NCBI GenBank assembly: GCA_017626365.1
Contig: JAGAIV010000036.1
Coordinates: forward strand, 31,104-95,103
Direction of reading: 5' to 3'
DNA from: Clostridia bacterium
GTDB taxonomy: Bacteria > Bacillota > Clostridia > TANB77 > CAG-508
DNA: 64,000 nucleotides
Positions within the stretch are counted from its first letter, which is position 1, and every line of letters begins with the position of its first letter. Below, piece after piece: positions 1 through 64,000 of the stretch. The translations under genes and the position numbers were made by a program. The notes beneath the pieces are model-generated. The model was not told the DNA's origin and made no database searches. It was given only the letters and a program-made list of their open reading frames with translations.

Positions 1-3000
1 GCACAAGCATATTGGAAATTCTATAAGTTAACACATAGTGGTACAACAGATATTTTTGAAACTTTAATAAAGGATAGAAGTTCTAACATAAAAGTAGGAG
101 TAGACCAAACTGGTGGATATTATGTAGTTGGACCATTTAAAGTTACATACCCAGATGGAGTATATAACGGAAAAAATCGCTTTAGTTGGGTAGAAAAAGT
201 AGAAGCTGTTACAGATACTGGAACTTATCCAGCAGAAGTTCTAGAGTATAGTGACTTTGGAAAAGAAGGAAGTACATCATTAAATGGAAAAGAATTTTAT
301 ATTAAGTTCTATTCTAATACAGCGACAAACGTTAGCTTAAAAGTAAAATTTGGGTATTTAGAATCTTGTAGTGCTACTATGAAAAAATATGTAGGAAAAA
401 GAATGAATTGTAATTGGACACTTCAAACATCAGGAAAATGCGACCATAGTTATAACGATCCATGGGATGCAAGTAAAAATGATAGTAATGGTAATGGAAT
501 ACAAGATAATGGAGAAGTAGGGGATTGGCATGAGTGGAAAGTAGATAAAAAAAGATATGAAGCAAAAGAAGAAGAAGGTTCTGCAACTCAAAGACTAATG
601 GCATTAGAAGGGCAAGCAAGTAAGAATTATAAATATGTAGAAAAAGTATTGCCATTACAACCAATTCCATTAACTATTGATATAGGAGGAAATGTATTCC
701 TAGATAAAGATGAAGGAAAAGTAAATGAAGGAAATAATGTATTCGATGATGGTGAAGGATTAAAAGGTGTAGAGGTGTATTTATATGAAGCATCAGGAAA
801 TGCAGCAAGTGGCCAATATGAAGAAAAACATGTGCACTCAGGAAGTTCTAGTTCAGGAACAGGATGTTATACAACTCCTATATATCATAAACATGAAGGA
901 AATGTAACAGAGGCAGTATATCATACACATACATTAGAATGTTATAAACATGATGATGCAGGTAATGTAATAGATGCAAGTGGAAAAATATTATATGATA
1001 AGAACCGAAATTTTGTACAAAATGGAACTCCAATCATAATATGTGGTAAAGAAGAGAGAAAAACAATTGATTACTATAAAAACACTTGTGCAGGTAAAGT
1101 AACATATTCAACAAGCTATTTTACGTGTACTAAAACAGAAGGAAAGACAATTGATGGTTATGCCTTAGGATGTAACAAAATAGAAGGACAAACGGTAGAA
1201 GGCAGAAAAGAAGTAAAAAATAAAACAATAACAGGTGATAATGGATATTATGAATTTAAAAATTTAAATGCAATGAAGAAATACTATGTAGAATTCGTAT
1301 ACAATGGTATGTTATATACAAATGTTCTACCATTTACTGGTGATAATGCGGAAAAACAATCTAAAGCTACAGAAGCTGCAGTTTCATCAACAAATCGTCA
1401 AGCATTTAATGATAAATTTAAAGAAATTGGTTCTAATCCAAATAACTATATGAGTCCTTCACGTGGAGCATATAACCAAGTCTTTTTACAAGAAGATATA
1501 GCGGATACATTTAAGACAATAGCAAGTAACTATGGCTCACATGGAAATACTGATAAGGAAGTATTTGCATTTGATTGTAGAATAAGAGCACGTTCTGTAA
1601 AGAATTATCCAGTTCTAGATAAATTTGCAATAAGCGAATCTAATGAGACCTTAGGAGGAGAAACATTCCCAGCATTATATGCAGGAGCTGATAATCCAAA
1701 ACATATTAATTTAGGTATCAAAGCAAGACAAACTTTCGACTTAGCATTATATAAAGATGTATTTAATGCAAAATTAAATATTAATGGACAAGAAGAAGTA
1801 TATACTTATGATGCAAGAAAAGATTGGCAAAATGAAGGATTCAGTTATGGAGTAAGAGAAGATTACTACTTAGAAGAATTAAGAAATAAATATATTGAAG
1901 GCAAGGATACTAATATTACAACAACAGAAGTTGCAAGTGAAGGAGAGTATTCACATGAATATAGAACAGAAGAAATCATCAATGGTAACAATGTAAACGA
2001 AAACTACCAATCTTGGTTAAAAGATAATAATTATTTAAATACATTGTATGGCGAAGATAGTAATAAACAATATGCATGGAGAGATATTAACCATGGCATT
2101 ACAGATAAGGATAAATTACAAATTCATGTAACCTACAAAATAGCAATTCGAAACCAATCTAGCGTAGTAGGTTCTGTTACAGAAATTGTTGATTACTATG
2201 ATAGTCATTACCAATTTGAAAAAGCTTATGTGGGAGATAAAGACGGAAAGGAAATTGCTAACACAAAAGTAGATGCTAGTGAAACTTCAATGTACGGTGA
2301 AGCAACAAGAATGGGAGCAAATGGACAATGGACAGTAGGTTCTGAAAAACGAGGATACAAAACAATTTACTTAAGACCAACAGAGAAAAAATTATATACA
2401 GATGATAAAGAACAATACATTTATGTAACATTTGGATTAATTAATCCAGAAAGTACATTAATTGCAGCTGGATTACCACAAGGAAAAAGATTCTATACAT
2501 ATAACCTAGCAGAAATTAATGGATATAAAACATATGGAACAGATATAAAAGATACAAATTCTTTAGGATTAATTGATAGAGATTCAAATCCAGGTAACTT
2601 TAACCCAGCAACATATGAAATGGGAAAAACAGCATTAGAAGATGATACAAGTAAAGCACCAGCATATGCATATTCAATTCGTACATCAAGAACATTAGAA
2701 GGAAATGTATTTGAAGATGCCTTATCAAAAGATGCAACTGCAAGTAAAGAAAAATATGTTGTAAATGTAGCAAAAACAAGATTTGGAAATGGTACAATAG
2801 ATAGTAGTGATAAGAAAATTGAAGGTGTTAAAGTAGAATTAGTTGAAATTAAGAATGGACAATTAGTAGTTCGTCAAACTACTTACACAGATAAAGATGG
2901 ATGGTATGGATTTGGAGCTTTCTTACCAGGTGATTACACAATTAGGTTCACATATGGTGCAGAAGATAAAACAGCTCTAACAACTACATCACAATATACA

Positions 3001-4542
3001 CAAGGTTTAAATGCCACATCATATAACGGTCAAGATTATCAATCAACAACCTTTACAACAAAACAAGGAGAAACTGTAACACCACATAATTATAAAGTGG
3101 ATGCAACTTTACAAAGTATTTATAATGCAAGTAATGCAGCTAAAAATAGTGAAGAAAAAGATGTAACAGTAGCAGATCAAGTTATTAAAAAATATGATAT
3201 AGAGGGATATTATTGGTTTGATGATCCATATATGGCTAATAAATCGGATGCAGAAGATGATGCAGCAAGAAGAGCACAAGTAGTTGCATATTCAAAAACA
3301 GAATATGGAAAAGAAATTACAAACCATAAAGCAGAAGTGTTTAACTCATATATTAACCAAAAGACATTAAGAGAACAAGAGTCTAAAGACGATAAATTTG
3401 ATAAGTTTACACAAGCACAGCCAATGGAGGAAGTTGTTGATACAGAAGCTAAAAATAGAGAGCTTGTTAATGAACTTGAAAGAAGAACCTATATGTATGC
3501 ATATACACCAGAAATCAAAGTAGAGGTTGAGTATACAACAAAACAAATTGAAGGAAACATGAATGCTAAGAAGGCAGCAGATGATAAGAAAGACTACTAT
3601 GAATACAAGATTACAGGAGTTGACTTCGGAGTAGTAGAAAGACCAAGAACGCAATTAACCATTGACCAAGATATTGATCATATTAAAGTTACAGCAGCAG
3701 ATGGAACGACTTTATTAGAATTACAACATGAAGAAACTGGAGACAACTTTAAGGTGGTAGTAAATAATGGTGATAACTACATGTATGCACCAAAGAGTGA
3801 TTTTAGCAAATATGATAAAGAAGAATTACTAAATGTTATCTTAGATGATGAGTTATTAAGTGGTGCAAAACTAGAAGTAACTTATAACATTACAGTAACA
3901 AACAATAGTGAAGCAAATACTGGTACTACAAGAGCAAAAACAATTATTAATTATGTAGCAAATAACTTAAACTTTGATTTAAGTGACAACAATGGTTTAT
4001 GGGAAGTAGTGAAAAAAGAAGATATTCAAACAACATCTCATTCAACATTTATCAATAACGCATCAAGAAATAAAGATGTAAAATTAGTAGATTTAAGTAC
4101 GCAAACAACAGTATTAAAAGCAACAAATGCTAACCCACTTACAAAGGTACTAAATCCAGGAGAAAGCACAACTTCTACATTAACCCTAAAGAAAACACTA
4201 TCTGCAGAAAGTTCAGTAGATGACTTAAGTTACAGTAATATGAGTGAAATCATAGAAATTGATAATACAGTAGGTAGATATGATCATGGAGCAATTCCAG
4301 GAAACCAAAGCTTAGAAGAACAACCACGTGAACATGATACTTCAGGAGCTAGTAGATACGATGAAATAGACCAAACTTCAGGAACAAAGAATGTAAAAAC
4401 AAGATATCCACAAGATGGTAAAATAATCGTAACACCACCAACAGGTTCAAAAATTATTTACTACGTATTAGGAATTACTTTAGCAGTTATATTAGCAACA
4501 GGAATTATCTTAATTAAGAAATTTGTAATACGTAAAAAATAA
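1..4542 (+). CDS. Large cell-wall-anchored surface adhesin, 5' end outside the window. It has several Cna-B-like repeats and a C-terminal sorting signal (TPPTG, hydrophobic helix, KKFVIRKK tail)
   Basis: Frame 1 is open from position 1 with no stop, so the track ORF 379..4542 is an internal Met. Repeated 'DGxYxF / GDYTxxFxYG' Cna-B-like motifs are present. The C-terminus reads ..VTPPTGSKIIYYVLGITLAVILATGIILIKKFVIRKK, a sortase (S/P)PxTG-like signal. Confidence 0.8.
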   Translation, partial: AQAYWKFYKLTHSGTTDIFETLIKDRSSNIKVGVDQTGGYYVVGPFKVTYPDGVYNGKNRFSWVEKVEAVTDTGTYPAEVLEYSDFGKEGSTSLNGKEFYIKFYSNTATNVSLKVKFGYLESCSATMKKYVGKRMNCNWTLQTSGKCDHSYNDPWDASKNDSNGNGIQDNGEVGDWHEWKVDKKRYEAKEEEGSATQRLMALEGQASKNYKYVEKVLPLQPIPLTIDIGGNVFLDKDEGKVNEGNNVFDDGEGLKGVEVYLYEASGNAASGQYEEKHVHSGSSSSGTGCYTTPIYHKHEGNVTEAVYHTHTLECYKHDDAGNVIDASGKILYDKNRNFVQNGTPIIICGKEERKTIDYYKNTCAGKVTYSTSYFTCTKTEGKTIDGYALGCNKIEGQTVEGRKEVKNKTITGDNGYYEFKNLNAMKKYYVEFVYNGMLYTNVLPFTGDNAEKQSKATEAAVSSTNRQAFNDKFKEIGSNPNNYMSPSRGAYNQVFLQEDIADTFKTIASNYGSHGNTDKEVFAFDCRIRARSVKNYPVLDKFAISESNETLGGETFPALYAGADNPKHINLGIKARQTFDLALYKDVFNAKLNINGQEEVYTYDARKDWQNEGFSYGVREDYYLEELRNKYIEGKDTNITTTEVASEGEYSHEYRTEEIINGNNVNENYQSWLKDNNYLNTLYGEDSNKQYAWRDINHGITDKDKLQIHVTYKIAIRNQSSVVGSVTEIVDYYDSHYQFEKAYVGDKDGKEIANTKVDASETSMYGEATRMGANGQWTVGSEKRGYKTIYLRPTEKKLYTDDKEQYIYVTFGLINPESTLIAAGLPQGKRFYTYNLAEINGYKTYGTDIKDTNSLGLIDRDSNPGNFNPATYEMGKTALEDDTSKAPAYAYSIRTSRTLEGNVFEDALSKDATASKEKYVVNVAKTRFGNGTIDSSDKKIEGVKVELVEIKNGQLVVRQTTYTDKDGWYGFGAFLPGDYTIRFTYGAEDKTALTTTSQYTQGLNATSYNGQDYQSTTFTTKQGETVTPHNYKVDATLQSIYNASNAAKNSEEKDVTVADQVIKKYDIEGYYWFDDPYMANKSDAEDDAARRAQVVAYSKTEYGKEITNHKAEVFNSYINQKTLREQESKDDKFDKFTQAQPMEEVVDTEAKNRELVNELERRTYMYAYTPEIKVEVEYTTKQIEGNMNAKKAADDKKDYYEYKITGVDFGVVERPRTQLTIDQDIDHIKVTAADGTTLLELQHEETGDNFKVVVNNGDNYMYAPKSDFSKYDKEELLNVILDDELLSGAKLEVTYNITVTNNSEANTGTTRAKTIINYVANNLNFDLSDNNGLWEVVKKEDIQTTSHSTFINNASRNKDVKLVDLSTQTTVLKATNANPLTKVLNPGESTTSTLTLKKTLSAESSVDDLSYSNMSEIIEIDNTVGRYDHGAIPGNQSLEEQPREHDTSGASRYDEIDQTSGTKNVKTRYPQDGKIIVTPPTGSKIIYYVLGITLAVILATGIILIKKFVIRKK

Positions 4543-4554
4543 AACAAAATAAAA

Positions 4555-4590
4555 ATAGCACACATTTTAAAATGTGTGCTATTTATTTTC
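4555..4590 (+). terminator. Rho-independent terminator after the adhesin gene
   Basis: Perfect palindrome atagcacacatttt/aaaatgtgtgctat followed by a T-rich tract. Confidence 0.7.
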
Positions 4591-4791
4591 TCTAAAACAT
4601 TGAAAAAATCGCCAAAATGTTATAGAATAATGGTGAAAAAATATTTCTTACATAAGAAAAAGTCATATATCATAAAAAAGTATCACAAAAAGTCAGAAAC
4701 TTTTTTAAATAGAGTACTAAATATGACAAACTATTCAAAAGATTAAGATTAAAATAGATACCGATATTTAAAAAAGTAAGAGGTGGTAGAA

Positions 4792-7287
4792 ATGTTTCAA
4801 AATATACAAGGACAAGCTAGCTTTGGTGATGAATATGAAGAAACAGATTATAAAGAAAATAAAATAAAGAGATTTTTAAAAACGGCTATAACGCCTCAAA
4901 AAATATTAATATATATAGCAAGCTTTATGCTATCTACAATCGAGTGCGCAAGTGGAGTTGCACCATTTGCCATAGCAATATTTGCTGCATGCTTTTCAAA
5001 TCGTGTACCAGTTTTAATTGTTTATGTTTTAACATTACTTGGAAGTTTCATTGGACTAGGTGGATCTTCAACTCTTATGTACTTATTAACTTCACTTGTA
5101 TTTATTGTAATGACATTAATTTTTAAACCAAAAGAAGGTTTAGAATATGAAAATGAGCGATTAAAACTAGGAAAGTATGTATTTATATCCGCATTTTTAG
5201 TACAAGTTTCGAAAATATTCTTTGGGAATTTTATGGTATACGATTTACTAATGAGTGCGATGGTAGCAATATCTTCCTATATTTTCTATAAAATATTTGC
5301 CAATTCTATTATTGTTATAAATGAATTTGGAAAAAAGAAAGCATTCGCTATTGAAGAGGTAATAGGTGCAAGTATTTTACTTGCTATTTGTGCATCTAGT
5401 TTTCGAGGATTTGCAATATTTGGTTTTGAATTAAGAACAATATTAAGTATTCTAGTAGTATTAGTACTAGGGTGGAAAAATGGCGTTTTAGTAGGAGCAA
5501 CCTCAGGAATTACCATAGGAACCATTTTAGGATTAATTGGACAAGATGATCCTATTATGATAGCATCCTATGCACTATCAGGAATGATTGCAGGAATATT
5601 TTCAAGATTTGGAAAATTTGGAGTCATTATTGGATTTATTTTAGGAAATGCAATTTTAACTTATGTAACAAATGGAAATACAGCTTCAATTATATACTTT
5701 AAAGAAATATTAATTGCTTCATTAGGATTACTACTAGTGCCAGAAACTATTCAAATTGATATTGAAGAATTATTCGGAAAAGCAAAATTATTACAATCTG
5801 GACCTGCAAGTCGAATTGAAGAAAATAAAGAAACAGTATACAGGCTAAATAATGTATCTGAAACAATAGCAGATATTGCAGATACCTATAAAGAAGCAGC
5901 AGCTACAATTGTAGAAGACGAAGAAATTGAACAAAAAGAAAATCAAAAAATATTTGTAGATGAATTATTAGCTAATATGGATGGCTTTGAAGATAATATT
6001 CTATATGAAGATATCCAAAATATCGAAAATTCAGAAGTTTTAACTGACGTTTTTAAACTATTAATAGAAAACCAGAAAATAACAAGGAAAGATTTGTTAG
6101 ATATATTTGCAAGTCACAATAATTATATTGTGGGATTTGATAATGCAGAAGTAAGTATGCAACTAGAAAAAGATATTGAAAAAATTGTAAATGTAATAAA
6201 TGAATCATACCGCATTAGTAAAGTTAACTTTATTTGGAAACACAAAATGGATGAAAACAAGAAAACAATGGTAAATCAATTAGATGGAGTTTCTAAAGTA
6301 ATTTCTTCTTTAGCAAACGATATGGAAAAAAGAGAAAAAGAAGAAAATGAATTTATTATTGAAAAAGAAGAAATTTTAAAAATTGCAAAAGAACGAAAAA
6401 TTGATATGAAGGATGTAAAAATCCGAAGAGAAAAAACAGGAAGATATATTATTAATGTTTATGTAGATTCTTGTTGTGAAGAAAATGAAAAACGTGGTTG
6501 TACAATAGAAGCGGTAGAAAAAATTCTATCGAAAGTGTTGGAAGACAAAATTGTTATTCAAAAAAATAACTGTGGACAAAAGAAAGAAACCAACCTTTGT
6601 GTAAATACCTACGCATCACAAGATAGATACATGCTACAGCTTGGAATTTCAAGAAAAACAAAAGAAGGTTCACCAATTTCAGGAGATACCAGCAGTAGTT
6701 TAAAACTAGAAGATGGAAAATACTTACTTGCTATTAGTGATGGAATGGGAACAGGACCAAAAGCAAGACAAAGTAGTAAAATAGCAATTAAAATGTTAGA
6801 AAGATTACTAAGTAACGGATTTGATAAAGATAGTTCCATTGAACTAATTAATTCAACTTTATCTTCTGTAAATTCAGGAGAAGATGACACTTATGCAACA
6901 CTAGATATTGCCATTTTAGACTTATATGCAGGAAATATCGAATTCATAAAAAACGGGGCATGTCCGACTTATATTAAGCAAAATGGTAAGGTACAAATTA
7001 TAAAAGCATTATCTTTACCAGCAGGAATTTTAGAAAATATCAGCCTTGTCGTATACGACAAAGACATCGAAAATAATGATATTCTAGTCATGTGCTCTGA
7101 TGGTATCATGGAATCCAATGCAGAATATCAAAACAAAGAATTATGGGTAAGAGACATACTAGAAAGCATTGAAACTGACAATGTCCAAAAAATAGCAGAC
7201 ATCATCACGAAAGAAGCCATAGACAACGGATATGGACAAGTAAAAGACGACATGACCATAATTGTTGCAAAAATGATAAAAAGATAA
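4792..7287 (+). CDS. spoIIE: Stage II sporulation protein E (SpoIIE). It has an N-terminal polytopic membrane domain and a C-terminal PP2C phosphatase
   Basis: About 10 predicted TM helices, then PP2C motifs (GDTSSSL..ISDGMGTGPKA, CSDGIMES). The ATG at 4792 has RBS aagaggtgg 6 nt upstream; the track start 4783 is a GTG. Confidence 0.85.
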   Translation: MFQNIQGQASFGDEYEETDYKENKIKRFLKTAITPQKILIYIASFMLSTIECASGVAPFAIAIFAACFSNRVPVLIVYVLTLLGSFIGLGGSSTLMYLLTSLVFIVMTLIFKPKEGLEYENERLKLGKYVFISAFLVQVSKIFFGNFMVYDLLMSAMVAISSYIFYKIFANSIIVINEFGKKKAFAIEEVIGASILLAICASSFRGFAIFGFELRTILSILVVLVLGWKNGVLVGATSGITIGTILGLIGQDDPIMIASYALSGMIAGIFSRFGKFGVIIGFILGNAILTYVTNGNTASIIYFKEILIASLGLLLVPETIQIDIEELFGKAKLLQSGPASRIEENKETVYRLNNVSETIADIADTYKEAAATIVEDEEIEQKENQKIFVDELLANMDGFEDNILYEDIQNIENSEVLTDVFKLLIENQKITRKDLLDIFASHNNYIVGFDNAEVSMQLEKDIEKIVNVINESYRISKVNFIWKHKMDENKKTMVNQLDGVSKVISSLANDMEKREKEENEFIIEKEEILKIAKERKIDMKDVKIRREKTGRYIINVYVDSCCEENEKRGCTIEAVEKILSKVLEDKIVIQKNNCGQKKETNLCVNTYASQDRYMLQLGISRKTKEGSPISGDTSSSLKLEDGKYLLAISDGMGTGPKARQSSKIAIKMLERLLSNGFDKDSSIELINSTLSSVNSGEDDTYATLDIAILDLYAGNIEFIKNGACPTYIKQNGKVQIIKALSLPAGILENISLVVYDKDIENNDILVMCSDGIMESNAEYQNKELWVRDILESIETDNVQKIADIITKEAIDNGYGQVKDDMTIIVAKMIKR

Positions 7288-7292
7288 AATTT

Positions 7293-7326
7293 AAGGACGA
7301 AAGTAAAAGCTACTTTCGTCCTTTTT
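7293..7326 (+). terminator. Rho-independent terminator of spoIIE
   Basis: aaggacgaaagta-aaagc-tactttcgtcctt followed by ttttt. Confidence 0.8.
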
Positions 7327-7382
7327 AAGCCCTATTTAGCTAATGCGGCTGTCTGCAAAAGCAGACTGAAGGGTTCTAAAAG
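7327..7382 (+). repeat. GC-rich palindromic intergenic element, family 1 (unit C, degenerate)
   Basis: gccctatttagctaatgcggctgtctgcaaaagcagactgaagggttctaaaag. Aligns with the units at 10343..10389 and 36954..36997. Confidence 0.6.
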
Positions 7383-7459
7383 AATTAAAATCCTACTTTA
7401 CAACTAATCCTAAAAATGATATATTATATTATGTAAAAATAAACCGTGGAGGGGAATAT

Positions 7460-8977
7460 ATGAGCAGAGGAAAACGATATGATACTGAATCAAAACTGAA
7501 TATGAAAAAAGTATTTGCTGTGGTTATGGCAATTGCGGTTATTATTATGTTTGTGATTGGTATTAAAACATTACTAACAACTGATACAAAGGAAAAAACA
7601 ACTATAATTAGTAGCTATTATCCTTGTTTTACAAATGAAAAATGGGGTGTTATTGACCAAACAGGAACAATTGTGATTGAACCGATATATGATGAAATGA
7701 TAACAATTCCAGATAGTAAAAGAGACGTTTTTATCTGTATGCAAGATGTGAATTATGAAGCAAATACCTATACGGTAAAAGTGTTAAATGCAAAAAATAA
7801 AGAAATATTAGCAAATTACGATTTGGTAGAAGCAATTGAAAATGTAGATAAAAATAATAATATGTGGTATGAAGAAGGTGTTTTGAAAGTAAAAAAAGGA
7901 GAATTTTATGGATTGGTTGACTTTTCCGGAAAAGAAATTTTAGCACCAGAGTACCAAGAAATTACAGCACTTTCAGGCATAAAAAATAGCTTATTACTAA
8001 AAAAAGAAGATAAATATGGATTATGTGATAATAAAGGAAAAATTATCATTCCTACAGAATATAAAGAAATTAAATCAATAGGTGATAATTATCAAAATGG
8101 ATATATTGTAGTAAATAGCGAAAATAAATATGGAGTAATCGATTTTGATGCTAAAGTGATTTTAGAGGCAAAATATGAAGAAATAAAACCTGTAACTAAA
8201 AACTACATGTATGTAGTAAAACAAGACGGAAAATGGAAAGTAATAAACAAAGAAGAAGATACTGTATTAGAAGATAAGTTCAGTGATGTGACAGAAATTC
8301 TAGAAGATAAGATTATCATAGCAAAAAATAAGAAATATGGTGTACTGTTAACTACAGGAGAAGAAAAAATAAAGCCACAATATGAAGAACTTTCCGCTTT
8401 ATTTGGAGACTACTATTTAGCTAAAAATAAAGGAAAATATGGGGTAATAAATAGCGAAAATGAAACTATTTTACCATTTGAATATAGTGAGATAACTTAT
8501 CAAAAAGAAGGAGATTTTATTCTTGCTAATAAAGAAGGAGTTTTAACACAAGAATTATATAACAATAAATGGGAAAAACAATTTGATGGTGTTGTTTCTG
8601 ATATTAATACGAAAAATGGATATTTTAGAGTTTACAAAGAAGAAGAATATAAATATTATAATTTCAAGTTTGAAGAAAAAACAGCACAAGAAGTACTAAC
8701 AGGAAATACTCTATTTTTAAGCAAAAAAGACGGAAAATATGGATATGTCAATAAAGATGGAAATGTTGTCATCGATTATATTTATGAAGATGCAACAGAA
8801 TTAAATCAATATGGATTTGCAGCAGTAAAACAAGATGGGATTTGGGGAGCAATTGATAAAACAGGAGCCGTTGTTGTTAAACCAAGTTATGACTTAACCA
8901 ATAATGTTATGATTGATTTTATTGGAAAATGGCATTTGGCAAGTGACTTAAATTCTTATTACTATACAGATAAATAA
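7460..8977 (+). CDS. Membrane-anchored WG/KWG-repeat protein
   Basis: N-terminal TM helix, then at least 8 tandem repeats of about 45 aa of the form K(Y/W)G(V/L)(I/V)D..G..(I/V)(I/L).(P/A).Y.EI. Confidence 0.6.
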   Translation: MSRGKRYDTESKLNMKKVFAVVMAIAVIIMFVIGIKTLLTTDTKEKTTIISSYYPCFTNEKWGVIDQTGTIVIEPIYDEMITIPDSKRDVFICMQDVNYEANTYTVKVLNAKNKEILANYDLVEAIENVDKNNNMWYEEGVLKVKKGEFYGLVDFSGKEILAPEYQEITALSGIKNSLLLKKEDKYGLCDNKGKIIIPTEYKEIKSIGDNYQNGYIVVNSENKYGVIDFDAKVILEAKYEEIKPVTKNYMYVVKQDGKWKVINKEEDTVLEDKFSDVTEILEDKIIIAKNKKYGVLLTTGEEKIKPQYEELSALFGDYYLAKNKGKYGVINSENETILPFEYSEITYQKEGDFILANKEGVLTQELYNNKWEKQFDGVVSDINTKNGYFRVYKEEEYKYYNFKFEEKTAQEVLTGNTLFLSKKDGKYGYVNKDGNVVIDYIYEDATELNQYGFAAVKQDGIWGAIDKTGAVVVKPSYDLTNNVMIDFIGKWHLASDLNSYYYTDK

Positions 8978-8995
8978 TAAAATAAGGGAGAAATT

Positions 8996-10231
8996 ATGGA
9001 ACTAAAGACAAAATACCAATATACGTATTTTATTTATCCATACATAATTCGCGAAAATAAGTATGATAAATATTTATTAAAATTATTAAATCATAAAAAT
9101 TGTAAAGTAAAATTCTTTGAAAAAGAAAAAGATATGGATTTATATACATACTTTTTACCTAAAATTAAAGAGTTTATGTTTCAAGGATTTGAATTTAGTA
9201 AAGATAAAATACGAAAGTTTGAAGAATTTAATAAAGAAATGCAAGCAATCATTCTATCTAGATATCCTGCTACGATATTTGAATACGATTTAGGAACAGA
9301 TATGCAAGGAAAAGCAGGAGAAGAAGAAGGAATATTCTTTCATATGCAAAAAATGCAAATAATATGTTTTAATACAGGAATTTGCTTTTTAGTAATGAAA
9401 ACAAATATTGAAGATAGTAATGATTTTCGAGATGTTTTAGACTTTAATTATAAATTTAGAGATATTTATTCAGAGCTAAATCAGTTAAAAAAATATGAAA
9501 ATATACGCTTACAAACTGCGACTTTTGGAGATGTAAAAAAATTAACAGATTTAATAAAAGAATTAACAGGGAATGTAGAAGATGCAAAAGCACTAAACAT
9601 TGATACAAACCGCTTTTTAACTTTTGCCTATACTTGTATAGAACAAGACGCTTGGAATGATGATAAACAATTTAAAGACATTGAATTTGAATTCTTTAAA
9701 TATGCTAATATTTTCCCAAGCTCTTACAAATCAAACTTTGATAAAAAACATATGGAAATACTTTCAAAATGGAAGTTTATTCGTACAGGATTTACTAAAG
9801 AAGGAGTAGGACTTTTAACTTCTAGCATTGATATTCATAATTACACAAAATTACCATACTTTTATGAAAATCAATACCTATACACCTATATCCTTGCACA
9901 ATACCAAAAAATATATTTAAAGAAATTAGAAAATGAAGCAAAAAATAAAAATATGACGCAACCAGCAAGGGAAAAATTCATAAAATTCACAAAAGAATTA
10001 TGGATAGGGGAAGTTACAAACGATGATGTAGGAACAAATATCTATAAAAAAACAAGACAAGTATGTGATGTACAAAAATTATATGAAGAAGTAAAAAATA
10101 AATTTGATATTGCCTATAAAGAGCTAAATATTGAAAAAGAAAGTAAAGTAAACAAAATTATTCTAGTAATACTAGGAATTTCTTTATTTCTAAATATAAT
10201 AAACTTTATAAGTTTATTAAATATGATGTAA
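8996..10231 (+). CDS. Hypothetical protein with a C-terminal TM anchor
   Basis: ORF with a good RBS (aagggag) and a C-terminal hydrophobic helix. No family recognised. Confidence 0.5.
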   Translation: MELKTKYQYTYFIYPYIIRENKYDKYLLKLLNHKNCKVKFFEKEKDMDLYTYFLPKIKEFMFQGFEFSKDKIRKFEEFNKEMQAIILSRYPATIFEYDLGTDMQGKAGEEEGIFFHMQKMQIICFNTGICFLVMKTNIEDSNDFRDVLDFNYKFRDIYSELNQLKKYENIRLQTATFGDVKKLTDLIKELTGNVEDAKALNIDTNRFLTFAYTCIEQDAWNDDKQFKDIEFEFFKYANIFPSSYKSNFDKKHMEILSKWKFIRTGFTKEGVGLLTSSIDIHNYTKLPYFYENQYLYTYILAQYQKIYLKKLENEAKNKNMTQPAREKFIKFTKELWIGEVTNDDVGTNIYKKTRQVCDVQKLYEEVKNKFDIAYKELNIEKESKVNKIILVILGISLFLNIINFISLLNMM

Positions 10232-10389
10232 GAACCCTCCGTCTCGCTTGCGCGAGCCACCTCCCTTAAATAAAGGAGGCTTTTCTCTATATTTCATAGA
10301 TACGACTACATGCTAGTGCTAAATTAAAATTAGTAGAGTAAAGGCCCCTTTACCTAAGGGGGCTGTCGCCGTTAGGCGACTGGGGGTTC
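10232..10389. repeat. Composite family-1 element: two inverted copies of the GC-rich unit at 10232..10280 and 10343..10389, flanking an AT-rich core
   Basis: The reverse complement of the left unit (gcctcctttatttaagggaggtggctcgcgcaagcgagacggagggttc) aligns with the right unit (ggcccctttacctaagggggctgtcgccgttaggcgactgggggttc). Each unit has two hairpins. Confidence 0.65.
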
Positions 10390-10404
10390 TAAGAGGAGAA
10401 CACT

Positions 10405-10776
10405 ATGCAAATAAAATGCGGAATTGATATCATTGAAATTTCAAGAATTCAAGAATCCATTGAAGATACAAATGGAAGATTCTTAGAAAGAGTATATACG
10501 AAATCAGAAATTGATTACTGTGAATCAAAAAGCAAAGTAAAATATCAGCATTATGCTGCAAGGTTTGCTGCAAAAGAAGCATTCTTTAAAGCAATTTCGG
10601 AGTCTTTTCCAAAATATGATATTACATGGAAAGATATTGAAGTAACCAATGACCAAAATGGAAGACCTAAAATTAATATGTTATCAAAACAAATTCCAAA
10701 TGTAGAAAGTATTGATATTAGTATATCGCACTGCAAAGAATATGCAGTAGCAAGTGTTAGCGTGTTATTAAAATAG
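10405..10776 (+). CDS. acpS: Holo-[acyl-carrier-protein] synthase
   Basis: N-terminus (I/G)IDIIEI.RI plus the RFAAKEA(F)FKA motif. Size is about 120 aa. Confidence 0.85.
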   Translation: MQIKCGIDIIEISRIQESIEDTNGRFLERVYTKSEIDYCESKSKVKYQHYAARFAAKEAFFKAISESFPKYDITWKDIEVTNDQNGRPKINMLSKQIPNVESIDISISHCKEYAVASVSVLLK

Positions 10777-10789
10777 GAGAGGAGAAATT

Positions 10790-11566
10790 ATGGAACTATT
10801 CGATTCACATTGCCATTTAGATGATGAGAAATTTGACCAAGATCGAGAAGAGATAATTTCTCATATTTTTTCTTCAGGTGTAACAAAATTAATTAGTGCA
10901 GGCTATAGCCTAGAAGGTTCTAAAAAAGCAATCGAACTTACCAGTAAGTATCCACAAATTTATACAGTAAGTGGAATATCGCCAAACGATATTTTAGAAA
11001 ATGTGGAAAAAATAGAAGAACAAATTAATGAAATTGAAAAGTATGCGAAAAATGAAAAAGTAGTTGGAATTGGAGAAATTGGTTTAGACTATTATTGGAA
11101 TAAAGAAAATAAAGATTTGCAACAGTTTGCATTTATAAAACAAATCGAACTTGCAAACAGTCTAAACTTACCGATTGTAATTCATACAAGGGATGCTGTA
11201 GCAGATACCATAGAAATCTTAAAGAAACATCCAGTAAATAAAAAAGGCGTTTTTCATTGCTGTCCACTAAATCCAGAATTAATAAAAGAAGCCTTAAAAC
11301 TAGGATTCTACATCTCCTTTGCAGGACCAATTACTTTTAAAAACTCAAAAAATGCAGATGAAGTAATTAACCTAGTACCAGACGATAGAATTCTAATTGA
11401 AACCGATAGCCCATACCTATCACCAGAACCAAACCGTGGAAAACGAAACGATTCTAGCAATGTAAAATACATTGCCCAAAAAATTGCAAATGTCAAAGGA
11501 TATGCAGTGGAAAAGGTAGCAAAAATGACATATGACAATGCTTGCCGAATTTTTGAAATAAAGTAA
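10790..11566 (+). CDS. tatD: TatD-family metal-dependent hydrolase/DNase
   Basis: N-terminal MELFDSHCHLDDEKF. TatD signature histidines are present. Confidence 0.85.
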   Translation: MELFDSHCHLDDEKFDQDREEIISHIFSSGVTKLISAGYSLEGSKKAIELTSKYPQIYTVSGISPNDILENVEKIEEQINEIEKYAKNEKVVGIGEIGLDYYWNKENKDLQQFAFIKQIELANSLNLPIVIHTRDAVADTIEILKKHPVNKKGVFHCCPLNPELIKEALKLGFYISFAGPITFKNSKNADEVINLVPDDRILIETDSPYLSPEPNRGKRNDSSNVKYIAQKIANVKGYAVEKVAKMTYDNACRIFEIK

Positions 11567-11677
11567 AGGAAATAAAAATAAAGGTATAAACAAAATTAAT
11601 TTGTTCGCTTGTTTTATAAAGGAAAATATTGTAAGATAAGACTAACCTTTTCTTAAAGGCAGAAAGGGGGGAAACAA

Positions 11678-11770
11678 ATGACAAATGCAGAACTTATTTT
11701 GCGATTAGTAGAAATGCTTTTGAAACAAAAGGAAGAATCTATGAAAGCAGAAGAAAAGGGCAAAGACTAA
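11678..11770 (+). CDS. Small ORF (30 aa, MTNAELILRLVEMLLKQKEESMKAEEKGKD), absent from the ORF track
   Basis: RBS aaagggggg lies 7 nt upstream of the ATG. A hairpin with a T-run follows at 11793..11826. Confidence 0.3.
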   Translation: MTNAELILRLVEMLLKQKEESMKAEEKGKD

Positions 11771-11792
11771 CTGTATACAATACATAGTCAAA

Positions 11793-11826
11793 ACAGAGTA
11801 GATGTTGTGGTCTACTCTGTTTTTTG
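11793..11826 (+). terminator. Rho-independent terminator. A second hairpin at 11838..11860 with an upstream A-run serves the minus-strand htpX
   Basis: acagagtagat-gttgtgg-tctactctgt + ttttt; then gtatgtgta-gttgt-gtacacatac preceded by aaaaaa. Confidence 0.7.
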
Positions 11827-11939
11827 TATAAAAAAAGTATGTGTAGTTGTGTACACATACAAAACAAATGACGTCCGCAGAACTGGACACATTTTTAATG
11901 TAACTATATAATAGCATATAATTAAGAAACTGTCAAATT

Positions 11940-12845
11940 TTATTTTATATTTCGTAGTGCTTCAATACGATCCTCTGTACTTGGGTGAGTGGAGAACCAA
12001 CTTGTTTTTCTTTTCTTATTAGCATCTTTTCTAAAAGGTTCTGAAATATACATATGTGCTGTTGCAGAGCTTGCTGTTTTTAGCTCATTTGGGTCAGCAG
12101 ATATTTTTTGTAAGGCAGAGATTAGTCCATCCGGGTTTCTAGTAAATTCCACTGCTGTTGCATCTGCTAAAAATTCTCTTCTTCTCGATACTGCAAGTTG
12201 TAACAATTTTGCAAAAATAGGAGATAGTACCATAAGAAGAAGTCCTAAAATTGCCATAATACCACCAAACTTCGAATCATGGTCATCATCTAAATCCCTC
12301 CATAAGAAAGAACGACTAAGCCAATCGGTAATCATAACAATAAATCCAACCATAACCGAAATAACAGCAGATAAGCGAATATCATAATTCTTAATATGAG
12401 CAAGCTCGTGAGCAATAACTCCTTCTAACTCATAATATTCTAGCTTTTCTAATAATCCTGTTGTAACACAAATAACAGCATGTTCTGGATTTCTACCAGT
12501 TGCAAATGCATTAGGTTGGGTATCTTCTACTACATATAAACGAGGTTTAGCACTAACTCCACTACTAATCATTAAAGCATCTAAAATACCAATAATTTTA
12601 TGATCTTCTTCTTGTGTAGCAGGTCGTGCTTTGCAAGAAGCAAGAACAATTTTATCACAGTTATAATAAGTAAGAAATGCGGAACCTATGGAAAAAATAA
12701 GGGCGATTACAATCGAGGTAGCTCCTAAGTCAAATGCCATACAAATATAATATACAATTAAAGTAACAAGTAATATAAATATAGAAACAATAAATCCAGT
12801 TTTTATTTTATTTTTTCTAATATCTTCGAACATTTTAATCACCAT
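11940..12845 (-). CDS. htpX: HtpX-like M48 zinc metalloprotease
   Basis: N-terminal TM helices. HELAH(IKN) zinc motif. Confidence 0.8.
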   Translation of the reverse strand: MVIKMFEDIRKNKIKTGFIVSIFILLVTLIVYYICMAFDLGATSIVIALIFSIGSAFLTYYNCDKIVLASCKARPATQEEDHKIIGILDALMISSGVSAKPRLYVVEDTQPNAFATGRNPEHAVICVTTGLLEKLEYYELEGVIAHELAHIKNYDIRLSAVISVMVGFIVMITDWLSRSFLWRDLDDDHDSKFGGIMAILGLLLMVLSPIFAKLLQLAVSRRREFLADATAVEFTRNPDGLISALQKISADPNELKTASSATAHMYISEPFRKDANKKRKTSWFSTHPSTEDRIEALRNIK

Positions 12846-12885
12846 CTTTTAAAATAGGAGTAGGATATTACCTACTCCTTAAAAA

Positions 12886-13440
12886 TTAATTACCAAAATC
12901 TACTTTTACATTTTTTCTTGCTTCATCTGAATCTACTTTAAATAATTCAGCTGGTTCAAAATGGAACATAGAAGCAATGATATTAGAAGGGATAACTTCT
13001 AATTTTGTATTGTAAATTGTAACGCTATCATTGTAGAATTGTCTTGAGAAAGAAATCTTGTTTTCTGTATTTTGAAGTTCTTCTTGCAATTCAGAAAAGT
13101 TTTGATTTGCTTTTAATTCTGGATAGCTTTCTGATACAGCCATAATTGTTTTTAATGTACCAGATAATTGGTTATTTAATTCAGCTTTTTCAGAAACACT
13201 AGATGCATTAGCCCAAGATGTTCTAAGTTCAGCAATTTTAGTTAAAGTATCTTCTTCATGCTTCATATATCCTTTAACTGTTTCAACTAAATTTGGAATT
13301 AAATCAAATCTTCTTTGTAATTGAACATCGATTTGACTCCATGCATTTCTAACTTTTTGTCTTAATCTTACTAAATTGTTGTAAATACTAATTACGAATA
13401 AAACTAGTAAAACAACAATAACTAATATAATCCAACCCAT
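12886..13440 (-). CDS. lemA: LemA family protein
   Basis: N-terminal TM helix plus LemA-like sequence. The lemA–htpX pairing is common. Confidence 0.8.
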   Translation of the reverse strand: MGWIILVIVVLLVLFVISIYNNLVRLRQKVRNAWSQIDVQLQRRFDLIPNLVETVKGYMKHEEDTLTKIAELRTSWANASSVSEKAELNNQLSGTLKTIMAVSESYPELKANQNFSELQEELQNTENKISFSRQFYNDSVTIYNTKLEVIPSNIIASMFHFEPAELFKVDSDEARKNVKVDFGN

Positions 13441-13580
13441 TTTAAATCCTCCTTTGAAAATTGATATAATTAATCATAGCATATTTTTATAAAATATACA
13501 ATAAAAATTTGAAAAAATACTTGTACATTTATGTGTCTAGTGCTAAAATAGAAAAAATGTCGAAAAAAGGAGAGATAAGA

Positions 13581-14456
13581 ATGAATGTACTAAATTTAGA
13601 TGATTTTAGCACAGAGGAAATCAATCACATACTTGATTTGGCAGAAGAATTTAAAAGCGGAAAAAAAGTAGATTATCAAGGAAAAAAGGTGGTAGCAAAT
13701 TTGTTTTTTGAACCATCTACAAGAACACATTATAGTTTTGATATGGCAGCATTAAAATTAGGGTGTAAAACACAAAATTTTGATGCTGTTAATTCAAGTC
13801 TAAAAAAAGGAGAAAGCCTATATGATACTGTAAAAACGTTCGAAATGTTTGGAACAGATGCTGTTGTTATAAGACATGTAGAAAATGAGTATTATGATCA
13901 ATTAGTTGGAAAAATCAATATTCCAATTTTGAATGCAGGTGATGGAACAGGAAATCATCCATCCCAATCTCTTTTAGATTTATTAACTATTCGTCAGGAG
14001 TTTGGAAAATTTGAAGGATTAAAAGTAGTTATTGTTGGAGATATTAGACATTCTAGAGTTGCTCATACCAATTTTAAAGTCATGAAAAGATTAGGAATGG
14101 AAGTATATACATCAGGACCAGAGGAATATAGAGAAGAAGGATTTAATTTTGTTGAATTTGATGAGATTATTGATAAAGTTGATGTTGTAATGCTTCTTAG
14201 AGTACAACATGAAAGACATAGTCAAAAAATGAATGAAACGGTAGAAGAGTATCACGAAGCCTATGGATTAAATCAAAAAAGAGTAGAAAAAATGAAAAAT
14301 ACTGCTATTATTATGCATCCAGCACCATTTAATAGAAATGTAGAAATTGCAGATGATGTAGTAGAATGCGAAAAATCGCGCATTTTTAAACAGATACAAA
14401 ATGGTGTATTCGTAAGAATGGCATTAATTCATATGGTTTTAGGAGAAAATGTATAA
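13581..14456 (+). CDS. pyrB: Aspartate carbamoyltransferase catalytic subunit. It is a solitary pyrB with no other pyr genes nearby
   Basis: EPSTRTHYSF and HPSQ(S)LLD motifs. RBS aggagag precedes the ATG at 13581. The track start 13509 is an upstream in-frame Met. Confidence 0.85.
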   Translation: MNVLNLDDFSTEEINHILDLAEEFKSGKKVDYQGKKVVANLFFEPSTRTHYSFDMAALKLGCKTQNFDAVNSSLKKGESLYDTVKTFEMFGTDAVVIRHVENEYYDQLVGKINIPILNAGDGTGNHPSQSLLDLLTIRQEFGKFEGLKVVIVGDIRHSRVAHTNFKVMKRLGMEVYTSGPEEYREEGFNFVEFDEIIDKVDVVMLLRVQHERHSQKMNETVEEYHEAYGLNQKRVEKMKNTAIIMHPAPFNRNVEIADDVVECEKSRIFKQIQNGVFVRMALIHMVLGENV

Positions 14457-14535
14457 AAAATACTTGTACAAAAAGAATATCTATGATATATTTTTATCGT
14501 AGATATTTTTATTTAAAAAGTTGAGGTGTAACTTT

Positions 14536-15264
14536 ATGGAGAACGAAGTTATGGATAAAGACAAAAAAACAATTCTAATTGTAGATGATGAGCAACATAT
14601 CGTAGATATTCTAGTGTATAATTTGGAAAAAGAGGGATACAACACATTGCAAGCAAATGATGGAATAACAGCGGTTGATATTGCTCTAAATCAAAAACCA
14701 GATTTAATTTTATTAGATATTATGCTTCCAAAAATGGATGGATTAGCAGTCTGCAAAAAGATTCGTCATACATTAAATGTTCCAATTTTAATGCTAACTG
14801 CAAAAGATGAAGAAATTGATAAAATTCTAGGATTAGAATTAGGGGCAGATGATTATGTAACAAAACCATTTAGTGTAAGAGAATTAATGGCAAGAATTAA
14901 AGCTAATTTAAGAAAAGCAGAAATTTCTTCTGGAACAGTAGAAGAAAAAATAGAAAATACAAATAAAATTGTAGTGGGAGATTTGAGTTTAGATTTAGAT
15001 AAATTCGAAGTGAGAGTAAAAGGAGAAGTAGTTGACCTAACACTAAGAGAATTTGAAGTTTTAAAATATTTAGCAAATCAACCTGGACAAGTTATTACAA
15101 GAGAAGTATTGCTAGAAAAAGTATGGGGATACGAATATTATGGCGATATTAGAACCGTTGATGTTACTGTAAGAAGAATTCGTGAAAAAATTGAAAAAGA
15201 TACATCCGCTCCAAAAATCTTAATTACAAAAAGAGGAGTCGGCTATTATATAGCATCAAAATAA
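14536..15264 (+). CDS. OmpR-family response regulator (WalR/YycF-like)
   Basis: Receiver domain (ILIVDDE..D) plus winged-helix C-terminus. RBS gaggtg precedes the ATG at 14536. Confidence 0.8.
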   Translation: MENEVMDKDKKTILIVDDEQHIVDILVYNLEKEGYNTLQANDGITAVDIALNQKPDLILLDIMLPKMDGLAVCKKIRHTLNVPILMLTAKDEEIDKILGLELGADDYVTKPFSVRELMARIKANLRKAEISSGTVEEKIENTNKIVVGDLSLDLDKFEVRVKGEVVDLTLREFEVLKYLANQPGQVITREVLLEKVWGYEYYGDIRTVDVTVRRIREKIEKDTSAPKILITKRGVGYYIASK

Positions 15265-15273
15265 GAAATAATG

Positions 15274-15369
15274 TGTAGGGGTCAATGCCCTCATCGACCC
15301 GTTTTCGTGAAATGTATAGTATAACAATACAAATTTAAAAACGGGTCGACGAAGGCGTCGACCCCTACA
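15274..15369. repeat. Family-2 GC-rich palindromic element. Two inverted GTAGGGGTCGAC hairpins flank a 40 nt AT-rich core, inserted between the RR and HK genes
   Basis: tgtaggggtcaatgccctcatcgacccgtttt ... aaaacgggtcgacgaaggcgtcgacccctaca. The arms are reverse complements with a few mismatches. Confidence 0.65.
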
Positions 15370-15402
15370 TTTAAGATGAAAAAGATTTAAGGGGATAAAA
15401 AA

Positions 15403-16758
15403 ATGGTTAAAAATGTACAATTAAAAATTATCTTAATTTTTACAATAATAACAATTATTCTACTTACAGGAGTAAGTCTATATTTTCTACATAATGTGCA
15501 AAACATAAATACACAAATTGCACTATTAGAAAATAAAATAGAACTAGCAAATCAAACAAAGAATTTAATTGAACAAGGAACATTACTTACAATTTGTTCA
15601 ATTGCCATATTTTGTTTTATTGTAATACTAATAGCATTTATTACTGCAAAAGTAACAACACCTATGAATAAATTAATTAGTAGTGCAAAACGTATTGCAG
15701 AAAATGAAGAAGGAGAAATATCAAGACAAAAAAATCAAATAGAAACTATTCTATTACATATGACAGATGGTATTATTGCATTTAATATGGAGGGAAAAAT
15801 TATTTTAGTAAATCCTGCAGCAACAAGGCTTTTGAGAATTATGCCAGAAGATGATACGTTTGAAAAAATATTTGAAAAATTAGATGTAGAAATCAATATG
15901 GAAAAAATTATTTACCTAGATAACTGGACTTCATCAGAAGAAAGAGTTACTTTAGGAGATAAGCATATCAATTTATTTTTTGCACCTTTAAAAGAAGAAG
16001 ACGAAAGACCAGCAGGAGTTATGGTAGTGATTCAAGATATCACAGAGCATGTAAAATTAGACAATATGAGAAAAGAATTTGTTGCTGATGTATCACATGA
16101 ATTAAAAACACCAATTACTTCTATTATGGGATATGCTGATACTTTATTAGAAGGAGAATATGATAAACAAACACAAGATAAGTTCCTAAATGTAATTGCA
16201 GCAGAAGCAAGAAGAATGGCGAAATTAGTGACTGACCTTTTAGCATTATCAAGATTTGATAATAACCAAGTAAAACAACAAAAAGAAGAATTTGACCTAG
16301 GTGAACTCGTAAAGAAATGCCAAGAAAAAGTACAACCACAAATTAACCAAAAAAAGCATCAAGTAGAATGCTTTGTAACAGCCAATGTTCCACCAGTCTA
16401 TGCTGACAAAGATGGAATCGAAAGAGTTGTTCTAAACATCTTAACCAATAGTATCAAATATACCAAAGAAAGTGGACATATAAAGATATATGTGGGATTT
16501 GTATATAACGATGCTTATATAAAAGTAATTGACAATGGAATTGGTATTCCAGAAGCCGACCTTTCTAGAATATTTGAAAGATTCTACCGTGTCGACAAAG
16601 CTCGTACACGTGAAATGGGAGGAACCGGACTTGGGCTATCCATTGCTAAAGAAATACTAGATAGAAATAATGGAAGTATTGATATAAAGAGTGAATATGG
16701 AAAAGGAACAGAAGTTGTTATTCGTATTCCAACCGTTCAAGATAAAAATAGAATATAG
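15403..16758 (+). CDS. Sensor histidine kinase (PAS + HisKA + HATPase), partner of the upstream RR
   Basis: TM region, PAS-like segment, H-box ADVSHELKTP, and G-boxes (GGTGLGLSI). Confidence 0.8.
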   Translation: MVKNVQLKIILIFTIITIILLTGVSLYFLHNVQNINTQIALLENKIELANQTKNLIEQGTLLTICSIAIFCFIVILIAFITAKVTTPMNKLISSAKRIAENEEGEISRQKNQIETILLHMTDGIIAFNMEGKIILVNPAATRLLRIMPEDDTFEKIFEKLDVEINMEKIIYLDNWTSSEERVTLGDKHINLFFAPLKEEDERPAGVMVVIQDITEHVKLDNMRKEFVADVSHELKTPITSIMGYADTLLEGEYDKQTQDKFLNVIAAEARRMAKLVTDLLALSRFDNNQVKQQKEEFDLGELVKKCQEKVQPQINQKKHQVECFVTANVPPVYADKDGIERVVLNILTNSIKYTKESGHIKIYVGFVYNDAYIKVIDNGIGIPEADLSRIFERFYRVDKARTREMGGTGLGLSIAKEILDRNNGSIDIKSEYGKGTEVVIRIPTVQDKNRI

Positions 16759-16839
16759 TATTTATATATTGATAAAACTAAAAAATTGGGATATAATTAA
16801 AAAAGTTTACAAATACATGATAGAAGGGAAGAAATTATA

Positions 16840-17490
16840 ATGAACGAAGAGGGAAAATGGAAACTAAAAGAGATTTTAGAATGGGTGTATTGCATTGTAA
16901 TTGCAATTGTTTTAGCATTACTAGTACGTTATTTTATAGGGACACCAACCATTGTTCAACAACCTTCTATGTGGCCAACATTAAAACAAGGACAACGATT
17001 AATTTTAAATAGAACCATTAGAACAACAAAGACAATGCCGCAAAGAGGAGATATTGTTACTTTTGAAGCTCCAAGTCAAGCATATGTATCTGCAATAGAT
17101 GCTAATTTAGAAAAGCCAATTGCTGTTTATGATTATAAGATTAATAATATTTTTTCAAAATTCCGTTATTATGTATTAGAAATTGGAAAAACAAGTTATA
17201 TAAAACGTGTTATTGGTCTTCCAGGGGAACATGTTAAAATAGAAAACGGAAAAGTATATATTAACGGAAATGAACTAGACGAACCTTATTTACAAGATAA
17301 TGTTACGACAGATTCATTACAAGGAAGCTTTACTGATATCACTGTTCCAGAAGGATGTTTATTTGTAATGGGAGACAATCGTTCTCAAAGTACAGACTCT
17401 AGAAGGTTTGGGTGCATTCCATTAGAAAAAATAGAAAGCAAAGTATGGATTCGCTTCTGGCCATTTGATTTATTTGGAAAAGTACAATAA
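16840..17490 (+). CDS. lepB: Signal peptidase I
   Basis: S26 motifs (PSM.PTL.., GDNR.QS.DSR.FG). Confidence 0.85.
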   Translation: MNEEGKWKLKEILEWVYCIVIAIVLALLVRYFIGTPTIVQQPSMWPTLKQGQRLILNRTIRTTKTMPQRGDIVTFEAPSQAYVSAIDANLEKPIAVYDYKINNIFSKFRYYVLEIGKTSYIKRVIGLPGEHVKIENGKVYINGNELDEPYLQDNVTTDSLQGSFTDITVPEGCLFVMGDNRSQSTDSRRFGCIPLEKIESKVWIRFWPFDLFGKVQ

Positions 17491-17502
17491 AAATAATTTG
17501 TA

Positions 17503-17540
17503 TGGGTTGCATATCATGCAACCCATTTGTTTTTACCATA
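17503..17540 (+). terminator. Rho-independent terminator after lepB
   Basis: atgggttgcatat-catgcaacccat followed by ttgttttt. Confidence 0.75.
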
Positions 17541-17624
17541 TAATTTAATAAAATCCATTGATAAATTAATAAAAATGAGATATAATGCTTAAGTAGCAAA
17601 TGATTAATGAAGAGGAATTAGATT

Positions 17625-18512
17625 ATGGCTTTTGAAAATTTAATTGGAAATGATAAAATAAAAGATTTGCTTTGTAAAATGATAGAACAAGATAAAATAA
17701 CACATAGTTATTTATTTTTAGGACCAAGTGGAGTTGGAAAAACCCTATTTGCAAAAGAATTTGCAAAGATGATTTTATGCTTGTCCGAAAAGAAGGGATG
17801 CGGAAGTTGTAAATCTTGTTTGCAGTTTAATGAAAATAATCAGCCAGATTTTATTTTTATTGAACCAGAAGATGGAACAATTAAAATTGAAAAAATAAGA
17901 CAAATGCAAGCAAAAGTACTAGAAAAGCCTATTATTTCTTCGAAAAAAGTATATGTAATAAAAGACGCAGATACAATGACAAAAGAAGCACAGAATTGTT
18001 TGCTAAAAACGTTAGAAGAACCACCTGCATTTATTACTATTATCTTAATAGGTGCAAATGAAAGTCTATTTTTAAATACGATTCGTTCTCGTTGTATGAA
18101 GATTTTGTTTCAAAAAATTGAAAATGAAACACTAGGACAATATTTGCAACAAAAACATATAACAGAAAATTTAACAAAAGAACGATTAGTATCTTTTAAT
18201 GGAAGTATTGAAAGAGCTATCAAAATAGAAGAAAAAAAAGAGATATACGATGAAATAGAAAAGATTTTTTCTAATATAGATAACTATACATTACTAGATG
18301 TAATAGGAAAATTAGATTGTCTATATAAAAACAAAGATATAATTTATGATATATTAGACTATATTACAATTTTATTTATGAAAAAAGCGATACACAAGAC
18401 AAAATATATTTCATATATAGAAACAATTGAAGAAGTAAAAAAGAATCTAAAATTAAATAGCAATTATGACATGAGTATTGATAAAATTTTATACAAAATA
18501 TGGGAGGAATAA
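17625..18512 (+). CDS. holB: DNA polymerase III delta' subunit
   Basis: Walker A GPSGVGKT and the zinc-module CxxC. The gene precedes a PSP1 gene, as in Bacillus holB-yaaT. Confidence 0.8.
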   Translation: MAFENLIGNDKIKDLLCKMIEQDKITHSYLFLGPSGVGKTLFAKEFAKMILCLSEKKGCGSCKSCLQFNENNQPDFIFIEPEDGTIKIEKIRQMQAKVLEKPIISSKKVYVIKDADTMTKEAQNCLLKTLEEPPAFITIILIGANESLFLNTIRSRCMKILFQKIENETLGQYLQQKHITENLTKERLVSFNGSIERAIKIEEKKEIYDEIEKIFSNIDNYTLLDVIGKLDCLYKNKDIIYDILDYITILFMKKAIHKTKYISYIETIEEVKKNLKLNSNYDMSIDKILYKIWEE

Positions 18513-19438
18513 TCTTGAAAGAAATAATAGGTGTAAGATTTAAAAGACCTGGAAAAATATATTTTTTTGACCCAAAACATTATAAAGTAAAAAAAGGACA
18601 ACATGTTATTGTAGAAACTCAAATGGGACAAGAATTTGCGGAAGTTGTTATTGAAAACAAATTGATTCCAGAAGAAAAAATAGAAAATGAATTAAAACCA
18701 ATTCTAAGAGTTGCAGGCTATAAGGATTATAAACACAATGAAGAAAATAAAGAAAAAGAAAAAGAAGCATTTGCACTTTGCGAAGAACAAATAAAAAAAC
18801 ATAAACTAGATATGAATTTAACAGATGTAGAATATAAATTTGATAATAGTAAAATATTATTCTATTTTACAGCAGATGGAAGAATTGATTTTAGAGATTT
18901 AGTAAAAGACTTAGCAGCTATTTTTAAAACAAGAATTGAACTTCGTCAGATTGGAGTAAGAGATGAAGTTAAAAGAATTGGCGGAAATGGTATTTGTGGA
19001 AGACAACTATGTTGTACATCTTTTTTACCAAACTTTGAGACAGTGTCTATAAAAATGGCAAAAGAACAAAATATTTCATTAAATCCATCTAAAATATCTG
19101 GAAATTGTGGAAGATTAATGTGTTGTTTAAAATATGAAGAAGAAGCATATCTTGATAAATTAAAAAAACTACCTAAAGTAGGGGCAATTGTAAAAGCAGA
19201 AGAAGATGGAGAAGGAATTGTAGATTCTGTAGAAATATTAAAAGAAAAAGTAAGAGTAAAATTCAAAGATAAAGAAGGATTCTATTACAAAAAATTTGGC
19301 GCTGAAGAACTAAAAATAATAAAAGACGTAGAAGAAAAAGACGAAATGGAAGGTGTAGACAAAGAAGAATTAAGAGAACTACGAAAACTAGAAAAATTAG
19401 AAGAAGAAGACAAAAAGAATCAAGCAGAAGATATGTAA
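18500..19438 (+). CDS. ricT: PSP1-domain protein (stage 0 sporulation YaaT/RicT-like)
   Basis: PSP1 C-terminal domain signature with a Cys-rich stretch (GICGRQLCC..GNCGRLMCC). The order holB-yaaT is conserved. Confidence 0.75.
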   Translation: MGGIILKEIIGVRFKRPGKIYFFDPKHYKVKKGQHVIVETQMGQEFAEVVIENKLIPEEKIENELKPILRVAGYKDYKHNEENKEKEKEAFALCEEQIKKHKLDMNLTDVEYKFDNSKILFYFTADGRIDFRDLVKDLAAIFKTRIELRQIGVRDEVKRIGGNGICGRQLCCTSFLPNFETVSIKMAKEQNISLNPSKISGNCGRLMCCLKYEEEAYLDKLKKLPKVGAIVKAEEDGEGIVDSVEILKEKVRVKFKDKEGFYYKKFGAEELKIIKDVEEKDEMEGVDKEELRELRKLEKLEEEDKKNQAEDM

Positions 19439-19495
19439 AAAGCGTCTTAAATATTTAAATTTATAATATATATACTAATAAAGGAGGCGAAAATT

Positions 19496-19672
19496 ATGGC
19501 ATATAAAATTACAGATAAATGTATTAGTTGTGGAGCATGTGCAGCAAACTGCCCAGTAGAATGTATTTCACAAGGTGATGAAAGATATGTAATAGATAAA
19601 GATGCATGCATTGGATGTGGAACATGTGCAGGTGTTTGTCCAGTAGATGCACCAGTTGAAGATGAAGAATAG
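19496..19672 (+). CDS. fdx: 2×[4Fe-4S] ferredoxin (58 aa), missing from the ORF track
   Basis: MAYKITDKCISCGACAANCP..CIGCGTCAGVCPVDAP has two CxxCxxCxxxCP motifs. RBS aaaggagg precedes the ATG. The minus-strand track ORF 19447..19698 is its spurious antisense. Confidence 0.8.
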   Translation: MAYKITDKCISCGACAANCPVECISQGDERYVIDKDACIGCGTCAGVCPVDAPVEDEE

Positions 19673-19687
19673 ATAGAAAAATAAAAC

Positions 19688-19725
19688 AAAACAAGCAACC
19701 TTAATGGTTGCTTGTTTTATTTTTT
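19688..19725. terminator. Bidirectional terminator between fdx (+) and the por operon (-)
   Basis: acaagcaacc-ttaa-tggttgcttgt flanked by A-rich and T-rich runs. Confidence 0.7.
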
Positions 19726-20678
19726 ATTCCTTATTTGTAATTTCTTCTAAATCCAAAAGCTCTTGCCATCTTGCATCTACTTCTTTTTGAAATTCTTCTA
19801 TCATCCATTCATTTCCTGGTTTAAACATATGTTTAAAACGTTTTTGTGGTCTTAAAAATTCTTCAATTGGTAATTTTTTAGCTGGTTTATAATTGATTTT
19901 ATATTTACCATCAATTACCTCATATAAAGGCCAATAGCAAGTTTCAACAGCAAGTTTGTTAATTTGCATTAACATATCGGTTGGATATCCCCATCCTCTT
20001 GGGCAAGGTGCAAGTACATTTAAGAAACATGCTCCTTCTGTGTAAATTGCTTTTTCTGCTTTTTCATATAAATCTTTAAAATTATTTAATGCAATCGTTT
20101 GAGCGACATATGGTAAATGATGTCCTACCATAATTTTTGCAAGATCTTTTCTAGACTGCATTTTTCCAGGAATGACTGACCCTGCTGGCGTTGTTGTGGT
20201 ATCTGCAAACTTTGGAGTAGCACTAGAACGTTGAATACCAGTATTCATATAAGCACCATTATCATAACATACATATACCATGTCATGACCTCTTTCCATA
20301 GCTCCAGAAAGAGCTTGAAGGCCTATATCATAAGTACCACCGTCTCCACCAAATGCAATGAATTTCGTATCTCCATCTGCAGGTAATTTTCCTTGTTTCT
20401 TCATAGATTTATAAGCAGCTTCTACTCCAGATAAAGTAGAGGCAGCATTTTCAAATGCTGTATGAACAAAAGAATCTGTCCAAGCAGTATATGGATAAAT
20501 AAAAGTAGAAACTTCCATACATCCAGTGGCACCAGCAATTACAGCGTGGTCATTCTCTTTTAGAGCACGAAGTACCATTCTAGCAACTGGTGGAGCACCA
20601 CATCCAGCACACATTCTATGTCCGTGAAGTAAATCTAACAGGTTTATTTGCAACTACTTCTTTTAAATTATATGCCAT
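19724..20678 (-). CDS. porB: 2-oxoacid:ferredoxin oxidoreductase beta (TPP-binding) subunit, interrupted by a +1 frameshift near 20622..20624
   Basis: Strong RBS aaggagag plus ATG at 20678 gives MAYNLKEVVANKPVRFTS, then a stop. The +1 frame continues GHRMCAGCGAPPVARM.., the conserved PorB N-terminus. The track ORF starts at a TTG inside. Confidence 0.7.
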
Positions 20679-20693
20679 TTTTATCTCTCCTTT

Positions 20694-21881
20694 CTAACCT
20701 CTTAATCCCATATAACGATATGGATTTTCGATATTTCCAGTTTGGGCAATTTTTTGTAAGTCTTCATACACACCTTTAATGTCATCGCCTTTTGTATCTC
20801 TACCACCAATACCATAAATATAGTTTACGGTTGGTACTTGATTTTTATTAACATACATAGCAGAAGTAACATCTGTATATAAAGCACCACCAGCAGCATT
20901 TAAAGAATCTGCTTTATCTAAAACAGCAACAGCCTTTACATGAGATAGAGCTTTTGCAATTTCTTCTGCTGGGAAAGGACGGTATACACGTACTTTTAAA
21001 AGACCTGCTTTAATTCCATTACTACGAAGTTCATCTACAACAAATTTTGTTGTTCCGGCAGTTGAGTTCATACAAACAATAGCAATTTCAGCATCTTCCA
21101 ATTTGTATTCTTCAAAGAAAGAATAGCTTCTTCCTGTCATTTTTTCAAAGTCTTTAGCAACATCTAAAATAACTTGTTTTGCATTTATCATCGCTTGTGC
21201 TTGTTGTTTTTTATGTTCAAATAAGTATGCTTGTAAATCTAAAGGTCCCATAGCAATTGGTTCTTTAGCATTTAATAAATAATGTTCCGGTTTGTATTTA
21301 CCTACAAATTCTTTTACTTTATCATCTTCAATTAATTCTATATTTTCGATGGAATGAGAAGTAATAAATCCATCTTGACATACCATTAAAGGTAATAATA
21401 CATCTTTATGTTCTGCAATTCGGTGAGCCATTACTAAGTTATCATATGCTTCTTGGTTATTTTCAGAAAATAGCATAATCCATCCAGCATCTCTAACTCC
21501 CATAGCATCAGAGTGGTCATTATGAATATTTAATGGACCAGATACGGCACGGTTTACTAAAGACATAACAATAGGAAGTCTCATGCTAGAAGCAATATAA
21601 ATCATTTCCCACATGAAAGATAATCCATTTGCAGAAGTAGCAGTCATTGCTCTTCCACCTGCTGCTTCAGCACCGATACAAGCACTCATAGCACTATGTT
21701 CACTTTCAACTGCAACAAATTCTGTATCAACAGTACCATTACTTACGAAAGTTGAAAAATATTGAGGAATTTCGGTAGATGGGGTAATAGGAAAAGCTGC
21801 TACAACATCTGGATTAATTTGTTTCATTGCAATAGCTGCTGCTTCATTACCACTTAAACGTTCACGAATACTCATTAACAA
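20694..21881 (-). CDS. porA: 2-oxoacid:ferredoxin oxidoreductase alpha subunit
   Basis: Similar to the POR/VOR alpha domain. Operon order is gamma-delta-alpha-beta. Confidence 0.85.
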   Translation of the reverse strand: MLMSIRERLSGNEAAAIAMKQINPDVVAAFPITPSTEIPQYFSTFVSNGTVDTEFVAVESEHSAMSACIGAEAAGGRAMTATSANGLSFMWEMIYIASSMRLPIVMSLVNRAVSGPLNIHNDHSDAMGVRDAGWIMLFSENNQEAYDNLVMAHRIAEHKDVLLPLMVCQDGFITSHSIENIELIEDDKVKEFVGKYKPEHYLLNAKEPIAMGPLDLQAYLFEHKKQQAQAMINAKQVILDVAKDFEKMTGRSYSFFEEYKLEDAEIAIVCMNSTAGTTKFVVDELRSNGIKAGLLKVRVYRPFPAEEIAKALSHVKAVAVLDKADSLNAAGGALYTDVTSAMYVNKNQVPTVNYIYGIGGRDTKGDDIKGVYEDLQKIAQTGNIENPYRYMGLRG

Positions 21882-22180
21882 TCACCCTCCTCTTTCATTT
21901 CGATTGCATTAAAAGGACATACTTTGGCACATACGCCACATCCTTTACAATAATCATAATTAAAATCTTCTCTTTTTTGTTCTTTATTCACAGGAATTGC
22001 ATTATCTGGGCAAACAGGGAAACACATTCCGCATTGTTTACATTTATCACTTAAGAAAACAGGTCTTACACTTCTCCAATCGCCAGTTTTAAATTCTCTT
22101 GCATTTCCAGCTTCATAAATATTTCCACCAATGGTAAGTTCTTGCCAAGGGGTATCTTTATTAATCTTACATTCTGACAT
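21875..22180 (-). CDS. porD: 2-oxoacid:ferredoxin oxidoreductase delta subunit (2×[4Fe-4S])
   Basis: CKQCGMCFPVCP and CKGCGVCAKVCP motifs. Confidence 0.8.
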   Translation of the reverse strand: MSECKINKDTPWQELTIGGNIYEAGNAREFKTGDWRSVRPVFLSDKCKQCGMCFPVCPDNAIPVNKEQKREDFNYDYCKGCGVCAKVCPFNAIEMKEEGDC

Positions 22181-22195
22181 TTTCTTTTCTCCTTT

Positions 22196-22777
22196 CTATT
22201 GTATTTTCTTAACTTCTTGTAAAGCCATTTCAAGAGCTTTCATATTTGGTTCAATTACTTCAGGTTTTTTTGCAAATTTGTGTTTAAAAGAACCTTTCAT
22301 ATCATCTAATAACTCTTGGTCTGTCATAACACCACTTACTTTTACAATAGCTGCAAGCATTGGTGTGTTAGGAAAATACTTTCCTAATGTTTCCATCGAT
22401 ACTTTTCTTGCATCAATGGTATAAACATTTCCTTTATATCCGTTTAATACTTTTTTTAAATACTCTGCATCTTTTGTTGTATTGATAACAATAGCGCCAT
22501 TTTCTTTTAAACCAGCAGTTACAGGAACACTTTCAAGTAGTGTATCATCAACAACCACAACAAAATCTGGTTCATAAATATTACTATGAATGGTAATAGG
22601 TTTATTACTAATACGATTATAGGCAGTGATAGGAGCACCCATTCTTTCAGGACCATACTCTGGAAAACCTTGAATGAATTTACCAGTGTTAAATGCTGCA
22701 TCTGCTAACAAAAGGGAAGCAGTTTTAGCACCTTGACCACCTCTACCATGCCATCTAATTTCAATTAAGTCATTCAT
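22196..22777 (-). CDS. porG: 2-oxoacid:ferredoxin oxidoreductase gamma subunit
   Basis: POR gamma family (GRGGQG motif). RBS aaggagg precedes the ATG at 22777. Confidence 0.8.
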   Translation of the reverse strand: MNDLIEIRWHGRGGQGAKTASLLLADAAFNTGKFIQGFPEYGPERMGAPITAYNRISNKPITIHSNIYEPDFVVVVDDTLLESVPVTAGLKENGAIVINTTKDAEYLKKVLNGYKGNVYTIDARKVSMETLGKYFPNTPMLAAIVKVSGVMTDQELLDDMKGSFKHKFAKKPEVIEPNMKALEMALQEVKKIQ

Positions 22778-22877
22778 TTATTAAAAACCTCCTTTATTAA
22801 TAAATTATACCTCAAGTATATTCTTAAAATGCATAGATGTCAAGAAAAAAAGCTTATACTAAACGGTCATTTTTATA

Positions 22878-22926
22878 AAAGATGATTTTAGGTGGATGAT
22901 TTTTTCACCCGTCCCTAAAATCATTT
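22878..22926. repeat. Family-3 palindromic element (ATGATTTTAGGG...CCCTAAAATCAT), copy F1, lying between two divergent promoters
   Basis: aaagatgattttagg-tggatgattttttcaccc-gtccctaaaatcattt. The plus promoter TTGACA(22932)-17-TATAAT(22955) follows immediately. Confidence 0.6.
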
Positions 22927-22989
22927 AAAAATTGACATAATATTAATAAAATGCTATAATCTGATTAAAATCTCAAAGGAGGAAAGCGT

Positions 22990-23181
22990 GTGATGAAGGA
23001 AGTGGGTTTCATTGTCGCAATAATAGGAATCGCTATTTTTGTGACAGCATATGTTACTCAACAAGAATCTGAAAATCCTAAAGAAAAGCGGTCAAAAAAG
23101 CGATTATTGGTCGTGAGAGGGGTTTTAGGTTTTATTATCCTAATCATTGGTATCTATATGATACAAATGAATGTAGGATGA
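22990..23181 (+). CDS. Small hypothetical membrane protein (63 aa)
   Basis: Two hydrophobic helices and an RBS aaaggagg. It contains an in-frame CGG codon at 23068..23070. Confidence 0.4.
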   Translation: MMKEVGFIVAIIGIAIFVTAYVTQQESENPKEKRSKKRLLVVRGVLGFIILIIGIYMIQMNVG

Positions 23182-23286
23182 AATAGGCAGATTCGAAAGA
23201 TACTTTCGAATCTGCTTTTAATTTGAAAATAATTGATAAATTCAATAAATTGGTATACAATAACAAAAGGAAAAGGAGAATTTTTT

Positions 23287-24525
23287 ATGGAGATAAAACA
23301 GATTGCCGAAACAATTAAACAAAATGGTGGAACTCTATATTTAGTAGGTGGTGCGATTCGTGATGAACTAATCGGCAAACCTATTTATGATAGGGATTAT
23401 TGTGTTTGTGGAATTTCAAAAGAAGATTTTGTAAGATTATTTCCAGAAGCAAAAGTCATGGGAAAATCATTTGAAGTGTTTTGTATTAATAATGAGCAAT
23501 TTGCTTTAGCAAGAAGAGAAATAAAAAAAGGATTAGGCCATAAAGAATTTGAAATTGAAACAGGAACTAGCATTACAATCAAAGAAGATTTAGCAAGAAG
23601 AGATATTACGATTAATGCTATGGCAAAAGACGTATTAACAAATGAAATAATTGATCCATTTGGTGGAGGAAAAGATATTAAAAACAAAATCATTAGAGCA
23701 ACAACGGATGCCTTTTGTGAAGACCCACTTAGAGTATACAGAGTTGCAAGAATTGCAGCACAAACAGGATTTTATGTAGAAGAAAATACACTAAGAAAAA
23801 TGGAAAATTTAAAAAAAGAACTTTTAACCTTATCGAAAGAAAGAGTTTTTATAGAATTAAAAAAAGCCTTAGAAAGTGAAAAACCATCTATTTTCTTTGA
23901 TACTTTAAGAAAAGCAAATGTGCTAGAGGTACATTTTAAAGAAATATATGACCTAATTGGTTCTTTGCAACCAAAAGAATATCATCCAGAAGGAGATAGC
24001 TATAATCATACTATGATAGTAGTAGATAAATCCGCAGAATTAACAAATGACATAGGAATACGATTTGCCTGCTTGGTACATGATTTGGGAAAAGGAGTAA
24101 CGCCAAAAGAAATGTATCCACATCATTATGGACATGATGAAAAAGGAGTAAAATTAGTAGAAAATTTCGGCAATCGTATTAATGTTCCAAACATATGGAA
24201 ATCTTATGGAAAGGTAGCTGCTAAAGAACATATGAAAGGAGGCATTTTTTCTAAAATGTCACCATCCAAAAAAGTACAATTTATCGAAAGAGTAGGCAAA
24301 ACCAAATTAGGTCTAGACGGACTCCAAATTGTAGTAATAGCAGATAAATGTAGCACAAGAGATACCAAATTAGAAAATATCTCTTTTGCAGATTTAGGAA
24401 AGAAATGCCTAATAGAAGTAAACGGGAAAACCGTAAAAGCAAAGTATCCAAATTTAGAAGGGGAAAAATTTAAAGAAAAGCTACACAGCCAAAGAGTAGA
24501 ATGGATGAAGAAAAATTCATTTTAA
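23287..24525 (+). CDS. cca: CCA-adding tRNA nucleotidyltransferase with an HD domain
   Basis: Head-domain motif LVGGAIRD..DRD and an HD motif (VHDLGKG). RBS aggaga precedes the ATG at 23287. Confidence 0.75.
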   Translation: MEIKQIAETIKQNGGTLYLVGGAIRDELIGKPIYDRDYCVCGISKEDFVRLFPEAKVMGKSFEVFCINNEQFALARREIKKGLGHKEFEIETGTSITIKEDLARRDITINAMAKDVLTNEIIDPFGGGKDIKNKIIRATTDAFCEDPLRVYRVARIAAQTGFYVEENTLRKMENLKKELLTLSKERVFIELKKALESEKPSIFFDTLRKANVLEVHFKEIYDLIGSLQPKEYHPEGDSYNHTMIVVDKSAELTNDIGIRFACLVHDLGKGVTPKEMYPHHYGHDEKGVKLVENFGNRINVPNIWKSYGKVAAKEHMKGGIFSKMSPSKKVQFIERVGKTKLGLDGLQIVVIADKCSTRDTKLENISFADLGKKCLIEVNGKTVKAKYPNLEGEKFKEKLHSQRVEWMKKNSF

Positions 24526-24566
24526 ATATTGAATAAACAATAAAGGTAAGATATAATAAAAACGAA

Positions 24567-24593
24567 TGTAGGGGTCGACGACCTCGTCGACCC
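24567..24593. repeat. Family-2 hairpin, single copy (E)
   Basis: tgtaggggtcgacg-acct-cgtcgaccc. Same core as 15274..15369. Confidence 0.6.
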
Positions 24594-24640
24594 AAAGATA
24601 CGAACAATATCCAAAACCTAAATTATAGGAGGCAATTCAA

Positions 24641-25723
24641 ATGAAAAGATTAAAACAAGAGAAAGGTTCCATAACCTTATTTGTACTAGTATCTATGCTA
24701 TTTTTTGTACTATTCTTAGCGGGAATGTATATGTTAAACAGTTCAAAAGAGCAAACAGGTATTAGTGAAACAGCAAGAATTAAAGAGATTTATGAAAAAG
24801 ATGTAAATCAAATAGATGATATATATGCAACACTAGTAAACGATTTAATCTATTATGTGAAAGATAAAAATGGAAATAGAATTCCTATACCAAAAGGATT
24901 TAGTCCAATTACAACAGCCGATCAAGGAACAAAAGAGACTGGATTTGTAATCAAAAATGATACTGATGGAAATGAATATGTATGGGTTCCAGTAGATGAT
25001 ACAACACCATATAGGTATGGCAGATATGCTTTCTTGACTAGTCAACCAGCAGATGGAACAGATGATACAACCAATAGTATAAGAATAAAATTTACTTCAA
25101 GTAGTTCTTACAATTTCACAGAAGCAATGCCAAGTATAGATGCAACTAGAAAAGAATTAGATAGTGTAAATACATATAAAGGATTCTATATAGGAAGATT
25201 TGAAGTAGGAATTATAGGATATGATACAACTGTATCTACAAGTCCTGATGGAACAGAAACATGGACAGGATATAGTAATGGAACGGCAGTAGTACAAGAA
25301 GGAAAACAAGTATGGAATTATATCACAAGAGATAAAGCGCGTGAAGTAGCAGAAAGTATGTATCGCGATAATGATGCAGTAATAAGTAGATTATGTAGTA
25401 GTTATGCATGGGATACAGCATTAAAGTTCATAGAAACAAATTATCCAAGTTATCCAACGAACAGTGTTGGAGGATATTATAGTCAATCGGAAGCAAGTAC
25501 AACAGGATATGATACAACGCATCCGTGTAATATTTATGATATGGGAGGAAATGTATGGGAATGTACAACGGAGATTTCTTCTAGTAGTACCAAATTTTCT
25601 TGCACGCTACGTGGAGGCGATTTCGAGTACAATGCTAGCATTACTCCAGCAGCGTACCGTGTCTACAGTAGTACGATGTCTGCCGGCGCTAACGTTGGTT
25701 TCCGTTCCACTTTATACCTATAG
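24641..25723 (+). CDS. Secreted or anchored protein with an FGE-sulfatase (SUMF1/DUF323-like) domain. The N-terminus is prepilin-like
   Basis: GGNVWEC..LRGG and GFRS motifs are typical of the formylglycine-generating-enzyme fold. The N-terminus reads KQEKGSITLFVLVSMLFFVL. Confidence 0.6.
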   Translation: MKRLKQEKGSITLFVLVSMLFFVLFLAGMYMLNSSKEQTGISETARIKEIYEKDVNQIDDIYATLVNDLIYYVKDKNGNRIPIPKGFSPITTADQGTKETGFVIKNDTDGNEYVWVPVDDTTPYRYGRYAFLTSQPADGTDDTTNSIRIKFTSSSSYNFTEAMPSIDATRKELDSVNTYKGFYIGRFEVGIIGYDTTVSTSPDGTETWTGYSNGTAVVQEGKQVWNYITRDKAREVAESMYRDNDAVISRLCSSYAWDTALKFIETNYPSYPTNSVGGYYSQSEASTTGYDTTHPCNIYDMGGNVWECTTEISSSSTKFSCTLRGGDFEYNASITPAAYRVYSSTMSAGANVGFRSTLYL

Positions 25724-25752
25724 GAAAATCTGAAACAAGAGTAGTAAAAAAT

Positions 25753-25801
25753 CTAACTGTGTAAGTTCAAAAATTAAAACTTTGAATTTACACAGTTTTT
25801 C
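25753..25801 (+). terminator. Rho-independent terminator
   Basis: aactgtgtaa-(loop)-ttacacagtt followed by ttttt. Confidence 0.7.
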
Positions 25802-25924
25802 TATAAAAATAAATTTTAAATATTTGTTTAAATTGTATTGACACAATTAGCAAGAAAATGTAAAATAATGTTAATTTTTAAATCTAGTCTAAATTATATT
25901 CCGTAATTTAGCTTTTCCAAATAC

Positions 25925-25953
25925 TTGTAAAATTGAAAACAAATTGATATAAT
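25925..25953 (+). promoter_or_regulatory. SigA-type promoter, TTGTAA-17-TATAAT
   Basis: -35 at 25925..25930 and -10 at 25948..25953. A second TTGACA-17-TAAAAT lies at about 25838..25866. Confidence 0.55.
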
Positions 25954-25966
25954 GGAGGTGAACATT

Positions 25967-26233
25967 TTGCCAATAATATCACAGTTTTATGGAATTTTAA
26001 TTCAAATGTTTTGCGAAATAAACGAGAAACACAGCCAAAAACATATTCATATTCGATATAATGAATATAAGGCAGTATATAATCTAGAAGGAAAATTATT
26101 GGAGGGAAAGTTGCCAATAAAAAAACAAAAATTAGTAGAAGCTTGGATTGTTATACATCAAAAGGAATTAGAAGAATTGTGGGATAATGTAAAAAATGGG
26201 GGAAGTTTTTACAAAATACCACCACTAAATTAG
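25967..26233 (+). CDS. DUF4160-family protein
   Basis: (M)PIISQFYGILIQMF..H..HIHIRY..LP.K...V.AWI.IH..EL...W matches the DUF4160 consensus. A TTG start at 25967 is likely, since the track ATG 25952 overlaps the -10 box. Confidence 0.65.
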   Translation: MPIISQFYGILIQMFCEINEKHSQKHIHIRYNEYKAVYNLEGKLLEGKLPIKKQKLVEAWIVIHQKELEELWDNVKNGGSFYKIPPLN

Positions 26234-26247
26234 GGGAGTGAGTGAAA

Positions 26248-26505
26248 ATGTACGAATCTTATATTACACCAGACATAGTTGAAGTAAGGGCATTAGAAGA
26301 TTATAAATTATATATAAAATTTGATAATGGGGAAGAAAAAATTTATGATATGAAGCCGTTATTAAACCACAAATTTTATCAAGGATTAAAGGATAAAGAA
26401 AGATTTAAAAAGGTAAGACCAGATGGAATTAGTATTGAATGGGAAACAGGTGAAGATGTAGCACCTGAGAGTTTATATTATGATAGTGTACCAATAGCAA
26501 AATAA
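26248..26505 (+). CDS. DUF2442-family protein
   Basis: Small protein characteristically paired with DUF4160. RBS ggggag precedes the ATG at 26248. The track start is a GTG at 26242. Confidence 0.65.
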   Translation: MYESYITPDIVEVRALEDYKLYIKFDNGEEKIYDMKPLLNHKFYQGLKDKERFKKVRPDGISIEWETGEDVAPESLYYDSVPIAK

Positions 26506-26552
26506 TTAAAATACGCATCTTTACAAAGAAAAAATCATATGATACAATAGCA

Positions 26553-26584
26553 AACGAAAAGAATATAATTATATTCTTTTCGTT
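26553..26584 (+). promoter_or_regulatory. Perfect 14-bp-arm palindrome at the predicted TSS of the dapF promoter (TTTACA-17-TGnTACAAT at 26520..26548)
   Basis: aacgaaaagaatat-aatt-atattcttttcgtt. It could be an operator or a 5'-terminal RNA stem. Confidence 0.5.
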
Positions 26585-26612
26585 ACTTTATACCTATTAG
26601 AAGGTGATTATT

Positions 26613-27452
26613 ATGTTAAAATTTACAAAAATGCATGGGCTAGGGAATGACTATGTCTATATGGACTGCACCAAAAGTGGTGTTCCAGAAGATGTCACTC
26701 ACCTAGCTCAATTTGTTAGTAACAGACACTTTGGTGTCGGTTCTGACGGTCTTATTTTAATTTGCGCAAGTGAGGAATGCGATTTTAAAATGAGAATGTT
26801 TAACCTAGATGGTTCAGAAGCGCAAATGTGTGGAAATGGAATCCGATGTGTTGGAAAGTTTGTTTATGATAAAGGACTAACTTCCAAAACAGAAATTACA
26901 GTAGAAACATTGGCAGGTGTGAAAAAATTAAAATTGCAAGTAGAAGAGGGAAAAGTAAAAAATGTCGAAGTTGATATGGGAGAGCCAGTTTTAGAGGCAA
27001 GTAAAATTCCAGTAGTTGCAAAAGAAAGTCCTGTAACCAATCTAAAACTGCAAGCAGAGGAAAAAGAGTTTATATTTACTTGTGTTTCAATGGGAAATCC
27101 ACATGCTATCACAATTGTGGAAGATGTAGATAATTTTGATGTAGCGAAGTATGGAAGTAAGCTAGAAGTAGATCCACATTTTCCAGAAAAAGCAAACATC
27201 GAATTTATTAAAGTTTTAGATGAAAATACGATTCAAATGAGAGTATGGGAAAGAGGAAGTGGCGAAACCATGGCTTGTGGAACAGGAGCATGTGCAACAG
27301 CTGTTGCATGCCATTTAAATGGATTAACCAAAAATGAAGTAACAGTAAAATTATTAGGAGGAGACCTAAAAATAAAATGGAATAAAGAAGATAACCATAT
27401 TTACATGACAGGTCCTGCTGTTACTGTATTTGAAGGCGAATTGGAATATTAA
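26613..27452 (+). CDS. dapF: Diaminopimelate epimerase
   Basis: N-terminal [15 protein letters not shown], plus the catalytic Cys motifs GNG(I)RC and (M)ACGTGA. Confidence 0.85.
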
Positions 27453-27476
27453 AAGAATACTAAAGTAGCTCCACGT

Positions 27477-27560
27477 GGCAATTGCACTTTTCTAAGCGTG
27501 CTTTAGTCGAGCGTGAAAAGTCCAATTGCCAGCAAGATGGAGCGGACTCACAGCAATAAA
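27477..27560 (+). repeat. Family-4 conserved element of about 85 nt, copy 1, between dapF and dapL
   Basis: ggcaattgcacttttctaagcgtgctttagtcgagcgtgaaaagtccaattgccagcaagatggagcggactcacagcaataaa. About 80% identical to the reverse complement of 53266..53348. Confidence 0.6.
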
Positions 27561-27578
27561 ATAGAAAGAGGAGATATT

Positions 27579-28811
27579 ATGATAACCATAAATGAAAATT
27601 ATTTAAAATTACAAGATAGCTACCTATTTTCAACCATTGCAAAAAAAGTAGCAAAATTTCAGGAAGAAAATCCAGATAAAAAGGTAATTAAACTAGGCAT
27701 TGGAGATGTAACCTTACCGATTGCTCCAGCTGTAGGAGAAGCAATAAAAAGAGCAACCGACGAAATGTTAAAAAAAGAAACATTTAGAGGATATGGACCA
27801 GAGCAAGGATATGATTTCTTAAGAGAAAAAATTGCAAAGCAGGATTATGAAAAAATAGGAGTTACAATAGACAAAGACGAAATATTTGTATCAGACGGAG
27901 CAAAATGTGATACGGGAAATATTGGAGAAATTTTTGGAACGGATAATATAATTGCAATTACTGACCCAGTTTACCCAGTATACCTTGATACCAACATCAT
28001 GGCAGGAAGAACGGGAAATTATGACAAAGAAACAGACAAATATGAAAAAGTAGTATATATGCCGGCAACAGCAGAAAATAACTTTACTCCAGAATTACCT
28101 AAAGAAAAAGTAGATATGATATATTTATGTTTTCCCAATAACCCAACAGGAACTGTCTTAAATAAAGACGAACTTGCAAAATGGGTTGCTTATGCAAAAG
28201 AAAACAAAGCCATTATTTTATTTGATGGAGCATATGAAGCATTTATTACAGAAGAAAACGTACCACATAGCATTTATGAAATAGAGGGAGCAAAAGAAGT
28301 TGCAATTGAATTCAGAAGTCTTTCTAAAACTGCAGGATTCACAGGAGTAAGGTGTGCCTATACAGTTGTTCCAAAAGAGCTAAAGGCATATACAAATTCG
28401 GGTGAAGAAATAAATTTAAATCGCTTATGGAATCGTAGACAATGTACAAAATTTAATGGAGTACCATACATAACGCAAAGAGCAGCAGAAGCGATTTACT
28501 CAGAAGAAGGACAAAAGCAAATCAAAGAAAACATTAATTACTACCAAGAAAATGCTAGCATTATATTAGAAGGATTAAAAGAAGCGGGCTATACTGTATT
28601 TGGAGGGAAAAATGCACCATACATTTGGCTTAAAGTACCAAACGGATATACCTCATGGGAATTCTTTGACTATCTACTAGAAAAAGCAAATGTAGTAGGA
28701 ACTCCAGGAGTTGGATTCGGACCAAGTGGAGAAGGATATTTCAGATTAACTGCTTTTGGTTCAAAAGAAAACACAATAGAAGCAATTGAAAGAATTAAAA
28801 ACTTAAAATAA
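27579..28811 (+). CDS. dapL: LL-diaminopimelate aminotransferase (DapL type)
   Basis: N-terminal (M)[23 protein letters not shown] plus a PLP-aminotransferase fold with the SKT lysine. RBS agaggag precedes the ATG at 27579. Confidence 0.8.
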
Positions 28812-28914
28812 ATTTTGACAAAAAGTATTTACTTTTTGAATAGATATGATATAATAAAAACAGATAGAAGGTTATCCACAAAAGTGTGGTTACCATCAGT
28901 GGTTATATATAAAA

Positions 28915-28950
28915 CTACATTTCTGACGGTCATCAGAAATGTAGTTTTTT
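28915..28950 (+). terminator. Rho-independent terminator
   Basis: ctacatttctga-cggtca-tcagaaatgtag followed by tttttt. Confidence 0.8.
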
Positions 28951-29059
28951 ATGCCATTATTATAAAAATAATTAAGGCAAAGATTATGAATATTAAGAGC
29001 ATACACAAAAAAACAAATAATATTCACATAAAATTTACAAAAAGTGCAAGGTAAATAGA

Positions 29060-29089
29060 TTGACATTTATCTTGTATTTTTTATATAAT
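29060..29089 (+). promoter_or_regulatory. SigA-type promoter of the ABC exporter pair
   Basis: TTGACA-18-TATAAT. Confidence 0.55.
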
Positions 29090-29116
29090 ATAACATCACA
29101 AGGAGAGGAGAAAGAA

Positions 29117-30851
29117 ATGTTAAAAATACTAAAAAATCTAAAAAAGACTTGGGTCTCTGTTGTTATTATTGTAATTCTTCTATGTGTTCAAGCATGGGCA
29201 GATTTAGAATTACCAAGTTATACATCAAAAATAGTAAATATAGGAATCCAAGCACGGTGAAACGAATTACATATTAGAAGCAGGAATCCAAATGCTAGGA
29301 GTTGCACTTATTAGTATGATTTCAGCAATTAGCATTATGTTTTTATCGTCACGAGTAGCAGCAATGCTAGGGAAAACATTAAGGGATAAAGTATTTCAAA
29401 AAGTAATGGGATTCTCTGGGGAAGAGTTTAGTAACTTTTCTACTGCATCTTTAATTACCCGTAGCACAAACGACATTCAGCAAATTCAAATGTTAATTAC
29501 AATGCTATTTCGTGTAGTAGTATATGCTCCAATTATGGGAATAGGAGGATTTATCAGAGTATTAGCAAATAGTAATACTTCCATGGCTTGGATTATTGGA
29601 CTTGCAATTTTATGTGTTATAGGAATTGTATTAGTATTATTTATTGTAGCAATGCCAAGATTTAAAAAATTACAAGATTTTATTGATAAATTAAACCTTG
29701 TATCTCGTGAAATTTTAACAGGTTTACCAGTCATTCGTGCATTCCACACAGAAGAAAAAGAAGAAAAACGTTTCGAAGTTGCAAACCGAGATTTAATGAA
29801 AAATTATGTATTTGTCAATCGTGCGATGAGTATGATGATGCCAGCCCTAATGTTTGTTATGAATTCTATTATGCTATTAATCATTTGGGTTGGAGGGCAT
29901 AATGTAGACCAAGGTATCATTCAAGTTGGAGATATGATGGCATTTATACAATACACGATGCAAATTGTAATGAGCTTCTTAATGATTTCTATGATTTCCA
30001 TTATGCTACCACGTGCAGGAGTTTCAGCAAAACGTATTAATGAAGTATTAGAAACAAAACCAAGAATTGTTGACAAAGAAAATCCAAAGAAATTCGACGA
30101 AAGTAAAAAAGGATTGGTAGAATTTAAAAATGTATCATTCCGATATCCAGATGCCGATTCTGAATGTATTACAGATATAAACTTTGTGGCAAAACCGGGA
30201 GAAACAACAGCTATTATTGGAAGTACTGGTTCAGGAAAATCAACAATTGTTAATTTAATACCACGTTTTTATGATGTAACAGGAGGAGAATTACTAATTG
30301 ATGGTGTCAACATTAAAGAAGTACCACAAAAAGAACTAAGGAGTAAAATTGGATTTGTACCACAAAAAGGAATGCTATTTTCCGGTACAATAGAATCGAA
30401 TATTAAATATGGAAATCCCGAGATTAGCGATGAACAAATGGTAAAAGCAGCAAGGATTGCACAAGCAGAAGAATTTATTAATAATAAAGAAGAAAAATAC
30501 GATGCCCCTATTTCACAAGGTGGAACTAACGTATCGGGAGGACAAAGACAACGTTTATCGATTGCAAGAGCAATTGCTATTGACCCAGAAATATTGGTAT
30601 TTGACGATAGCTTTTCAGCATTAGATTTAAAAACAGACGCAGCCTTAAGGGCAGCTCTTGCAAAAGAAACCAAAAATAAAACAGTGATTATTGTAGCTCA
30701 AAGAATTAGTACAATTTTAAATGCAGATCAAATTATTGTACTAGAAGAAGGTACAATGGTAGGAAAAGGAACGCATGAAGAATTAATGAAAACATGTGAA
30801 GCTTACCGAGAAATTGCATTATCACAACTTTCAAAGGAGGAATTAGAATAA
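29117..30851 (+). CDS. ABC exporter (fused permease + ATPase), partner 1 of a heterodimer, interrupted by a +1 frameshift at 29255..29260
   Basis: The N-terminus MLKILKNLKKTWVSVVIIV..YTSKIVNIGIQAR* (track ORF 29060..29260) continues in the +1 frame as (G)ETNYILEAGIQMLGVAL.. (track ORF 29292..30851). Walker A GSTGSGKST is present, and the total of about 577 aa is typical. Confidence 0.7.
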
Positions 30852-32716
30852 TGGCACATATGAATCAAAAGAAACCTCCGATGGGAGGAATGGGACCAGG
30901 TCCAGCTCATGGAGGAGGACCTGCAGAAAAACCAAAAGATTTTAAAAACACAACTAAAAAATTAATAAAAAATTATTTGGCAAATTATAAATTTGCAATT
31001 GCAATTGTTATTCTATTTGCAGTAGGAAGTACAATCTTTTCCATTGTAGGACCAAAGATATTAGGAAATGCAACAACAGAAGTATATACTGGTATTATGA
31101 GTAAATTATCCGGTGGAGCAGGAATTAACTTTGAAAAAATTGCTGAAATTTTATTAACGTTATTAGCATTATATCTAATTAGTGCGTCATTTTCGTTTAT
31201 ACAAGGATTTGTTATGACAGGTGTTTCTCAAAAAATTACTTATCGACTTCGTAATGATATTGCTAGAAAAATAAACCGTATGCCAATGCATTATTTTGAT
31301 AAAAAAACACATGGAGAAGTATTATCCATTATTACAAATGATATTGATACCATTAGCCAAAATTTAAACCAGAGTATTACGCAAATTATAACATCAATTT
31401 GTACCATTATTGGAATTTTAATTATGATGTTTTCTATTAGCTGGCTTATGACACTAATTTCACTATTCATTTTACCAGTTGCAGCTTTTATTGTAAAAGT
31501 AATTGTAGGAAAATCCCAAAAATACTTCCAAGCACAACAAGAATATTTGGGTCATGTTAATGGTCAAGTAGAAGAAATATATGGTGGTCATACTATTGTA
31601 AAAGCATTTAATGGGGAAAAACAAGCGTTAGAAGAATTTGAAAAAGCAAATGATACCCTATATCATTCTGCATGGAAATCACAATTCTTGTCTGGCTTAA
31701 TTCACCCAGTTATGAACTTTGTGGGAAACATTGGATATGTAGCAGTAGCGATATTAGGAGGATATCTTGCTGTAAAAGGAAGAATTACCGTAGGAAATAT
31801 TCAATCATTTATCCAATATAATAAACAATTTACCCAGCCAATTAACCAAATTGCACAAGTATCAAGCATGCTTCAAGCAATGGTAGCAGCAGCTGAAAGA
31901 GTATTTATTTTCTTAGAAGAGCCAGAAGAGGTACAAACAAGTGATAATAAAGTATCAACAAAAGACTTAAAGGGAAATATTACGTTTGACCATGTTATGT
32001 TTGGATATGATGATGACAAGATTATTATTCACGACTTTAATGCCAAAGTAAAAGACGGGCAAAAAATAGCAATTGTCGGACCAACAGGAGCTGGAAAAAC
32101 AACAATGGTAAAATTACTAATGAGATTTTATGATGTAAATAGTGGTGAGATTTTAATTGATGGTCATAACATTCAAGATTTTGACCGTGGAGAACTTCGT
32201 AAAATGTTTGGAATGGTATTACAAGATACATGGTTATTTGGTGGAACCATTAAAGATAATATTAAATATGGAAAACCAGATGCAACCGATAACGAAGTAA
32301 TCGAAGCTGCTAAGGCAGCACATGTGCATCACTTTATCAAAACACTTCCAAAATCTTATGACATGGTAATTGGAGAGGAATCAAGCAATATTTCAGCAGG
32401 GCAAAAACAATTAATGACTATCGCAAGAGTTATCCTAACAGACCCCAAAATTCTAATACTAGACGAAGCAACCAGTTCCATCGATACCAGAACCGAACAA
32501 CAAATTCAATCAGCAATGGATAACTTAATGAAAGGAAGAACCAGCTTTATTATTGCACACCGTTTATCTACAATCAGAAATGCAGATTTAATATTAGTAA
32601 TGGACCATGGAGATATTGTTGAACAAGGAACTCATGATGAGTTACTTGCAAAAGATGGATTTTATGCAAAATTATATAACTCACAGTTCGAAGAATGTGA
32701 GGATGAAATAGAATAA
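30851..32716 (+). CDS. ABC exporter (permease + ATPase), partner 2
   Basis: Six TM helices plus an NBD with Walker A GPTGAGKTT, the signature LSGGQ-like SAGQKQ, and Walker B ILILDEATS. Confidence 0.85.
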   Translation: MAHMNQKKPPMGGMGPGPAHGGGPAEKPKDFKNTTKKLIKNYLANYKFAIAIVILFAVGSTIFSIVGPKILGNATTEVYTGIMSKLSGGAGINFEKIAEILLTLLALYLISASFSFIQGFVMTGVSQKITYRLRNDIARKINRMPMHYFDKKTHGEVLSIITNDIDTISQNLNQSITQIITSICTIIGILIMMFSISWLMTLISLFILPVAAFIVKVIVGKSQKYFQAQQEYLGHVNGQVEEIYGGHTIVKAFNGEKQALEEFEKANDTLYHSAWKSQFLSGLIHPVMNFVGNIGYVAVAILGGYLAVKGRITVGNIQSFIQYNKQFTQPINQIAQVSSMLQAMVAAAERVFIFLEEPEEVQTSDNKVSTKDLKGNITFDHVMFGYDDDKIIIHDFNAKVKDGQKIAIVGPTGAGKTTMVKLLMRFYDVNSGEILIDGHNIQDFDRGELRKMFGMVLQDTWLFGGTIKDNIKYGKPDATDNEVIEAAKAAHVHHFIKTLPKSYDMVIGEESSNISAGQKQLMTIARVILTDPKILILDEATSSIDTRTEQQIQSAMDNLMKGRTSFIIAHRLSTIRNADLILVMDHGDIVEQGTHDELLAKDGFYAKLYNSQFEECEDEIE

Positions 32717-32781
32717 GCCTATGGCTTATTCTATTTTTATATATTTTATGATATAATAGGACAAGAAAAGGAGAGAATGTA

Positions 32782-33669
32782 ATGATTCCAGATTTTTTAA
32801 TACAAAAATTAGAAGTACAATATGGAAAAGAAATAGCACAAAAAATAATAGAAGGGTATGGGTGCAAAAGACCAGTCACTCTTCGTGTTAATACCATAAA
32901 AGCAACAAAAGATAAGATAAAAGAAGTTCTTAATGACTTGAATATAACTTATCAAGAAGTTTCATGGAATAAAGATGCTCTTATTTTAGAAGGAGCACGA
33001 GAAGATAAAATACAAGAACTAGATATTTATAAAAACGGAGAAATCTATTTGCAAAGTCTTTCTTCTATGCTTCCACCAATCATATTAGAGCCAAAAGAAA
33101 ATACGGATATTCTAGATATGGCAGCAGCACCAGGGGGAAAGACCACCCAGATGGCGGCACTTTCTGGTAATATGGCACATATTACAGCATGTGAGTTAAA
33201 TAAAATTCGTGCAGAGCGTTTAAAATATAATCTTGAAAAACAAGGAGCATCTTGTGTATATGTTATGGAAAAAGATGCAAGACAAATCGACGACTTTTTC
33301 TCATTTGACCAAATATTATTAGACGCACCATGTAGTGGAAGTGGAACATTAGATGCTACAAATCCAAAGATGAGTCAGATTTTTACAGAAAAATTAATTA
33401 AAAAATCAGTAGCATCTCAAAAAGCATTACTCAATAAAGCAATTACTATTTTAAAAAAAGGTTGCGAAATAGTGTATTCCACCTGTTCTATTCTAAAAGA
33501 AGAAAATGAAGATATCATAGAGCTATTTCTAAAATTAAACAAAATAGAAATTGTTCCTATTAAAATAGAAGATGTACCACTTCTTCCAGTAAGCATAAAG
33601 GGTACTATTTGTGTAGCTCCAAATGAGTTATATGAAGGTTTCTTTATTGCAAAATTAAGAAAAAACTGA
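32782..33669 (+). CDS. RsmB/RsmF-family (NOL1/NOP2/Sun) rRNA m5C methyltransferase
   Basis: SAM motif DMAAAPGGKT and the catalytic DAPCSGSG and TCS motifs. Confidence 0.75.
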   Translation: MIPDFLIQKLEVQYGKEIAQKIIEGYGCKRPVTLRVNTIKATKDKIKEVLNDLNITYQEVSWNKDALILEGAREDKIQELDIYKNGEIYLQSLSSMLPPIILEPKENTDILDMAAAPGGKTTQMAALSGNMAHITACELNKIRAERLKYNLEKQGASCVYVMEKDARQIDDFFSFDQILLDAPCSGSGTLDATNPKMSQIFTEKLIKKSVASQKALLNKAITILKKGCEIVYSTCSILKEENEDIIELFLKLNKIEIVPIKIEDVPLLPVSIKGTICVAPNELYEGFFIAKLRKN

Positions 33670-33743
33670 CCACTCCGTATAATGAAAAATTGCTATTTTT
33701 AAAGTATAATATAAGAATAGACTAAAAAGAGAGGAAAAGAAAA

Positions 33744-35597
33744 ATGGAAATTCGAGATATTAAAATACCGAAAATGAAATTTAAAAAAATGAAATTAAAT
33801 ACCGATATGTTGGAGCAATTTGAAGAGTTTGATTTTGAAACAATGGAAAAGAAATATACCAAAAATCGTACTACCCCATACGAAGATATGTCACATTATA
33901 AAACGGTTAAGGAATTCTTTTTAAAATCCATAAAAAACTATCCAAACAGACCATGTATTTTAGAAAAGCCAAACCATAAAGAACCATATAGAACTATTAC
34001 TTATGAAGAATTTGGAGAAGATGTACTAGCCTTAGGAACGGCCCTCATTCATCTATTAAATTTAAAAGATAAAAGGGTAATGATTATTGGAGAAACACAA
34101 TATGGCTGGTATATCTCATATATGGCAATGCTTTGCGGAGTAGGAATTGCAGTACCAACCGACCGAGAATTACCACTAAATGAACTAGAAAATATCATAA
34201 AAAGAGCTAAGATTTCTGCTATTATTTATTCTCCTAAAAGAGAAGATGATATGAAAAAATTACAAGAAAAATTACCAGAAGTAGAATATTTTATCGAAAT
34301 GAAATCTGAGCAAAAGATAGAAGGAAAACAAGTAGGATTACAGTATTTAGTAGAAACAGGAAGGCGATTGAGAAAAGCAGGAAATCATTCTTTTGAAGAA
34401 ATTGAAATTGATCCAGAAGAATTTAAAATTTTATTTTTTACATCAGGAACTACTTCAAATTCAAAAGGAGTTATGCTAAACAATAGAAACCTAGCAGAAA
34501 ATATTAATGCTGTATCTGCTTATGTCAAAATTTACCCAATGGACCGTTTATTTTCTGTACTACCACTACATCATTGTTATGAATCTACAATTGGTTTTTT
34601 AGTACCAATTGCACAAGGTTCTTCCATCGCCATTTGTGAAGGATTACGATATATTGTACAAAATTTACAAGAAGCAAAACCAACTGGAATTTTAACAGTA
34701 CCACTTTTAGTAGAAAGTTTGTATAAGAAAATAAATGAAAAAATCGTAAATAGCAAAAAAGATAAAATTGTTAATACGATGATATCTTTTACAAATGCCT
34801 TAAAAAAAGCAGGTATCGATATCAAAAAGAAAGTATTCAAAGAAATATATGATAACTTAGGGGGAAACTTAAGAATAGTTGTATGTGCAGCAGCTCCTAT
34901 TGATAAAAAAGTTGGGCTATGGTTAGAAGATATTGGAATGACTTTTTTGCAAGGATATGGTTTAACAGAAACCGCTCCTATATCTGCCTTAACACCAGAA
35001 TATAACACTTGTGTTGGTTCTTGTGGAAAAGCAATTGTACAAGCAGATATTAAAATTAAAAATCCAAATGAAGCAGGAGAAGGAGAAATTTTAATTAAAA
35101 CGCCAACTCTTATGATGGGATATTACGAAGATGAAGAAGCAACGAAAAAAGTAATTGATGACGATGAATATTTTAATTCTGGAGATATTGGATATATCGA
35201 CGAAAATGGATACATTTTTATTACAGGAAGAAGCAAAAATGTTATTGTAACACAAAACGGAAAAAACATTTATCCAGAAGAAATCGAAATGATGATTGAT
35301 AGAATTGATGAAGTAAAAGAATCTATGGTTTATGGAGCAAAACCAAGTAGCGAAAGTAAAAAAGAAGAAAAAGAATTGATTATTACAGCAAGAGTATTGC
35401 CGGATTATGATAAAATAAAAGAATTACATGGAGATATTTCCAAAGAAGAAATATATAATATTTTGTGGAGTAATATAAAAGAAGTAAATAAAAAATTAAC
35501 CTCGTACAAAGCAGTAAAAGCACTTGAAATAAAAGAAGGAGAATTTGAAAAAACTTCTACCATGAAAATTAAAAGATATAAAGAATTAATCCATTAA
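33744..35597 (+). CDS. Long-chain fatty-acid--CoA ligase (AMP-binding family)
   Basis: AMP-binding box FTSGTTSNSKGVML and the ..GYGLTE motif. Confidence 0.75.
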   Translation: MEIRDIKIPKMKFKKMKLNTDMLEQFEEFDFETMEKKYTKNRTTPYEDMSHYKTVKEFFLKSIKNYPNRPCILEKPNHKEPYRTITYEEFGEDVLALGTALIHLLNLKDKRVMIIGETQYGWYISYMAMLCGVGIAVPTDRELPLNELENIIKRAKISAIIYSPKREDDMKKLQEKLPEVEYFIEMKSEQKIEGKQVGLQYLVETGRRLRKAGNHSFEEIEIDPEEFKILFFTSGTTSNSKGVMLNNRNLAENINAVSAYVKIYPMDRLFSVLPLHHCYESTIGFLVPIAQGSSIAICEGLRYIVQNLQEAKPTGILTVPLLVESLYKKINEKIVNSKKDKIVNTMISFTNALKKAGIDIKKKVFKEIYDNLGGNLRIVVCAAAPIDKKVGLWLEDIGMTFLQGYGLTETAPISALTPEYNTCVGSCGKAIVQADIKIKNPNEAGEGEILIKTPTLMMGYYEDEEATKKVIDDDEYFNSGDIGYIDENGYIFITGRSKNVIVTQNGKNIYPEEIEMMIDRIDEVKESMVYGAKPSSESKKEEKELIITARVLPDYDKIKELHGDISKEEIYNILWSNIKEVNKKLTSYKAVKALEIKEGEFEKTSTMKIKRYKELIH

Positions 35598-35599
35598 GA

Positions 35600-35637
35600 A
35601 AAATGATTTTAGGGGTAGTCCCTAAAATCATTTTTTT
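35600..35637 (+). terminator. Family-3 palindrome, minimal copy F2, acting as a rho-independent terminator
   Basis: aaaatgattttagggg-ta-gtccctaaaatcatt followed by tttttt. Confidence 0.75.
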
Positions 35638-35737
35638 CTCTAAAAATATAGATAAAAATGAGTGTTAACCTTGACAAACAAATGAAAACGTAATATAATG
35701 TTAACCGCAGTTAACTTTAAAAAGGAGAAATGAAAAA

Positions 35738-36184
35738 ATGGTTTCAAAAGCATTAGAAGAGTACTTAAAAACAATGTATGTTTTAAAACAACAAAATGGA
35801 AAAATACGAGTAACGGATATTGCTGAAAAAATGAATTGTACCAAGCCTAGTGTGAATAAGGCAATTTACAATTTGAAAGATAATGGTTTATTAAATTATG
35901 AATCTTATGGAACAATCGAATTAACCAAAGAAGGAGAAAACTTAGCAAAAAAGATATTAGAAGCCTATGATATTGTATATTTATTTGTAAAAGATGTCTT
36001 AAACTTAGATGAGAAAGAAGCACAAAAAGAAGCTGAAAAAATAAAATCAGTGATAGCAGATGATACAATTAATCAATTAGCTAGGTATGTCCATAAAGTT
36101 CTTGGATTAAATCGCCTAGATTGTGATTATGATATTAATAAAGAAAAATGTAGATGTTGTGCAAGAAGAGTATCTACGAAATAA
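35738..36184 (+). CDS. DtxR/MntR-family metal-dependent transcriptional regulator with a C-terminal Cys-rich tail
   Basis: N-terminal ALEEYLKTMYVL..VTDIAEKMN.TKPSV is a DtxR-like HTH. The C-terminus ..CDYDINKEKCRCC is unusual. It sits directly upstream of the suf genes. Confidence 0.7.
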   Translation: MVSKALEEYLKTMYVLKQQNGKIRVTDIAEKMNCTKPSVNKAIYNLKDNGLLNYESYGTIELTKEGENLAKKILEAYDIVYLFVKDVLNLDEKEAQKEAEKIKSVIADDTINQLARYVHKVLGLNRLDCDYDINKEKCRCCARRVSTK

Positions 36185-36206
36185 TGAAACAAGAAAGGAA
36201 ATTAAC

Positions 36207-36947
36207 ATGAGTAACAAACTATTAGAAATAAAAGATTTATATGTAAATGCAGAGGATAAAGAAATTTTAAAAGGAATTAATTTAAGCATTAATAAAGGAG
36301 AAATCCATGTTATTATGGGACCAAACGGTTCTGGTAAAACAACAACAGCAAATGCTATCTTAAATAATCCTATTTATACAAAACAAAAAGGTAGTATTGA
36401 ATTTGAAGGACAAGATATTACAAACTTAAAAACAGATGAAATTGCAAGAAATGGAATCTTTATGTCTTTTCAATTGCCAGAGGAAATCCCAGGAGTTTCT
36501 GTAACGAATTTCTTAAAATATGCCAAAAACAAAGTAACAGGAAAACCAGTAAAAATATTTGAATTTAAGAACGAACTAAAGAAATATATGGAAGAGTTAA
36601 ATATGAATCCGAAAAATATGGAAAGAAGTTTAAATGTTGGATTTTCTGGTGGAGAAAAAAAGAAAAATGAAATTTTACAAATGCTAGTGTTAAATCCAAA
36701 ACTTGCTATATTAGATGAAACCGATTCCGGACTTGATGTTGATGCTATCAAAACGGTATCTAAGGGAATTGAAATGTTTAAAAACAAAAAGAATGCTGTT
36801 TTAATCATTACCCATAATACTAAGATTTTGCATAGCTTAAAAGTTGATTATGTACATGTTTTAGTAGACGGAAAAATCGTAAAAACAGGTTCACAAGAAC
36901 TAGCAAAGGAAATCGAAGAAAACGGTTACGCCAAATATAAACAGTAG
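36207..36947 (+). CDS. sufC: Fe-S cluster assembly ATPase SufC
   Basis: MSNKLLEIKDLYV..GPNGSGKTT. RBS aaggaa precedes the ATG at 36207. The track start 36123 is a GTG overlapping the upstream regulator gene. Confidence 0.85.
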   Translation: MSNKLLEIKDLYVNAEDKEILKGINLSINKGEIHVIMGPNGSGKTTTANAILNNPIYTKQKGSIEFEGQDITNLKTDEIARNGIFMSFQLPEEIPGVSVTNFLKYAKNKVTGKPVKIFEFKNELKKYMEELNMNPKNMERSLNVGFSGGEKKKNEILQMLVLNPKLAILDETDSGLDVDAIKTVSKGIEMFKNKKNAVLIITHNTKILHSLKVDYVHVLVDGKIVKTGSQELAKEIEENGYAKYKQ

Positions 36948-36953
36948 AGAAAA

Positions 36954-36997
36954 GGCCCATTTACTTAAGGGGGCTGTCGCGAAGCGACTGGGGGTTC
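36954..36997 (+). repeat. Family-1 GC-rich element, single unit B
   Basis: ggcccatttacttaagggggctgtcgcgaagcgactgggggttc. Confidence 0.65.
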
Positions 36998-37038
36998 TAA
37001 AAAGAGAAAAATTAAACAAGGAGAGGAATTTTAAAGCA

Positions 37039-38439
37039 ATGGCAAAAACAAAACTAGACGAAATAAATAGAAATATCTATGACATCAAAAATAAAGATGA
37101 ATATGATTTTAAAATAAAAAAAGGACTAACTCCGGAAATTATAGAAGAAATATCAAAGCAAAAAGATGACCCACAGTGGATGAGAGAGTTTAGACTGAAA
37201 GCGTTAGAAGTATATAACAAATTAGAACTTCCTACTTGGGGACCAGACTTATCAGAACTTGATATGAATGAAATTGCTACCTATGTAAGACCAAAAACTT
37301 CCTTAAACAGTTCTTGGGAGGATGTGCCAGAAGATATTAAAAACACCTTTGACAAATTAGGAATACCAGAAGCAGAAAAAGAGTCTCTTGCAGGAGTAGG
37401 AGCACAATACGATTCTGAAGTGGTTTACCATAGTATGAAACAAGAGCTAATTAAGCAAGGGGTTATTTATACCGATATGGAAAGTGCCCTTAAAAAATAT
37501 CCGGACTTAGTAAAAGAACATTTTATGAAATGTGTGCCTGTTTATGACCATAAATTTGTAGCATTACATGGAGCAGTTTGGTCGGGTGGTTCCTTTGTAT
37601 ATGTTCCAAAAGGAGTAAAAGTGGATATCCCACTTCAATCTTATTTTAGGCTAAATTCACCAGAATCTGGGCAATTTGAACATACACTTATTATTGTAGA
37701 CGAGGGAGCAAGTCTTCATTTTATTGAAGGATGTAGTGCACCAAAATATAATAAGGTAAACTTGCATGCAGGTTGTGTAGAGTTATATGTAAAAGACAAT
37801 GCATATTTACGATATTCTACCATAGAGAACTGGTCTAAAAATATGTTAAACTTAAATACCAAAAAAGCAATTGTAGGGAAAAATGCAAAAATGGATTGGG
37901 TGAGTGGTTCCTTTGGTTCAAAAATATCAATGTTATACCCAATGAGTATTTTAAATGGAGAAGGAGCAAAAACAGAATATACAGGAATTTCTTTTGCAGG
38001 AAAAGGACAAAATTTAGATAATGGATTTAAAGTAGTTCATAATGCAAAAAATACTTCTAGTGTTGTAAATGCAAAATCAATTTCCAAAAATGGGGGAAAA
38101 TGTACGTACCGTTCTTTAGTAAGAATTAATGAAAATGCTGCAAGTTCTAAATCAAGCGTATCTTGTGAATCATTAATGCTAGACGATATTTCCGTTTCTG
38201 ATACGATACCTGTAAATGATATTAGAACTGATGAAGTTGAATTCTCACACGAAGCAAAAATTGGAAAAATCAGTGATAAAACAATCTTTTATTTAATGAG
38301 TAGAGGCTTATCAGAAGAAGATGCCAAAGCAATGATTGTAAGAGGATTTGCTTATCCAATTTCAAAAGAATTGCCAGTAGAATATGCTGTAGAAATGAAT
38401 AATTTAATTAACTTAGAATTGGAGGGTGCGATTGGATAA
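37039..38439 (+). CDS. sufB: Fe-S cluster assembly protein SufB
   Basis: 466 aa with strong SufB similarity throughout. Confidence 0.9.
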   Translation: MAKTKLDEINRNIYDIKNKDEYDFKIKKGLTPEIIEEISKQKDDPQWMREFRLKALEVYNKLELPTWGPDLSELDMNEIATYVRPKTSLNSSWEDVPEDIKNTFDKLGIPEAEKESLAGVGAQYDSEVVYHSMKQELIKQGVIYTDMESALKKYPDLVKEHFMKCVPVYDHKFVALHGAVWSGGSFVYVPKGVKVDIPLQSYFRLNSPESGQFEHTLIIVDEGASLHFIEGCSAPKYNKVNLHAGCVELYVKDNAYLRYSTIENWSKNMLNLNTKKAIVGKNAKMDWVSGSFGSKISMLYPMSILNGEGAKTEYTGISFAGKGQNLDNGFKVVHNAKNTSSVVNAKSISKNGGKCTYRSLVRINENAASSKSSVSCESLMLDDISVSDTIPVNDIRTDEVEFSHEAKIGKISDKTIFYLMSRGLSEEDAKAMIVRGFAYPISKELPVEYAVEMNNLINLELEGAIG

Positions 38440-39503
38440 TGGAAAAATTAAAACTAAATGAAACACCAGTAAGAACCTCAAGAAATTATAATATAAACAA
38501 TATTACATTAGAAAATATTAAAATACCAGAAAATATAGAAAGCTTTGAAAATGTAGAAATCAAAGGAGAAAGCTCCAAAATTAAAATCGATAGCAAAGTT
38601 AATAATTGTGACTTGGTTTATGGATTACTAGATACGCTAACCAATCAAGTAAAGGAACATGCAAATCAAAAATTAATGGTAAGCATTGATAGTAAAACCA
38701 ATCAAGAAGTACAAATTGGATTTACTTTTGATAATAAAAACAGTCAATTGATTGACCATATACAAGTGGAATCTCGTGAAAATACAAAGGCAACGGTAAT
38801 TATAAAGTATGAAGCAAAAGAAGGAGTAGAAGCATTTCATAATGGAATGATAAAAATACATGCAAAAAAAGGTTCCGAAATAAATGTGATTCTTTTAAAT
38901 CTTATGAACCTAAGTTCGAATCACTTTATGAGCATTGAAAATGAATTAGAAGAAGATGCAAATTTAAAATATACTATTATTGATTTTGGTGGAAAAAATA
39001 GTATTAGCAATTACTATGCAAACTTAAAAGGAAACTCTTGTCAAAATACGCTAAATACGATTTACCTAGGAAAAGAAAATCAAGTATTTGACTTAAACTA
39101 CATAGGTGAATTAAGAGGAGAAAAATCCAATATCAATATTGAAGTAGAGGGAGCCTTAAGAGATACTGCAAAAAAACATTTTAAAGGAACAATAGATTTC
39201 AAAAAAGGTTGTAAAAAAGCAAGTGGAAATGAAAATGAAAATTGTATGCTATTATCCGATACTGCAAAATCGCTTGCATTACCAATGCTATTATGTTCCG
39301 AAGAAGAGGTAGAAGGAAACCATTCAAGCTCAGCTGGAAAAGTAGGAGACAAAGAACTATTTTACATTATGAGTAGAGGTTTTGAGAAAAAAGAGGCTAT
39401 GAAGCTTATGGTAAGAGCGAAATTTAACAAGATTATAGAAAATATTAAAAATGAAGAATTAAAAAATAAGGTTATCGAAGAGATTGATAAAAGATTAGAT
39501 TAG
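38439..39503 (+). CDS. sufD: Fe-S cluster assembly protein SufD
   Basis: SufB/D family C-terminal beta-helix domain. Its position after sufB fits. Confidence 0.8.
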   Translation: MEKLKLNETPVRTSRNYNINNITLENIKIPENIESFENVEIKGESSKIKIDSKVNNCDLVYGLLDTLTNQVKEHANQKLMVSIDSKTNQEVQIGFTFDNKNSQLIDHIQVESRENTKATVIIKYEAKEGVEAFHNGMIKIHAKKGSEINVILLNLMNLSSNHFMSIENELEEDANLKYTIIDFGGKNSISNYYANLKGNSCQNTLNTIYLGKENQVFDLNYIGELRGEKSNINIEVEGALRDTAKKHFKGTIDFKKGCKKASGNENENCMLLSDTAKSLALPMLLCSEEEVEGNHSSSAGKVGDKELFYIMSRGFEKKEAMKLMVRAKFNKIIENIKNEELKNKVIEEIDKRLD

Positions 39504-39514
39504 GAGAAGGTAGG

Positions 39515-40736
<1,222 letters not shown>

Positions 40737-40755
40737 AGTTAAATGGAGGAACAAG

Positions 40756-41211
40756 ATGGACGATTTAACAGATGTTTATAATGAATTAATTATGGAACAT
40801 AGCATGAATTCATATAATAAAAAGAAATTAGAAAAAGCAGATTATAGTGAGATAGGACACAATCCAAATTGTGGCGATGAAATCACATTAGAATTAAAGC
40901 TAAATGGTGACATTATTGAAGATATGGCATTTTCAGGACACGGTTGTGCGATTTCCCAAGCTTCTACATCAATTATGATTGATACCCTAAAAGGAAAAAC
41001 AATGGAAGAAGCAAAAGAGATTATAAAAACATTTATTGCAATGATAAAACGAGAAATAACAGATGAAGAAGAATTACAAAAACTAGAAGACGCAATTGCT
41101 TTTAAAAACGTATCCCATATGCCAGCAAGAGTAAAATGTGCACTCTTAGCATGGCACACCATAGAAGATATCTTAAACCAAAAAGAAAAGGAAAAAGAAA
41201 ATGGAAAATAA
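40756..41211 (+). CDS. sufU: SufU/IscU-like Fe-S scaffold (SUF system zinc-dependent sulfurtransferase)
   Basis: NifU N-terminal fold with Cys in GDEI, GHGCAIS and the C-terminal CA. Confidence 0.85.
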   Translation: MDDLTDVYNELIMEHSMNSYNKKKLEKADYSEIGHNPNCGDEITLELKLNGDIIEDMAFSGHGCAISQASTSIMIDTLKGKTMEEAKEIIKTFIAMIKREITDEEELQKLEDAIAFKNVSHMPARVKCALLAWHTIEDILNQKEKEKENGK

Positions 41212-42253
41212 AAAAGTATTATTAGGAATGAGTGGTGGAGTAGATAGTAGTGTATCAGCCTTACTTTTAAAAGAGCAAGGATATGAAGTAATCGGAACTA
41301 CTTTAGAATTATTTGCAGGTAGTAGTTGTTGCAATATTAATACTTACATCGATGCCAAAAATGTATGTAATTCCATAGGAATTCCACATTTTACATATGA
41401 CTGTAAAGAAGCATTTCGAAACTGTGTAATTGATGACTTTATTGATGCCTATGCTAACTGCAGAACACCAAACCCATGTATTGAATGTAATAAATATATG
41501 AAATTTGGTTTCATGTATGAAAAAGCAAAAGAGTTAGGTTGCAACTATATTGCAACCGGACATTATGCAAAAACAGAGTATAGCGAAGAGTACCATAGAT
41601 GGGTGCTAAAAAAATCTAATGCAGGAAAAAAAGACCAAAGCTATGTTTTATGGAATATGCCAAAAGAATTAATAGAGCATGTCTTATTTCCATTAGCAGA
41701 TTTTGAAAGCAAAGACCAAATTAGGAAAATTGCAAGAAATCATAATCTAAAAGTAGCAAATAAACCAGATAGCGAGGATATCTGTTTTGTACCAGATGGA
41801 AATTACAAAAAATTCTTGGAAAATAATTCTAATATTAAACCAAAACAAGGAAATATTGTAAATCGTAAAGGAGAAATATTAGGAACACATACAGGATTAT
41901 ACAATTATACCATTGGACAACGAAAAGGACTTGGTATTTCAAACCCAGTGCCATTATTTGTGCTAGGTTTTAATAAAGAAAAAAATGAAGTTATCGTAGG
42001 CGAAGAAAAAGAGTTATATCAAAAAGAAATTATGGTTTCAGAGATTAATCTATTATTAGTAGATGAAATAAAAGATTGGATAGAAGTAGAAGTGAAAACA
42101 AGATATTCTGCAAAAGTGGCAAAAGCAAAAATAATACAACAAGAAGAAAAGATAAAGGTTGTTTTTGATGAGCCACAAAGAGCCATTACACCAGGACAAT
42201 CTGCAGTATTTTATGTAGGAGATATTGTTGTAGGTGGAGGAAAGATATGTTAA
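41201..42253 (+). CDS. mnmA: tRNA-specific 2-thiouridylase
   Basis: PP-loop SGGVDSS and the catalytic Cys motifs. Confidence 0.85.
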   Translation: MENKKVLLGMSGGVDSSVSALLLKEQGYEVIGTTLELFAGSSCCNINTYIDAKNVCNSIGIPHFTYDCKEAFRNCVIDDFIDAYANCRTPNPCIECNKYMKFGFMYEKAKELGCNYIATGHYAKTEYSEEYHRWVLKKSNAGKKDQSYVLWNMPKELIEHVLFPLADFESKDQIRKIARNHNLKVANKPDSEDICFVPDGNYKKFLENNSNIKPKQGNIVNRKGEILGTHTGLYNYTIGQRKGLGISNPVPLFVLGFNKEKNEVIVGEEKELYQKEIMVSEINLLLVDEIKDWIEVEVKTRYSAKVAKAKIIQQEEKIKVVFDEPQRAITPGQSAVFYVGDIVVGGGKIC

Positions 42254-42999
42254 ATCAATTTTCAAGAACAGAATTGCTAATTGGAAAAGAAGGAACCCAA
42301 AAATTAAAAAACGCAAAAGTTGCTATATTTGGTATTGGAGGAGTAGGGTCTTTTGTTGTAGAAGGACTAGTAAGAGCAGGAGTTGGCAATTTTATATTAG
42401 TAGATGATGACAAAATTTGTTTAACTAATTTAAACAGACAAATCATTGCAACAAGAAAGACAATCGGAAAACCAAAAGTAGAAGTGGCCAAGGAAAGAAT
42501 TCTAGAAATCAATCCAGATGCTAAGGTGGAAATTTATCAAGAATTTTTTATGCCAGATAGCAAAGAAATTTTGGATGATACGGTTTCTTATGTGGTAGAT
42601 GCAGTGGATACTGTAACAGCTAAAATAGAGTTAGTAGTAAGAGCTAATCAACTAAATCTTCCTATTATATCGAGTATGGGAACAGGAAATAAGTTAGACC
42701 CAACTAAATTCGAAGTAAGTGATATTTATAAAACAAGCGTATGTCCGCTAGCTAAAGTGATGAGAAAAGAACTAAAAACAAGAGGAATACCAAGCCTTAA
42801 AGTGGTTTACTCAAAAGAAGAACCAATGAAACCAGATGAAGACTTAGAATGTAGTTGTAAGAATGGTTGTATATGTCCACCTGGAACAGTAAGAAAATGT
42901 ACAACTAGAAACCAAGTACCAGGAAGTATTTCTTTTGTTCCTTCTGTGGCAGGATTAATTATAGCAGGAGAAGTAGTAAAAGATATTATTAAAAGTTAA
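42247..42999 (+). CDS. tcdA: ThiF/MoeB-family protein, TcdA/CsdL-like (tRNA threonylcarbamoyladenosine dehydratase)
   Basis: GIGGVGS Rossmann motif and the TcdA-like N-terminus. Confidence 0.7.
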   Translation: MLNQFSRTELLIGKEGTQKLKNAKVAIFGIGGVGSFVVEGLVRAGVGNFILVDDDKICLTNLNRQIIATRKTIGKPKVEVAKERILEINPDAKVEIYQEFFMPDSKEILDDTVSYVVDAVDTVTAKIELVVRANQLNLPIISSMGTGNKLDPTKFEVSDIYKTSVCPLAKVMRKELKTRGIPSLKVVYSKEEPMKPDEDLECSCKNGCICPPGTVRKCTTRNQVPGSISFVPSVAGLIIAGEVVKDIIKS

Positions 43000-43035
43000 A
43001 TAAAAAGAAACGATAAGAACTTTACTTATCGTTTC

Positions 43036-43539
43036 TTAAATTTTTCTCCATAATTTCTTTTTAATAAAAGAATAAAACTCATCTGCATTTCCTATTGAAA
43101 AATTATTTTTTAATAAAATGTAAGAATGGTTCTTATCCAAATATAAATAAAAACGATCATTTTCTTCAAAAATTTTATAAAATCTATAATATTTTAATTT
43201 TACACTGTCTTTTCCATTCGAAATAATAGTAAAATCATCATAAAAAGTATAAGTGTTTTTCATCTTCTTTTGTACTTTCTTACTATTAGCTTCTTTTTTA
43301 GTAAGAAACAATGGATGAAGAACACGATAAAAAAGAAAGATAGCAAGAACGAAAACAAAGCCAATTCCTAGTGCAATGTTACCATAACTAAATTGTAATA
43401 TCATACAAAAAATAAGAAGTGCCATAATAAAAATTGTATAAAGATGATATTTAAGATTATATTTTTGTGCATGAAATTCTACAAATTTTTTATATTCATT
43501 TATATTATATTCAGTTGTGTTTTGAAAACGTATCTCCAT
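43036..43539 (-). CDS. Hypothetical membrane protein (YcxB-like)
   Basis: Two central TM helices. Confidence 0.5.
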   Translation of the reverse strand: MEIRFQNTTEYNINEYKKFVEFHAQKYNLKYHLYTIFIMALLIFCMILQFSYGNIALGIGFVFVLAIFLFYRVLHPLFLTKKEANSKKVQKKMKNTYTFYDDFTIISNGKDSVKLKYYRFYKIFEENDRFYLYLDKNHSYILLKNNFSIGNADEFYSFIKKKLWRKI

Positions 43540-43775
43540 AAAATCACCAAACTCATTATACTAAAAAATAATGCTATAAAATGAATTGTTATAGAAATGT
43601 CATAAAAACTTAATATTTTTTATAAATATATCTGAAAACGGGAAATTTGTGAGGAAAATGTAAGAAAAAGAAGATAAGTGTAAAATGTAGGGGTTGGAAA
43701 AAAGAAAAAATTATTATATGATACAAGTAGTAATATTATAAGGAGAAAACAAAAGAAAAAGGGGCAAATTGTTTT

Positions 43776-45518
43776 ATGAAAAAAATACTATCAAAGATAA
43801 TTAAAAAATATTGGTTTGCAATATTGATGCAAATTATATTTATAGGATTAAACATTTATTTTCTAACATATCCACCTAAAATTATAGGAAATATTGTTGA
43901 TTTGTTATATAACGTAGAAGAAAACCGTAATGCAATTATGATGCAAATATGGTACTTGTTAGGAATTTGTGTTGTTTTGCTTGCTGTTCGTATGCCATGG
44001 AGATGGCTTACAGGGTATACTCCAAGAAGTATAGAAAGAGATTTAAAAGATAAACTATTTGAACAATTTATGAGAATAAAAATGACAAGTCTTCAAAACA
44101 TAAAAAATGGAGAACTTATGTCATATTTTGTAAAAGATATATCAGAAATTAGACAATTCATTTACCGTTTATTATCTTATGGAACAAGATTTGTATTCAC
44201 AGTAATTATTGCAACTTATGCAATGATGAGTGGTGTCAATGTTAAATTAACATTAGTAACATTATGTCCGATTATTGTAACAATTTTTTTAATTATAAAA
44301 ATAAAAGAATATGTAGAAAGCAGTTTTCGTAAATCACAAAAGTATTTTACGGAATTATCTGAATACGTACAAGAAAGTACAGATGCGATTCGTACAACAA
44401 AAGCATATACTGGTGAAATGAACCAATTAAAAGAATTTATTAGGAAAAATCGCAAATTAAGAGAGGCAAATAATGCAGTAGATGTGCATTCTACTTTACT
44501 TTCTACATGTCTTAATATATGTTTTGGTTTATGTTATGGTATTTCATTATTATATGGCTCTAAATTAGTATTAGAAGGAACTATCACGACAGGAGATTTT
44601 GTAGCATTTAATGGATATATTGGATTATTTGTAGGACCAGTAACTTGGCTTCCAGGAATTATTTCAAGATACAAAAGAGCAAAACTTTCTTACCAAAGAC
44701 TAGATAATGTATTTAGTCTAGAAAGAGAAAAAATAAATGTAAAAACAGAAGATAAAGAGGATGATTTTAAGGGAAACATTGAAATTAAAGACTTAAGTTT
44801 TAACTATCCAGAAAATATAGAAATGGTATTAAATCATATTAATCTAAAAATAAATAAAGGAGAAACTCTTGGAATTATTGGAACCATAGGAAGTGGAAAA
44901 ACAACACTTATGAATTTATTGTTACGCCTATATCCTGTACCAAATGGAAAAATTCAAATCGATGGAAAAGACATTAATGATATACCTTTATTAACATTAA
45001 GAAAGCATATTTGCTATATTACACAAGATAATTTCTTATTTTCAACATCATTAAAAGAAAATATAAAATTATTTAAAGAAGGGATTGAAGATGAACAAAT
45101 AAAAGAAAGTACAAAAAATGCTATGATATATGATGATATTGAAAAGATGCAAAATGGTATTGAAACCATTATCGGAGAAAGAGGAGTTGACCTATCTGGT
45201 GGACAAAAACAAAGAGTAGTGATATCAAGAGCGTTCCTAAATAAAAGTAAAGTTGTTATTTTTGATGATACTTTCTCAGCATTAGATAATAGAACTGAGC
45301 AGATGGTATTAAATAATGTGAAAAAATTAGTAAAAGATAAAACTTGTATCATTATTTCAAATCGTATATCTGATATTAGAGATGCAGATCAAATTATCGT
45401 ATTAGATGGTGGAAATATTATTGAAAGTGGAACACATGAAAGCTTATTAAAAGAACAAGGAAGATACTACAATTTTTACAAAGAACAAACAGCAAAATCG
45501 CAAATGGCTTTAAACTGA
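43776..45518 (+). CDS. ABC exporter (permease + ATPase), partner 1 of a second pair
   Basis: TM domain plus an NBD with GTIGSGKTT, LSGGQKQR and IFDD. Confidence 0.8.
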   Translation: MKKILSKIIKKYWFAILMQIIFIGLNIYFLTYPPKIIGNIVDLLYNVEENRNAIMMQIWYLLGICVVLLAVRMPWRWLTGYTPRSIERDLKDKLFEQFMRIKMTSLQNIKNGELMSYFVKDISEIRQFIYRLLSYGTRFVFTVIIATYAMMSGVNVKLTLVTLCPIIVTIFLIIKIKEYVESSFRKSQKYFTELSEYVQESTDAIRTTKAYTGEMNQLKEFIRKNRKLREANNAVDVHSTLLSTCLNICFGLCYGISLLYGSKLVLEGTITTGDFVAFNGYIGLFVGPVTWLPGIISRYKRAKLSYQRLDNVFSLEREKINVKTEDKEDDFKGNIEIKDLSFNYPENIEMVLNHINLKINKGETLGIIGTIGSGKTTLMNLLLRLYPVPNGKIQIDGKDINDIPLLTLRKHICYITQDNFLFSTSLKENIKLFKEGIEDEQIKESTKNAMIYDDIEKMQNGIETIIGERGVDLSGGQKQRVVISRAFLNKSKVVIFDDTFSALDNRTEQMVLNNVKKLVKDKTCIIISNRISDIRDADQIIVLDGGNIIESGTHESLLKEQGRYYNFYKEQTAKSQMALN

Positions 45519-45534
45519 AGAAAGGAAGAAATCA

Positions 45535-47289
45535 ATGAAGAAAAATAAAAATCATACATTAGCGCATGTTTTAGAAATGGCAAAGCCCCATAAAAAAACA
45601 ATTATTATCGTTACCATTCTTTCATTGTTAATTAACATAGGGGAGATTTTAAAACCATATTTAATAAAAATTGTAATGGATGATTACTTAAGCCAAGGCA
45701 TTTTTCAAAAAGGAATGATTACAATTGGGATGATAGGGGCAGCATACATAGGAATTGTAATTTTGGGTAATATTATCGATTTTATTGCAAGCACTGCAAC
45801 GAATATGATGGGAGAAGATATTATCTATACTATGAGAAACCGCCTATTTAAATACACACAATATGCAAATATTTCATTTCATGACCGTACACCAGCAGGA
45901 AAATTATTTGTAAGAATTACCAATGATGTAGAAGATATTTCTAGCTTATTTAAAGATGTTATAACAACATTTTTTAAAGATATGATATTAATTGTTGCAA
46001 TAGTTAGTATTATGATTTACTTTAGTGCTAAATTAAGTTTATTGTCTTTTATCGTTATACCATTTATTATCATATTTTCTGTTGTACTTACAAAAATACT
46101 AAACAAAATTTACGATAAAGCAAAAGCAATTAAAACAAAATTAAATACATTTTTAGCAGAATCAATTTATGGTGCAAAACTAATCAAAATATTTAATATT
46201 CAAAAAGAAAAACAAGAAGAATGCGAAAATCTAACACATAGTTTTAGAAATTCAAGATTACCAGGTGGAATTATTGAAGGACTACTTCCGGCACTAATGA
46301 CAATATTAGAAAATGTAGCAATCAGTATTATAGTATGGGCAGCAGTTAATAATGTAGTTGGGCAAAGCTTAGATGTTGGTTTAATATATGTATTTATAAC
46401 ATATATTAAGCAACTATTTGAACCAATTACAAGAACAATTGATAATATAGAAACCGTACAAGAAGCATTTGTATCGATTAATAAAATATATAAAATATTA
46501 GACAATAAAGAATACTTAGAAGATTTAGATTCTGGTATGGAATTAACAAATGTAAAAGGTCGTATTGAATTTAAAAATGTATGGTTTTCCTATGATAATC
46601 AAAAATGGGTACTAAAAAATGTTAGTTTTACAATAGAACCAGGACAAAGTATTGCATTGGTAGGAAAAACAGGATGTGGAAAAACGACGATTACAAACCT
46701 AATCAATCGTTTCTATGAGATTCAGCAAGGTGAAATTTTATTAGATGGAGTAAATATTAAAAACATCAATAAACGAAGCTTAAGACAGCATATTGGTATC
46801 ATTTTACAAGATCCATTCATTTTTGCAAGAAGTATTAGAAGTAATATAAAACTAAACAATTCTGACATTACAGAAGATGATATTATAAATTCCGTAAAAT
46901 TATCTTCTGCAGAAGACTTTATTTCATCACTCCCAAATGGAATCGATGAAGTGGCAAAAGAAAGAGGTTCATCATTCTCAGCAGGACAAAAACAATTACT
47001 AGCATTTGCAAGAATATTTGCACATAACCCATCCATTTTTATCTTAGATGAAGCAACAGCAAATATCGATACCCATACAGAACAATTAATTCAAAAATCA
47101 ATCGATATCATCTCTACAAAAAAGACATCAATCTTTATTGCACATAGATTAGCAACTATTGTGAATGTAGATAAAATTATTGTACTAGATGCAGGAGAAA
47201 TTGTAGAAATGGGAAATCATGTAGAACTTTTAAAAACAGGGGGATACTACAGTAAGTTATATAACTCATATTATGCAAGTTTAAATTAG
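45535..47289 (+). CDS. ABC exporter (permease + ATPase), partner 2
   Basis: GKTGCGKTT, SAGQKQL and ILDEATA. Confidence 0.8.
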   Translation: MKKNKNHTLAHVLEMAKPHKKTIIIVTILSLLINIGEILKPYLIKIVMDDYLSQGIFQKGMITIGMIGAAYIGIVILGNIIDFIASTATNMMGEDIIYTMRNRLFKYTQYANISFHDRTPAGKLFVRITNDVEDISSLFKDVITTFFKDMILIVAIVSIMIYFSAKLSLLSFIVIPFIIIFSVVLTKILNKIYDKAKAIKTKLNTFLAESIYGAKLIKIFNIQKEKQEECENLTHSFRNSRLPGGIIEGLLPALMTILENVAISIIVWAAVNNVVGQSLDVGLIYVFITYIKQLFEPITRTIDNIETVQEAFVSINKIYKILDNKEYLEDLDSGMELTNVKGRIEFKNVWFSYDNQKWVLKNVSFTIEPGQSIALVGKTGCGKTTITNLINRFYEIQQGEILLDGVNIKNINKRSLRQHIGIILQDPFIFARSIRSNIKLNNSDITEDDIINSVKLSSAEDFISSLPNGIDEVAKERGSSFSAGQKQLLAFARIFAHNPSIFILDEATANIDTHTEQLIQKSIDIISTKKTSIFIAHRLATIVNVDKIIVLDAGEIVEMGNHVELLKTGGYYSKLYNSYYASLN

Positions 47290-47371
47290 AAACAAGAAAA
47301 AGTTTAAGTGGAATAACGAAATTTGAGAAAAAACATATTGACAACATAGCAAAAAAAGATATAATATAAAT

Positions 47372-47458
47372 ATAAAAAAGAGAAAAAGGCTAAGCCCTTT
47401 TCCCTGGGTTGTTAGAATTGAAGTTTGTTTTTGAAGGGTAAACTTCAATTCTTTTTCT
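47372..47458 (+). ncRNA. Candidate small RNA: a stand-alone promoter followed by a terminator, with no ORF
   Basis: TTGACA(47338)-16-TATAAT(47360), then about 85 nt containing ..ggctaagcccttttccctggg.., then the terminator agaattgaagttt-(13 nt loop)-aaacttcaattct plus ttttt. Confidence 0.35.
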
Positions 47459-47611
47459 ATGTATACAGATACTATAATCGAACAAGTCCAATTAAAGACA
47501 CTGTAATACTAATAGAAAGAACCACTAATGCTATATCCTTCTTGATAATATATATTGCGTTTTATAAAAATATATAGTATAATAATAGCAGATTAAAAAT
47601 GGAGGAAAAAC

Positions 47612-47782
47612 CATGGGAATAAAAAGAGAATTTAATTTTGATGATGATATTGAGTTATTAAACTTAAAATATCAAATGAATAATGGAAGTCTATTAGAGT
47701 ATTTTCAAAATGAAGTAGGAGCAAACGAACCAATACAAAAACAAATGAATGGTGAAATACAAGAACCGAAAAATCAATTATA
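47612..47782 (+). CDS. Small acidic protein (56 aa), missing from the ORF track, immediately upstream of the sortase
   Basis: RBS aatggagg precedes the ATG at 47612. Sequence is MGIKREFNFDDDIELLNLKYQMNNGSLLEYFQNEVGANEPIQKQMNGEIQEPKNQL. A terminator-like hairpin follows at 47790..47835. Confidence 0.4.
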
Positions 47783-47911
47783 AAATTAAATATTAAGATT
47801 TGTAAAAACAATGTAAATAAATCTTAATATTTTTTTTTGAAAAAATACTTGGATAATAATATAAGCAATGTTATAATAAAAATGTAGTATTAAATAAAAT
47901 GGGAGAATAGT

Positions 47912-48688
47912 ATGAATCAGATTTTAGTAACAGAAAAATTGTATGTTACTCCTGAACTGAAAAGAAAAAAGAAGATGTATAAATTCAACTTTTTCTTATC
48001 AGTCTTTTTAGTGTGTTCACTATTTTCTTATTATATTTATGCAGAATACGATAGAAACAGAAATGAAGAAGTATCAAAAGAAATTTTAGCAAGTATCGAT
48101 TTAAAATATTATGAAGAAGAAGAAAAAACGAAAAATAGTGATGTACGTATGGAAGATAATGTTTTAATTGTAACACTTGGAGGACAATTAAAAGAAAGAG
48201 AAGAAATCAATATTACTAAACTTGCAGCTTCTGTACAATCACAAATTGAAAACAAGAAAAAAGAAAAAGAAATTTTTACAACTGAAACTGGAGATACATA
48301 CTCAACAGATGCTGTATTAAATATACCATCACTAGAAATTAATTATCCAATATTAGACAAGACTACAAATGAGTTACTAAAAATATCTCTTACTAAATTT
48401 TGGGGAGGAGATCCAAATGAAGTTGGAAACTATGTAATAGTAGGGCATAATTACAGAAATAAGAAAATGTTTGGAAGATTATCAGAAATTCAAATTGGAG
48501 ATAAAGTAGAATTAACAGACTTAGAAGGAAGAACACTTTCTTATGAAGTATATGAGAAATATACAGTAAATCCAGATGATACGGCTTGTACAAGTCAACA
48601 TACAAATGGAAAAAAAGAAATAACATTAATTACTTGTACCAACTATGGAACACAAAGATTAGTGGTAAAAGCAAGAGAAATAAAATAA
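47912..48688 (+). CDS. srtB: Sortase (class B-like)
   Basis: N-terminal TM anchor. Catalytic His (VGHNY), TLITCT Cys motif, and an Arg near the C-terminus. Confidence 0.8.
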   Translation: MNQILVTEKLYVTPELKRKKKMYKFNFFLSVFLVCSLFSYYIYAEYDRNRNEEVSKEILASIDLKYYEEEEKTKNSDVRMEDNVLIVTLGGQLKEREEINITKLAASVQSQIENKKKEKEIFTTETGDTYSTDAVLNIPSLEINYPILDKTTNELLKISLTKFWGGDPNEVGNYVIVGHNYRNKKMFGRLSEIQIGDKVELTDLEGRTLSYEVYEKYTVNPDDTACTSQHTNGKKEITLITCTNYGTQRLVVKAREIK

Positions 48689-48725
48689 ACATAAAAGACA
48701 TGAATGAAAAAATCTTTCATGTCTT

Positions 48726-50231
48726 TTATACTTTTAGTGATTTACTAAGAACAAGAAAAGTAAAATACCCACATATAAACATTATAATTTGAAATATGAT
48801 AGAAGACATAGTAAGTGAAAGGGTTGACACAAATAATTTGCATATTAGAAATGAAAATGTAACTCCTAAAAAAGGTTTTACTAACCAGTTTATAAAATCT
48901 ATTTTAAAATGTGTTAGTTTTTTTAGTTGGTAGAAACTAATGCTAAAGTTTAATAATTCACTAAAATATATGATTAGAATGTAACCATTCAAACCTAGTA
49001 TAGGTAGTAAAAAATAAATAAAGAATATGCTAGAAAATAAGTCTAGAATATTACATTTCATTACTTCTAATTGTTGGTTTAGTCCTTTTAAGATATTATC
49101 AATAATACCATCTAAGTATATAAAAAAAATAAGTGGAGCAAGTATTTTTAAGTAGCTAGCTATGCTAAAGTTTTGATAAATGGCATAGCTGATTTCTTTT
49201 GCATAAAATAAAAATATACCGAATACTCCAATAGAAAATAGAAAAGTAATTCGAAATATTTTTTCGGTCGCATAGGTTATTTTAGAATGTGCTTTTTTAG
49301 TATCATAATAGGCATATTCTGGAATGACTAATCCACTAAAAGAGTTTATAATAACTTCCGGAAACATTAAAATAGGCATTGTCATAGCAGAAATTAGACC
49401 ATAGGAAGAGATAGCTTCAGAACAAGTTAGCCCAGATTTTTCTAAGCGAACAGGAATCAGTAGCTGCTTTAAAGAAGAAAGCCCAGAGCGAATATACGAA
49501 GTAATAGCGACAGGTAAGCTAATCGAAAGAATGGTTTTAAAATAGTTGCTATTTTCTTTTTGATTTACTAAGTGTTTTCTTATCTCCAATTTATATAAAA
49601 CATAAGTAAACAAAAAAGAACCAATTTCTGAAATCATTTCTCCTAATACTAAAGAAAGACAAGCATAATAGATTCCGGATGGCATAAAAAATGATAAAAA
49701 ATAGGATGTTGCTAATATTTTTAAAGTCTGTTCAAAAATACGTGATGTAGCGTTTTTTCCATTTTTTCTAAGAGCAGTAAAGTAGCCATTTAAGCAGGAG
49801 GACAAGCTAATAAAAGGTAAGCTAATGGCAATAAAATAGAATAAATAATGAGACACTCTATTATGAACAAAGTAGTAGGTAATAGGCTTTGCTAATAAAC
49901 AAAGTGATATGCAAGAGATTGTTCCAAAAATTAAGCTATACAAAAAACATTTTCGCATAGCGTTTTTAGTGTTAGCATTTTCACAAAATGTAGTTTTTTC
50001 TACAATAATACGGGTAACCGCTAAATTAATACCAGAGGTAGCAAGAGTGATAAAGAATAAATAAACAGACATAATTAAACTAAAAACACCAAGAGCTTCT
50101 GAACCTACTTTTTTTGAAATGTATATATTAAAAGAAAAACCAATCAATCTCATCAAAAATGAAGTGGCAGTTAGTATTAAACCATTTACTAAAAAAATAC
50201 GAAAACGTTTCAATAAAATCACCTCGTACAA
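48726..50231 (-). CDS. MOP-superfamily polysaccharide/lipid-II flippase (SpoVB/MurJ-like)
   Basis: About 14 TM helices with a SpoVB-like N-terminus. Confidence 0.7.
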   Translation of the reverse strand: MYEVILLKRFRIFLVNGLILTATSFLMRLIGFSFNIYISKKVGSEALGVFSLIMSVYLFFITLATSGINLAVTRIIVEKTTFCENANTKNAMRKCFLYSLIFGTISCISLCLLAKPITYYFVHNRVSHYLFYFIAISLPFISLSSCLNGYFTALRKNGKNATSRIFEQTLKILATSYFLSFFMPSGIYYACLSLVLGEMISEIGSFLFTYVLYKLEIRKHLVNQKENSNYFKTILSISLPVAITSYIRSGLSSLKQLLIPVRLEKSGLTCSEAISSYGLISAMTMPILMFPEVIINSFSGLVIPEYAYYDTKKAHSKITYATEKIFRITFLFSIGVFGIFLFYAKEISYAIYQNFSIASYLKILAPLIFFIYLDGIIDNILKGLNQQLEVMKCNILDLFSSIFFIYFLLPILGLNGYILIIYFSELLNFSISFYQLKKLTHFKIDFINWLVKPFLGVTFSFLICKLFVSTLSLTMSSIIFQIIMFICGYFTFLVLSKSLKV

Positions 50232-50363
50232 TATATGAAAACAAGAGAAAAATATATGTATGTTTCTTAATAAAACCTTAATAATCTATATAGTTGTTTC
50301 TTAATAAATTTGTGATATATATTATCTAGTGATATAATCATGAAAAGAAAAGGGTGATTTTAT

Positions 50364-51059
50364 ATGTATAATATTTTAGTATGTGATGATGATAAAGAAA
50401 TTGTTGAAGCAATCGAGATTTATTTAGGTAAAGAAGGATATAAAATTTTTAAAGCATATAACGGTGAAGATGCTTTAAAAGTGATACAAGAGAATGAAAT
50501 CCATTTAATCATTTTAGATATTATGATGCCCAAAATTAATGGTATTAAGGTGGCAGAAAAAATTAGAAAAGATAAAGCTATCCCCATTATTATGCTTTCA
50601 GCAAAATCGGAAGATTATGATAAAATCAATGGCTTAAATACAGGGGCAGATGATTACATGACAAAACCATTTAATCCATTAGAATTGATTGCAAGAGTGA
50701 ATTCACAAATTAGAAGATATACAACACTTGGTTCCATCAAAAAGGAGGAAGGAAACATTTATCAAACAGGAGGATTAATCATAAATGATGACACAAAAGA
50801 GGTTAGTGTAGATGGAAATAAAATAAAACTAACTCCAACTGAATATAACATCTTGAAATTTCTAACAAAAAATAAAGGAATAGTATTTTCCATTGAACAA
50901 ATTTATGAGAATGTATGGGAAGATGAAGCATATGGAGCAGAAAATATTATTGCTGTTCATATAAGACATATCCGAGAAAAAATAGAAATTAATCCAAAAG
51001 AACCAAAATACTTAAAGGTAATTTGGGGAATTGGGTACAGAATAGAAAATATAAAGTAA
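50364..51059 (+). CDS. OmpR-family response regulator
   Basis: Receiver domain plus winged-helix domain. Confidence 0.85.
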   Translation: MYNILVCDDDKEIVEAIEIYLGKEGYKIFKAYNGEDALKVIQENEIHLIILDIMMPKINGIKVAEKIRKDKAIPIIMLSAKSEDYDKINGLNTGADDYMTKPFNPLELIARVNSQIRRYTTLGSIKKEEGNIYQTGGLIINDDTKEVSVDGNKIKLTPTEYNILKFLTKNKGIVFSIEQIYENVWEDEAYGAENIIAVHIRHIREKIEINPKEPKYLKVIWGIGYRIENIK

Positions 51060-51072
51060 AGGAGGAAAAAAC

Positions 51073-52674
51073 ATGAAAGATATAAGAAATTCAAATGCAT
51101 TAAAAGCAATTTGTTATATACTAGTACCATGTTTAATACTTATTATCATACTTAGTGCTATTTCAATAGGGTATTATGCAAGCGAAATAGATAGAAATGA
51201 ATTTAATCAATATCAAATAGATACAGGAGTAATAACAGAATATGAGGGAGATATTTATAGAGAAAATCTGGTTTATCAATTATCTGCTAATACATACCAA
51301 ATAGCACCAAGCATTTTTATGATATCAAGCATACTATTAATTATTTGTATGATATATATCATAATAAGTATTGGTCATAAAAAAGGAGAAGATGGTATTT
51401 ATTTAGACAGTTTAGATAAAATACCTTATGAATTACTATTAATACTTACATTAATCTTATTTGGAATAGAGATGGCTTTATTAGCAGGACCATGTTATCA
51501 GTTAATATTTGAAGAATATAATAGTTACATTATTAATACTGGAATTTTAGCAGCTATTTTAGATGGAGTTATTATTTATATTACAATTACTACATTAGTA
51601 ATAACAACAATTAGAAGAACGAAAGCACATATTTTTTGGAAGAATACAATTGTTTATAAATTATTTCAATTTATATTTAAAGGTTTATTTATAAATTTTA
51701 GCGAAACTGTAAAATTAGCAGTAGAATATGGTGGATTTATTATAGCATCTGTTATTCTTATATTTATTACAATGCAAAATCCGATTGTTGTTTTTTTCTT
51801 ACTAGGTTTTTGGTATTATATTTTTAAAAAGATATTAAGTCATATCAATCAATTCAATAAAGTAAGAGAAAAAATTGGAAAAATGTATAAAGGAGATATT
51901 AGCGTTCCATTGGACGAAGAGGAATTATATGGAGAACTAAGGCAGATAGCAAGGGAACTAAACGATATTTCGGGAGGACTTTCTAATGCAATAGAGGAGG
52001 CAACAAAAAGCGAACGTTTAAAAACGGAATTAATTACTAATGTTTCTCATGATATAAAAACACCGTTAACTTCTATTATTAACTATGTTGATTTAATGAA
52101 AAAAGAGGAGATAGAGAATCCTAAAGTACAAGAATATTTAGAAGTGTTAGATAACAAGTCACAAAGATTAAAGAAACTAACAGAAGATTTAATTGAAGCA
52201 TCAAAAGCATCTTCTGGAAATATCAAACTAACCATGGAAAAATTAAACGTAAAAGAACTAATAAAACAAGTTAGTGGAGAATTTGAAGATAGATTTCATA
52301 ATAGAGGATTAGAAATAATTGAAAACTATCCAGAAGAAGAAGTAAGCATTACAGCAGACAGTAGATATTTATATAGGGTAATGGAAAATGTATATGGAAA
52401 TATTGCAAAATACGCATTAGAAAATTCAAGAGTATACATTGATGTTATAAAAGAAAACAGAAAAGTACAAATTATTTTAAAAAATATTTCACAAGATAAG
52501 CTAAACATAACAGTAGATGAATTAATGCAGCGTTTTGTAAGAGGAGATGTTTCAAGAACCACAGAAGGGTCTGGACTTGGAATATCCATTGCAAAATCTT
52601 TAACAGAACTACAAAATGGAAAGTTTGATATTTTCTTAGATGGTGATTTATTTAAGGTTGTAATTGAATTTTAA
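51073..52674 (+). CDS. Sensor histidine kinase with a multi-TM N-terminus
   Basis: H-box VSHDIKTPL and ATPase G-boxes. Confidence 0.8.
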   Translation: MKDIRNSNALKAICYILVPCLILIIILSAISIGYYASEIDRNEFNQYQIDTGVITEYEGDIYRENLVYQLSANTYQIAPSIFMISSILLIICMIYIIISIGHKKGEDGIYLDSLDKIPYELLLILTLILFGIEMALLAGPCYQLIFEEYNSYIINTGILAAILDGVIIYITITTLVITTIRRTKAHIFWKNTIVYKLFQFIFKGLFINFSETVKLAVEYGGFIIASVILIFITMQNPIVVFFLLGFWYYIFKKILSHINQFNKVREKIGKMYKGDISVPLDEEELYGELRQIARELNDISGGLSNAIEEATKSERLKTELITNVSHDIKTPLTSIINYVDLMKKEEIENPKVQEYLEVLDNKSQRLKKLTEDLIEASKASSGNIKLTMEKLNVKELIKQVSGEFEDRFHNRGLEIIENYPEEEVSITADSRYLYRVMENVYGNIAKYALENSRVYIDVIKENRKVQIILKNISQDKLNITVDELMQRFVRGDVSRTTEGSGLGISIAKSLTELQNGKFDIFLDGDLFKVVIEF

Positions 52675-52676
52675 CC

Positions 52677-52757
52677 AAAAGATGATTTTAGGGACGGAGG
52701 AATCAACTTCTTAAATGAAGGATGATTTTTTCTTCCGTCTCTAAAATCATCTTTTTT
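52677..52757. repeat. Family-3 palindromic element, long copy F3, acting as a bidirectional terminator
   Basis: gatgattttagggacggagg ... cttccgtctctaaaatcatc + tttttt. An inner stem encloses the loop GATGATTTTTT, which is also present in F1. Confidence 0.65.
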
Positions 52758-53247
52758 AACTAAACATAGCACCAACAGCACCAAATACTCCGAAGGAAGC
52801 AAGTCCCATAATGATACCTGCTAGAATAACACCAGACATAACAGCTATTACACTCTTTTTAAAATCCATATCTAAAAAGCTTGCAGCAAGCGTTCCTGTC
52901 CAAGCACCTGTGCCAGGAAGTGGGATTCCAACAAAAAGGAATAAAGCAACATATAAACCGCGTCCTGCAGTTTCTTGTAATTTCTTACCACCTTTTTCAC
53001 CTTTTTCTAAACAAAAAGTAAAGAATTTTCCGATGAATTTCTTATCTGCACCCCATTCTAATACTTTTCTTGCAAAGAAAAAGATGAATGGAACAGGAAG
53101 CATATTTCCGATAATACAAGTAATATAAAGTGGTAGTAGTGGGAGAGGGTCACCAAAAGCTTGGCTTAATCCAATAGGTACAGCTCCTCTAAGTTCAATA
53201 AGTGGTACCATAGATACTAAAAAAACGATCAAATATTTTTTAAACAT
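52756..53247 (-). CDS. COG2426-like small polytopic membrane protein (putative small multidrug export family)
   Basis: Four TM helices. RBS taggagg precedes the ATG at 53247. The track start 53301 is an upstream in-frame Met inside the leader. Confidence 0.6.
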   Translation of the reverse strand: MFKKYLIVFLVSMVPLIELRGAVPIGLSQAFGDPLPLLPLYITCIIGNMLPVPFIFFFARKVLEWGADKKFIGKFFTFCLEKGEKGGKKLQETAGRGLYVALFLFVGIPLPGTGAWTGTLAASFLDMDFKKSVIAVMSGVILAGIIMGLASFGVFGAVGAMFS

Positions 53248-53265
53248 AAAAATCCTCCTAAAAAT

Positions 53266-53348
53266 AGTTACTGCTATGAGTTCGCCAAATCTTGCTGTCA
53301 ATTGGACTTTTCACGCTTGACTAAAGTACGCTTGAGACATGTGCAATT
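53266..53348 (-). repeat. Family-4 conserved element of about 85 nt, copy 2, in the 5' leader of the COG2426 gene
   Basis: Minus-strand sense is ..ttaattgcacatgtctcaagcgtactttagtcaagcgtgaaaagtccaattgacagcaagatttggcgaactcatagcagtaa.. Confidence 0.6.
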
Positions 53349-53400
53349 AACATGTTTGGCTACTTATTTGCTACATTTTACTATACGAAAATAAAAAAGT

Positions 53401-53979
53401 CTATAATTCTACAAAAGAATTTTTGATATTAAGAAAGATGTCTTGATATTTTTCCATGTTATCTGTTACGACTTCAAAGTTAAGTACATATAAGTTTGTA
53501 TCGGTTTCAATCCATACAACATTGGAATAAAAATCTTTTCCATAAGAAGAATCGGAATGTACAAATTTGTATTCATAGGATTTGTAGTTTCCAATAGTAA
53601 ATGGAATGATGCCAGAGTCATCTTGTATATTTTGTTTTTCTTTTAAATAGTTTTCTTTATCATCTACTACAATTTGGTATAAATCAATTTCGCGAGATTT
53701 TGAAATTTTAGTTGCATAGAAAAACATTTCATCTTGATTAGAATATAAATCAATTGCAAAATCATTATTTTGGCTTTGATTGATTTGGTAACGAATATTA
53801 GATGGAAAGTTAATTTCAAAACTTCCATCACTTGCCGTAATAGTGCTATAAGTTACATTCTTGTTTTGAAAAACAAAGAATATGCAACTAAAGACAAGGA
53901 TAACTAAAATAGCAACAGCAATACCGATACTAATATAAATATATTTCTTTTTTGTATTTTCCATAAACTTACCTCCCAT
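53401..53979 (-). CDS. Hypothetical membrane-anchored extracytoplasmic protein
   Basis: N-terminal TM helix. RBS ggaggtaag. Confidence 0.5.
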   Translation of the reverse strand: MGGKFMENTKKKYIYISIGIAVAILVILVFSCIFFVFQNKNVTYSTITASDGSFEINFPSNIRYQINQSQNNDFAIDLYSNQDEMFFYATKISKSREIDLYQIVVDDKENYLKEKQNIQDDSGIIPFTIGNYKSYEYKFVHSDSSYGKDFYSNVVWIETDTNLYVLNFEVVTDNMEKYQDIFLNIKNSFVEL

Positions 53980-54003
53980 TTTATTTCACTGTGAAATTAA
54001 ACA

Positions 54004-54648
54004 TTAATTTTTTAATGGTACTACTCGTGCTATTTCTTCTTTATCTATTTTACCTTCTCTTATAACAATAACTTTCTCGTTAGCTACTTCGACAATTGTA
54101 GAAGTTGTAACATTATTTACATTTCCACTATCTAATATATAATCTACTTTTTCACCTAATTCATTAATAATGTTTTTAATGTTTGTTCCTGTAGGACTAC
54201 CAGAAAGATTAGCACTAGGAGCAACAATAGGAATGCCTGCTGTTTTAATAAGATTATAAGCAGGTCCATTTTTTAAAAGCCTAACTCTAACATATTCATC
54301 ACCTGCTGATACAATATCTGGTAAAACATTTGCTTTTTTCTTAAATTTTATGGTTAAAGGCCCAGGCCAGAAAACATCAATTAATTTTTGTTCGGCAGGG
54401 CTAACAAAATCCACTATTTCTTTTAACATAGAAATATCCGAAATTAACACGCTTAATGGTTTATACATAGGTCTTCCTTTTATCTCATAAATTCTTTTAC
54501 AAGCATTTTTATCAAAAGCATTAGTTCCAATACCATATACGGTATCGGTTTTAAAAACTACAATTTTTCCCTTTTTTAGTTCCTGTCCAAGTTCTATAAA
54601 GATGCTATCATCATATTCATTTCTTAAATCAATATATTTTGCTTGCAT
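54004..54648 (-). CDS. tsaC: L-threonylcarbamoyladenylate synthase (YrdC/Sua5 domain)
   Basis: YrdC fold motifs (FKTDTVYGIG, KGRP..KPLSV). Confidence 0.8.
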   Translation of the reverse strand: MQAKYIDLRNEYDDSIFIELGQELKKGKIVVFKTDTVYGIGTNAFDKNACKRIYEIKGRPMYKPLSVLISDISMLKEIVDFVSPAEQKLIDVFWPGPLTIKFKKKANVLPDIVSAGDEYVRVRLLKNGPAYNLIKTAGIPIVAPSANLSGSPTGTNIKNIINELGEKVDYILDSGNVNNVTTSTIVEVANEKVIVIREGKIDKEEIARVVPLKN

Positions 54649-54755
54649 ATGAAAACTTCCTTATCAATTTTTTCTAATTATATAACATTTTTTTAATATT
54701 TACAATAAATCTAGATTATGATATAGTAAAAGGGTAAGAAAGAAGAGGAAATAAT

Positions 54756-55262
54756 ATGCTAAATAAAGAATATACATTTGTTGCACTTGATGTAGAAACG
54801 ACAGGATTATCACCATTTGCTAATGAACTCATCGAAGTAAGTGCTATTAAATATAAAGGAAACAAAAAAATAGATACTTTTTCAACACTAATTAGACCAA
54901 AAGTAGAAATACCTTATTATATTACGAAAATTACTGGAATTACGAATGATATGGTAAGGACTGCACCAGAAGTAGAAGAAGTAATGCCAGAATTAATTTC
55001 TTTTGTAGGAGATTTAAATATAGTAGCACATAATGCTAATTTTGATTATAAATTTATACAAAACTATTCAAATCATAGTTTTTCAAAAAATAAGGTAATC
55101 GATACTGTACCAATCGGAAGAAAGCTATATCCAGAACTTCCAAACCACAAACTAGGTACGATTGCCAAACACATTGGCATTACTGAAGATGGATTTCATA
55201 GGGCAGAATTTGACTGCGAATGTTGTGCAAAGATTTATATAGAGTATTTAAAAGTAGTTTAA
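54756..55262 (+). CDS. DnaQ-like 3'-5' exonuclease (DEDDh family)
   Basis: Exo motifs VALDVETTGL, H..AHNANFD and HRAEFD. Confidence 0.75.
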   Translation: MLNKEYTFVALDVETTGLSPFANELIEVSAIKYKGNKKIDTFSTLIRPKVEIPYYITKITGITNDMVRTAPEVEEVMPELISFVGDLNIVAHNANFDYKFIQNYSNHSFSKNKVIDTVPIGRKLYPELPNHKLGTIAKHIGITEDGFHRAEFDCECCAKIYIEYLKVV

Positions 55263-55329
55263 AACACTTTACAAATTATGTAAATCATGATACAATGGAA
55301 AACGAACAAAAACCTAAAGGGGATTTATT

Positions 55330-55551
55330 ATGTATTATCAAGAGTTGCTTTGTGATGTATTGAACGAAATGAGGATTCGGGCTATAACTACACGAATCAG
55401 AGAAGATCATGAATTAAAGGATCTATATGATTATTTGGCTAAGCACGATGTATCATCGTTATATGAAGAACTCGAGGAAAAAACATTACCTAACAATGTC
55501 ATAGAGCAATATGGATTGTTCTGTAATATTGTACAGGAAATTGTTCAATAA
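55330..55551 (+). CDS. Hypothetical small protein (73 aa)
   Basis: ORF only. Contains an in-frame CGG codon at 55378..55380. Confidence 0.35.
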   Translation: MYYQELLCDVLNEMRIRAITTRIREDHELKDLYDYLAKHDVSSLYEELEEKTLPNNVIEQYGLFCNIVQEIVQ

Positions 55552-55558
55552 AAAGTTG

Positions 55559-55595
55559 GCTACCGCTATTATTGCGGTGGCCTTATTTTTATTAT
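55559..55595 (+). terminator. Rho-independent terminator
   Basis: ggctaccgc-tattatt-gcggtggcc followed by ttatttttatt. Confidence 0.7.
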
Positions 55596-55665
55596 TAGTA
55601 AGTGAATCGATTGACTTTTTTAGATAAAATACGATACAATAAAATAAGAGATAGGAGGAATTAAA

Positions 55666-55920
55666 ATGGAGTATCATTATCAAACGAGTGGAACTTGTTC
55701 CCAAGAGATAATCATTGAAGTGGAACAAGATATCATAAAAAAAGTAACAATTGTAGGAGGTTGTGCAGGAAATACAAAAGGAATTAGTAAATTAGTAGAA
55801 GGCATGAAAATTGATGAAGTCATAAAAAGATTAAAAGGAATTCCTTGTGGATTTCGCGGAACATCATGCCCAGACCAATTAGCAAGAGCATTAGAAGAAT
55901 TTAAGAAAACAAGAGAATAA
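55666..55920 (+). CDS. TSCPD-domain protein
   Basis: Conserved ..GGCAGN..G...L and RGTSCPDQLARAL motifs. Confidence 0.6.
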   Translation: MEYHYQTSGTCSQEIIIEVEQDIIKKVTIVGGCAGNTKGISKLVEGMKIDEVIKRLKGIPCGFRGTSCPDQLARALEEFKKTRE

Positions 55921-55935
55921 AGTTAAGGAGGAAAC

Positions 55936-56685
55936 ATGAAAGCATTAGTAACAGGAGCATCTTCTGGAATCGGAAGAGATATGGCCAAACACTTAAGTAG
56001 TTTAGGGTATGACATTATTGCGGTAGCAAGAGATGGAGAGGCTTTAAATAAGCTAAAGGAAGAATTACAAACGAAAACGGAAACGATTAGTATCGATTTA
56101 AAAGAAGAAGGAGCTTGTAAGCATCTATATGAAACTCTGAAAAACAGAAAAATTGATATTGTAATAAATAATGCAGGTTTTGGGGATTTTGGAGAATTTA
56201 TAGAAACCGATTTAGAAAAAGAATTAGATATGATAGATGTTAATATAAAAGCGGTTCATATTCTAACAAAATTATTTTTAAAAGATATGGTAAAAAGAAA
56301 TAGCGGACATATTTTAAATGTTGCATCTATTGCAGGCTTTATGCCAGGACCACTGATGGCAACATATTATTCTACAAAAGCATATATTGTAAGATTAACA
56401 CAAAGTATCAATACAGAATTAAAAAAAGATAAATCAAATGTAAAAATAAGTGTATTATGTCCTGGACCAGTTAATACAAACTTTAACAAAGCAGCAAATG
56501 TCAAATTTAATTTAAAAGGATTATCAAGTGAATATGTTGCAAAATATGCAATAAATAATATGCTAAAAGGAAAACTAATAATAATACCGGGAAGTTTAAT
56601 AAAAATAGCAAGATTTTTAGCAAAAATCTCACCAGAAAAATTAGTTGCAAGAATTTGCATGAAAATGCAAGAAAGAAAAAGGTAA
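55936..56685 (+). CDS. SDR-family oxidoreductase
   Basis: TGASSGIG Rossmann motif, NNAG, and YSTKAYI catalytic tetrad elements. Confidence 0.8.
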   Translation: MKALVTGASSGIGRDMAKHLSSLGYDIIAVARDGEALNKLKEELQTKTETISIDLKEEGACKHLYETLKNRKIDIVINNAGFGDFGEFIETDLEKELDMIDVNIKAVHILTKLFLKDMVKRNSGHILNVASIAGFMPGPLMATYYSTKAYIVRLTQSINTELKKDKSNVKISVLCPGPVNTNFNKAANVKFNLKGLSSEYVAKYAINNMLKGKLIIIPGSLIKIARFLAKISPEKLVARICMKMQERKR

Positions 56686-56702
56686 GAATTTCCTACCTTT
56701 TT

Positions 56703-58922
56703 CTATTCACTTTTTAATACTACTTTTACAACTGTACCCTGTTCTACTGATGTACCTGCTGACGGTTCTTGGCTTACTACTGTTCCGGAACCTTCTGTCT
56801 GGATATTTAAATTTTTTGCTTTTAACGAATTTGCAGCTTGAGCTGCTGTCATTTTACTTAAGTTTGGTACCGTAGTAGAAGTTCTTACATTATTTTCTGC
56901 TGTATATAACATAACAAGTGAGTTGTTTGGGAGTTTCGTGCCTGATGCTGGCACTTGGTCTGTTACTAAAACTTCATTCTTATTTCCATTTAAAGTAAAC
57001 ATAGAGCGAAAACCTGCGGAAGTTAATATTTTTTGAGCCTCGGCTACTGTTTTGTTTTCTATATTTGGAACAGTAATCAAGTTATTAGAAGCTATTTTTC
57101 CTGTATCAATTTTATCAGCTGAAATACCTAAGTAAGGAAGAACTTCCGATAAAATTTTTGATACAACAGGACCTGCAACAGTACCTCCATGATAATTCTT
57201 AACTTGTGGATCATATAATGCTACTAAAATTACAACTTCTGGATTTTCAGCAGGAGATACAGCAGCAAAAGAAGCTACATATCCAAAATCTTTGTCTTCT
57301 ACAGGTGGTTCAGAAGTACCTGTTTTTCCACCAACAGAATATCCCTTTACAGCACCAGAAGAACCAGTTCCATCAGTTACGACAGATTCCATCATATCTA
57401 ACATTTTATTAGCAGTCTCTGTAGAAATTACTTGACGAATTTGTTCAGGCTCGATATTAGTTACAGCATCTGTGTCAGTATTTATAATTTGTTTTACAAT
57501 TCTAGGTTTCATAAGAACTCCATCATTGGCAATAGCAGATATAGAAGTAATTAGCTGCAATGGAGTTACCTTGATTCTCTGCCCAAAAGCCATTGTAGCA
57601 AGCTCGGTTGCACCAACTTTTTCTTCTTTGTGAAAATTACTGTTAATTTCTTCAGGTAGACCAACACCAGTTTTGTTAAATAATCCATAAGCATTATAAT
57701 ATTTATATAAAGTTCTTGTACCAATTCGAGAAGCAAGTTGCATCATACCAGGGTTACAAGAATTTTCTAGCACTTGACGTAAAGTTTGCTTTCCATGAGC
57801 TCCACTCGTCCAACAGCGAATCTTTGTATTTCCAAACATTTCGTAACCAACACAGCTAAAATCATTTGCAACATCAGTATCTGTGATATTTTCTTCCAAT
57901 GCGATAGAAGCATTAATTAATTTAAAAGTAGAGCCGGGTTCATAACGACTAGACACCATAATGTTACGATACATTTCTGTTTTATCACTAGAAGATAAAG
58001 AATCCCACTGATTAATCCAATAACTAGAAGTAGGTGTAAATGGAGTATTTAAATCATAATCAGGGTATTGCGCCATAGCTAAAATATCACCTGTATTAGG
58101 ATTCATAACAATAACATTACCATTACGAGCATTATTTTCTTCTACTGCTTGTTTTAAATATTTTTCTGAAATGGATTGTATATTTGCATCAATTGTTAAA
58201 ACAACATTATTACCATTTTCTGCTTCAATATATTGTCCATTTTCATCCGAAATTGCATCTTTATTTACATCGGTTGAAGTAACTATTTTTCCAGGAGTTC
58301 CAGTTAAGTAAGAATTGTAACTTCTTTCAACACCGTAGATACCTTGGTTTTCACTATCACAAAAACCAATAACATAAGCAGCTAAGTTATTATATGGATA
58401 ATAACGTTTGGTATCTTCATCTATATTGATGCCAGTAAAAATATTATTTTCTTTCATCCATGTTTCTAATTCATCTATTTTATCTTGTTCCACTTTTTTT
58501 GCAATGGTTTGTATTGATGAATTACTAGTTACTTTCTCCAAAGTTTCTTCATAATCTAGTTCAAATATTTCAGAAAAGGCTTTCGCAAGTTTTTCTTTTT
58601 TGGTTTTTGTTTCTTCCTCTGTTTTTCCTTTGATTTTAGTTGGATTAATAGAAACAGTATCTACTTGTGCACTTGTAGCAAGAACTTTTCCAGTAGAATC
58701 TAAAATATTACCTCTTTTTGCACTTACTAATTTATTAACCGTTTGTTGTTTATAAGCTTTTTCTTTTAATTCTGCACCTTGTACAAATTGCAAGAATCCA
58801 ATACGAAGCAATAAAGCAGATAAAACAATAAACATGAATAACATGCACATACGAATTCGTTTAGAAGTTACAGTATTAGCATTTTTTTTCTCTTTTTTCT
58901 TTGAATTTATTTTTTTATCCAT
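56703..58922 (-). CDS. spoVD: Class B penicillin-binding protein with two C-terminal PASTA domains (SpoVD/PBP2B-like)
   Basis: N-terminal TM helix, a transpeptidase domain (STFK, SSN, KTGT), and 2 PASTA repeats. Confidence 0.85.
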   Translation of the reverse strand: MDKKINSKKKEKKNANTVTSKRIRMCMLFMFIVLSALLLRIGFLQFVQGAELKEKAYKQQTVNKLVSAKRGNILDSTGKVLATSAQVDTVSINPTKIKGKTEEETKTKKEKLAKAFSEIFELDYEETLEKVTSNSSIQTIAKKVEQDKIDELETWMKENNIFTGINIDEDTKRYYPYNNLAAYVIGFCDSENQGIYGVERSYNSYLTGTPGKIVTSTDVNKDAISDENGQYIEAENGNNVVLTIDANIQSISEKYLKQAVEENNARNGNVIVMNPNTGDILAMAQYPDYDLNTPFTPTSSYWINQWDSLSSSDKTEMYRNIMVSSRYEPGSTFKLINASIALEENITDTDVANDFSCVGYEMFGNTKIRCWTSGAHGKQTLRQVLENSCNPGMMQLASRIGTRTLYKYYNAYGLFNKTGVGLPEEINSNFHKEEKVGATELATMAFGQRIKVTPLQLITSISAIANDGVLMKPRIVKQIINTDTDAVTNIEPEQIRQVISTETANKMLDMMESVVTDGTGSSGAVKGYSVGGKTGTSEPPVEDKDFGYVASFAAVSPAENPEVVILVALYDPQVKNYHGGTVAGPVVSKILSEVLPYLGISADKIDTGKIASNNLITVPNIENKTVAEAQKILTSAGFRSMFTLNGNKNEVLVTDQVPASGTKLPNNSLVMLYTAENNVRTSTTVPNLSKMTAAQAANSLKAKNLNIQTEGSGTVVSQEPSAGTSVEQGTVVKVVLKSE

Positions 58923-59107
58923 TGTATCACCAAATTTCTTTTTTCTTTCTTTTAGAATATTTTATATGAAGGATAAAGAAAAAGCAATAAAAATAGGAGA
59001 AAAATAGTAAGAAATATGCTGTAAAAACACGAACGATTTTCCTTGACAAATTTATATGGTATTATATAATAAGAAAGAAAAAAGGCGGAAGAAAAAGGAG
59101 GACTATT

Positions 59108-61711
59108 ATGGCAGAAGAAATTACCGAAGAAGAAAAGACAAGAATTAAAGGAATGGTTGATGATTTAGTTGAAAGAGCAAAAGTCGCTTCAAAAGAATAT
59201 ATGAAGCTAGATCAAGAAACCATTAATAACATTATTAAAAAGATGTCTATGGCAGGTTTAGAAAATCATATGAAACTTGCAAAAATGGCAGTAGAAGAAA
59301 CAGGACGAGGAATTTATGAAGATAAAATAACAAAGAATATGTTTGCAACAGAATATATCTATCATAGCATTAAATATGATAAAACAGTTGGCGTTATCAA
59401 TGAAAATGAAGAAGAGGGATATGTAGAAATTGCAGAACCTGTAGGAATTATAGCAGGGGTTACTCCGGTTACGAACCCAACTGCAACAACTATGTTTAAA
59501 TCGATTATTTCAGCAAAAACCAGAAATGTTATTATATTTGGTTTCCACCCATCTGCACAAAAATGTAGTAGTGAAGCAGCAAGAATTTTAAGAGATGCAG
59601 CAGTTGAGGCAGGAGCACCAAAAGATTGTATTTTATGGATTGAAGAACCATCCATTACAGCGACAAACTTTTTAATGAATCATCCAGATGTCGATTTAAT
59701 TCTAGCAACAGGTGGAACCGGAATGGTAAGAGCTGCATATTCATGTGGAAAACCTGCACTTGGAGTTGGACCAGGAAATGTTCCTTGCTATATTGATAAA
59801 ACAGCAAAATTAAAAACTTCAGTGAACGATTTAGTCTTATCAAAATCTTTTGACAATGGAATGATTTGTGCTTCCGAGCAAGCAGCTATTGTTGATAGAG
59901 AAATTCATGATGAATTTGAAAGACTAATGAAAGAAGCTGGATGTTATTTCATTAATCCTGAAGAAAAAGAAAGATTAAAAGAAGCTATGTTTGTAGCAGA
60001 AAAAGGATATACTTTAAATGGAAAGGTTCCAGGACAAAGCCCATACAATATTGCAAAGCTAGCAGGAATTGATGTGCCTGTTGATACTAAAGTATTGGTT
60101 GTTTATGAAGAGGGAGTAGGAGAAGAATACCCATTCTCTAGAGAAAAATTGAGTCCAGTACTTGCTTACTATATTGTAGATGGAAAAGAAGAAGGAATAA
60201 AAAAAGCAGAAGAATTATTAGCATTTGGAGGACTTGGACATTCTGCTGTTATACATTCAGAAGATGAACAAACCATATTAGAATTTTCCGAAAGAGTAAA
60301 AGCTGGTAGAATTATTGTAAATTCTCCATCAACTCATGGAGCAATCGGTGACATCTATAACACCAATATGCCATCACTAACACTAGGTTGTGGAACATTT
60401 GGAGGAAATTCAACAACATCCAATGTATCTAGTGTCAACCTAATTAATGTAAAAAGAGTTGCAAAGAGGAGGGTTAATATGCAATGGTTTAAAGTTCCAA
60501 ATAAAATATATTTTGAAGCAGGTTCTATTCAATATTTAGAGAAAATGCCTGATATTACAAAAGCTTTCATTGTAACAGATGAATCAATGGTAAAATTAGG
60601 ATATGTAGATAAAATCTTATATCATTTAAGAAATAGACAAAGCTATGTTCACTCTGAGATTTTTGCAGAGGTTGAACCAGATCCATCTTTTGAAACCATC
60701 AAAAGAGGAGTAAAAGCAATTGAAGCTTTTCAGCCAGATGTTATTATTGCAATTGGCGGAGGAAGTGCGATTGATGCAGCAAAAGGAATGTGGCTATTTT
60801 ATGAGCATCCAGATGCTGATGTAGAAGGATTAAAACTTAAATTTATGGACATTCGTAAACGTACTTACAAATTCCCTAAATTAGGACAAAAAGCAAAAAT
60901 GGTAGCAATACCAACAACCTCTGGAACTGGTTCTGAAGTAACTTCTTTTGCTGTTATCTCCGATAAAGAACAAAACAAAAAATATCCACTTGCAGATTAC
61001 GAATTAACGCCAGATGTTGCTATTATTGATCCAGACTTAGTTATGACATTACCAAAGAGAATTACAGCAGATACAGGAATGGATGTATTAACTCATGCAC
61101 TAGAAGCATATGTTTCAAATATGGCATCAGATTACACAGATGGTTTAGCAGAAAAAGCAGTGGAATTAGTATTTAACTATTTATTAGAAGCATATGAACA
61201 TGGAGACAACCGTTTAGCACGTGAAAAAATGCACAATGCAAGTTGTATTGCAGGAATGGCATTTACCAATGCGTTCTTAGGAATTAACCATTCACTAGCA
61301 CATAAACTAGGGGCAAAATATCATATTCCACACGGAAGAGCAAATGCCATCTTACTTCCTTATGTTGTAAGATACAATGCGACAAAGCCAACAAAATTTG
61401 TATCTTTCCCAAAATATGAATACTTTATAGCAGATGAAAAATATGCTACATTAGCTAGAAAAAATGGATTACCAGCATATACAAATGAAGAAGCAGTTAA
61501 TTCTTTAATTACAAAAATAAAAGAATTAAACGAAAAATTAGAAATGCCAAAATCATTACAAGAAGCAGGAATCGATGAAAAAGATTTCTTGGCTAGTGTA
61601 GATGAACTAGCAGACCGTGCATTTGAAGATCAATGCACAACAGCAAACCCAAGATTACCATTAGTAACAGAATTAAAACAAATTTTATTAGATGCTTACT
61701 ATGGAAAATAA
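59108..61711 (+). CDS. adhE: Bifunctional acetaldehyde-CoA/alcohol dehydrogenase
   Basis: 867 aa comprising an ALDH domain and an Fe-ADH domain (GGGSxxD, HxxxH). Confidence 0.9.
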
Positions 61712-61750
61712 ATAAAGAAATCGAGGAAATTTTTAATTTCCTCGATTTCT

Positions 61751-63502
61751 TTATTCTTTTATATCCAACTTAATATGCACATCTCGAAGTTGAGCATTGC
61801 TTACCTTCGAAGGAGCTCCCATCATTAAGTCTTGTGCTTTGCTGTTTAGTGGAAAAGCGATGACTTCACGAATGGTTTCTTCACCGGTTAAAAGCATAAT
61901 CATACGATCTACACCTGGTGCAATACCTGCATGTGGAGGAGCACCATATTGAAATGCTGTATAAAGGGCACCAAATTTTTCTTGTAATTGTTCTTTTGTG
62001 TATCCTCCAAGTTCAAATGCTTTTTCCATAATAGCGATATCGTGATTACGAACAGCTCCTGAAGAAAGTTCGATACCATTACATACAATATCATATTGAT
62101 ATGCTAAAATATCTAATGGGTCTTGTTCTTCTAAAGCTTTTAGACCACCTTGTGGCATAGAGAATGGGTTATGGCTAAATTCAAGTTTTCCTTCATCATT
62201 TAATTCATACATTGGAAAATCGATAATCCAGCAGAAGCAGAATTTATCTTCTTTTATTAAACCTAAACGTTTTCCAAGTTCGGTACGAATTTGCCCTGCA
62301 AAAGAATTTGCTCTTGCTTCGGTATCAGCAATAAAGAAAATGGTATCATTTACTTTTAAATCTGCAAGATCTAGTAATTCTTTTTTCATATCATCTGGAA
62401 TGAACTTATCAATTGGGCCTTTATAAGATAAATCTTCTTGTACTTCTAAATAACCAAGACCACCCATACCAATTGATGTTGCAAAAGAAAGCATTTTTTC
62501 ATGGAATCCTTTTGATTGATGACCTTCTATTTTAATAGCGCGTACTGTTTTATTATGGAATGGTTTAAAAGTACATCTTGCAAAAAATTCTGTTACATCT
62601 ATTATAATAAGAGGGTTTCTTAAATCTGGTTTATCGCTACCATATTTTAACATAGCATCTTTGTAAGTAATTCTTGGGAAAGGATATGCTTCAATTTCCT
62701 TATTAGAAAATGTTTTAAAAGTATTATACATAACTGGCTCCATAACACGAAATACATCTTCTTGTGTTGCAAAGCTCATTTCCATATCTAGCTGATAGAA
62801 CTCTCCAGGTGCACGGTCCGCTCTTGCATCTTCATCTCGAAAACATGGTGCAATTTGAAAATATTTATCAATTCCAGAAACCATTAGCAATTGTTTGAAT
62901 TGCTGTGGAGCTTGTGGAAGTGCATAAAATTTTCCAGGATGAACCCTACTTGGTACAAGATAATCTCTTGCTCCTTCAGGAGAAGAACTTGTAAGAACTG
63001 GAGTTTGAACTTCTAAAAACCCTTGTTCAATCATTTGAGAACGTAAGTATTGTAATACTTTTGCTCTTAATATTAAGTTATTTCTTAATTTTTCATTTCT
63101 TAAATCTAAATAACGATATTGTAATCTTAAATCTTCACGAACATCTTGATTTTGATTTACTTCAAAAGGAAGATACTTGGTTCTTTTTCCTAAAATCTCA
63201 ATTGTTTCAATAAATACTTCTACTTCACCAGTTTCAATATTAGGATTGTAAGTTTCTTCATCTCTTTTTCTAACTTTTCCAGATAAAGTAATAGTAGATT
63301 CAATTGGAATACGACTTGCAAAGTCTACTAATTCGTCATTACCAGAAATAACAGCTTGTGTAACCCCATATTGGTCTCTTACATCAAGAAAAACAACACC
63401 TCCTAAATCACGAATTGTTTGAATCCATCCAGCAATACGTACTTCTTTTCCAACATCACTAAGTCTTAATTCTCCACAATTATGAGTTCTGTACTCATTC
63501 AT
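61751..63502 (-). CDS. aspS: Aspartyl-tRNA synthetase
   Basis: 583 aa with class II aaRS motifs and an N-terminal OB fold. Confidence 0.9.
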   Translation of the reverse strand: MNEYRTHNCGELRLSDVGKEVRIAGWIQTIRDLGGVVFLDVRDQYGVTQAVISGNDELVDFASRIPIESTITLSGKVRKRDEETYNPNIETGEVEVFIETIEILGKRTKYLPFEVNQNQDVREDLRLQYRYLDLRNEKLRNNLILRAKVLQYLRSQMIEQGFLEVQTPVLTSSSPEGARDYLVPSRVHPGKFYALPQAPQQFKQLLMVSGIDKYFQIAPCFRDEDARADRAPGEFYQLDMEMSFATQEDVFRVMEPVMYNTFKTFSNKEIEAYPFPRITYKDAMLKYGSDKPDLRNPLIIIDVTEFFARCTFKPFHNKTVRAIKIEGHQSKGFHEKMLSFATSIGMGGLGYLEVQEDLSYKGPIDKFIPDDMKKELLDLADLKVNDTIFFIADTEARANSFAGQIRTELGKRLGLIKEDKFCFCWIIDFPMYELNDEGKLEFSHNPFSMPQGGLKALEEQDPLDILAYQYDIVCNGIELSSGAVRNHDIAIMEKAFELGGYTKEQLQEKFGALYTAFQYGAPPHAGIAPGVDRMIMLLTGEETIREVIAFPLNSKAQDLMMGAPSKVSNAQLRDVHIKLDIKE

Positions 63503-63509
63503 TTTAAAT

Positions 63510-63790
63510 TCCTCCTATCTATAAATTAGTAGCAAAAAACAAAAAAACTTTCATCTTCTGCTATATATGCAGGGACGAAAGTTTCAATTTCCGCGGTACC
63601 ACCCAGCTTAAAAAACTTCTATTATAATAAGAAGCCTTTTCACCTTATTTAAAATTTGCTCCAATGTGTTATTCCACTAGGTTATCTAAAAGGATCTCAG
63701 CTTAAAACCTTTTTCTCTGTATAGTTACTTCTAATGGCTCGTCATCTTCATAGCAATTATATTCTTATTTTAATAAATACTATTTTACAA
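63510..63790 (-). promoter_or_regulatory. T-box leader of aspS
   Basis: The reverse complement of 63591..63608 is agctgggtggtaccgcgg, the T-box AGGGTGGNACCGCG core. A terminator hairpin with a T-run lies before the RBS. The stem I region has AGAGA and a GAC specifier candidate. Confidence 0.75.
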
Positions 63791-64000
63791 AGTATAACCG
63801 AAAAAGTCAATACTTATGCGAAAAAATATTTAAAGATAAGAAAAAATTACCAAGAAAAAACTATTGACATAATCAGTATAAAATGATAAGATAGTATTAC
63901 ACGAATGATTTACTTAAAAGAAAACATATTTTTAAGTATAAATTAGTAAAGAACAAAACATAATGAAAAGAGCAGCTACTAGTTTTTTATTTTGCCCTTT

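What the first reader, a model, noticed from the sequence alone, without database searches (positions are those of the whole stretch)
10232..10389. Family-1 GC-rich double-hairpin element (GGCCCnTTTAnnTAAGGGGGC-hairpin-GGGGGTTCTAA) in three loci, once as an inverted pair
Units lie at 7327..7382, 36954..36997 and 10343..10389, plus an inverted copy at 10232..10280. Each is about 45 to 55 nt and strongly GC-rich in an AT-rich genome. Each carries two hairpins. The second stem differs by compensatory changes between copies: gtcgcc/ggcgac, gtcgc/gcgac and gtctgc/gcagac. All direct copies sit 15 to 80 nt upstream of a start codon (the WG-repeat gene, acpS, sufB) and end in GGGTTCTAA[A/G]AG(GAG). 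At acpS the element supplies the SD sequence. The 158-bp composite at 10232..10389 looks like a MITE with 48-bp terminal inverted repeats. I do not recognise the family. It could be a REP/BOX-like mobile repeat or a structured cis-RNA
Basis: seen in the sequence. Interest (0 to 1): 0.6.

Follow-up and report, generated by a model that had tools for sequence, protein, structure and literature searches.

The report
Clostridial GC-rich hairpin repeat family
The GC-rich double-hairpin units are real, but they are copies of a lineage-specific family of small interspersed DNA repeats (like REP/BIME elements or miniature transposons) that come and go between genes in a group of uncultured gut Clostridia, not a gene-regulating RNA.

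Summary
A degenerate pattern finds exactly the four reported copies in the window, against 0 expected by chance. Profile searches add none.

There are two unit types:
- alpha: AAAGGCCCC-TTTAYYTAA-GGGGGCT-GTC[variable stem]GAC-TGGGGGTTCTWA
- beta: GCCTCC/GGGAGGT/GGAGGGTTCTTA

The 10229-10392 composite is one beta and one alpha placed head to head. The same architecture recurs 57 times in 114 stretches from 15 uncultured Clostridia MAGs. Beta is never solo.

The evidence favours an interspersed DNA repeat over a cis-RNA:
- Solo alpha lies sense or antisense to flanking genes equally often (36:34).
- Orthologous sites are filled in one genome and empty in another.
- The same site can hold alpha, alpha+beta, alpha+long-beta or a different repeat.
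- Copies sit inside the suf operon in both orientations.
- The tail's reverse complement (TAAGAACCC/TAGAACCC) becomes the upstream gene's stop codon in about a third of antisense copies.
- Hairpin 2 covaries, but with Watson-Crick pairs almost only. Hairpin 1 has just two haplotypes.

No Rfam, phage, plasmid or literature match was found, no target-site duplication, and no cognate transposase.

Verdict: an undescribed member of a known kind (REP/BIME- or MITE-like). Moderate interest.

The parts
10229..10295 (-). Beta unit, read on the minus strand. Its parts in + coordinates: tail TAAGAACCCTCCGTC at 10229-10243, where 10229-10231 is also the TAA stop of ORF 8996..10231; hairpin 2 at 10241-10258; hairpin 1 (GCCTCCTTT/AAGGGAGGT) at 10259-10280; head ATAGAGAAAA at 10281-10290.
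   Evidence: nhmmer beta profile, E=1.7e-20. Pattern match. Sequence. ORF end.
10296..10327 (.). Spacer between the two heads of the composite. It corresponds to the ...TTCAAAATAACT..GCTAGTCTAAAA... spacer of related composites, here diverged.
   Evidence: Comparison of 22 composites. blastn of 10229-10392 aligns full-length to more than 30 loci.
10328..10392 (+). Alpha unit (copy B). Head AGTAGAGT at 10332-10339; hairpin 1 at 10343-10364; hairpin 2 GTCGCC-GTTA-GGCGAC at 10365-10380; tail TGGGGGTTCTAA at 10381-10392. The acpS SD (10393-10398) and ATG (10405) follow but are outside the element.
   Evidence: nhmmer alpha profile, E=1.4e-20. Fold. Tail consensus. acpS by Pfam.
36940..37000 (+). 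Solo alpha unit (copy C) between sufC and sufB. The TAG inside its head CAGTAGAG (36945-36947) serves as the sufC stop codon. Hairpin 1 at 36954-36975; hairpin 2 GTCGC-GAA-GCGAC at 36976-36988; tail at 36989-37000.
   Evidence: nhmmer, E=2.5e-17. ORF 36123..36947 is an ABC ATPase and 37039..38439 is SufB. Orthologous loci L016 and L079 lack it and carry a 320-nt segment instead.
7325..7379 (+). Degenerate solo alpha unit (copy A) after the spoIIE terminator and 80 nt upstream of the WG-repeat gene. Hairpin 1 has decayed. Hairpin 2 GTCTGC-AAAA-GCAGAC (7351-7366) and tail TGAAGGGTTCTAA (7367-7379) are intact.
   Evidence: nhmmer, E=1.3e-8. Sequence. Flanking genes by Pfam. Terminator at 7293-7323.

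Best explanation
These are copies of a lineage-specific family of short, GC-rich, hairpin-forming interspersed DNA repeats. They are non-autonomous elements of the REP/BIME or miniature-transposon kind.

Anatomy. The basic unit, alpha, is about 63 nt:
- a head, (A)GTAGAG-N-AAA;
- hairpin 1, with a fixed sequence;
- hairpin 2, with a constant GTC...GAC frame, 2-4 freely varying but paired base pairs, and a G-N-A or G-N-N-A loop;
- a tail, TGGGGGTTCT(T/A)A.
A second unit type, beta, has the same plan, but its stem 1 and tail are changed together (CCTCC/GGAGG instead of CCCC/GGGG). Beta occurs only head to head with an alpha, giving a 140-185-bp composite with outward-facing AGAACCC...GGGTTCT ends.

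Shown. Units and composites are gained, lost and exchanged at intergenic sites. They sit next to gene ends, and the stop codons carried at both element ends let an element abut or replace a gene's stop codon.

Inferred. Spread is catalysed in trans by an enzyme that recognises the folded top strand as single-stranded DNA (HUH/Y1-type, as for REP/RAYT or IS200/IS605). No cognate enzyme was found.

Effect on the host (inferred). The elements are transcribed passively inside mRNAs, where the hairpins may stabilise or weakly attenuate transcripts. They are not strong terminators and not ligand- or gene-specific regulators.
For: Multiplicity and restriction to one clade:
- At least 114 stretches in 15 Clostridia MAGs.
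- 160 alpha and 74 beta profile hits; 57 alpha+beta head-to-head composites; 91 solo alpha; no solo beta.
- At least 31 alpha plus about 25 beta in one MAG, a lower bound.
- None in 330 kb from 80 loci of more distant relatives (AcpS 53-69% identical).

Insertion/deletion dynamics:
- Window sites 38435/38439, 40733/40741 and 45516/45540 are empty, while L016, L079/L011/L016 and L075 carry alpha there. L079 carries a different GTAG-REP at the first site.
- L034 has a composite where L082 is empty, with 96% identical flanks.
- L023 has an alpha where L035 is empty.
- One locus holds alpha, alpha+beta or alpha+long-beta in L105, L109 and L007.

Orientation independence:
- Solo alpha is 36 sense: 34 antisense.
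- Copies occur inside the suf operon in both orientations.

Stop-codon fusion:
- 22 of 63 antisense alpha copies overlap the upstream stop by 1-2 nt.
- The tail consensus is GGGTTC-T-T/A-A.

Hairpin 2:
- 93 distinct sequences in 171 copies, with 563 WC, 4 G-T and 4 A-C pairs.
- 3 of 6 pairs show double changes; 0 of 500 shuffles reach the observed score.

Single-strand (top-strand) clues:
- Loops are GAA, GTA, GGA or GNNA on one strand only.
- No target-site duplication.

Repeat-induced assembly breaks.
Against: - No transposase gene flanked by alpha/beta ends was found in about 0.97 Mb of held sequence.
- The only Y1/RAYT-like gene, in L077, is borderline (PF01797 20.9 bits against a cutoff of 23) and is flanked by a different repeat, GTAGGGGCGAGC....
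- Solo units show no orientation bias relative to gene direction, used here as a proxy for replication direction. IS200/IS605-type elements often do show such a bias.
- The empty sites do not give one clean rule for the junction. L082 has 3-5 nt that are missing from the filled site.
- Orthologous copies evolve at about the rate of their flanks (94.3% against 93.9% identity). Recent activity is therefore not shown.
- All hosts are MAGs, and no expression data exist.
Confidence: 0.8

Rival explanations
1. Cut-and-paste MITE. The composite is an internally deleted derivative of a DDE-type insertion sequence, and its terminal inverted repeats (TAAGAACCC[C/T]C[A/C]GTC) are bound as double-stranded DNA. 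Solo alpha units would be half-elements left by deletion.
For: - Composites have outward-facing, near-identical ends AGAACCC...GGGTTCT.
- A 'mini' variant consists of just the two ends around a short palindrome: TAAGAACCCCCAGTC[..]GACTGGGGGTTCTTA.
- Solo alpha units of one lineage stop at the central CTTCGAAG of the composite.
- A composite with an internal deletion exists in L095.
Against: - No target-site duplication of 2-8 bp at 38 composites beyond shuffled expectation.
- None at 75 solo units (16-18 adjacent against 7-17 in controls).
- No autonomous copy or orphan end next to a transposase gene.
- The two arms are systematically different types.
- A dsDNA-binding model does not explain the strand-specific G-N-A loops or the strict maintenance of the stem 2 palindrome.
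Confidence: 0.2
2. Host-selected RNA module at gene 3' ends. Read in reverse orientation, the unit begins at the stop codon and ends in hairpin 1 followed by a U-rich tract. It would act as an intrinsic terminator or as a 3' stabiliser of the upstream mRNA, and that function explains its abundance.
For: - The reverse strand of alpha is flagged as terminator-like (CCCCTTAGGTAAAGGGG CCTTTACTCT at 10361-10345).
- Many lineage-2 copies have GGGGCC followed by T5-7.
- 22 of 63 antisense alpha copies start exactly at the stop codon.
- Composites prefer alpha-reverse next to the upstream gene (39:15).
Against: - Half of the solo units are in the other orientation, which has no U tract (36:34).
- Reverse-oriented copies lie inside the suf operon between sufB/sufD and sufS/sufU in L016, L079 and L011. 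A real terminator there would cut off downstream suf genes.
- The stem is only 5-6 bp with a 9-nt loop.
- G-U pairs, expected in RNA helices, are almost absent from the variable stem (4 of 606, equal to A-C).
Confidence: 0.12
3. Cis-regulatory 5' UTR RNA. The unit is a structured leader or riboswitch that controls the downstream gene, with the CCCC/CCUCC strand switching between the mid strand and the tail next to the SD.
For: - In the window all three direct copies lie 12-80 nt upstream of start codons.
- The 5' strand of hairpin 1 can pair with either the mid strand or the tail, and both change together between alpha and beta.
- 21 of 50 sense copies end 12-47 nt before a start codon.
Against: - Downstream genes are unrelated (a WG-repeat protein, acpS, sufB; hisS-flanking copies in L070).
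- There is no orientation bias.
- Sites are empty in close relatives.
- Hairpin 1 shows no covariation beyond one alpha/beta split, and singletons are uncompensated.
- No Rfam match even at E<=10.
- The SD lies outside the element.
Confidence: 0.03

Closest known systems
REP / BIME / REPIN elements of Proteobacteria (mobilised by RAYT, TnpA_REP)
   Same: - Short GC-rich extragenic palindromes in tens to hundreds of copies.
- Found mostly between co-directional genes and just after stop codons.
- Two sequence types paired in inverted orientation with a characteristic linker, like the Y/Z REPs of E. coli BIMEs and like REPIN doublets.
- Hairpin kept by compensatory changes.
- No target-site duplication.
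- A GTAG motif in the head of many copies.
- The host clade does encode a RAYT-like gene.
   Different: - The unit has two hairpins and is 55-68 nt, not 20-40.
- The GTAG lies 7 nt from the stem and is absent in whole lineages of the family.
- The RAYT-like gene found is flanked by another repeat, GTAGGGG+palindrome.
- The host is an AT-rich Firmicute clade. The survey of tagged REPs I read (PMC3733652) does not mention Clostridia or Firmicutes.
MITEs such as Correia/NEMIS (Neisseria), RUP and BOX (Streptococcus pneumoniae)
   Same: - A 140-185-bp non-coding composite with inverted ends.
- Modular build (alpha, beta, spacer, optional 55-nt insert), recalling boxA-B-C.
- Intergenic location.
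- Co-transcription with neighbouring genes is likely.
- Causes assembly breaks.
   Different: - No TA or other target-site duplication.
- The arms are two distinct unit types.
- Single arms are abundant on their own.
- No parent insertion sequence was identified.
IS200/IS605-derived palindrome-associated elements (PATEs)
   Same: - Sub-terminal hairpins.
- No terminal duplication of the target.
- A strand-specific hairpin signature.
- An AAAG + GCCCC-stem motif that recalls the IS608 left-end hairpin. This resemblance is from my memory and was not tested.
   Different: - IS200/IS605 ends carry hairpins in direct, not inverted, orientation.
- No TnpA or TnpB was found nearby.
- No single conserved target tetranucleotide emerges: after the tail, TTAA occurs 32 times, TTAC 20 and TAAA 15.

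Membership tests
REP/REPIN (RAYT-mobilised) | Short (20-40 bp) imperfect palindrome in high copy number in extragenic DNA | tested here: inconclusive
   High copy number and extragenic location are met. The unit, however, is a 55-68-nt double hairpin rather than a single 20-40-bp palindrome.
REP/REPIN (RAYT-mobilised) | GTAG (or CGTC) tetranucleotide directly at the 5' foot of the palindrome | tested here: not met
   GTAGAG occurs in the head of one lineage but 7 nt from the stem. Other lineages have ...TATAAAAAGGCCCC with no GTAG.
REP/REPIN (RAYT-mobilised) | Inverted doublets with a conserved spacer | tested here: met
   57 head-to-head alpha+beta pairs with lineage-specific conserved spacers.
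REP/REPIN (RAYT-mobilised) | Cognate single-copy RAYT gene flanked by the same repeats | tested here: not met
   The only Y1-like ORF in the held loci (L077 6844-7350, PF01797 E=4e-4) is flanked by GTAGGGGCGAGCATTGCTCGTCC, not by alpha/beta. Only about 0.97 Mb was searched, so absence from the genomes is not proven.
MITE (DDE transposon derivative) | Terminal inverted repeats on a short non-coding element | tested here: met
   Composite ends are TAAGAACCC[T/C]C[C/A]GTC ... GAC[T/G]G[G/A]GGGTTCTTA. A mini variant consists of the ends alone.
MITE (DDE transposon derivative) | Target-site duplication flanking the element | tested here: not met
   No excess of 2-8-bp direct repeats at 38 composites or 75 solo units.
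MITE (DDE transposon derivative) | A related autonomous IS with the same ends | tested here: not met
   No orphan end next to a coding region and no long cargo between the hairpins. No match in plasmid, phage or viral collections. Whole genomes could not be scanned.
Riboswitch / structured 5' leader | Fixed orientation upstream of a coherent gene set, covariation in several helices, and a match to a described family | tested here: not met
   Orientation is 36:34. Neighbouring genes are unrelated. Only stem 2 covaries. Rfam gives no match.
Intrinsic terminator | GC-rich stem followed directly by a U tract, located at operon ends | tested here: inconclusive
   The reverse strand of alpha passes a simple terminator scan. 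The forward strand has no U tract, and reverse copies lie inside the suf operon.

The most novel reading that the evidence does not exclude
Alpha and beta units may be substrates of an unidentified single-strand-DNA (HUH/Y1-like) mobilisation system in Firmicutes. In this reading the stem-1 strand and the cleavage-proximal tail act as a matched guide/target pair: CCCC with GGGGG in alpha, CCTCC with GGAGG in beta. That would explain why two 'allelic' unit types coexist and always pair as heterodimers. A further possibility is that the hosts have co-opted stop-codon-abutting copies for 3'-end RNA control.
Probability: 0.15. Interest if true: 0.55.

Novelty: new member of a known kind. Interest (0 to 1): 0.33.

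Why it matters
REP/BIME-type repeats have been studied almost only in Proteobacteria. A heterodimeric, two-hairpin family in AT-rich gut Clostridia would widen the known range of such elements.

It would also give a marker for strain typing and for assembly breaks in gut MAGs.

It offers a natural data set of filled and empty sites, stop-codon capture and a rapidly varying but always paired stem. That data set could be used to study how small palindromic elements spread and how they reshape gene ends and operon spacers.

For annotation, it warns against calling these units riboswitches, terminators or sRNAs.

Tried and rejected
- Rfam. Gathering thresholds on the whole window gave 0 hits. E-value mode around the composite and around a long-beta copy gave only chance matches to miRNA and plastid families.
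- Literature. Searching for six element strings returned only unrelated papers. Searches on REP/RAYT/MITE with Clostridium gave reviews but no such family.
- Other collections. Viral contigs gave 0 matches. Plasmids gave none. Phages gave one 30-nt chance hit.
- Outer helix. A head GTAGAG / tail TTCTAC pairing appears in single-sequence folds. It is not general, because tails are mostly TTCTTA/TTCTAA, so I rejected it.
- Target-site duplications. Three anecdotal 7-9-bp AT-rich duplications, 39 comparisons did not survive controls.
- RAYT link. The RAYT-like gene belongs to another repeat family.
- Autonomous parent. I looked for hairpin 1 and the tail separated by cargo, and for orphan ends. 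I found only a 55-nt nested insert (long beta) and mini variants. The stem inside the 55-nt insert shows no compensation when its copies are compared by eye (sequences).
- Extra conservation. Element identity among orthologues is 94.3% against 93.9% for flanks, so there is no sign of special purifying selection.
- The acpS locus. Exact-protein look-up returned only the same strain and contigs broken at the repeat. More distant AcpS loci carry no element at all.

Full report
OBSERVATION

The four units are in the sequence. A degenerate pattern covering hairpin 1's loop and 3' strand, the frame of hairpin 2 and the tail matches exactly four places in the window: 7335-7377+, 10231-10274-, 10349-10390+ and 36960-36998+. 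None of 100 shuffles gave a match. Profile HMMs built from about 145 related copies recover the same four and nothing else: 10328-10392+, 36940-37000+, 7325-7379+ (weak, hairpin 1 decayed) and 10229-10295-.

Neighbouring genes:
- Copy A lies between spoIIE and a WG-repeat gene.
- The composite lies between an unannotated 411-aa ORF and acpS.
- Copy C lies between sufC and sufB.

ANATOMY: TWO UNIT TYPES AND A RECURRENT HETERODIMER

All are from 15 uncultured Clostridia/Clostridium MAGs. Listing the copies shows two types:
- Alpha: AAAGGCCCC-TTTAYYTAA-GGGGGCT-GTC[variable]GAC-TGGGGGTTCT.
- Beta: AAAGCCTCC-TTTAYYTAA-GGGAGGT-GGC[variable]GAC-GGAGGGTTCT.

The three direct copies in the window are alpha. 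The inverted one is beta.

With profile searches over the 114 loci plus the window there are 160 alpha and 74 beta hits. Of these, 57 are head-to-head alpha+beta pairs and 91 are solo alpha. There are no solo beta units. The 158-bp composite in the window is thus the standard heterodimer. Its tails (AGAACCC...GGGTTCT) face outward, and a lineage-specific spacer lies between the heads.

Variants:
- A long beta carries a conserved 55-nt insert between its two hairpins.
- One lineage has the loop TTTAACAA and tail-to-tail dimers.
- A 'mini' form is made of the two tails around a short palindrome.

One MAG (MGBC121045) holds at least 31 alpha and about 25 beta units in the 24 stretches retrieved. 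The window density, 4 per 64 kb, suggests on the order of 100 per genome. That figure is my extrapolation.

STRUCTURE AND COVARIATION

Hairpin 2 has a constant GTC...GAC frame, 2-4 variable base pairs and a short loop.
- Among 171 parsed copies there are 93 distinct sequences.
- Pairs are 563 Watson-Crick, 4 G-T, 4 A-C and 35 other. The 35 are almost all a fixed G x A at the second pair.
- On a gapless alignment of 46 alpha units, 3 of the 6 pairs of helix 2 show changes on both sides (34 cells). No shuffle out of 500 reaches the observed covariation score, and slid controls collapse.

Hairpin 1 is different.
- It has only two haplotypes: alpha GGCCCC/GGGGCT with tail TGGG, and beta GCCTCC/GGAGGT with tail GGAG.
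- Singleton changes are not compensated.

The tail repeats the 3' strand of hairpin 1, so the CCCC/CCTCC strand could pair with either. This is one alpha/beta event, not repeated covariation.

Two features bear on RNA versus DNA:
- G-U pairs are as rare as A-C in the variable stem.
- The loop is G-N-A (GAA 28, GTA 12, GGA 4) or G-N-N-A on one strand only.

From established knowledge, C-GNA-G triloops are unusually stable in single-stranded DNA. The strand asymmetry cannot come from mRNA-level selection, because half the copies would be transcribed as the other strand (see the next section). I read this as a hint that the folded top DNA strand matters. This is inference.

POSITION, ORIENTATION AND TURNOVER

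Solo alpha units between co-directional genes are 36 sense and 34 antisense. Composites prefer alpha-reverse next to the upstream gene (39:15).

In antisense copies the tail's reverse complement, TAAGAACCC or TAGAACCC, overlaps the upstream ORF's stop codon by 1-2 nt in 22 of 63 cases. The window's beta does this for ORF 8996..10231. At the other end, the TAG in the head CAGTAGAG is the stop of sufC in the window.

Orthologous comparisons show turnover.
- The window is empty at sufB/sufD, where L016 has alpha-reverse and L079 has a different GTAG-tagged repeat.
- The window is empty at sufS/sufU, where L079, L011 and L016 have alpha-reverse. There the stop changes from TAG to TAA-GAACCC and one codon is lost. 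L075 has an unrelated 230-bp TIR element at that site.
- The window is empty at 45516/45540, where L075 has alpha-reverse and TGA becomes TAG-AACCC.
- With 96% identical flanks, L034 carries a composite where L082 has TTATAA-AAT-TAAAAAAG.
- L023 carries an alpha where L035 has TTTCT-TTCCATG.
- One locus has alpha, alpha+beta or alpha+long-beta in three related genomes. Another has a composite, a long-beta composite or an internally deleted composite.
- Blocks of near-identity between genomes begin or end at the element. This suggests the elements serve as recombination end points. That is inference.

No target-site duplication is detectable.

Orthologous copies diverge about as fast as their flanks.

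Independent short-read assemblies break exactly at the head of alpha upstream of acpS.

More distant relatives (AcpS 53-69% identical; 80 loci, 330 kb) have no copy at all. Neither do viral, phage or plasmid collections.

WHAT IT IS AND HOW IT MOST LIKELY WORKS

Shown: this is a clade-restricted, multi-copy, modular family of intergenic DNA repeats. Copies are gained, lost and exchanged. They tolerate both orientations, sit inside operons and can donate stop codons to the neighbouring gene.

Inferred: the units are non-autonomous mobile elements propagated in trans. The absence of target duplications, the strictly Watson-Crick palindrome and the strand-specific G-N-A loop favour a single-strand, hairpin-recognising enzyme (HUH/Y1, as for REP/RAYT and IS200/IS605) over a DDE cut-and-paste enzyme.

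No cognate gene was found. The one RAYT-like ORF in the held loci is flanked by a different repeat, GTAGGGG plus a palindrome, which is also present in the window.

The rapid yet always paired change of stem 2 could come from selection for transposition-competent hairpins, from hairpin-templated correction of quasi-palindromes, or from gene conversion between copies. The data do not separate these.

RIVALS

- Regulatory 5' leader. Rejected on orientation, unrelated downstream genes, empty orthologous sites, lack of covariation in hairpin 1 and no Rfam match. The SD of acpS lies outside the element consensus.
- Terminator or stabiliser. The reverse strand of alpha looks terminator-like. But half of the solo copies face the other way, and reverse copies lie between suf genes. 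At most this is a side effect.
- DDE-type MITE. It keeps some weight because of the clear inverted ends and the mini variant. It lacks target duplications and a parent element.

COMPARISON WITH KNOWN FAMILIES AND NOVELTY

The closest analogues are E. coli BIMEs and REPINs: two REP types paired in inverted orientation, extragenic, often just after stop codons. Modular MITEs such as Correia and BOX also resemble it.

The family fails the defining GTAG-at-the-foot and cognate-RAYT tests for REPs. It also fails the target-duplication and parent-IS tests for MITEs. I therefore file it as an undescribed member of the general kind 'small interspersed palindromic repeats', not as a member of either family. 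I found no description of it.

It is a solid finding but one of moderate interest. The heterodimer rule, the stop-codon capture and the single-strand signature are the points worth following.

Noticed in passing
window 40575-40590 (sufS, ORF 39515..40627, continuing to about 40736); also L011, L016, L075, L079: sufS is split by a +1 frame change just before the catalytic loop. The 0 frame reads ...VRS-RK and soon stops. The +1 frame reads [13 protein letters not shown]... to the normal C-terminus. The same extra base at the same site (CGY-UCW-C-GGA-AAY) is present in all five genomes compared, which are roughly 70-86% identical by blastn, and third-codon-position variation fits 0 frame before and +1 frame after the site. 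The 0-frame codon at the site is CGG, used only 2 times in 18,317 codons of the window's long ORFs. This is a candidate programmed +1 ribosomal frameshift at a near-unassigned codon. One keyword search of the paper library returned nothing relevant.
   Followed up: partly
window 27494-27559 (+ strand leader) and 53268-53333 (- strand leader): A 66-nt repeat, 86% complementary between the two places, lies directly upstream of two unrelated genes in the sense orientation of each. One is a class I/II aminotransferase (27576..28811). The other is a Sm_multidrug_ex family protein (52756..53253, minus strand). It looks like a shared 5' leader. There is no Rfam match at E<=1.
   Followed up: partly
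window 15274-15305 / 15338-15369 and 24565-24593; L077 6760-7215; L079 about 5040-5075: A second GC-rich family has a classical REP shape: GTAG directly followed by a palindrome (TGTAGGGGTCGACGAAGGCGTCGACCCCTACA). It occurs as an inverted pair in the window. In L077 it occurs once inside and once just downstream of a RAYT-like (Y1_Tnp, borderline) ORF. In L079 it occupies the very site where L016 has an alpha unit.
   Followed up: partly
window 22894-22924, 35601-35631, 52720-52750: A third short repeat family, GGATGATTTT..(C)CGTCCCTAAAATCAT, has three copies, two of them 90% identical (D11).
   Followed up: no
L075 825-1085: A 230-bp element with its own terminal inverted repeats (TTAGTCTAAATATAGTAC ... 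TACTATATTTTAGACTAA) lies between sufS and sufU in MGBC121045. Its ends resemble the GCTAGTCTAAAA-AGTAGAG head extension of alpha units, which hints at shared modules between repeat families.
   Followed up: no
L007 2583-2699, L014 2901-3018, L037 6850-6972, L048 2366-2488 and others: The long beta variant carries a conserved 55-nt insert (TTAAGATAGCTGTTARCGAACGTTAGTGAGCGTTACAGATATCTTAT) between hairpins 1 and 2. It is itself bounded by an inverted repeat TAAGATAGCTGT/ACAGATATCTTA, as if one small palindromic element were nested in another. In L014 and L059 a GTAG-REP is nested in the spacer of the composite.
   Followed up: partly
L116, L117, L118 position 1: Three independent Logan assemblies of the same strain all end at AAGGCCCC, the first base of alpha hairpin 1 upstream of acpS. 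The repeat breaks short-read assemblies.
   Followed up: yes

What the first reader, a model, noticed from the sequence alone, without database searches (positions are those of the whole stretch)
15274..15369. Family-2 GTAGGGGTCGAC hairpin element splitting a response-regulator/histidine-kinase operon, with further copies at 24567 and 43684
RR–HK pairs are normally overlapping or a few nt apart. Here a 96-bp element of two inverted GC hairpins around an AT core occupies the 138-nt gap between the WalR-like RR stop (15264) and the HK start (15403). The same core, aatgtaggggtcgacg..cgtcgaccc, recurs as a single perfect 9-bp-stem hairpin at 24567..24593 downstream of cca. A truncated aatgtaggggttgg lies at 43684..43697. 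The insertion could add an internal terminator or attenuator, or an RNase site, that uncouples HK from RR expression
Basis: seen in the sequence. Interest (0 to 1): 0.55.

Follow-up and report, generated by a model that had tools for sequence, protein, structure and literature searches.

The report
Mobile palindrome pair replacing an operon hairpin
The 96-base element between the response-regulator and kinase genes is a head-to-head pair of "REP" palindromes, a known kind of small dispersed bacterial repeat, which in this gut Clostridia species took the place of an older hairpin at the same spot, so it is a new member of a known kind rather than a new regulatory device.

Summary
Window 15275-15368 holds two inverted 26-nt units, each a GTAG tag plus a 9-bp GC stem and 4-nt loop, around a 42-nt AT-rich spacer. 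As RNA the region folds into one long hairpin (-52.7 kcal/mol, z = -8). An intact single unit lies at 24568-24593.

The units match the defining anatomy of GTAG-tagged REP sequences, arranged as a head-to-head dimer. The same unit, GTAGGGGTCGACG-YYYN-CGTCGACCC, is dispersed in many gut Clostridia genomes. It lies almost always between co-directional or convergent genes. In two of those genomes it borders, and sits inside, a single-copy RAYT-type HUH/Y1 transposase gene.

Orthologous regulator-kinase loci in six related lineages lack the element. They carry a conserved 11-22-bp hairpin at exactly that position, in spacers of 66-90 nt (284 nt in one lineage). The gap and the intercistronic hairpin are therefore ancestral, and the REP dimer replaced the hairpin. 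One sister lineage independently gained a different GTAG dimer in the same spacer.

Any effect on the regulator-to-kinase ratio is plausible but untested. The "third copy" at 43684 fits a second REP family better. No RAYT gene was seen in the window itself. Verdict: new member of a known kind, modest interest.

The parts
14536..15264 (+). OmpR-family response regulator gene (YycF/WalR/VicR-like), upstream neighbour of the element
   Evidence: The ORF is and the ATG start at 14536 was confirmed by exact look-up. NCBIfam resp_reg_YycF scores 333.9 bits against a cut-off of 340.
15273..15370 (+). Full extent of the long imperfect hairpin formed when the two units and the spacer ends pair. It starts 8 nt after the regulator's stop codon.
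   Evidence: RNA minimum-free-energy structure, -52.7 kcal/mol, z = -8.0.
15275..15300 (+). Left REP unit: GTAG tag (15275-15278) + GGGTCAATG / CCCT / CATCGACCC. It is a decayed member of the GATG/CATC sub-variant (8 of 9 stem pairs).
15301..15342 (.). AT-rich spacer between the two units, with complementary ends GTTTT...AAAAC. It cannot be aligned with the spacers of other dimers.
15343..15368 (-). Right REP unit. Read on the - strand it is GTAG + GGGTCGACG / CCTT / CGTCGACCC, the consensus stem with 9 of 9 pairs.
15390..15395 (+). Ribosome-binding site (AGGGGA) of the kinase gene, 7 nt before its ATG and outside the element.
   Evidence: Read from the sequence. The start is conserved with orthologs in alignment A3.
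15403..16758 (+). Sensor histidine kinase gene (PnpS/PhoR/WalK-like; PAS, HisKA, HATPase_c), downstream neighbour of the element.
24568..24593 (+). Single REP unit of the same family (GTAG + GGGTCGACG / ACCT / CGTCGACCC), between cca and the next co-directional gene.
   Evidence: It is identical in L135.
43687..43697 (+). Truncated GTAG-tagged remnant GTAGGGGTTGG with no palindrome. It fits the GGGTTGCAT family (10 of 10 leading bases) at least as well as the GGGTCGACG family.
17500..17524 (+). Unit of the second REP family: GTAT (mutated tag) + GGGTTGCAT / ATC / ATGCAACCC. It sits right after the signal-peptidase gene and is followed by TTTGTTTTT.
   Evidence: Its 21-nt core (stems and loop) is identical to that of the GTAG-tagged unit at L004 20576.

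Best explanation
The element is a head-to-head ('HH') dimer of GTAG-tagged repetitive extragenic palindromes (REPs). It resembles a BIME or REPIN. It belongs to a REP family spread through gut-associated Clostridia.

In at least two of those genomes the family is tied to a single-copy RAYT, a domesticated HUH/Y1 single-strand DNA transposase of the TnpA_REP type. Such enzymes recognise the GTAG tag plus the hairpin on single-stranded DNA.

In the recent ancestry of this species the dimer came to occupy the exact position of an older stem-loop with a short U-run between the regulator and kinase genes, and that older hairpin was lost.

On the regulator-kinase transcript the dimer folds into one roughly 45-bp imperfect hairpin that begins 8 nt after the regulator's stop codon. 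The most likely consequence is a continuation of what the ancestral hairpin did. It would act as a 3' barrier, through pausing or partial termination and through blocking 3'-5' exonucleases, perhaps also as an RNase III substrate. That favours more regulator than kinase. It has almost no U-tract, so it is probably a poorer terminator than the hairpin it replaced.

Shown here: the anatomy, family membership, dispersal, gene contexts, the RAYT link in other genomes, and the polarity of the change at this locus. Inferred: mobilisation by a RAYT in this genome, and any effect on expression.
For: Anatomy: each unit is GTAG + 9-bp GC stem + 4-nt loop.

Tag asymmetry: of 32 palindromes of this type in about 214 kb of low-GC sequence, 30 carry the tag on exactly one side and none on both.

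Family: 65 units anchored on RTAGGGGTC share the consensus GTAG GGGTCGACG CCCA/CCCT CGTCGACCC. One sub-variant has a compensatory C-G to T-A change at stem pair 8.

It still found the unit in MAGs labelled Clostridia, Oscillospiraceae, Ruminococcus and the like, with locus G+C of 27-59%. Loops there are 4 nt and pyrimidine-rich, whereas chance hits in high-GC phyla have heterogeneous loops. One MAG has at least 18 units, including HH dimers.

Context: of 25 sites, 17 lie between co-directional genes, 4 between convergent genes, 0 between divergent genes and 3 inside genes. This is the pattern reported for REPs (PMC3733652).

RAYT link: L055 3607-4119 encodes a 170-aa HUH/Y1 protein. It scores Pfam Y1_Tnp 27.5 bits (threshold 23) and NCBIfam REP_Tyr_transpos E = 3e-16 (59.6 bits, below the 80-bit cut-off). 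It aligns to E. coli TnpA_REP (4ER8) with the GTAG-contacting Q, E, H and R (W replaced by F in L055 itself), the catalytic Y and the N at conserved spacing. Its stop codon lies in the GTAG of a unit, and two units lie inside the ORF. In L144 units flank the gene on both sides. The gene is single-copy in a fixed folD-RAYT-dprA context in all 24 contigs read.

Locus history: the element is identical in 4 assemblies of this species. It is absent from L004, L136, L232, L233, L014 and L008, which share a hairpin with foot GTCGRAA (preceded by GG in four of the six) and the same downstream TTTTAAAATG...RBS sequence.
Against: No RAYT gene lies in the 64-kb window, and the rest of this genome could not be searched.

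The genome that supplied the RAYT is only a distant relative. One shared ortholog is about 45% identical at the protein level.

The spacers of six HH dimers cannot be aligned. The dimer is therefore not shown to replicate as one REPIN unit.

The window holds only three units, so high copy number in this genome is unproven.

No transcript data exist. The simple scan finds no + strand terminator at the element, and none at the ancestral hairpins either. Even the ancestral function is therefore inferred.
Confidence: 0.75

Rival explanations
1. It is a REP dimer but functionally inert at this locus. On this view it is selfish or neutral DNA tolerated downstream of a gene. Kinase expression would be unaffected, because read-through is unimpeded or because the kinase gene has its own promoter.
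For: REP units of this family sit in many unrelated intergenic spacers. No U-tract follows the stem and no + strand terminator is called. A sister lineage tolerates a different 99-nt GTAG dimer in the same spacer, in addition to the old hairpin.
Against: A strong hairpin at this exact position is kept in all six comparator lineages. In this species it disappeared only where the dimer supplies another hairpin. No promoter-like site is found in or after the element. The kinase gene therefore probably depends on transcription through the structure.
Confidence: 0.3
2. It is a miniature inverted-repeat element (MITE) derived from a DDE-type insertion sequence. It would be mobilised through its terminal inverted repeats and not by a Y1 enzyme.
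For: It has roughly 32-nt terminal inverted repeats around an AT-rich core, which looks like a MITE.
Against: There is no target-site duplication: the flanks are ...AATAATGT and ATTTAAGA.... Single units occur on their own far more often than pairs. Each end is an autonomous GTAG-tagged hairpin. The only transposase gene found with these units is a Y1/HUH RAYT. Spacers differ completely between dimers.
Confidence: 0.04
3. It is a dedicated cis-regulatory RNA (attenuator, riboswitch-like leader or binding site for the regulator) that evolved for this two-component operon.
For: Its position between the two genes and its very stable fold.
Against: The same unit occurs after cca in the window and at dozens of unrelated loci in other genomes. 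Orthologous operons lack it. Rfam gives nothing at gathering thresholds, and only sub-threshold matches to plant microRNA-precursor models, that is, generic long hairpins.
Confidence: 0.03
4. The pre-existing hairpin mutated in place into a REP-like sequence (de novo REP birth or gene conversion), with no insertion.
For: The ancestral hairpin foot resembles the REP foot. L233 reads TTAGGGGTCGGAAATC against the REP's GTAGGGGTCGACG, and the hairpins of the other lineages share GTCGRAA, preceded by GG in four of the six. The element sits exactly where the hairpin sat.
Against: The right unit is a perfect consensus copy, and the left unit belongs to a sub-variant seen elsewhere. Two units plus a 42-nt unrelated spacer cannot arise from a 14-22-bp hairpin by point mutation. 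Conversion by a REP template is still a form of copying from the family.
Confidence: 0.08

Closest known systems
GTAG-tagged REP families and their HH dimers (Di Nocera, De Gregorio & Rocco 2013, PMC3733652)
   Same: A GTAG tetranucleotide on one side of a 6-13-bp GC-rich stem with a short loop. Units occur singly or as head-to-head dimers spaced 20-100 bp apart, often as heterodimers with spacers that have complementary ends. They lie mostly after genes, between co-directional or convergent ORFs.
   Different: That survey's text does not mention Firmicutes or Clostridia. The stem GGGTCGACG with a YYYN loop was not found in the searched literature. The host genome is 30% G+C. Copy number in this genome is unknown.
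REPIN-RAYT systems of Pseudomonas and Enterobacteria (Bertels & Rainey 2011, PMC3116915; RAREFAN preprint)
   Same: Two inverted REPs that can fold as one long hairpin, paired with a single-copy, vertically inherited Y1 transposase gene bordered by the same REPs.
   Different: REPINs are thought to replicate as whole doublets, spacer included. Here the spacers of six dimers cannot be aligned. The associated RAYT belongs to another group.
tnpA_REP subclass 2.4 of Quentin et al. 2018 (PMC6006769), equal to RAYT Group 4 of Bertels et al. 2017 (PMC5581495)
   Same: REP units are inserted in frame inside the RAYT gene as well as flanking it. Relatives have 'double-foot' GTAG...CTAC palindromes. Distribution across phyla is scattered. 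Both features are seen in L055, L144, L150 and most of 80 metagenome loci.
   Different: Assignment to subclass 2.4 rests on these features and not on a phylogeny. Here one unit usually lies upstream of the HUH motif and one downstream, which gives a 'VG...PT' signature in the protein. [quoted passage not shown]
E. coli REP/BIME elements inside operons (malE-malF and others)
   Same: Intercistronic palindromes transcribed as stable hairpins. They are reported to protect upstream mRNA, attenuate transcription, and, when close to a stop codon, lower translation of the upstream gene. This rests on my own knowledge of Higgins/Newbury 1987-88, Espeli 2001 and Liang 2015, of which only the titles were seen, in the reference list read.
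   Different: None of these effects was tested here. The host is Gram-positive-type with different RNases. No IHF or gyrase motifs were examined.
Correia elements of Neisseria and similar MITEs inserted in operons
   Same: An element of roughly 100 bp with inverted ends that folds into a long RNA hairpin within co-transcribed units (my own knowledge).
   Different: Correia elements have TA target duplications and conserved interiors. This element has neither.

Membership tests
GTAG-tagged REP | 20-40-nt imperfect palindrome with a GC-rich stem and a short loop | tested here: met
   26-nt units with a 9-bp stem and a 4-nt loop.
GTAG-tagged REP | Unpaired GTAG (or GTRG) tetranucleotide at one end only | tested here: met
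   30 of 32 palindromes have GTAGG on exactly one side and none on both. T precedes the tag in 31 of 43 Clostridia copies.
GTAG-tagged REP | Many dispersed copies in one genome, mostly extragenic | tested here: inconclusive
   The window holds 3 units in 64 kb. One other MAG has at least 18 units on the stretches fetched, but the scan was truncated and biased. The genome of the window could not be counted.
GTAG-tagged REP | Preferential location downstream of ORFs (co-directional or convergent spacers) | tested here: met
   17 co-directional, 4 convergent, 0 divergent, 3 intragenic.
GTAG-tagged REP | A cognate RAYT gene bordered by the same REP in the same genome | not testable with these tools
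   This is met in other genomes, L055 and L144.
REPIN (Bertels & Rainey) | Two REPs in inverted orientation able to form one long hairpin | tested here: met
REPIN (Bertels & Rainey) | The whole doublet, spacer included, is the replicating unit, so doublets share spacer sequence | tested here: not met
   The spacers of 6 HH dimers (24-42 nt) share no alignable sequence. The sample spans two organisms, four dimers from one MAG.
RAYT / TnpA_REP (for the L055 protein) | HUH motif, catalytic Tyr followed by N four residues later, and the GTAG-contacting W/Q/E/H/R positions of E. coli TnpA_REP | tested here: met
   Features present: HIH; QRNYYEHIVRN; YIKNNP. Spacing is identical to 4ER8. The positions are invariant or nearly so in 16 homologs. 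The residue list comes from PMC6006769. The NCBIfam equivalog score of 59.6 bits is below its 80-bit cut-off.
RAYT / TnpA_REP (for the L055 protein) | Single copy in a fixed chromosomal context (domesticated, not IS-like) | tested here: met
   All 24 contigs read show folD-RAYT-dprA. A related lineage has the same context with the gene split into two ORFs.
DDE-type MITE | Terminal inverted repeats plus a target-site duplication | tested here: not met
   Inverted ends are present, but there is no direct repeat at the borders.
Intrinsic (Rho-independent) terminator | GC-rich stem-loop immediately followed by a U-run on the transcribed strand | tested here: not met
   No + strand site is called in 15270-15400. 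The only call is the right unit read on the - strand. About 3 U follow the long stem, counting the U that closes it.
Curated RNA families (Rfam 15) | Match at the gathering threshold | tested here: not met
   There are 0 hits in the whole window. Only sub-threshold plant miRNA-precursor models match.

The most novel reading that the evidence does not exclude
Palindromic repeats associated with Y1 transposases may home to existing terminator-type hairpins and replace them, rather than landing at random and being filtered by selection.

Three observations point this way. First, at the regulator-kinase spacer the dimer's borders coincide with those of the lost hairpin, whose foot (GGTCG; TAGGGGTCG in L233) mimics the REP foot. 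Second, a sister lineage gained a different GTAG dimer in the same spacer. Third, the spot just after the neighbouring signal-peptidase gene holds a REP unit, a solo TIR, a full TIR-TIR element or a plain hairpin, depending on the lineage.

If true, this would give a concrete, testable rule for how REPs choose their targets, and would show that they routinely take over terminator duty in Clostridia.
Probability: 0.15. Interest if true: 0.55.

Novelty: new member of a known kind. Interest (0 to 1): 0.3.

Why it matters
REP/RAYT systems have been studied mainly in Proteobacteria. The surveys read here name them most often in Proteobacteria, Cyanobacteria and Bacteroidetes. This locus shows a well-defined GTAG-REP family with its RAYT in uncultured, low-GC gut Clostridia.

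It also gives a clean natural experiment: the same two-component operon with an ancestral hairpin, with a REP dimer in its place, or with both. That series could be used to measure what a REP dimer does to the ratio of an upstream to a downstream cistron in a Gram-positive-type background.

There is a practical use for annotation too. These GC-rich hairpins in AT-rich genomes should be masked as repeats and not called as regulatory RNAs or terminators.

Tried and rejected
- A protein search with the C-terminal 108 aa of the L004 Y1 gene found nothing. That was a wasted search.
- A first motif scan for RAYT genes in the loci held at that time found none. The L055 gene surfaced only as a weak tblastn hit next to a REP.
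- There are no tRNA or tmRNA genes in the window.
- Rfam gave nothing at gathering thresholds, and only sub-threshold plant miRNA-precursor models at the element.
- No promoter-like or + strand terminator-like site lies inside the element.
- The same simple scan does not call the ancestral hairpins as + strand terminators either. I therefore describe them as hairpins with a short U-run, not as proven terminators.
- The REPIN criterion of a shared spacer failed.
- The unit was absent from 2.9 million viral contigs.
- The literature search for the sequence itself returned only unrelated primer and guide strings. 'RAYT' plus 'Clostridi' returned author-name noise.
- I briefly took the REP units inside the RAYT gene for a new finding. 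Quentin et al. 2018 already describe them as the hallmark of subclass 2.4.
- I could not link a RAYT to the window's own genome.
- Liang et al. 2015 could not be read. The '15-nt from the stop codon' rule is therefore quoted from memory only.

Full report
**1. What is in the sequence**

The window is 30% G+C. Between the stop codon of an OmpR-family response regulator (14536-15264) and the start of a PAS/HisKA/HATPase histidine kinase (15403-16758) lie 138 nt.

Inside this gap, the repeat finder reports 32-nt arms at 15274-15305 and 15338-15369, 88% complementary. It also reports a perfect 9-bp palindrome at 15343-15351 / 15356-15364.

Read closely, the element is two 26-nt units in inverted orientation:
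- Left unit, 15275-15300, + strand: GTAG GGGTCAATG CCCT CATCGACCC.
- Right unit, 15343-15368, - strand: GTAG GGGTCGACG CCTT CGTCGACCC.

A 42-nt AT-rich spacer separates them, and its ends (GTTTT...AAAAC) are complementary. As RNA the whole region folds into one long imperfect hairpin, 15273-15370. Its energy is -52.7 kcal/mol against -24.0 ± 3.6 for shuffles, z = -8.0.

A third, intact unit (GTAG GGGTCGACG ACCT CGTCGACCC) lies at 24568-24593, between cca and the next gene.

The motif counts are far above chance. GTAGGGGTCGAC with up to 2 mismatches occurs 5 times against 0.46 expected, and TGTAGGGG occurs 4 times against 0.48 expected. No shuffle reaches either count.

The piece at 43684-43697 has no palindrome. 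Its GTAGGGGTTG equals the first ten bases of a second family, GTAG GGGTTGCAT ATC ATGCAACCC. That family forms a head-to-head dimer in a related species (L004 20576-20647). In the window it has a unit with an exact core at 17500-17524, whose tag is mutated to GTAT.

**2. What kind of element it is**

A GTAG tetranucleotide at one foot of a short GC-rich hairpin is the defining anatomy of the GTAG super-family of repetitive extragenic palindromes (REPs). Two units with the tags outside form the 'HH dimer' of Di Nocera et al. (PMC3733652).

I tested the defining features.

*Tag asymmetry.* In about 214 kb of low-GC sequence (the window plus the fetched loci), 30 of 32 palindromes of this type carry GTAGG on exactly one side and none on both.

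*A coherent family.* Sixty-five units anchored on RTAGGGGTC give the consensus GTAG GGGTCGACG CCCA/CCCT CGTCGACCC. A sub-variant, GGGTCGATG...CATCGACCC, has a compensatory change at stem pair 8. The window's left unit is that sub-variant with one further substitution. The window dimer is thus a heterodimer, like the one at L037 1783-1858.

- Hits in high-GC Actinobacteria and similar genomes have heterogeneous 2-7-nt loops and look like chance.
- Hits in MAGs labelled Clostridia, Oscillospiraceae, Ruminococcus and the like (locus G+C 27-59%) nearly all share 4-nt pyrimidine-rich loops: CCCA ×20, CCCT ×10, CCTT ×3 and so on.
- One MAG (ABMPRH_60_1) shows at least 18 units, including HH dimers.

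*Context.* Of 25 sites, 17 lie between co-directional genes, 4 between convergent genes, none between divergent genes and 3 inside genes. This is the published REP pattern.

*No target-site duplication* at the borders.

One REPIN criterion failed. The spacers of six HH dimers cannot be aligned. I therefore call the element a REP HH dimer and not a proven REPIN.

**3. The transposase link**

A weak tblastn hit next to a REP led to L055 3607-4119. This is a 170-aa protein with HUH (MPNHIHML) and YYEHIVRN...YIKNNPL motifs.

Its database matches are:
- Pfam Y1_Tnp, 27.5 bits (threshold 23).
- NCBIfam REP-associated tyrosine transposase, E = 3e-16 (59.6 bits, below the 80-bit cut-off).
- E. coli TnpA_REP (4ER8). 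The residues said to contact GTAG (W94, Q95, E100, H101, R104), the catalytic Y115 and N119 fall at identical spacing. L055 has F at the W position, while most homologs have W (residue list from PMC6006769).

Its TAG stop codon is the TAG of a REP unit (4116-4141), and two units in inverted orientation lie inside the ORF. In a related lineage (L144) units also flank the gene on both sides. There the gene is split into two ORFs and is probably a pseudogene.

In all 24 contigs read, the gene sits between folD and dprA. It is single-copy and in a fixed place, like a domesticated RAYT and unlike an insertion sequence.

A homolog 55% identical (L150) carries, at the same two positions, a different hairpin (GTAG GGCGGGATG CCTT CATCCCGCC). 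Relative to L055, three stem pairs are changed on both sides.

Of 80 homolog loci from metagenomes, most hold lineage-specific GTAG hairpins inside the ORF, and often the same hairpins flank the gene.

This looked new to me but is not. Quentin et al. 2018 describe in-frame REP insertions inside the gene as the hallmark of tnpA_REP subclass 2.4, which equals RAYT Group 4.

The family therefore has a cognate RAYT of a known subclass. What I could not show is a RAYT in the window's own genome. None is in the 64 kb. The RAYT-bearing MAG is a distant relative, with one shared ortholog about 45% identical.

**4. History of the locus**

Exact-protein look-ups gave orthologous loci.

Four assemblies of the same species carry the element unchanged (L001-L003, and L135, which is 99.8% identical over 20.7 kb). 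L135 has three substitutions in the 33 nt after the element.

| Lineage (locus) | Regulator identity to window | Spacer | Content of spacer |
|---|---|---|---|
| L232 | 97% | 79 nt | hairpin only |
| L004 | 95% | 84 nt | hairpin only |
| L136 | 95% | 84 nt | hairpin only |
| L233 | 95% | 90 nt | hairpin only |
| L014-L019 | 94% | 66-68 nt | hairpin only |
| L008-L013 | 93% | 284 nt | hairpin plus a different GTAG HH dimer |

All six lineages lack the window's element. Each spacer is dominated by one 11-22-bp hairpin of -20 to -30 kcal/mol. Its foot is GTCGRAA (preceded by GG in four of the six lineages), and 2-5 U follow it.

The alignment shows that the sequence after the hairpin (TTTTAAAATGCAAAATGGGGGA...ATG) is homologous to the sequence after the element in the window (ATTTAAGATGAAAAAGATTTAAGGGGA...ATG). 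GAAATAA before it is also shared. The dimer therefore sits exactly where the hairpin sat, and the hairpin is gone. This is a replacement, adding about 54 nt net.

The L008-L013 lineage kept the hairpin and independently acquired a 99-nt HH dimer of another GTAG family further along the same spacer (L008 10868-10966).

The gap is not created by the element, and an intercistronic hairpin is the ancestral state of this operon in the clade.

**5. How it most likely works**

*As DNA.* By analogy with TnpA_REP and IS200/IS605 enzymes, a RAYT would recognise the tag plus the hairpin on single-stranded DNA and copy or move units. This is inferred and not shown for this genome.

*As RNA.* The kinase start codon and its ribosome-binding site (AGGGGA, 15390-15395) are intact and lie outside the element. 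No promoter-like site is found in or after the element. The kinase gene is therefore probably expressed by transcription through the structure.

The long hairpin starts 8 nt after the regulator's stop codon. Only about 3 U follow it, the first closing the stem as a G-U pair, and the scan calls no + strand terminator.

The most likely effect is the one classically attributed to intercistronic REPs. The hairpin would form a barrier that protects the upstream cistron's mRNA and attenuates downstream expression. The result would be more regulator than kinase.

From my own knowledge of E. coli work, REPs within about 15 nt of a stop codon can also depress translation of the upstream gene (Liang et al. 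2015, which I could not read).

The ancestral hairpins have longer U-runs, so the dimer is probably the weaker terminator. All of this is inference. I put about 0.45 on a measurable effect and 0.3 on functional neutrality.

**6. Comparison, novelty, verdict**

The element is a GTAG-REP HH dimer with a subclass-2.4-type RAYT partner in related genomes. That is a known kind.

What is new is the membership:
- This stem/loop family was not found in the literature searched.
- Firmicutes and Clostridia are not mentioned in the main GTAG survey.
- Bertels et al. mention Clostridia only for Group 1 RAYTs.

The clean hairpin-for-dimer replacement in a two-component operon is also new, as is the turnover of palindromic elements at neighbouring hairpin positions. 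Both are consistent with, but do not prove, targeting of existing hairpins.

Interest is modest at 0.3. Confidence in the identity of the element is about 0.9, and confidence in the whole explanation is 0.75.

Noticed in passing
AGGCCCCTTTACCTAAGGGGGCTGTCGCCGTTAGGCGACTGGGGGTTCTAA recurs at both places. At 10241-10393 the ends AGAACCCTCC...GGGGGTTCT are inverted, as in a roughly 150-nt MITE, between the 411-aa gene and acpS. The same spacer is 10 nt in L004 and 292 nt in L008.
   Followed up: partly
window 17500-17524: A unit of a second REP family (GTAT GGGTTGCAT ATC ATGCAACCC, followed by TTTGTTTTT) right after the signal-peptidase gene. Its 21-nt core (stems and loop) is identical to that of one of the two GTAG-tagged units that form an HH dimer upstream of cca in L004 (20576-20647).
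   Followed up: partly
window 17491-17530 compared with L004 12915-13013, L136 12953-13096, L233 4125-4276, L014 13008-13158, L008 13199-13339: The position just after the signal-peptidase stop codon holds a different hairpin-forming element in each lineage. The window has a REP unit, L004 a solo TIR unit, L136 and L233 full TIR-TIR elements (spacer fold -59.8 kcal/mol in L136), and L014 and L008 plain hairpins.
   Followed up: partly
window 22877-22926: AAAGATGATTTTAGGTGGATGATTTTTTCACCCGTCCCTAAAATCATTT is a copy of the inverted repeat that flanks a 245-aa Y1 transposase gene in related species. This is a third family linked to a Y1 transposase, present in the window only as a gene-less remnant.
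   Followed up: partly
L136 74-975 (also L004 1-370); corresponding site in window 7288-7459: A 245-aa HUH/Y1 protein with HAHLLI and YIHKNPVKA motifs plus a C-terminal extension. NCBIfam REP_Tyr_transpos gives E = 4e-19, below the cut-off. It is inserted between spoIIE and the WG-repeat gene. It is flanked by inverted TTTTAGGGACGGGG(G)TAAAAA repeats, each inside a GATGATTTT/AAAATCATC stem. This resembles the 'TIRYT' / subclass 2.1 type described in the literature. The window has an ordinary hairpin at this site and no such gene.
   Followed up: partly
L055 3745-3772 and 3918-3947; L144 2940-2965 and 3106-3131; L150 3133-3158 and 3310-3335; L152-L231: RAYT genes of this clade carry an inverted pair of their own REP inside the ORF, usually bracketing the HUH codons. 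The GTAG tags are read as Val-Gly and Pro-Thr, which are conserved in the protein alignment around hypervariable residues. Stems differ between lineages by paired changes. One homolog (P0185) has three tandem REP-encoded copies. In-frame REP insertion is already described for subclass 2.4 (PMC6006769). The unit upstream of HUH and the VG...PT signature may be worth a closer look.
   Followed up: yes
L008-L013 10868-10966: A different GTAG HH dimer (GTAGGGGCGTTTTTGAACGC ... GGGCGATTAAATCGCACCTAC) lies in the same regulator-kinase spacer of a sister lineage, downstream of the retained ancestral hairpin. This is an independent second arrival at the same spacer.
   Followed up: partly
L144-L148 (for example L144 2802-3336): In one lineage the folD-RAYT-dprA RAYT is split into 75-aa and 111-aa ORFs on 19 contigs, while REP units remain at both flanks and inside. 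It is probably a decaying RAYT with its REPs left behind.
   Followed up: partly
L016 about 11230-11290: The 'truncated' kinase gene of this locus is an assembly artefact. A run of N interrupts the ORF.
   Followed up: yes
window 22992-23215 compared with L004 20416-20708: Upstream of cca the window has a 62-codon ORF with a hairpin + TTTT (23187-23215). L004 lacks this ORF and has a REP HH dimer directly before the conserved cca promoter-like sequence (AATTGATAA...GGTATAYAAT).
   Followed up: no

What the first reader, a model, noticed from the sequence alone, without database searches (positions are those of the whole stretch)
22878..22926. Family-3 palindromes (GATGATTTTAGGG...CCCTAAAATCATC) with a conserved inner loop GATGATTTTTT; two act as terminators and one sits between divergent promoters
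There are three copies. F2 at 35600..35637 is a minimal hairpin with a T-run, a terminator after the CoA-ligase gene. F3 at 52677..52757 is a long stem with an inner hairpin, a bidirectional terminator between the HK (+) and the COG2426 gene (-). F1 at 22878..22926 is not at a gene end. It lies between the por promoter on the minus strand and the TTGACA-17-TATAAT promoter of the small membrane gene on the plus strand. F1 and F3 share an inner stem-loop whose loop sequence GATGATTTTTT is identical while the enclosing stems differ (ggtg/cacc vs gaag/cttc). That suggests the loop sequence itself is recognised
Basis: seen in the sequence. Interest (0 to 1): 0.5.

Follow-up and report, generated by a model that had tools for sequence, protein, structure and literature searches.

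The report
REP-like palindromic repeats reused as terminators
The three look-alike hairpins are copies of a small dispersed palindromic repeat of the REP/REPIN kind, which in related gut Clostridia clusters around a REP-type tyrosine-transposase gene; two copies sit where terminators belong and probably act as such, so this is a new example of a known kind of element, not a new regulatory signal.

Summary
F1 (22877-22926), F2 (35599-35637) and F3 (52677-52757) share arms and internal sequence far beyond chance. All three are extragenic. They are built from one 31-nt unit, written here on the minus strand: GATGATTTT-AGGGACGGnnnAA-AAAATCATC. F3 is an inverted doublet of this unit. F1 is one unit plus a 12-nt partner remnant. 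F2 is a collapsed palindrome.

The truly conserved loop is AGGGACGG.

Sister species lack all three copies. They carry unrelated terminators at the F2 and F3 sites and no F1 upstream of the conserved por promoter.

The same unit (27-28 of 31 identical) occurs in other low-GC Clostridia. There five to seven copies crowd within 4 kb around a Y1/HUH transposase gene. That protein's best sequence and fold match is E. coli TnpA-REP (4ER8). A syntenic species without that gene has no copies.

Best reading: a REP/REPIN-like repeat family mobilised by a RAYT-like enzyme, with F2 and F3 co-opted as intrinsic terminators and F1 an incidental copy. It is a new member of a known kind. No transposase gene was seen in this window, and the genome-wide copy number is unknown.

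The parts
22877..22926 (.). F1: one complete repeat unit plus a 12-nt remnant of an inverted partner. Lies between divergent promoters, not at a gene end.
   Evidence: Sequence. Folds. Identical in three same-species contigs. Absent from the orthologous por upstream regions of L129, L136 and L137.
22895..22925 (-). F1 31-nt unit: AATGATTTT-AGGGACGGGTGAA-AAAATCATC.
   Evidence: CM R1 48.5 bits. 27/31 identical to the unit that flanks the Y1 transposase gene in L148.
22881..22892 (+). F1 partner remnant GATGATTTTAGG. Pairs with 22914-22925 to give the outer stem.
35599..35637 (.). F2: collapsed palindrome AAAAATGATTTTAGGG-gtagt-CCCTAAAATCATTTTT plus a T run. Probable intrinsic terminator of the AMP-binding (CoA-ligase-like) gene, which ends at 35597.
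   Evidence: CM R1 30.7 bits, E 7e-6 on the minus strand, not in the training set. The minus strand keeps ATGATTTTAGGGAC of the unit. Sister species have unrelated terminators here.
52677..52757 (.). F3: inverted doublet (REPIN-like) that fills the gap between the convergent histidine-kinase and Sm_multidrug_ex genes. Probable bidirectional terminator.
   Evidence: -42.7 kcal/mol, z -10.4. The orthologous gap in L144 holds an unrelated bidirectional terminator.
52721..52751 (-). F3 intact 31-nt unit: GATGATTTT-AGAGACGGAAGAA-AAAATCATC.
   Evidence: CM R1 50.9 bits. 28/31 identical to the L148 unit.
52681..52707 (+). F3 degenerate partner unit GATGATTTTAGGGACGGAGGAATCAAC. Its 3' arm has decayed.
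   Evidence: CM R1 20.6 bits, E 0.004, not in the training set. GGGACGGAGGAA is identical to the L160 copy at 3236.
22815..22843 (-). Context only: por promoter match TTGACA-17-TATACT, conserved in relatives that lack F1.
22932..22960 (+). Context only: promoter match TTGACA-17-TATAAT of the 62-aa membrane gene, 6 nt beyond F1.

Best explanation
F1, F2 and F3 are copies, by descent, of a short dispersed extragenic palindromic repeat of the REP/REPIN class.

The basic unit is a 31-nt imperfect hairpin. It has a 9-bp A/T-rich stem (GATGATTTT/AAAATCATC) and a 13-nt loop whose AGGGACGG part is invariant. Units occur singly, as inverted doublets that fold into long hairpins (F3), or as internally deleted doublets (F1, F2).

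Inferred mechanism: a RAYT-like Y1/HUH nuclease binds the hairpin in single-stranded DNA, reads the conserved loop and flanks, and cuts and rejoins DNA to copy the element into other intergenic sites.

Copies that land just after a gene and are flanked by A and T runs are transcribed into a stable hairpin followed by U's, and then work as Rho-independent terminators. F2 would terminate one way and F3 both ways. In this lineage they have taken the place of the older terminators.

F1 is a copy that landed upstream of two promoters and most likely has no dedicated function.

Shown: family membership, hairpin potential, extragenic position, lineage-specific presence, and clustering of the same unit around a TnpA-REP-like gene in other Clostridia.

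Inferred: mobilisation by that enzyme class in this genome, and termination at F2 and F3.
For: Common descent:
- F1 and F3 share 27/31 positions plus the outer arms. F2 shares 14-15 nt that run beyond its own palindrome (GTCCCTAAAATCATT).
- The CM finds F2 and the left unit of F3 although neither was used for training.

Extragenic position:
- All copies lie in the 9.4% of the window that is non-coding.

Lineage-specific presence:
- The CM finds no copy at E<=1 in 86 kb from five sister-species loci, and none in L144.
- The orthologous F2 and F3 sites carry unrelated terminators, and the por upstream region lacks F1.

Link to a transposase:
- A metagenome scan for the unit found L128, where it lies 50 nt from a Y1_Tnp gene. 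Pfam gives E 2.8e-11. The top NCBIfam hit is REP_Tyr_transpos, E 6e-19.
- In L148-L155 that gene sits in a fixed locus: ABC-F, dCMP deaminase, Y1 gene, Tex. Units lie at 9227(+), 9299(+), 10811(-), 13065(+) and 13139(-), with related hairpins at 9901 and 10771. There are none in the other ~16 kb.
- Species Y (Tex 89.7% identical, same synteny) has no Y1 gene, no units, and an unrelated Tex/RR terminator.

Enzyme class:
- A profile of 47 homologues hits 4ER8 TnpA-REP at E 7e-7, against about 0.09 for ISDra2 TnpA.
- An AF2 model (pLDDT 90.6) has 4ER8 as top fold hit (E 4.6e-7, TMt 0.72), ahead of IS608 and ISDra2.
- The two histidines of the HUH motif (H60, H62) and N125/P126 of YIHxNP are invariant. 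Y121 is at least 90% conserved.

Orientation:
- Units occur in both orientations relative to neighbouring genes. That fits a DNA element, not an RNA gene.

Literature:
- RAYTs are characteristically flanked by their REPINs, and Group 1 RAYTs occur in Clostridia (PMC5581495).
- Deletions inside a REPIN give long palindromes with a single REP (PMC3116915).
- REPs act as terminators or stabilisers (bioRxiv 10.64898/2026.03.23.713779).
Against: - No Y1 transposase gene lies in the 64-kb window. The rest of this genome could not be reached, so the enzyme link rests on other organisms whose relationship to this one is undetermined.
- Only three loci are known in this genome. Copy number is unknown and may be low.
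- The unit lacks the 5' GTAG tag of classical REPs, its stem is A/T-rich, and its loop is unusually long.
- The Y1 protein scores below NCBIfam's cut-off for REP_Tyr_transpos (68.3 against 80).
- Stem covariation is not significant: 206 of 500 shuffles reach the observed score, because the copies are too alike.
- No presence/absence polymorphism of a copy within one species was seen. F1 is identical in three contigs.
- No conserved target sequence or duplication was found at the copy borders.
- In species X2 most strains have lost the Y1 gene yet keep the units, so present-day copies may be immobile relics.
- Termination at F2 and F3 is inferred from sequence only.
Confidence: 0.7

Rival explanations
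1. The units are ends, or end-derived miniatures (PATE-like), of an active IS200/IS605-type insertion sequence, not REPs served by a domesticated single-copy RAYT. The Y1 gene would then be an ordinary IS transposase, and F1-F3 solo ends left by its movement.
For: - The Y1 gene is directly bracketed by two hairpins with the same GATGA-TTTT stem (L148 9901-9924 and 10771-10799) about 870 bp apart, an IS200-like size.
- The gene is present in L164 but absent from 9 of 10 places of the same species.
- IS608 and ISDra2 TnpA are also clear fold matches.
Against: - In all contigs read, the gene sits in one chromosomal locus with the same neighbours. No second copy was seen.
- The loss in X2 is a microhomology deletion that leaves the upstream hairpin and the downstream units in place, not a clean excision at element ends.
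- Sequence profile and fold both rank TnpA-REP first, the profile by five orders of magnitude.
- NCBIfam's only Y1 match at E<=0.01 is REP_Tyr_transpos.
- At 248 aa with a C-terminal helical domain, the protein is longer than the solved IS200-type TnpA chains matched here (about 125-150 residues).
Confidence: 0.12
2. There is no mobility. The three hairpins are ordinary terminators or hairpins that became alike through local duplication, gene conversion or convergent selection for a good A/T-flanked stem.
For: - F2 and F3 are at terminator positions, and all stems are A/T-rich like the genome (30% GC).
- Terminators turn over quickly between the sister species.
Against: - F1 is not at a gene end.
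- Similarity extends through unpaired parts (AGGGACGG; GTCCC in F2), which a terminator does not need.
- The copies are 13-17 kb apart.
- The same 31-mer recurs in other genomes, in both orientations and clustered at a transposase gene.
Confidence: 0.06
3. The palindrome is an operator for a DNA-binding regulator. F1 would control the divergent por and small-gene promoters, and the other copies would be further sites of the regulon.
For: F1 lies between two strong promoter matches and ends 6 nt from a -35 box. The half-sites are 12-bp inverted repeats.
Against: - The spacing between half-sites is 5, 21 and 45 nt in the three copies, which a dimeric operator would not tolerate.
- F2 and F3 lie at 3' ends of genes.
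- Relatives keep the por promoter and its conserved upstream block without F1.
- In other genomes the copies pile up around a transposase gene, not at promoters of related genes.
Confidence: 0.05
4. The unit is a structured RNA (small RNA or cis-regulatory leader) whose conserved loop is read by a protein or another RNA.
For: - The loop is conserved and the predicted hairpins are stable.
- One copy in L148 ends 15 nt before the Tex start codon.
Against: - No Rfam family reaches its threshold. Lenient searches give only generic long-hairpin matches to plant microRNA precursor models.
- Copies occur in both orientations relative to flanking genes.
- No promoter match reads into F1.
- There is no significant covariation.
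Confidence: 0.03

Closest known systems
REP/REPIN elements with their RAYT (TnpA-REP) transposases, as in E. coli and Pseudomonas fluorescens
   Same: - Short imperfect palindromes confined to extragenic space.
- Singlets and inverted doublets that fold into long hairpins.
- Copies packed around a single Y1/HUH gene whose closest solved relative is TnpA-REP (4ER8).
- Gene and repeats present or absent together between related species.
- Copies found between convergent genes and at 3' ends, where they can terminate or stabilise transcripts.
   Different: - No unpaired 5' GTAG tag.
- The stem is A/T-rich instead of G/C-rich.
- The loop is long (13 nt) and is the most conserved part.
- The host is a low-GC Clostridia lineage.
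- The enzyme has an extra roughly 100-aa C-terminal helical domain and misses the NCBIfam cut-off.
- The copy number seen so far is small.
- The enzyme gene was not seen in the window's own genome.
IS200/IS605 insertion sequences and their miniature derivatives (PATEs)
   Same: - A Y1/HUH transposase fold.
- Recognition of subterminal DNA hairpins in single-stranded DNA.
- Hairpins on both sides of the gene.
   Different: - The gene appears fixed at one locus and is not multiplied.
- The dispersed copies are 31-80 nt, much shorter than typical PATEs (a figure recalled, not checked here).
- No fixed target tetranucleotide was found at the borders.
GTAG- and CGTC-tagged REP superfamilies (Di Nocera et al. 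2013, PMC3733652)
   Same: - Small palindromic repeats, mostly as head-to-head dimers, in intergenic DNA.
- The unit contains a CGTC on the plus strand.
   Different: - Here the CGTC lies inside the loop, not as an unpaired tag beside an 8-9 bp stem with a 4-5 nt loop.
- That survey does not mention Firmicutes or Clostridia.
- CGTC repeats there lack an associated transposase, whereas this unit has one in relatives.
Miniature repeats that double as terminators (for example Neisseria Correia elements, E. coli REP/BIME)
   Same: A dispersed repeat whose hairpin, placed after a gene, can end or stabilise the transcript.
   Different: - There are no DDE-type terminal inverted repeats with a target duplication.
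- Here the copies appear to have replaced pre-existing terminators at the same sites (W against L144; X against Y).

Membership tests
REP/REPIN-RAYT system | Short imperfect palindrome, repeated, confined to extragenic space | tested here: met
   Three loci (four units) in 64 kb, all in the 9.4% that is non-coding. Motif counts far exceed shuffles.
REP/REPIN-RAYT system | Inverted doublets that fold into a long hairpin (REPIN) | tested here: met
   F3 is two inverted units, -42.7 kcal/mol as RNA. L148 13053-13181 is a perfect 47-nt-arm doublet.
REP/REPIN-RAYT system | Copies flank the RAYT gene | not testable with these tools
   For this genome: no Y1 gene in the window, and the rest of the genome was out of reach. 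In other Clostridia (L128, L148-155, L164) the feature is met: 35-nt arms at 9226 and 10808 bracket the gene in inverted orientation.
REP/REPIN-RAYT system | Associated protein is a Y1/HUH nuclease closest to TnpA-REP | tested here: met
   Pfam Y1_Tnp E 2.8e-11. Profile against PDB: 4ER8 E 7e-7, ISDra2 about 0.09. AF2 model pLDDT 90.6 with top fold hit 4ER8, E 4.6e-7. H60 and H62 (HUH) and N125/P126 invariant; Y121 at least 90% conserved.
REP/REPIN-RAYT system | Protein passes NCBIfam REP_Tyr_transpos (NF047646) cut-off | tested here: not met
   68.3 bits against a cut-off of 80. It is nevertheless the top hit and the only Y1 hit.
REP/REPIN-RAYT system | Transposase gene single-copy at a fixed locus, not itself multiplied | tested here: inconclusive
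   All contigs read show the same neighbours: ABC-F, deaminase, Tex. No complete genome was available to count copies.
REP/REPIN-RAYT system | Unpaired 5' GTAG tag next to the stem | tested here: not met
   No GTAG flanks the units. The GTAG in the F2 loop and at L148 9220 are isolated cases.
REP/REPIN-RAYT system | Tens to hundreds of copies per genome | not testable with these tools
   Only 64 kb of this genome is held.
REP/REPIN-RAYT system | Copies present or absent at orthologous sites (mobility) | tested here: inconclusive
   Between species: absent from all orthologous sites and from 103 kb of sister loci; X against Y likewise. Within species: no polymorphic copy seen.
Rho-independent terminator | Stable hairpin right after a stop codon, followed by a U run | tested here: met
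   F2: 2 nt after the stop, -20.9 kcal/mol, U7. F3: 3 nt after the stop, -42.7 kcal/mol, U6 on plus; weaker UCUUUUGG on minus. F1 fails this test because no gene reads into it. The simple scanner missed F2 because its stem absorbs part of the T run.
IS200/IS605 or PATE | Several copies of a transposase gene, each bounded by left- and right-end hairpins and inserted next to a fixed short target | tested here: inconclusive
   Hairpins bracket the gene. But only one locus was seen, and no common flanking tetranucleotide was found among the copies.
DDE-type MITE | Terminal inverted repeats plus a target-site duplication | tested here: not met
   The flanks of F1-F3 and of the L148/L020 copies show no direct duplication.
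Any Rfam RNA family | Score at or above the family's gathering threshold | tested here: not met
   0 hits in the window. Lenient searches give only sub-threshold generic long-hairpin matches.

The most novel reading that the evidence does not exclude
These Clostridia carry a REP system of an undescribed type. It is untagged and A/T-rich, and a RAYT-like enzyme with an added C-terminal DNA-binding-like domain recognises it through a conserved 13-nt loop. Its doublets also repeatedly overwrite the intrinsic terminators between convergent genes, which was seen twice independently: the HK/Sm_multidrug_ex gap in this window and the Tex/RR gap in L148. On this reading a domesticated transposase would be supplying and renewing the host's terminators.
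Probability: 0.25. Interest if true: 0.5.

Novelty: new member of a known kind. Interest (0 to 1): 0.33.

Why it matters
REP/RAYT systems have been studied almost only in Proteobacteria. Surveys of tagged REPs do not mention Firmicutes or Clostridia (PMC3733652). Clostridial Group 1 RAYTs were reported, but their flanking repeats are only modestly abundant (PMC5581495).

This work gives a concrete unit sequence, an enzyme candidate with a confident model, and natural plus/minus comparisons (X against Y; X2 strains with and without the gene) for an uncultured gut Clostridia group.

It also gives two clean cases in which such a repeat sits exactly where sister species have an unrelated terminator. 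That is useful for thinking about how terminators turn over.

For annotation, it warns against reading F1 as a regulatory site.

Tried and rejected
- **Genome scan swamped.** It was filled by an unrelated Rhizobiaceae palindrome family and a Veillonella coding repeat. The source genome was not reached; only L020 and L106 were useful.
- **No viral, plasmid or phage relatives.** Viral contig scans gave chance hits or nothing. blastn of F3 against plasmids and phages gave nothing significant.
- **Rfam.** No family.
- **Metagenome scan.** Two hits: L127 is a chance match inside a PPIase-like gene, and L128 is real.
- **Extending the window leftwards failed.** The first gene runs off the window. 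The L020 protein could not be looked up directly, and its cluster has only its own 3.5-kb contig.
- **This genome's own Y1 gene not found.** tblastn of the L128 enzyme against the window and all loci found only L128.
- **Covariation.** The 9-bp stem is not significantly supported.
- **Structure.** The single-sequence AF2 model was unusable (pLDDT 47.6). It was replaced by an alignment-based model.
- **Element borders.** A search for target duplications or a common flanking motif found none.
- **Strand bias.** All three best CM hits are on the minus strand while GC skew marks plus as the leading strand. Three cases are too few to interpret.
- **Relationship between genomes.** tblastx of L128, L020 and L106 against the window and the loci then held found no shared genes, so the relationship of those genomes to the window's organism is unknown.

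Full report
**1. The observation**

The three palindromes are at the stated places.

- F1, 22877-22926: AAAAGATGATTTTAGGtgGATGATTTTTTCACCCGTCCCTAAAATCATT.
- F2, 35599-35637: AAAAATGATTTTAGGGgtagtCCCTAAAATCATTTTTTT.
- F3, 52677-52757: AAAAGATGATTTTAGGGACGGAGGAAtcaacttcttaaatgaagGATGATTTTTTCTTCCGTCTCTAAAATCATCTTTTTT.

The shared 13-mer arm occurs 11 times at up to 2 mismatches, against 2.4 +/- 1.6 in shuffles. Six of these are the arms of F1-F3. The others are unpaired matches inside genes. A 26-nt core is present twice against none expected.

All three fold far better than shuffled sequence, as RNA and as single-stranded DNA.

The window is 30% GC and 90.6% coding, and all copies are extragenic.

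**2. Anatomy**

On the minus strand, F1 and F3 contain the same 31-nt unit: GATGATTTT-AGGGACGGnnnAA-AAAATCATC. It has a 9-bp stem and a 13-nt loop, and the two copies are 27/31 identical.

- F3 is an inverted doublet. It has an intact unit at 52721-52751(-) and a decayed partner at 52681-52707(+).
- F1 is one unit at 22895-22925(-) plus a 12-nt remnant of a partner.
- F2 keeps ATGATTTTAGGGAC and GTCCCTAAAATCAT around a new 5-nt loop. This is homology that runs past its own palindrome.

A covariance model built from 12 distinct units finds only these loci in the window. It recovers F2 (30.7 bits, E 7e-6) and the left unit of F3 (E 0.004), neither of which was used for training.

The invariant unpaired part is AGGGACGG.

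An alternative conformation does exist in F1 and in some foreign copies. In it the distal arms pair and a small inner stem presents AAATCATC in a loop. The ggtg/cacc and gaag/cttc complementarity is real. It can, however, descend from an inverted doublet, and two cases do not show selection.

Covariation in the 9-bp stem is not significant, because the copies are too similar.

**3. Context in the window**

- **F2.** It begins 2 nt after the stop of an AMP-binding (CoA-ligase-like) gene and ends in T7. A 12/12 promoter match for the next gene follows.
- **F3.** It fills the gap between the convergent stops of a histidine kinase and a Sm_multidrug_ex gene.
- **F1.** It lies between the por promoter match (TTGACA-17-TATACT, minus strand) and a 12/12 match for a 62-aa membrane gene. 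No promoter match reads into it.

**4. Relatives of this organism**

The same species, in three metagenome contigs, has an identical F1.

Species with 89-95% identical por gamma subunits keep the por promoter and a conserved block just upstream. They have neither F1 nor the small gene. In two of them the CCA-enzyme gene abuts por directly.

The closest species for the CoA-ligase gene (86-88% identity) and for the kinase (71%) keep the gene order. They carry unrelated hairpin-plus-U terminators exactly where F2 and F3 sit.

The covariance model finds nothing at E<=1 in 86 kb of five such loci, nor in L144. The family is thus lineage-specific, and F2 and F3 occupy positions where a terminator is expected.

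**5. The same unit elsewhere**

- A genome scan, although swamped, gave L020. This is a 28%-GC Bacillota MAG that carries GATGATTTTAGGGACGGAGCAAAAAATCATC plus a decayed partner.
- A metagenome scan for the core gave L128. It has two units in opposite orientation and, between them, a 252-aa gene.
- That gene is a Y1_Tnp (Pfam E 2.8e-11). Its best NCBIfam hit is REP-associated tyrosine transposase: E 6e-19, 68 bits, below the cut-off of 80.
- Its 90% cluster has 97 members.
- Contigs carrying one member show a constant locus: ABC-F, dCMP deaminase, Y1 gene, Tex. Units lie at 9227(+), 9299(+, decayed), 10811(-), 13065(+) and 13139(-). Two related hairpins hug the gene. Nothing lies elsewhere in 20 kb.
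- The 13053-13181 doublet sits between convergent Tex and a response-regulator gene.
- A species with the same gene order and 89.7% identical Tex has no Y1 gene, tiny intergenic gaps, no units, and an unrelated terminator between Tex and the regulator gene.
- In another species (X2) one contig has the Y1 gene. Nine places lack it through a roughly 0.8-kb microhomology deletion but keep the units.

**6. The enzyme**

Homologues are many: 21,601 cluster representatives at E<=1e-3, and 175 at E<=1e-30 with the same length.

- A 47-sequence profile matches PDB 4ER8 (TnpA-REP bound to a REP hairpin) at E 7e-7. The ISDra2 transposase scores about 0.09.
- The alignment-based model (pLDDT 90.6) has 4ER8 as its best fold match (E 4.6e-7, TMt 0.72). 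IS608 and ISDra2 follow at about 1e-4.
- H60 and H62 (the HUH motif) and N125/P126 of YIHxNP are invariant. Y121 is at least 90% conserved and aligns with the Tyr of YIYINPVK in 4ER8. That this is the catalytic tyrosine is from my own recollection of the 4ER8 paper.

**7. Interpretation**

The family has the hallmarks of REP/REPIN elements:

- extragenic imperfect palindromes;
- singlets, inverted doublets and internally deleted doublets, as described for REPINs (PMC3116915);
- crowding around a TnpA-REP-like gene (PMC5581495);
- joint presence or absence with that gene between species.

Most likely F1-F3 were spread by such an enzyme acting on hairpins in single-stranded DNA. F2 and F3 now serve as terminators. 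F1 is a bystander. REPs acting as terminators or stabilisers are documented in E. coli (bioRxiv 10.64898/2026.03.23.713779).

Differences from classical REPs:

- there is no GTAG tag;
- the stem is A/T-rich;
- the loop is long and conserved;
- the host is a Clostridia lineage, a group the tagged-REP survey does not mention (PMC3733652).

**8. Limits**

- No Y1 gene lies in this window, and the rest of the genome was unreachable.
- The relationship between this organism and those that carry the gene is unknown.
- The copy number is unknown.
- Mobility within a species and termination were not observed.
- The IS200/PATE alternative is not excluded.

**9. Verdict**

The element is a new member of a known kind, of modest interest.

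Noticed in passing
window 15274-15305(+), 15338-15369(-) and 24567-24595(+): A second, unrelated repeat family that looks like a classical REP: an unpaired GTAG followed by a G/C-rich hairpin (TGTAG-GGGTCGACG-nnnn-CGTCGACCC) in a 30%-GC genome. There is one inverted doublet between a response-regulator gene and its kinase gene, and one singlet upstream of gene 24641. It is present in same-species contigs only and absent from all other loci held. GTAG-tagged REPs are the canonical RAYT substrate, and the 2013 survey (PMC3733652) does not mention Firmicutes. This family may deserve its own follow-up.
   Followed up: partly
window 22778-23232; L129, L136, L137: The spacer between por and the CCA-adding enzyme gene is a variable spot. 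Here it holds F1 plus a promoter, a 62-aa membrane gene and its terminator (23185-23217). Two relatives have nothing there (173-183 nt). Another has RelB/YafQ and PhdYeFM toxin-antitoxin genes. A block AAAAtTGACCrTTTmGTATAAG just upstream of the por -35 is conserved in all of them.
   Followed up: partly
L148 13053-13181 against L151 5797-5925: The spacer of the perfect inverted doublet between Tex and the regulator gene is flipped between strains. This looks like recombination between the inverted units.
   Followed up: no
L149 13065, L155 329, L160 8937, L164 7388: There are 10-12-nt tandem duplications at the 5' end of units (for example GATGATTTTAGG-TGATTTTAGGGACGG). They arose in several copies and strains and suggest slippage at the hairpin foot.
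   Followed up: no
L164 6563-7400 against L160 6563-6615: The Y1 transposase gene is present in one contig. It is deleted in nine other places that share an identical deaminase protein. The junction is AATAGGGGT|GATTTTAGGG. The repeat units persist without the gene.
   Followed up: partly
L010-L123 (Rhizobium, Sinorhizobium, Ensifer loci): A multi-copy palindrome family in Rhizobiaceae, GGATGATTTTAGG(Y)CG-n5-CG(R)CCTAAAATCATCC, shares the same 12-nt arms as the Clostridial family but has a G/C-rich centre. Probably coincidence, made visible by the search pattern, but unexplained.
   Followed up: no
L106 7204-7247: A Clostridia MAG from sheep jejunum has an F2-like minimal palindrome, AAAAAAGATGATTTTAGGaaaataCCTAAAATCATCTTTT, between convergent genes. 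It may be a further member or a chance terminator.
   Followed up: partly
window 51073-52674: The histidine kinase next to F3 is 533 aa, whereas nearly all of the closest orthologues are 660-690 aa and align over about 91% of it. This may be an internal deletion or a different sensor domain in this lineage.
   Followed up: no
P0363 residues 150-248: The RAYT-like enzyme carries a confidently modelled C-terminal helical domain that is absent from the 165-residue 4ER8 chain. It has weak similarity to a ComEA-like DNA-binding family and to a sigma-28 (FliA) chain.
   Followed up: no

Follow-up and report, generated by a model that had tools for sequence, protein, structure and literature searches.

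Two related intergenic elements in the window

The DNA analysed here is a 64-kb stretch (hereafter, the window) of metagenomic sequence from an uncultured 'Clostridia bacterium', with a GC content of 30%. It contains two similar elements, c1 and c2, each ~98 nt long and with no ORF inside (Table 1). The gene 5′ of c1 encodes DapF (TIGR00652) and the gene 3′ of it encodes DapL (TIGR03542, 634.7 bits), while c2 precedes the gene of a PF06695 'Sm_multidrug_ex'/COG2426-type membrane protein. Both copies have the orientation of their downstream gene, as given in the first-pass annotation of this DNA, and the profile matches confirm the neighbours named there. The same annotation had proposed a likeness of about 80% over about 85 nt, which our alignment of 27477-27560 (+) with the reverse complement of 53266-53348 reproduced (69/86 positions identical, 80%). 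The length was set too short, since the likeness reaches ~14 nt further in the 5′ direction and starts at the heptamer AAGTAGC, located at 27463 in c1 and at 53364 in c2. The longest exact block common to both copies, the 19-nt AGCGTGAAAAGTCCAATTG, occurs twice in the window, at 27510-27528 (+) and 53299-53317 (-), where shuffled sequences predict 0.02 occurrences. Using a covariance model (R1), we obtained 104.6 bits for c1 (E ~1e-24, over 27458-27556) and 95.9 bits for c2 (over 53271-53370, minus strand).

Table 1. Coordinates of c1, c2 and their adjoining features in the window
Feature	Position	Strand	Remarks
c1, core-only repeat	27463..27560	+	126-nt dapF-dapL spacer
c1 P1, 5′ strand AGU.GCUCCA	27464..27473	+	partner 27538-27548, UGGAGC..ACU
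c1 P2, 5′ strand UGGCAAUUG	27476..27484	+	partner 27523-27531, CAAUUGCCA
c1 apical segment AAGCGTGCTTTAGTCGAGCGTG	27494..27515	+	holds AGCGTG-N9-AGCGTG; specific to the window subfamily
c1 CAGCAAGA, asymmetric internal loop	27530..27537	+	3′ side, between P2 and P1
dapL RBS AGAGGAG and ATG (27579)	27568..27581	+	8-20 nt 3′ of c1
PF06695-gene RBS AGGAGG (53259-53254) and ATG (53247-53245)	53245..53259	-	directly 3′ of c2
c2, core-only repeat	53267..53364	-	5′ leader of the PF06695 (COG2426-type) gene
c2 CAGCAAGA loop	53290..53297	-	
Promoter-like TAGACT-17-TAAAAT	53375..53403	-	5′ of c2; promoter scan

Neither nhmmer nor the covariance model with its filters off found copies other than c1 and c2 in the 64-kb window. 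Both searches were also silent near 47478, where a shorter echo of the element, AAGTCCAATT, had been noted; as this is a mere 10-mer, we regard it as a chance match. The scan of the window against Rfam 15 gave no match at gathering thresholds, nor did the surroundings of c1 yield one at E<=10, in agreement with the first-pass annotation, which had not recognised the element as any Rfam family.

Other repeats are present in the same DNA. A weak covariance-model match at 15265-15372 corresponds to a different palindromic repeat. This second, GC-richer palindromic family with GTAG...CTAC-type ends and a REP-like look is represented by a 96-nt hairpin with 32-nt arms, TGTAGGGGTCAATGCCCTCATCGACCCGTTTT / AAAACGGGTCGACGAAGGCGTCGACCCCTACA, at 15274-15369 and by a short version, TGTAGGGGTCGACG..., at 24563-24602. 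A 48-nt direct repeat (10322-10369 and 36933-36980, 85% identical, AGTAGAG.AAAGGCCC.TTTAC.TAAGGGGGCTGTCGC) contains a GGCCCC...GGGGGC hairpin and may represent a third small intergenic repeat or a terminator family. An apparent 78-nt repeat of 60-74% identity (30714-30791, 32573-32650, 36834-36911, 45375-45452 and 47158-47235) was rejected as a non-coding element based on Pfam matches: it is coding, and the similar stretches encode the conserved C-terminal portion of the ATPase domain in five paralogous ABC-transporter genes.

A covarying palindrome with an invariant internal loop

RNAalifold predicted a nested hairpin common to c1 and c2. In P1, three adjacent compensatory pairs distinguish GCUCCA/UGGAGC of c1 from GCCAAA/UUUGGC of c2, where the whole stem reads AGU.GCCAAA/UUUGGC..ACU. 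The c2 version of P2, UGUUAAUUG/CAAUUGACA, is likewise compensatory with respect to UGGCAAUUG/CAAUUGCCA of c1. The c1 RNA folds with an MFE of -33.7 kcal/mol (z = -3.6), and the folding energy of c2 is not distinct from that of its shuffles; this difference is explained by the inner stem extension, P3, which is weakened in c2, while P1 and P2 are kept. The 16-bp stem described in the first-pass annotation was recovered in the folding of c1, but the claim that it is lost from the second copy, leaving conservation at the level of sequence only, does not hold: just the inner part of that stem is gone, the compensatory changes keep the rest, and covariation becomes strong once further family members join the alignment.

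This larger alignment comprised eight distinct copies fitted to a covariance model. In it, 93.3% of the cells pair and 10 of the 23 pairs change on both sides; none of 500 shuffles reached the observed covariation score, and pairing fell to 27%-47% when the 3′ partner was slid. Pairing and covariation so far above the shuffled and slid controls indicate that the hairpin is maintained. P2 covaries in every subfamily (UGUUAAUUG/CAAUUGACA, UGUCGGUUG/CAACCGACA, UGGAGGUAG/CUACCUCCA and UGGAAGCA/UGCUUUCA). The stem mismatches are symmetric between the strands, with 6 G.U versus 6 A.C, and in the youngest subfamily the P2 of L056b is perfect, while L040a and L040b each carry single uncompensated mutations. 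Symmetric mismatches together with uncompensated decay are as would be seen in a DNA palindrome copied from palindromic masters. Thus, the equal numbers of G.U and A.C lend no specific support to selection on the sense RNA, and covariation with this symmetry suits a DNA palindrome equally well.

The most conserved part of the element is the internal loop. CAGCAAGA is unpaired and shows 100% pairwise identity in all five subfamilies, with flanking stems that are 56-69% identical. Judging from this pattern, the CAGCAAGA core could be constrained through the binding of a transposase or host factor and, less probably, through an RNA function. The consensus sequences of a K-turn, a hammerhead (GAAA...GUC) and an outward-facing sigma-70 promoter were compared with the core by inspection, and none appeared to fit.

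The apex differs from the loop in this respect. The first-pass annotation had pointed to the direct repeat AGCGTG-N9-AGCGTG as a possible protein-binding site, and a transcription factor acting on this DNA operator could, in principle, control both genes. The repeat is exact in c1 and carries one mismatch in c2 (AGCGTA-N9-AGCGTG). Nevertheless, it occupies the apex, where the element is least conserved; the apex of L007a is a plain U/A hairpin in its place, and that of the L040 copies is partly kept (CGTGCTTTAG). Both L007a and L007b lack the direct repeat and the L040 copies have half of it, which leaves a protein site at AGCGTG unsupported. Additionally, the segment is placed downstream of the promoter-like box in c2. 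When the inner c1/c2 segment CTTTAGTCNAGCGTGAAAAG, which is the subfamily-specific and least conserved part of the element, was compared with 185,579 species genomes, the six matches obtained were all chance matches in unrelated, mostly coding DNA. We consider control through such an operator very improbable.

Diverged copies, empty sites and target-site duplications in relatives

We fetched homologues of the PF06695 protein (87-92% identical) and of DapL (84-89% identical) with their surrounding DNA. The element is absent from the orthologous PF06695 sites of L007, L012-L018 and L063-L066 and from the orthologous DapL sites of L028-L035. In L063/L064, the closest relative (same synteny, PF06695 protein 92% identical), the promoter-like box, GAATTATAGACTTTTTTAT..TATAGTAAAAT, is preserved together with the RBS/ATG; the leader has a 67-nt spacer with conserved flanks, from which the ~100-nt element is missing. 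The presence of this box in an element-free relative places c2 within the presumed 5′ UTR. At the other locus, the 67-nt dapF-dapL spacer of L028 holds a different, GC-rich palindrome and no c1-type element, and that of L030 holds unrelated sequence at the place of c1 (DapL 88% identical for L028 and L030). The GC-rich sequence of L028 (~9930-9990, TGTAGGGGCACC...GTGCCC) resembles the GC-richer palindromic family of the window. Conversely, the site of L007b, at a conserved RNase T promoter, is empty in the window. These filled and empty sites are compared between species, at 88-92% amino-acid identity, and not between strains. In L007 (GCA_948630815.1), a different 166-bp element with perfect 33-bp TIRs, TAAAATGATGTAAGTGTTTATTTTTATTAATAT, is located at 9795-9960, 5′ of the PF06695 orthologue; as this leader holds the 166-bp element in L007, c2 in the window and nothing in L063, it looks like an insertion hotspot.

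Copies of the family were found elsewhere. With a profile of the two window copies, nhmmer gave a weak match in the acpS leader of L007/L008 (GCA_948630815.1). The P2 of this copy, L007a (UGGAGGUAG/CUACCUCCA), is wholly different in sequence and perfect in complementarity, and the copy has kept the blocks ACGUG, GCAC, GUCC, AGCAAGA and GCGGACU. Covariance models R1 and R2 located a second, more diverged copy, L007b, before an RNase T-like exonuclease gene of the same organism; a further weak match, at 1691-1780 of L007, lies inside a coding region and was dismissed as chance. A search pattern built on the conserved blocks matched the known copies only among the local sequences; in the JGI metagenomes, it retrieved one more low-GC organism (L040/L041/L045) and eight high-GC chance matches. 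This organism (L040/L041/L055/L056) has one copy before smr; the covariance models added a second full copy between PNP and ligA, which is also found in strains L055 and L056, and a third, decayed one ahead of a DUF1292 gene. The Pfam matches confirmed the neighbouring genes (Smr, NAD-dependent ligase, ACPS, RNase_T and DUF1292), which have no function in common with DapL or PF06695. The search of relatives suggested in the first-pass annotation, with the downstream genes listed, yielded copies in two further organisms, and those genes proved to be unrelated.

The sample of the family amounts to ~8 distinct copies from 3 organisms, at densities of two copies in the 64 kb of the window, two copies and a chimeric relative in 20 kb of L007, and two copies and a decayed one in 9.4 kb of L040. 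The chimeric relative (L007 ~18590-18750, plus strand) has the ends of the L040 form, TTCAGGCTAACATT...AATTAGCGC and GGGAGCGGACT...TAGTCTAAACAGTAAC, around an unrelated core with a 19-bp A/T stem; it adjoins a terminator and is antisense to both neighbouring genes. On viral contigs, a relaxed block pattern selected eight loci, none of which was confirmed by the covariance model, and BLAST of the elements against plasmid and phage collections gave no match. Rfam searches at E<=10 with the L040 and L007 copies returned noise only, far below the gathering score. The family is rare, with no true match for CTTTAGTCNAGCGTGAAAAG in the 185,579 species genomes and one organism in the JGI metagenomes; given that Rfam and the plasmid and phage collections hold no match, it has probably not been described so far.

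The full-length form is represented by L040a and L040b, both 143 bp long, with 15-bp TIRs (GTTAMWRYTCAGACY) that are imperfect in both copies. L040a ends in GTTAATGCTCAGACC / AGTCTGAACTGTAAC and is flanked on both sides by the exact 8-bp TSD ATTGAATT; L040b ends in GTTACTATTCAGACC / GGTCTGAACATTAAC, with GAATAAGC as the exact 8-bp TSD on both sides. In DNA of this composition, the probability that an 8-mer recurs by chance at a given position is ~9e-5 for each copy. When L040b and one copy of its TSD were removed from the sequence, a 14-bp bidirectional terminator hairpin, AAAAAAGATGTAG-AATAAG-CTACATCTTTTTT (-15.3 kcal/mol), was restored directly 3′ of the PNP stop codon, indicating that this copy was inserted into a terminator loop. 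At the same PNP-ligA site, strains L055 and L056, which are 98% identical, are both filled; homologues of PNP at 77% identity (L057-L062) have no copies, and a strain-level empty site for L040b was not found among L055-L062. In L007b, the outer inverted repeat, AATTCACAG/CTGTGAATT, is 9 bp long and perfect, and the 8-mers on either side agree in 7/8 positions (ATAAAGTT/ACAAAGTT); this copy is located 3′ of a conserved TTTACA-17-TATAKT box and 5′ of the exonuclease RBS. The full-length transcript is predicted to form one long hairpin of -38 to -48 kcal/mol. Termini (TIR/P0) differ between subfamilies. The pattern GTTANNNYTCAGAC occurs in the fetched loci at the ends of these MITE-like elements only, apart from isolated single matches.

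In the window itself, c1 and c2 consist of the inner palindrome P1-P3 only, with no recognisable TIR, and no TSD was found around c1, c2 or L007a; we therefore infer the mobility of the window copies from their relatives. The fact that there are just two copies in the 64-kb window, neither with a TSD, would also suit the recent copying of one leader by segmental duplication inside this genome, with neither mobility nor a wider family. This seems highly improbable to us, since homologues of the same architecture occupy unrelated loci in two other organisms and since the 20% divergence of c1 and c2, with its clustered compensatory changes, is unlike that of a recent duplication.

The relatives also bear on the possibility that dapL (synthesis of lysine and peptidoglycan precursors) and the PF06695 gene form one regulon, with c1 and c2 as a common riboswitch or another leader that senses a signal. 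Both window copies are in sense orientation just 5′ of an RBS, and their fold is conserved, as such a leader would require. Nevertheless, the element is missing before the dapL and PF06695 orthologues of every relative examined, the other copies precede acpS, the exonuclease gene, smr, ligA and the DUF1292 gene, and related copies carry TIRs and TSDs. Additionally, no terminator-like sites were found near c1 or c2, the MFE fold of c1 leaves the dapL RBS unpaired, and no expression platform (terminator/antiterminator or RBS sequestration) was recognised at the window copies; Rfam was silent even at E<=10. We regard a common riboswitch as improbable in the extreme. The first-pass annotation had also decided against a riboswitch, in favour of a protein-binding site or a young dispersed repeat. 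Its conclusion on the riboswitch stands, although the reasoning from a lost stem does not, and of its two alternatives it is the dispersed repeat that is borne out, by empty orthologous sites and by diverged copies at unrelated loci, some of them with TIRs and 8-bp TSDs.

Interpretation and comparison with known elements

Taken together, these results make it likely, in our judgement, that c1 and c2 belong to a dispersed, MITE-like palindromic family and are neither a riboswitch nor an operator nor the mark of a dapL/PF06695 regulon. As copies of a scattered repeat, they do not constitute a dedicated switch for these two genes. The family is found in a small group of gut Clostridia that are uncultured and low in GC, and the whole element is a nested imperfect palindrome, P0-P1-P2-P3. 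The 15-bp TIRs and the 8-bp TSDs imply mobilisation in trans by a putative transposase of the DDE type. The copies occupy intergenic, AT-rich DNA, in many cases with a promoter on one side and an RBS on the other. The window copies are shorter, core-only derivatives and, lacking a recognisable TIR or TSD, are probably old or immobilised insertions. Presumably, c1 is transcribed in the dapF-dapL message and c2 in the PF06695 leader; there, they would be carried passively as a stable hairpin with no terminator. Any effect on the expression of dapL or the PF06695 gene, through mRNA stability or RNase III processing, would be incidental to presumably neutral insertions and would not respond to a signal.

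Some properties of the family argue against this reading. The ends of a DDE-type MITE are normally its most constrained part, and an invariant internal loop with covarying stems and variable ends is unusual for such an element. The co-orientation of five of the six informative copies with their flanking genes and the invariance of CAGCAAGA next to variable ends are each compatible with some selected function. The core could be a structured module with a function of its own, made of RNA or single-stranded DNA (e.g., a small ribozyme, a leader that binds a protein, or an element for processing or stability). A MITE would contain or spread this module, which would act in cis on the downstream gene. 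In addition to the pairing and covariation above the shuffled and slid controls and the contrast of the loop with its neighbouring stems, two independent insertions, c2 and L007b, lie exactly between a conserved promoter-like box and an RBS. On the other hand, the mismatch symmetry (6/6) gives no sign of selection on a sense RNA, young copies decay with no compensation, and the downstream genes are functionally unrelated. The orthologous sites show no conservation, L007b has kept neither the GCAC/GUCC inner motif nor the apical loop, the chimeric relative is antisense to its neighbours, and Rfam holds no matching family. On balance, we consider a functional module of this kind unlikely. Its more specific form, in which the core with CAGCAAGA would be a portable 5′-UTR element (the site of an RNA-binding protein or nuclease, or a catalytic or processing motif) distributed by the MITE, appears to us quite unlikely; if true, each insertion would rewire gene expression, for instance that of dapL and the PF06695 gene.

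Reading c1 and c2 as MITE-like insertions guards against annotating the repeat as a new riboswitch or dapL regulon, and it documents an unannotated family in uncultured gut Clostridia with insertions between promoter and RBS and inside terminator loops. Insertions at either kind of site can alter gene expression between closely related species. The CAGCAAGA loop offers a concrete starting point in the search for the transposase or host factor by which the element would be recognised.

Prokaryotic MITEs have been described as elements of <500 bp with TIRs of 4-30 bp, located in AT-rich intergenic DNA, with hairpin-forming transcripts and direct repeats that fade with age (PMC10969869). Among them, QMITE2 of Coxiella burnetii has direct repeats of 7-9 bp, TIRs of 23-29 bp and a hairpin-forming core, and SPRITE, BOX and RUP are also named (PMC10969869). 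The family described here resembles MITEs in being short and non-coding (143 bp at full length), with 15-bp TIRs in its full-length copies, AT-rich intergenic sites and one long predicted hairpin, and in having exact 8-bp direct repeats in young copies that are lost in older ones. Its copies are dispersed at unrelated loci, and empty sites are found between related genomes. In contrast to a typical MITE, its termini vary by subfamily and its internal loop, CAGCAAGA, is the most conserved part.

The Correia/NEMIS elements of Neisseria and the RUP, BOX and SPRITE elements of Streptococcus pneumoniae are whole-element palindromes of ~100-150 bp that insert beside genes. They become part of 5′ or 3′ UTRs by co-transcription, can mimic terminators or be inserted into them, and influence expression incidentally. 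They differ from the present family in generating TA or other short duplications instead of 8 bp and in their hosts, Proteobacteria and streptococci, and they are not known to share sequence with it.

REP/BIME elements, which depend on RAYT transposases, and the PATEs derived from IS200/IS605 are hairpin-forming extragenic repeats whose stems drift while complementarity is kept; REPs and PATEs are not known to generate a target-site duplication, and their subterminal hairpins are recognised as single-stranded DNA. Many copies of the present family similarly begin near a GTAG-like motif (AGTAGC). Unlike REPs and PATEs, L040a and L040b have TIRs at their very ends together with exact 8-bp TSDs, which points to a DDE transposase; an assignment to the IS200/IS605 type or to REPs, for which the GTTAC tips and a 5′ motif similar to GTAG might speak, was rejected on account of these exact duplications.

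Finally, c1 shares with the DAP/lysine leader RNAs its location in the 5′ leader of a DAP-pathway gene, its sense orientation and its covarying fold. The lysine riboswitch (Rfam RF00168) is a multi-helix junction, whereas the present element is a single hairpin of ~100 nt with no Rfam match and no expression platform, and, unlike the riboswitch, the family is not found at orthologous genes and precedes unrelated ones.
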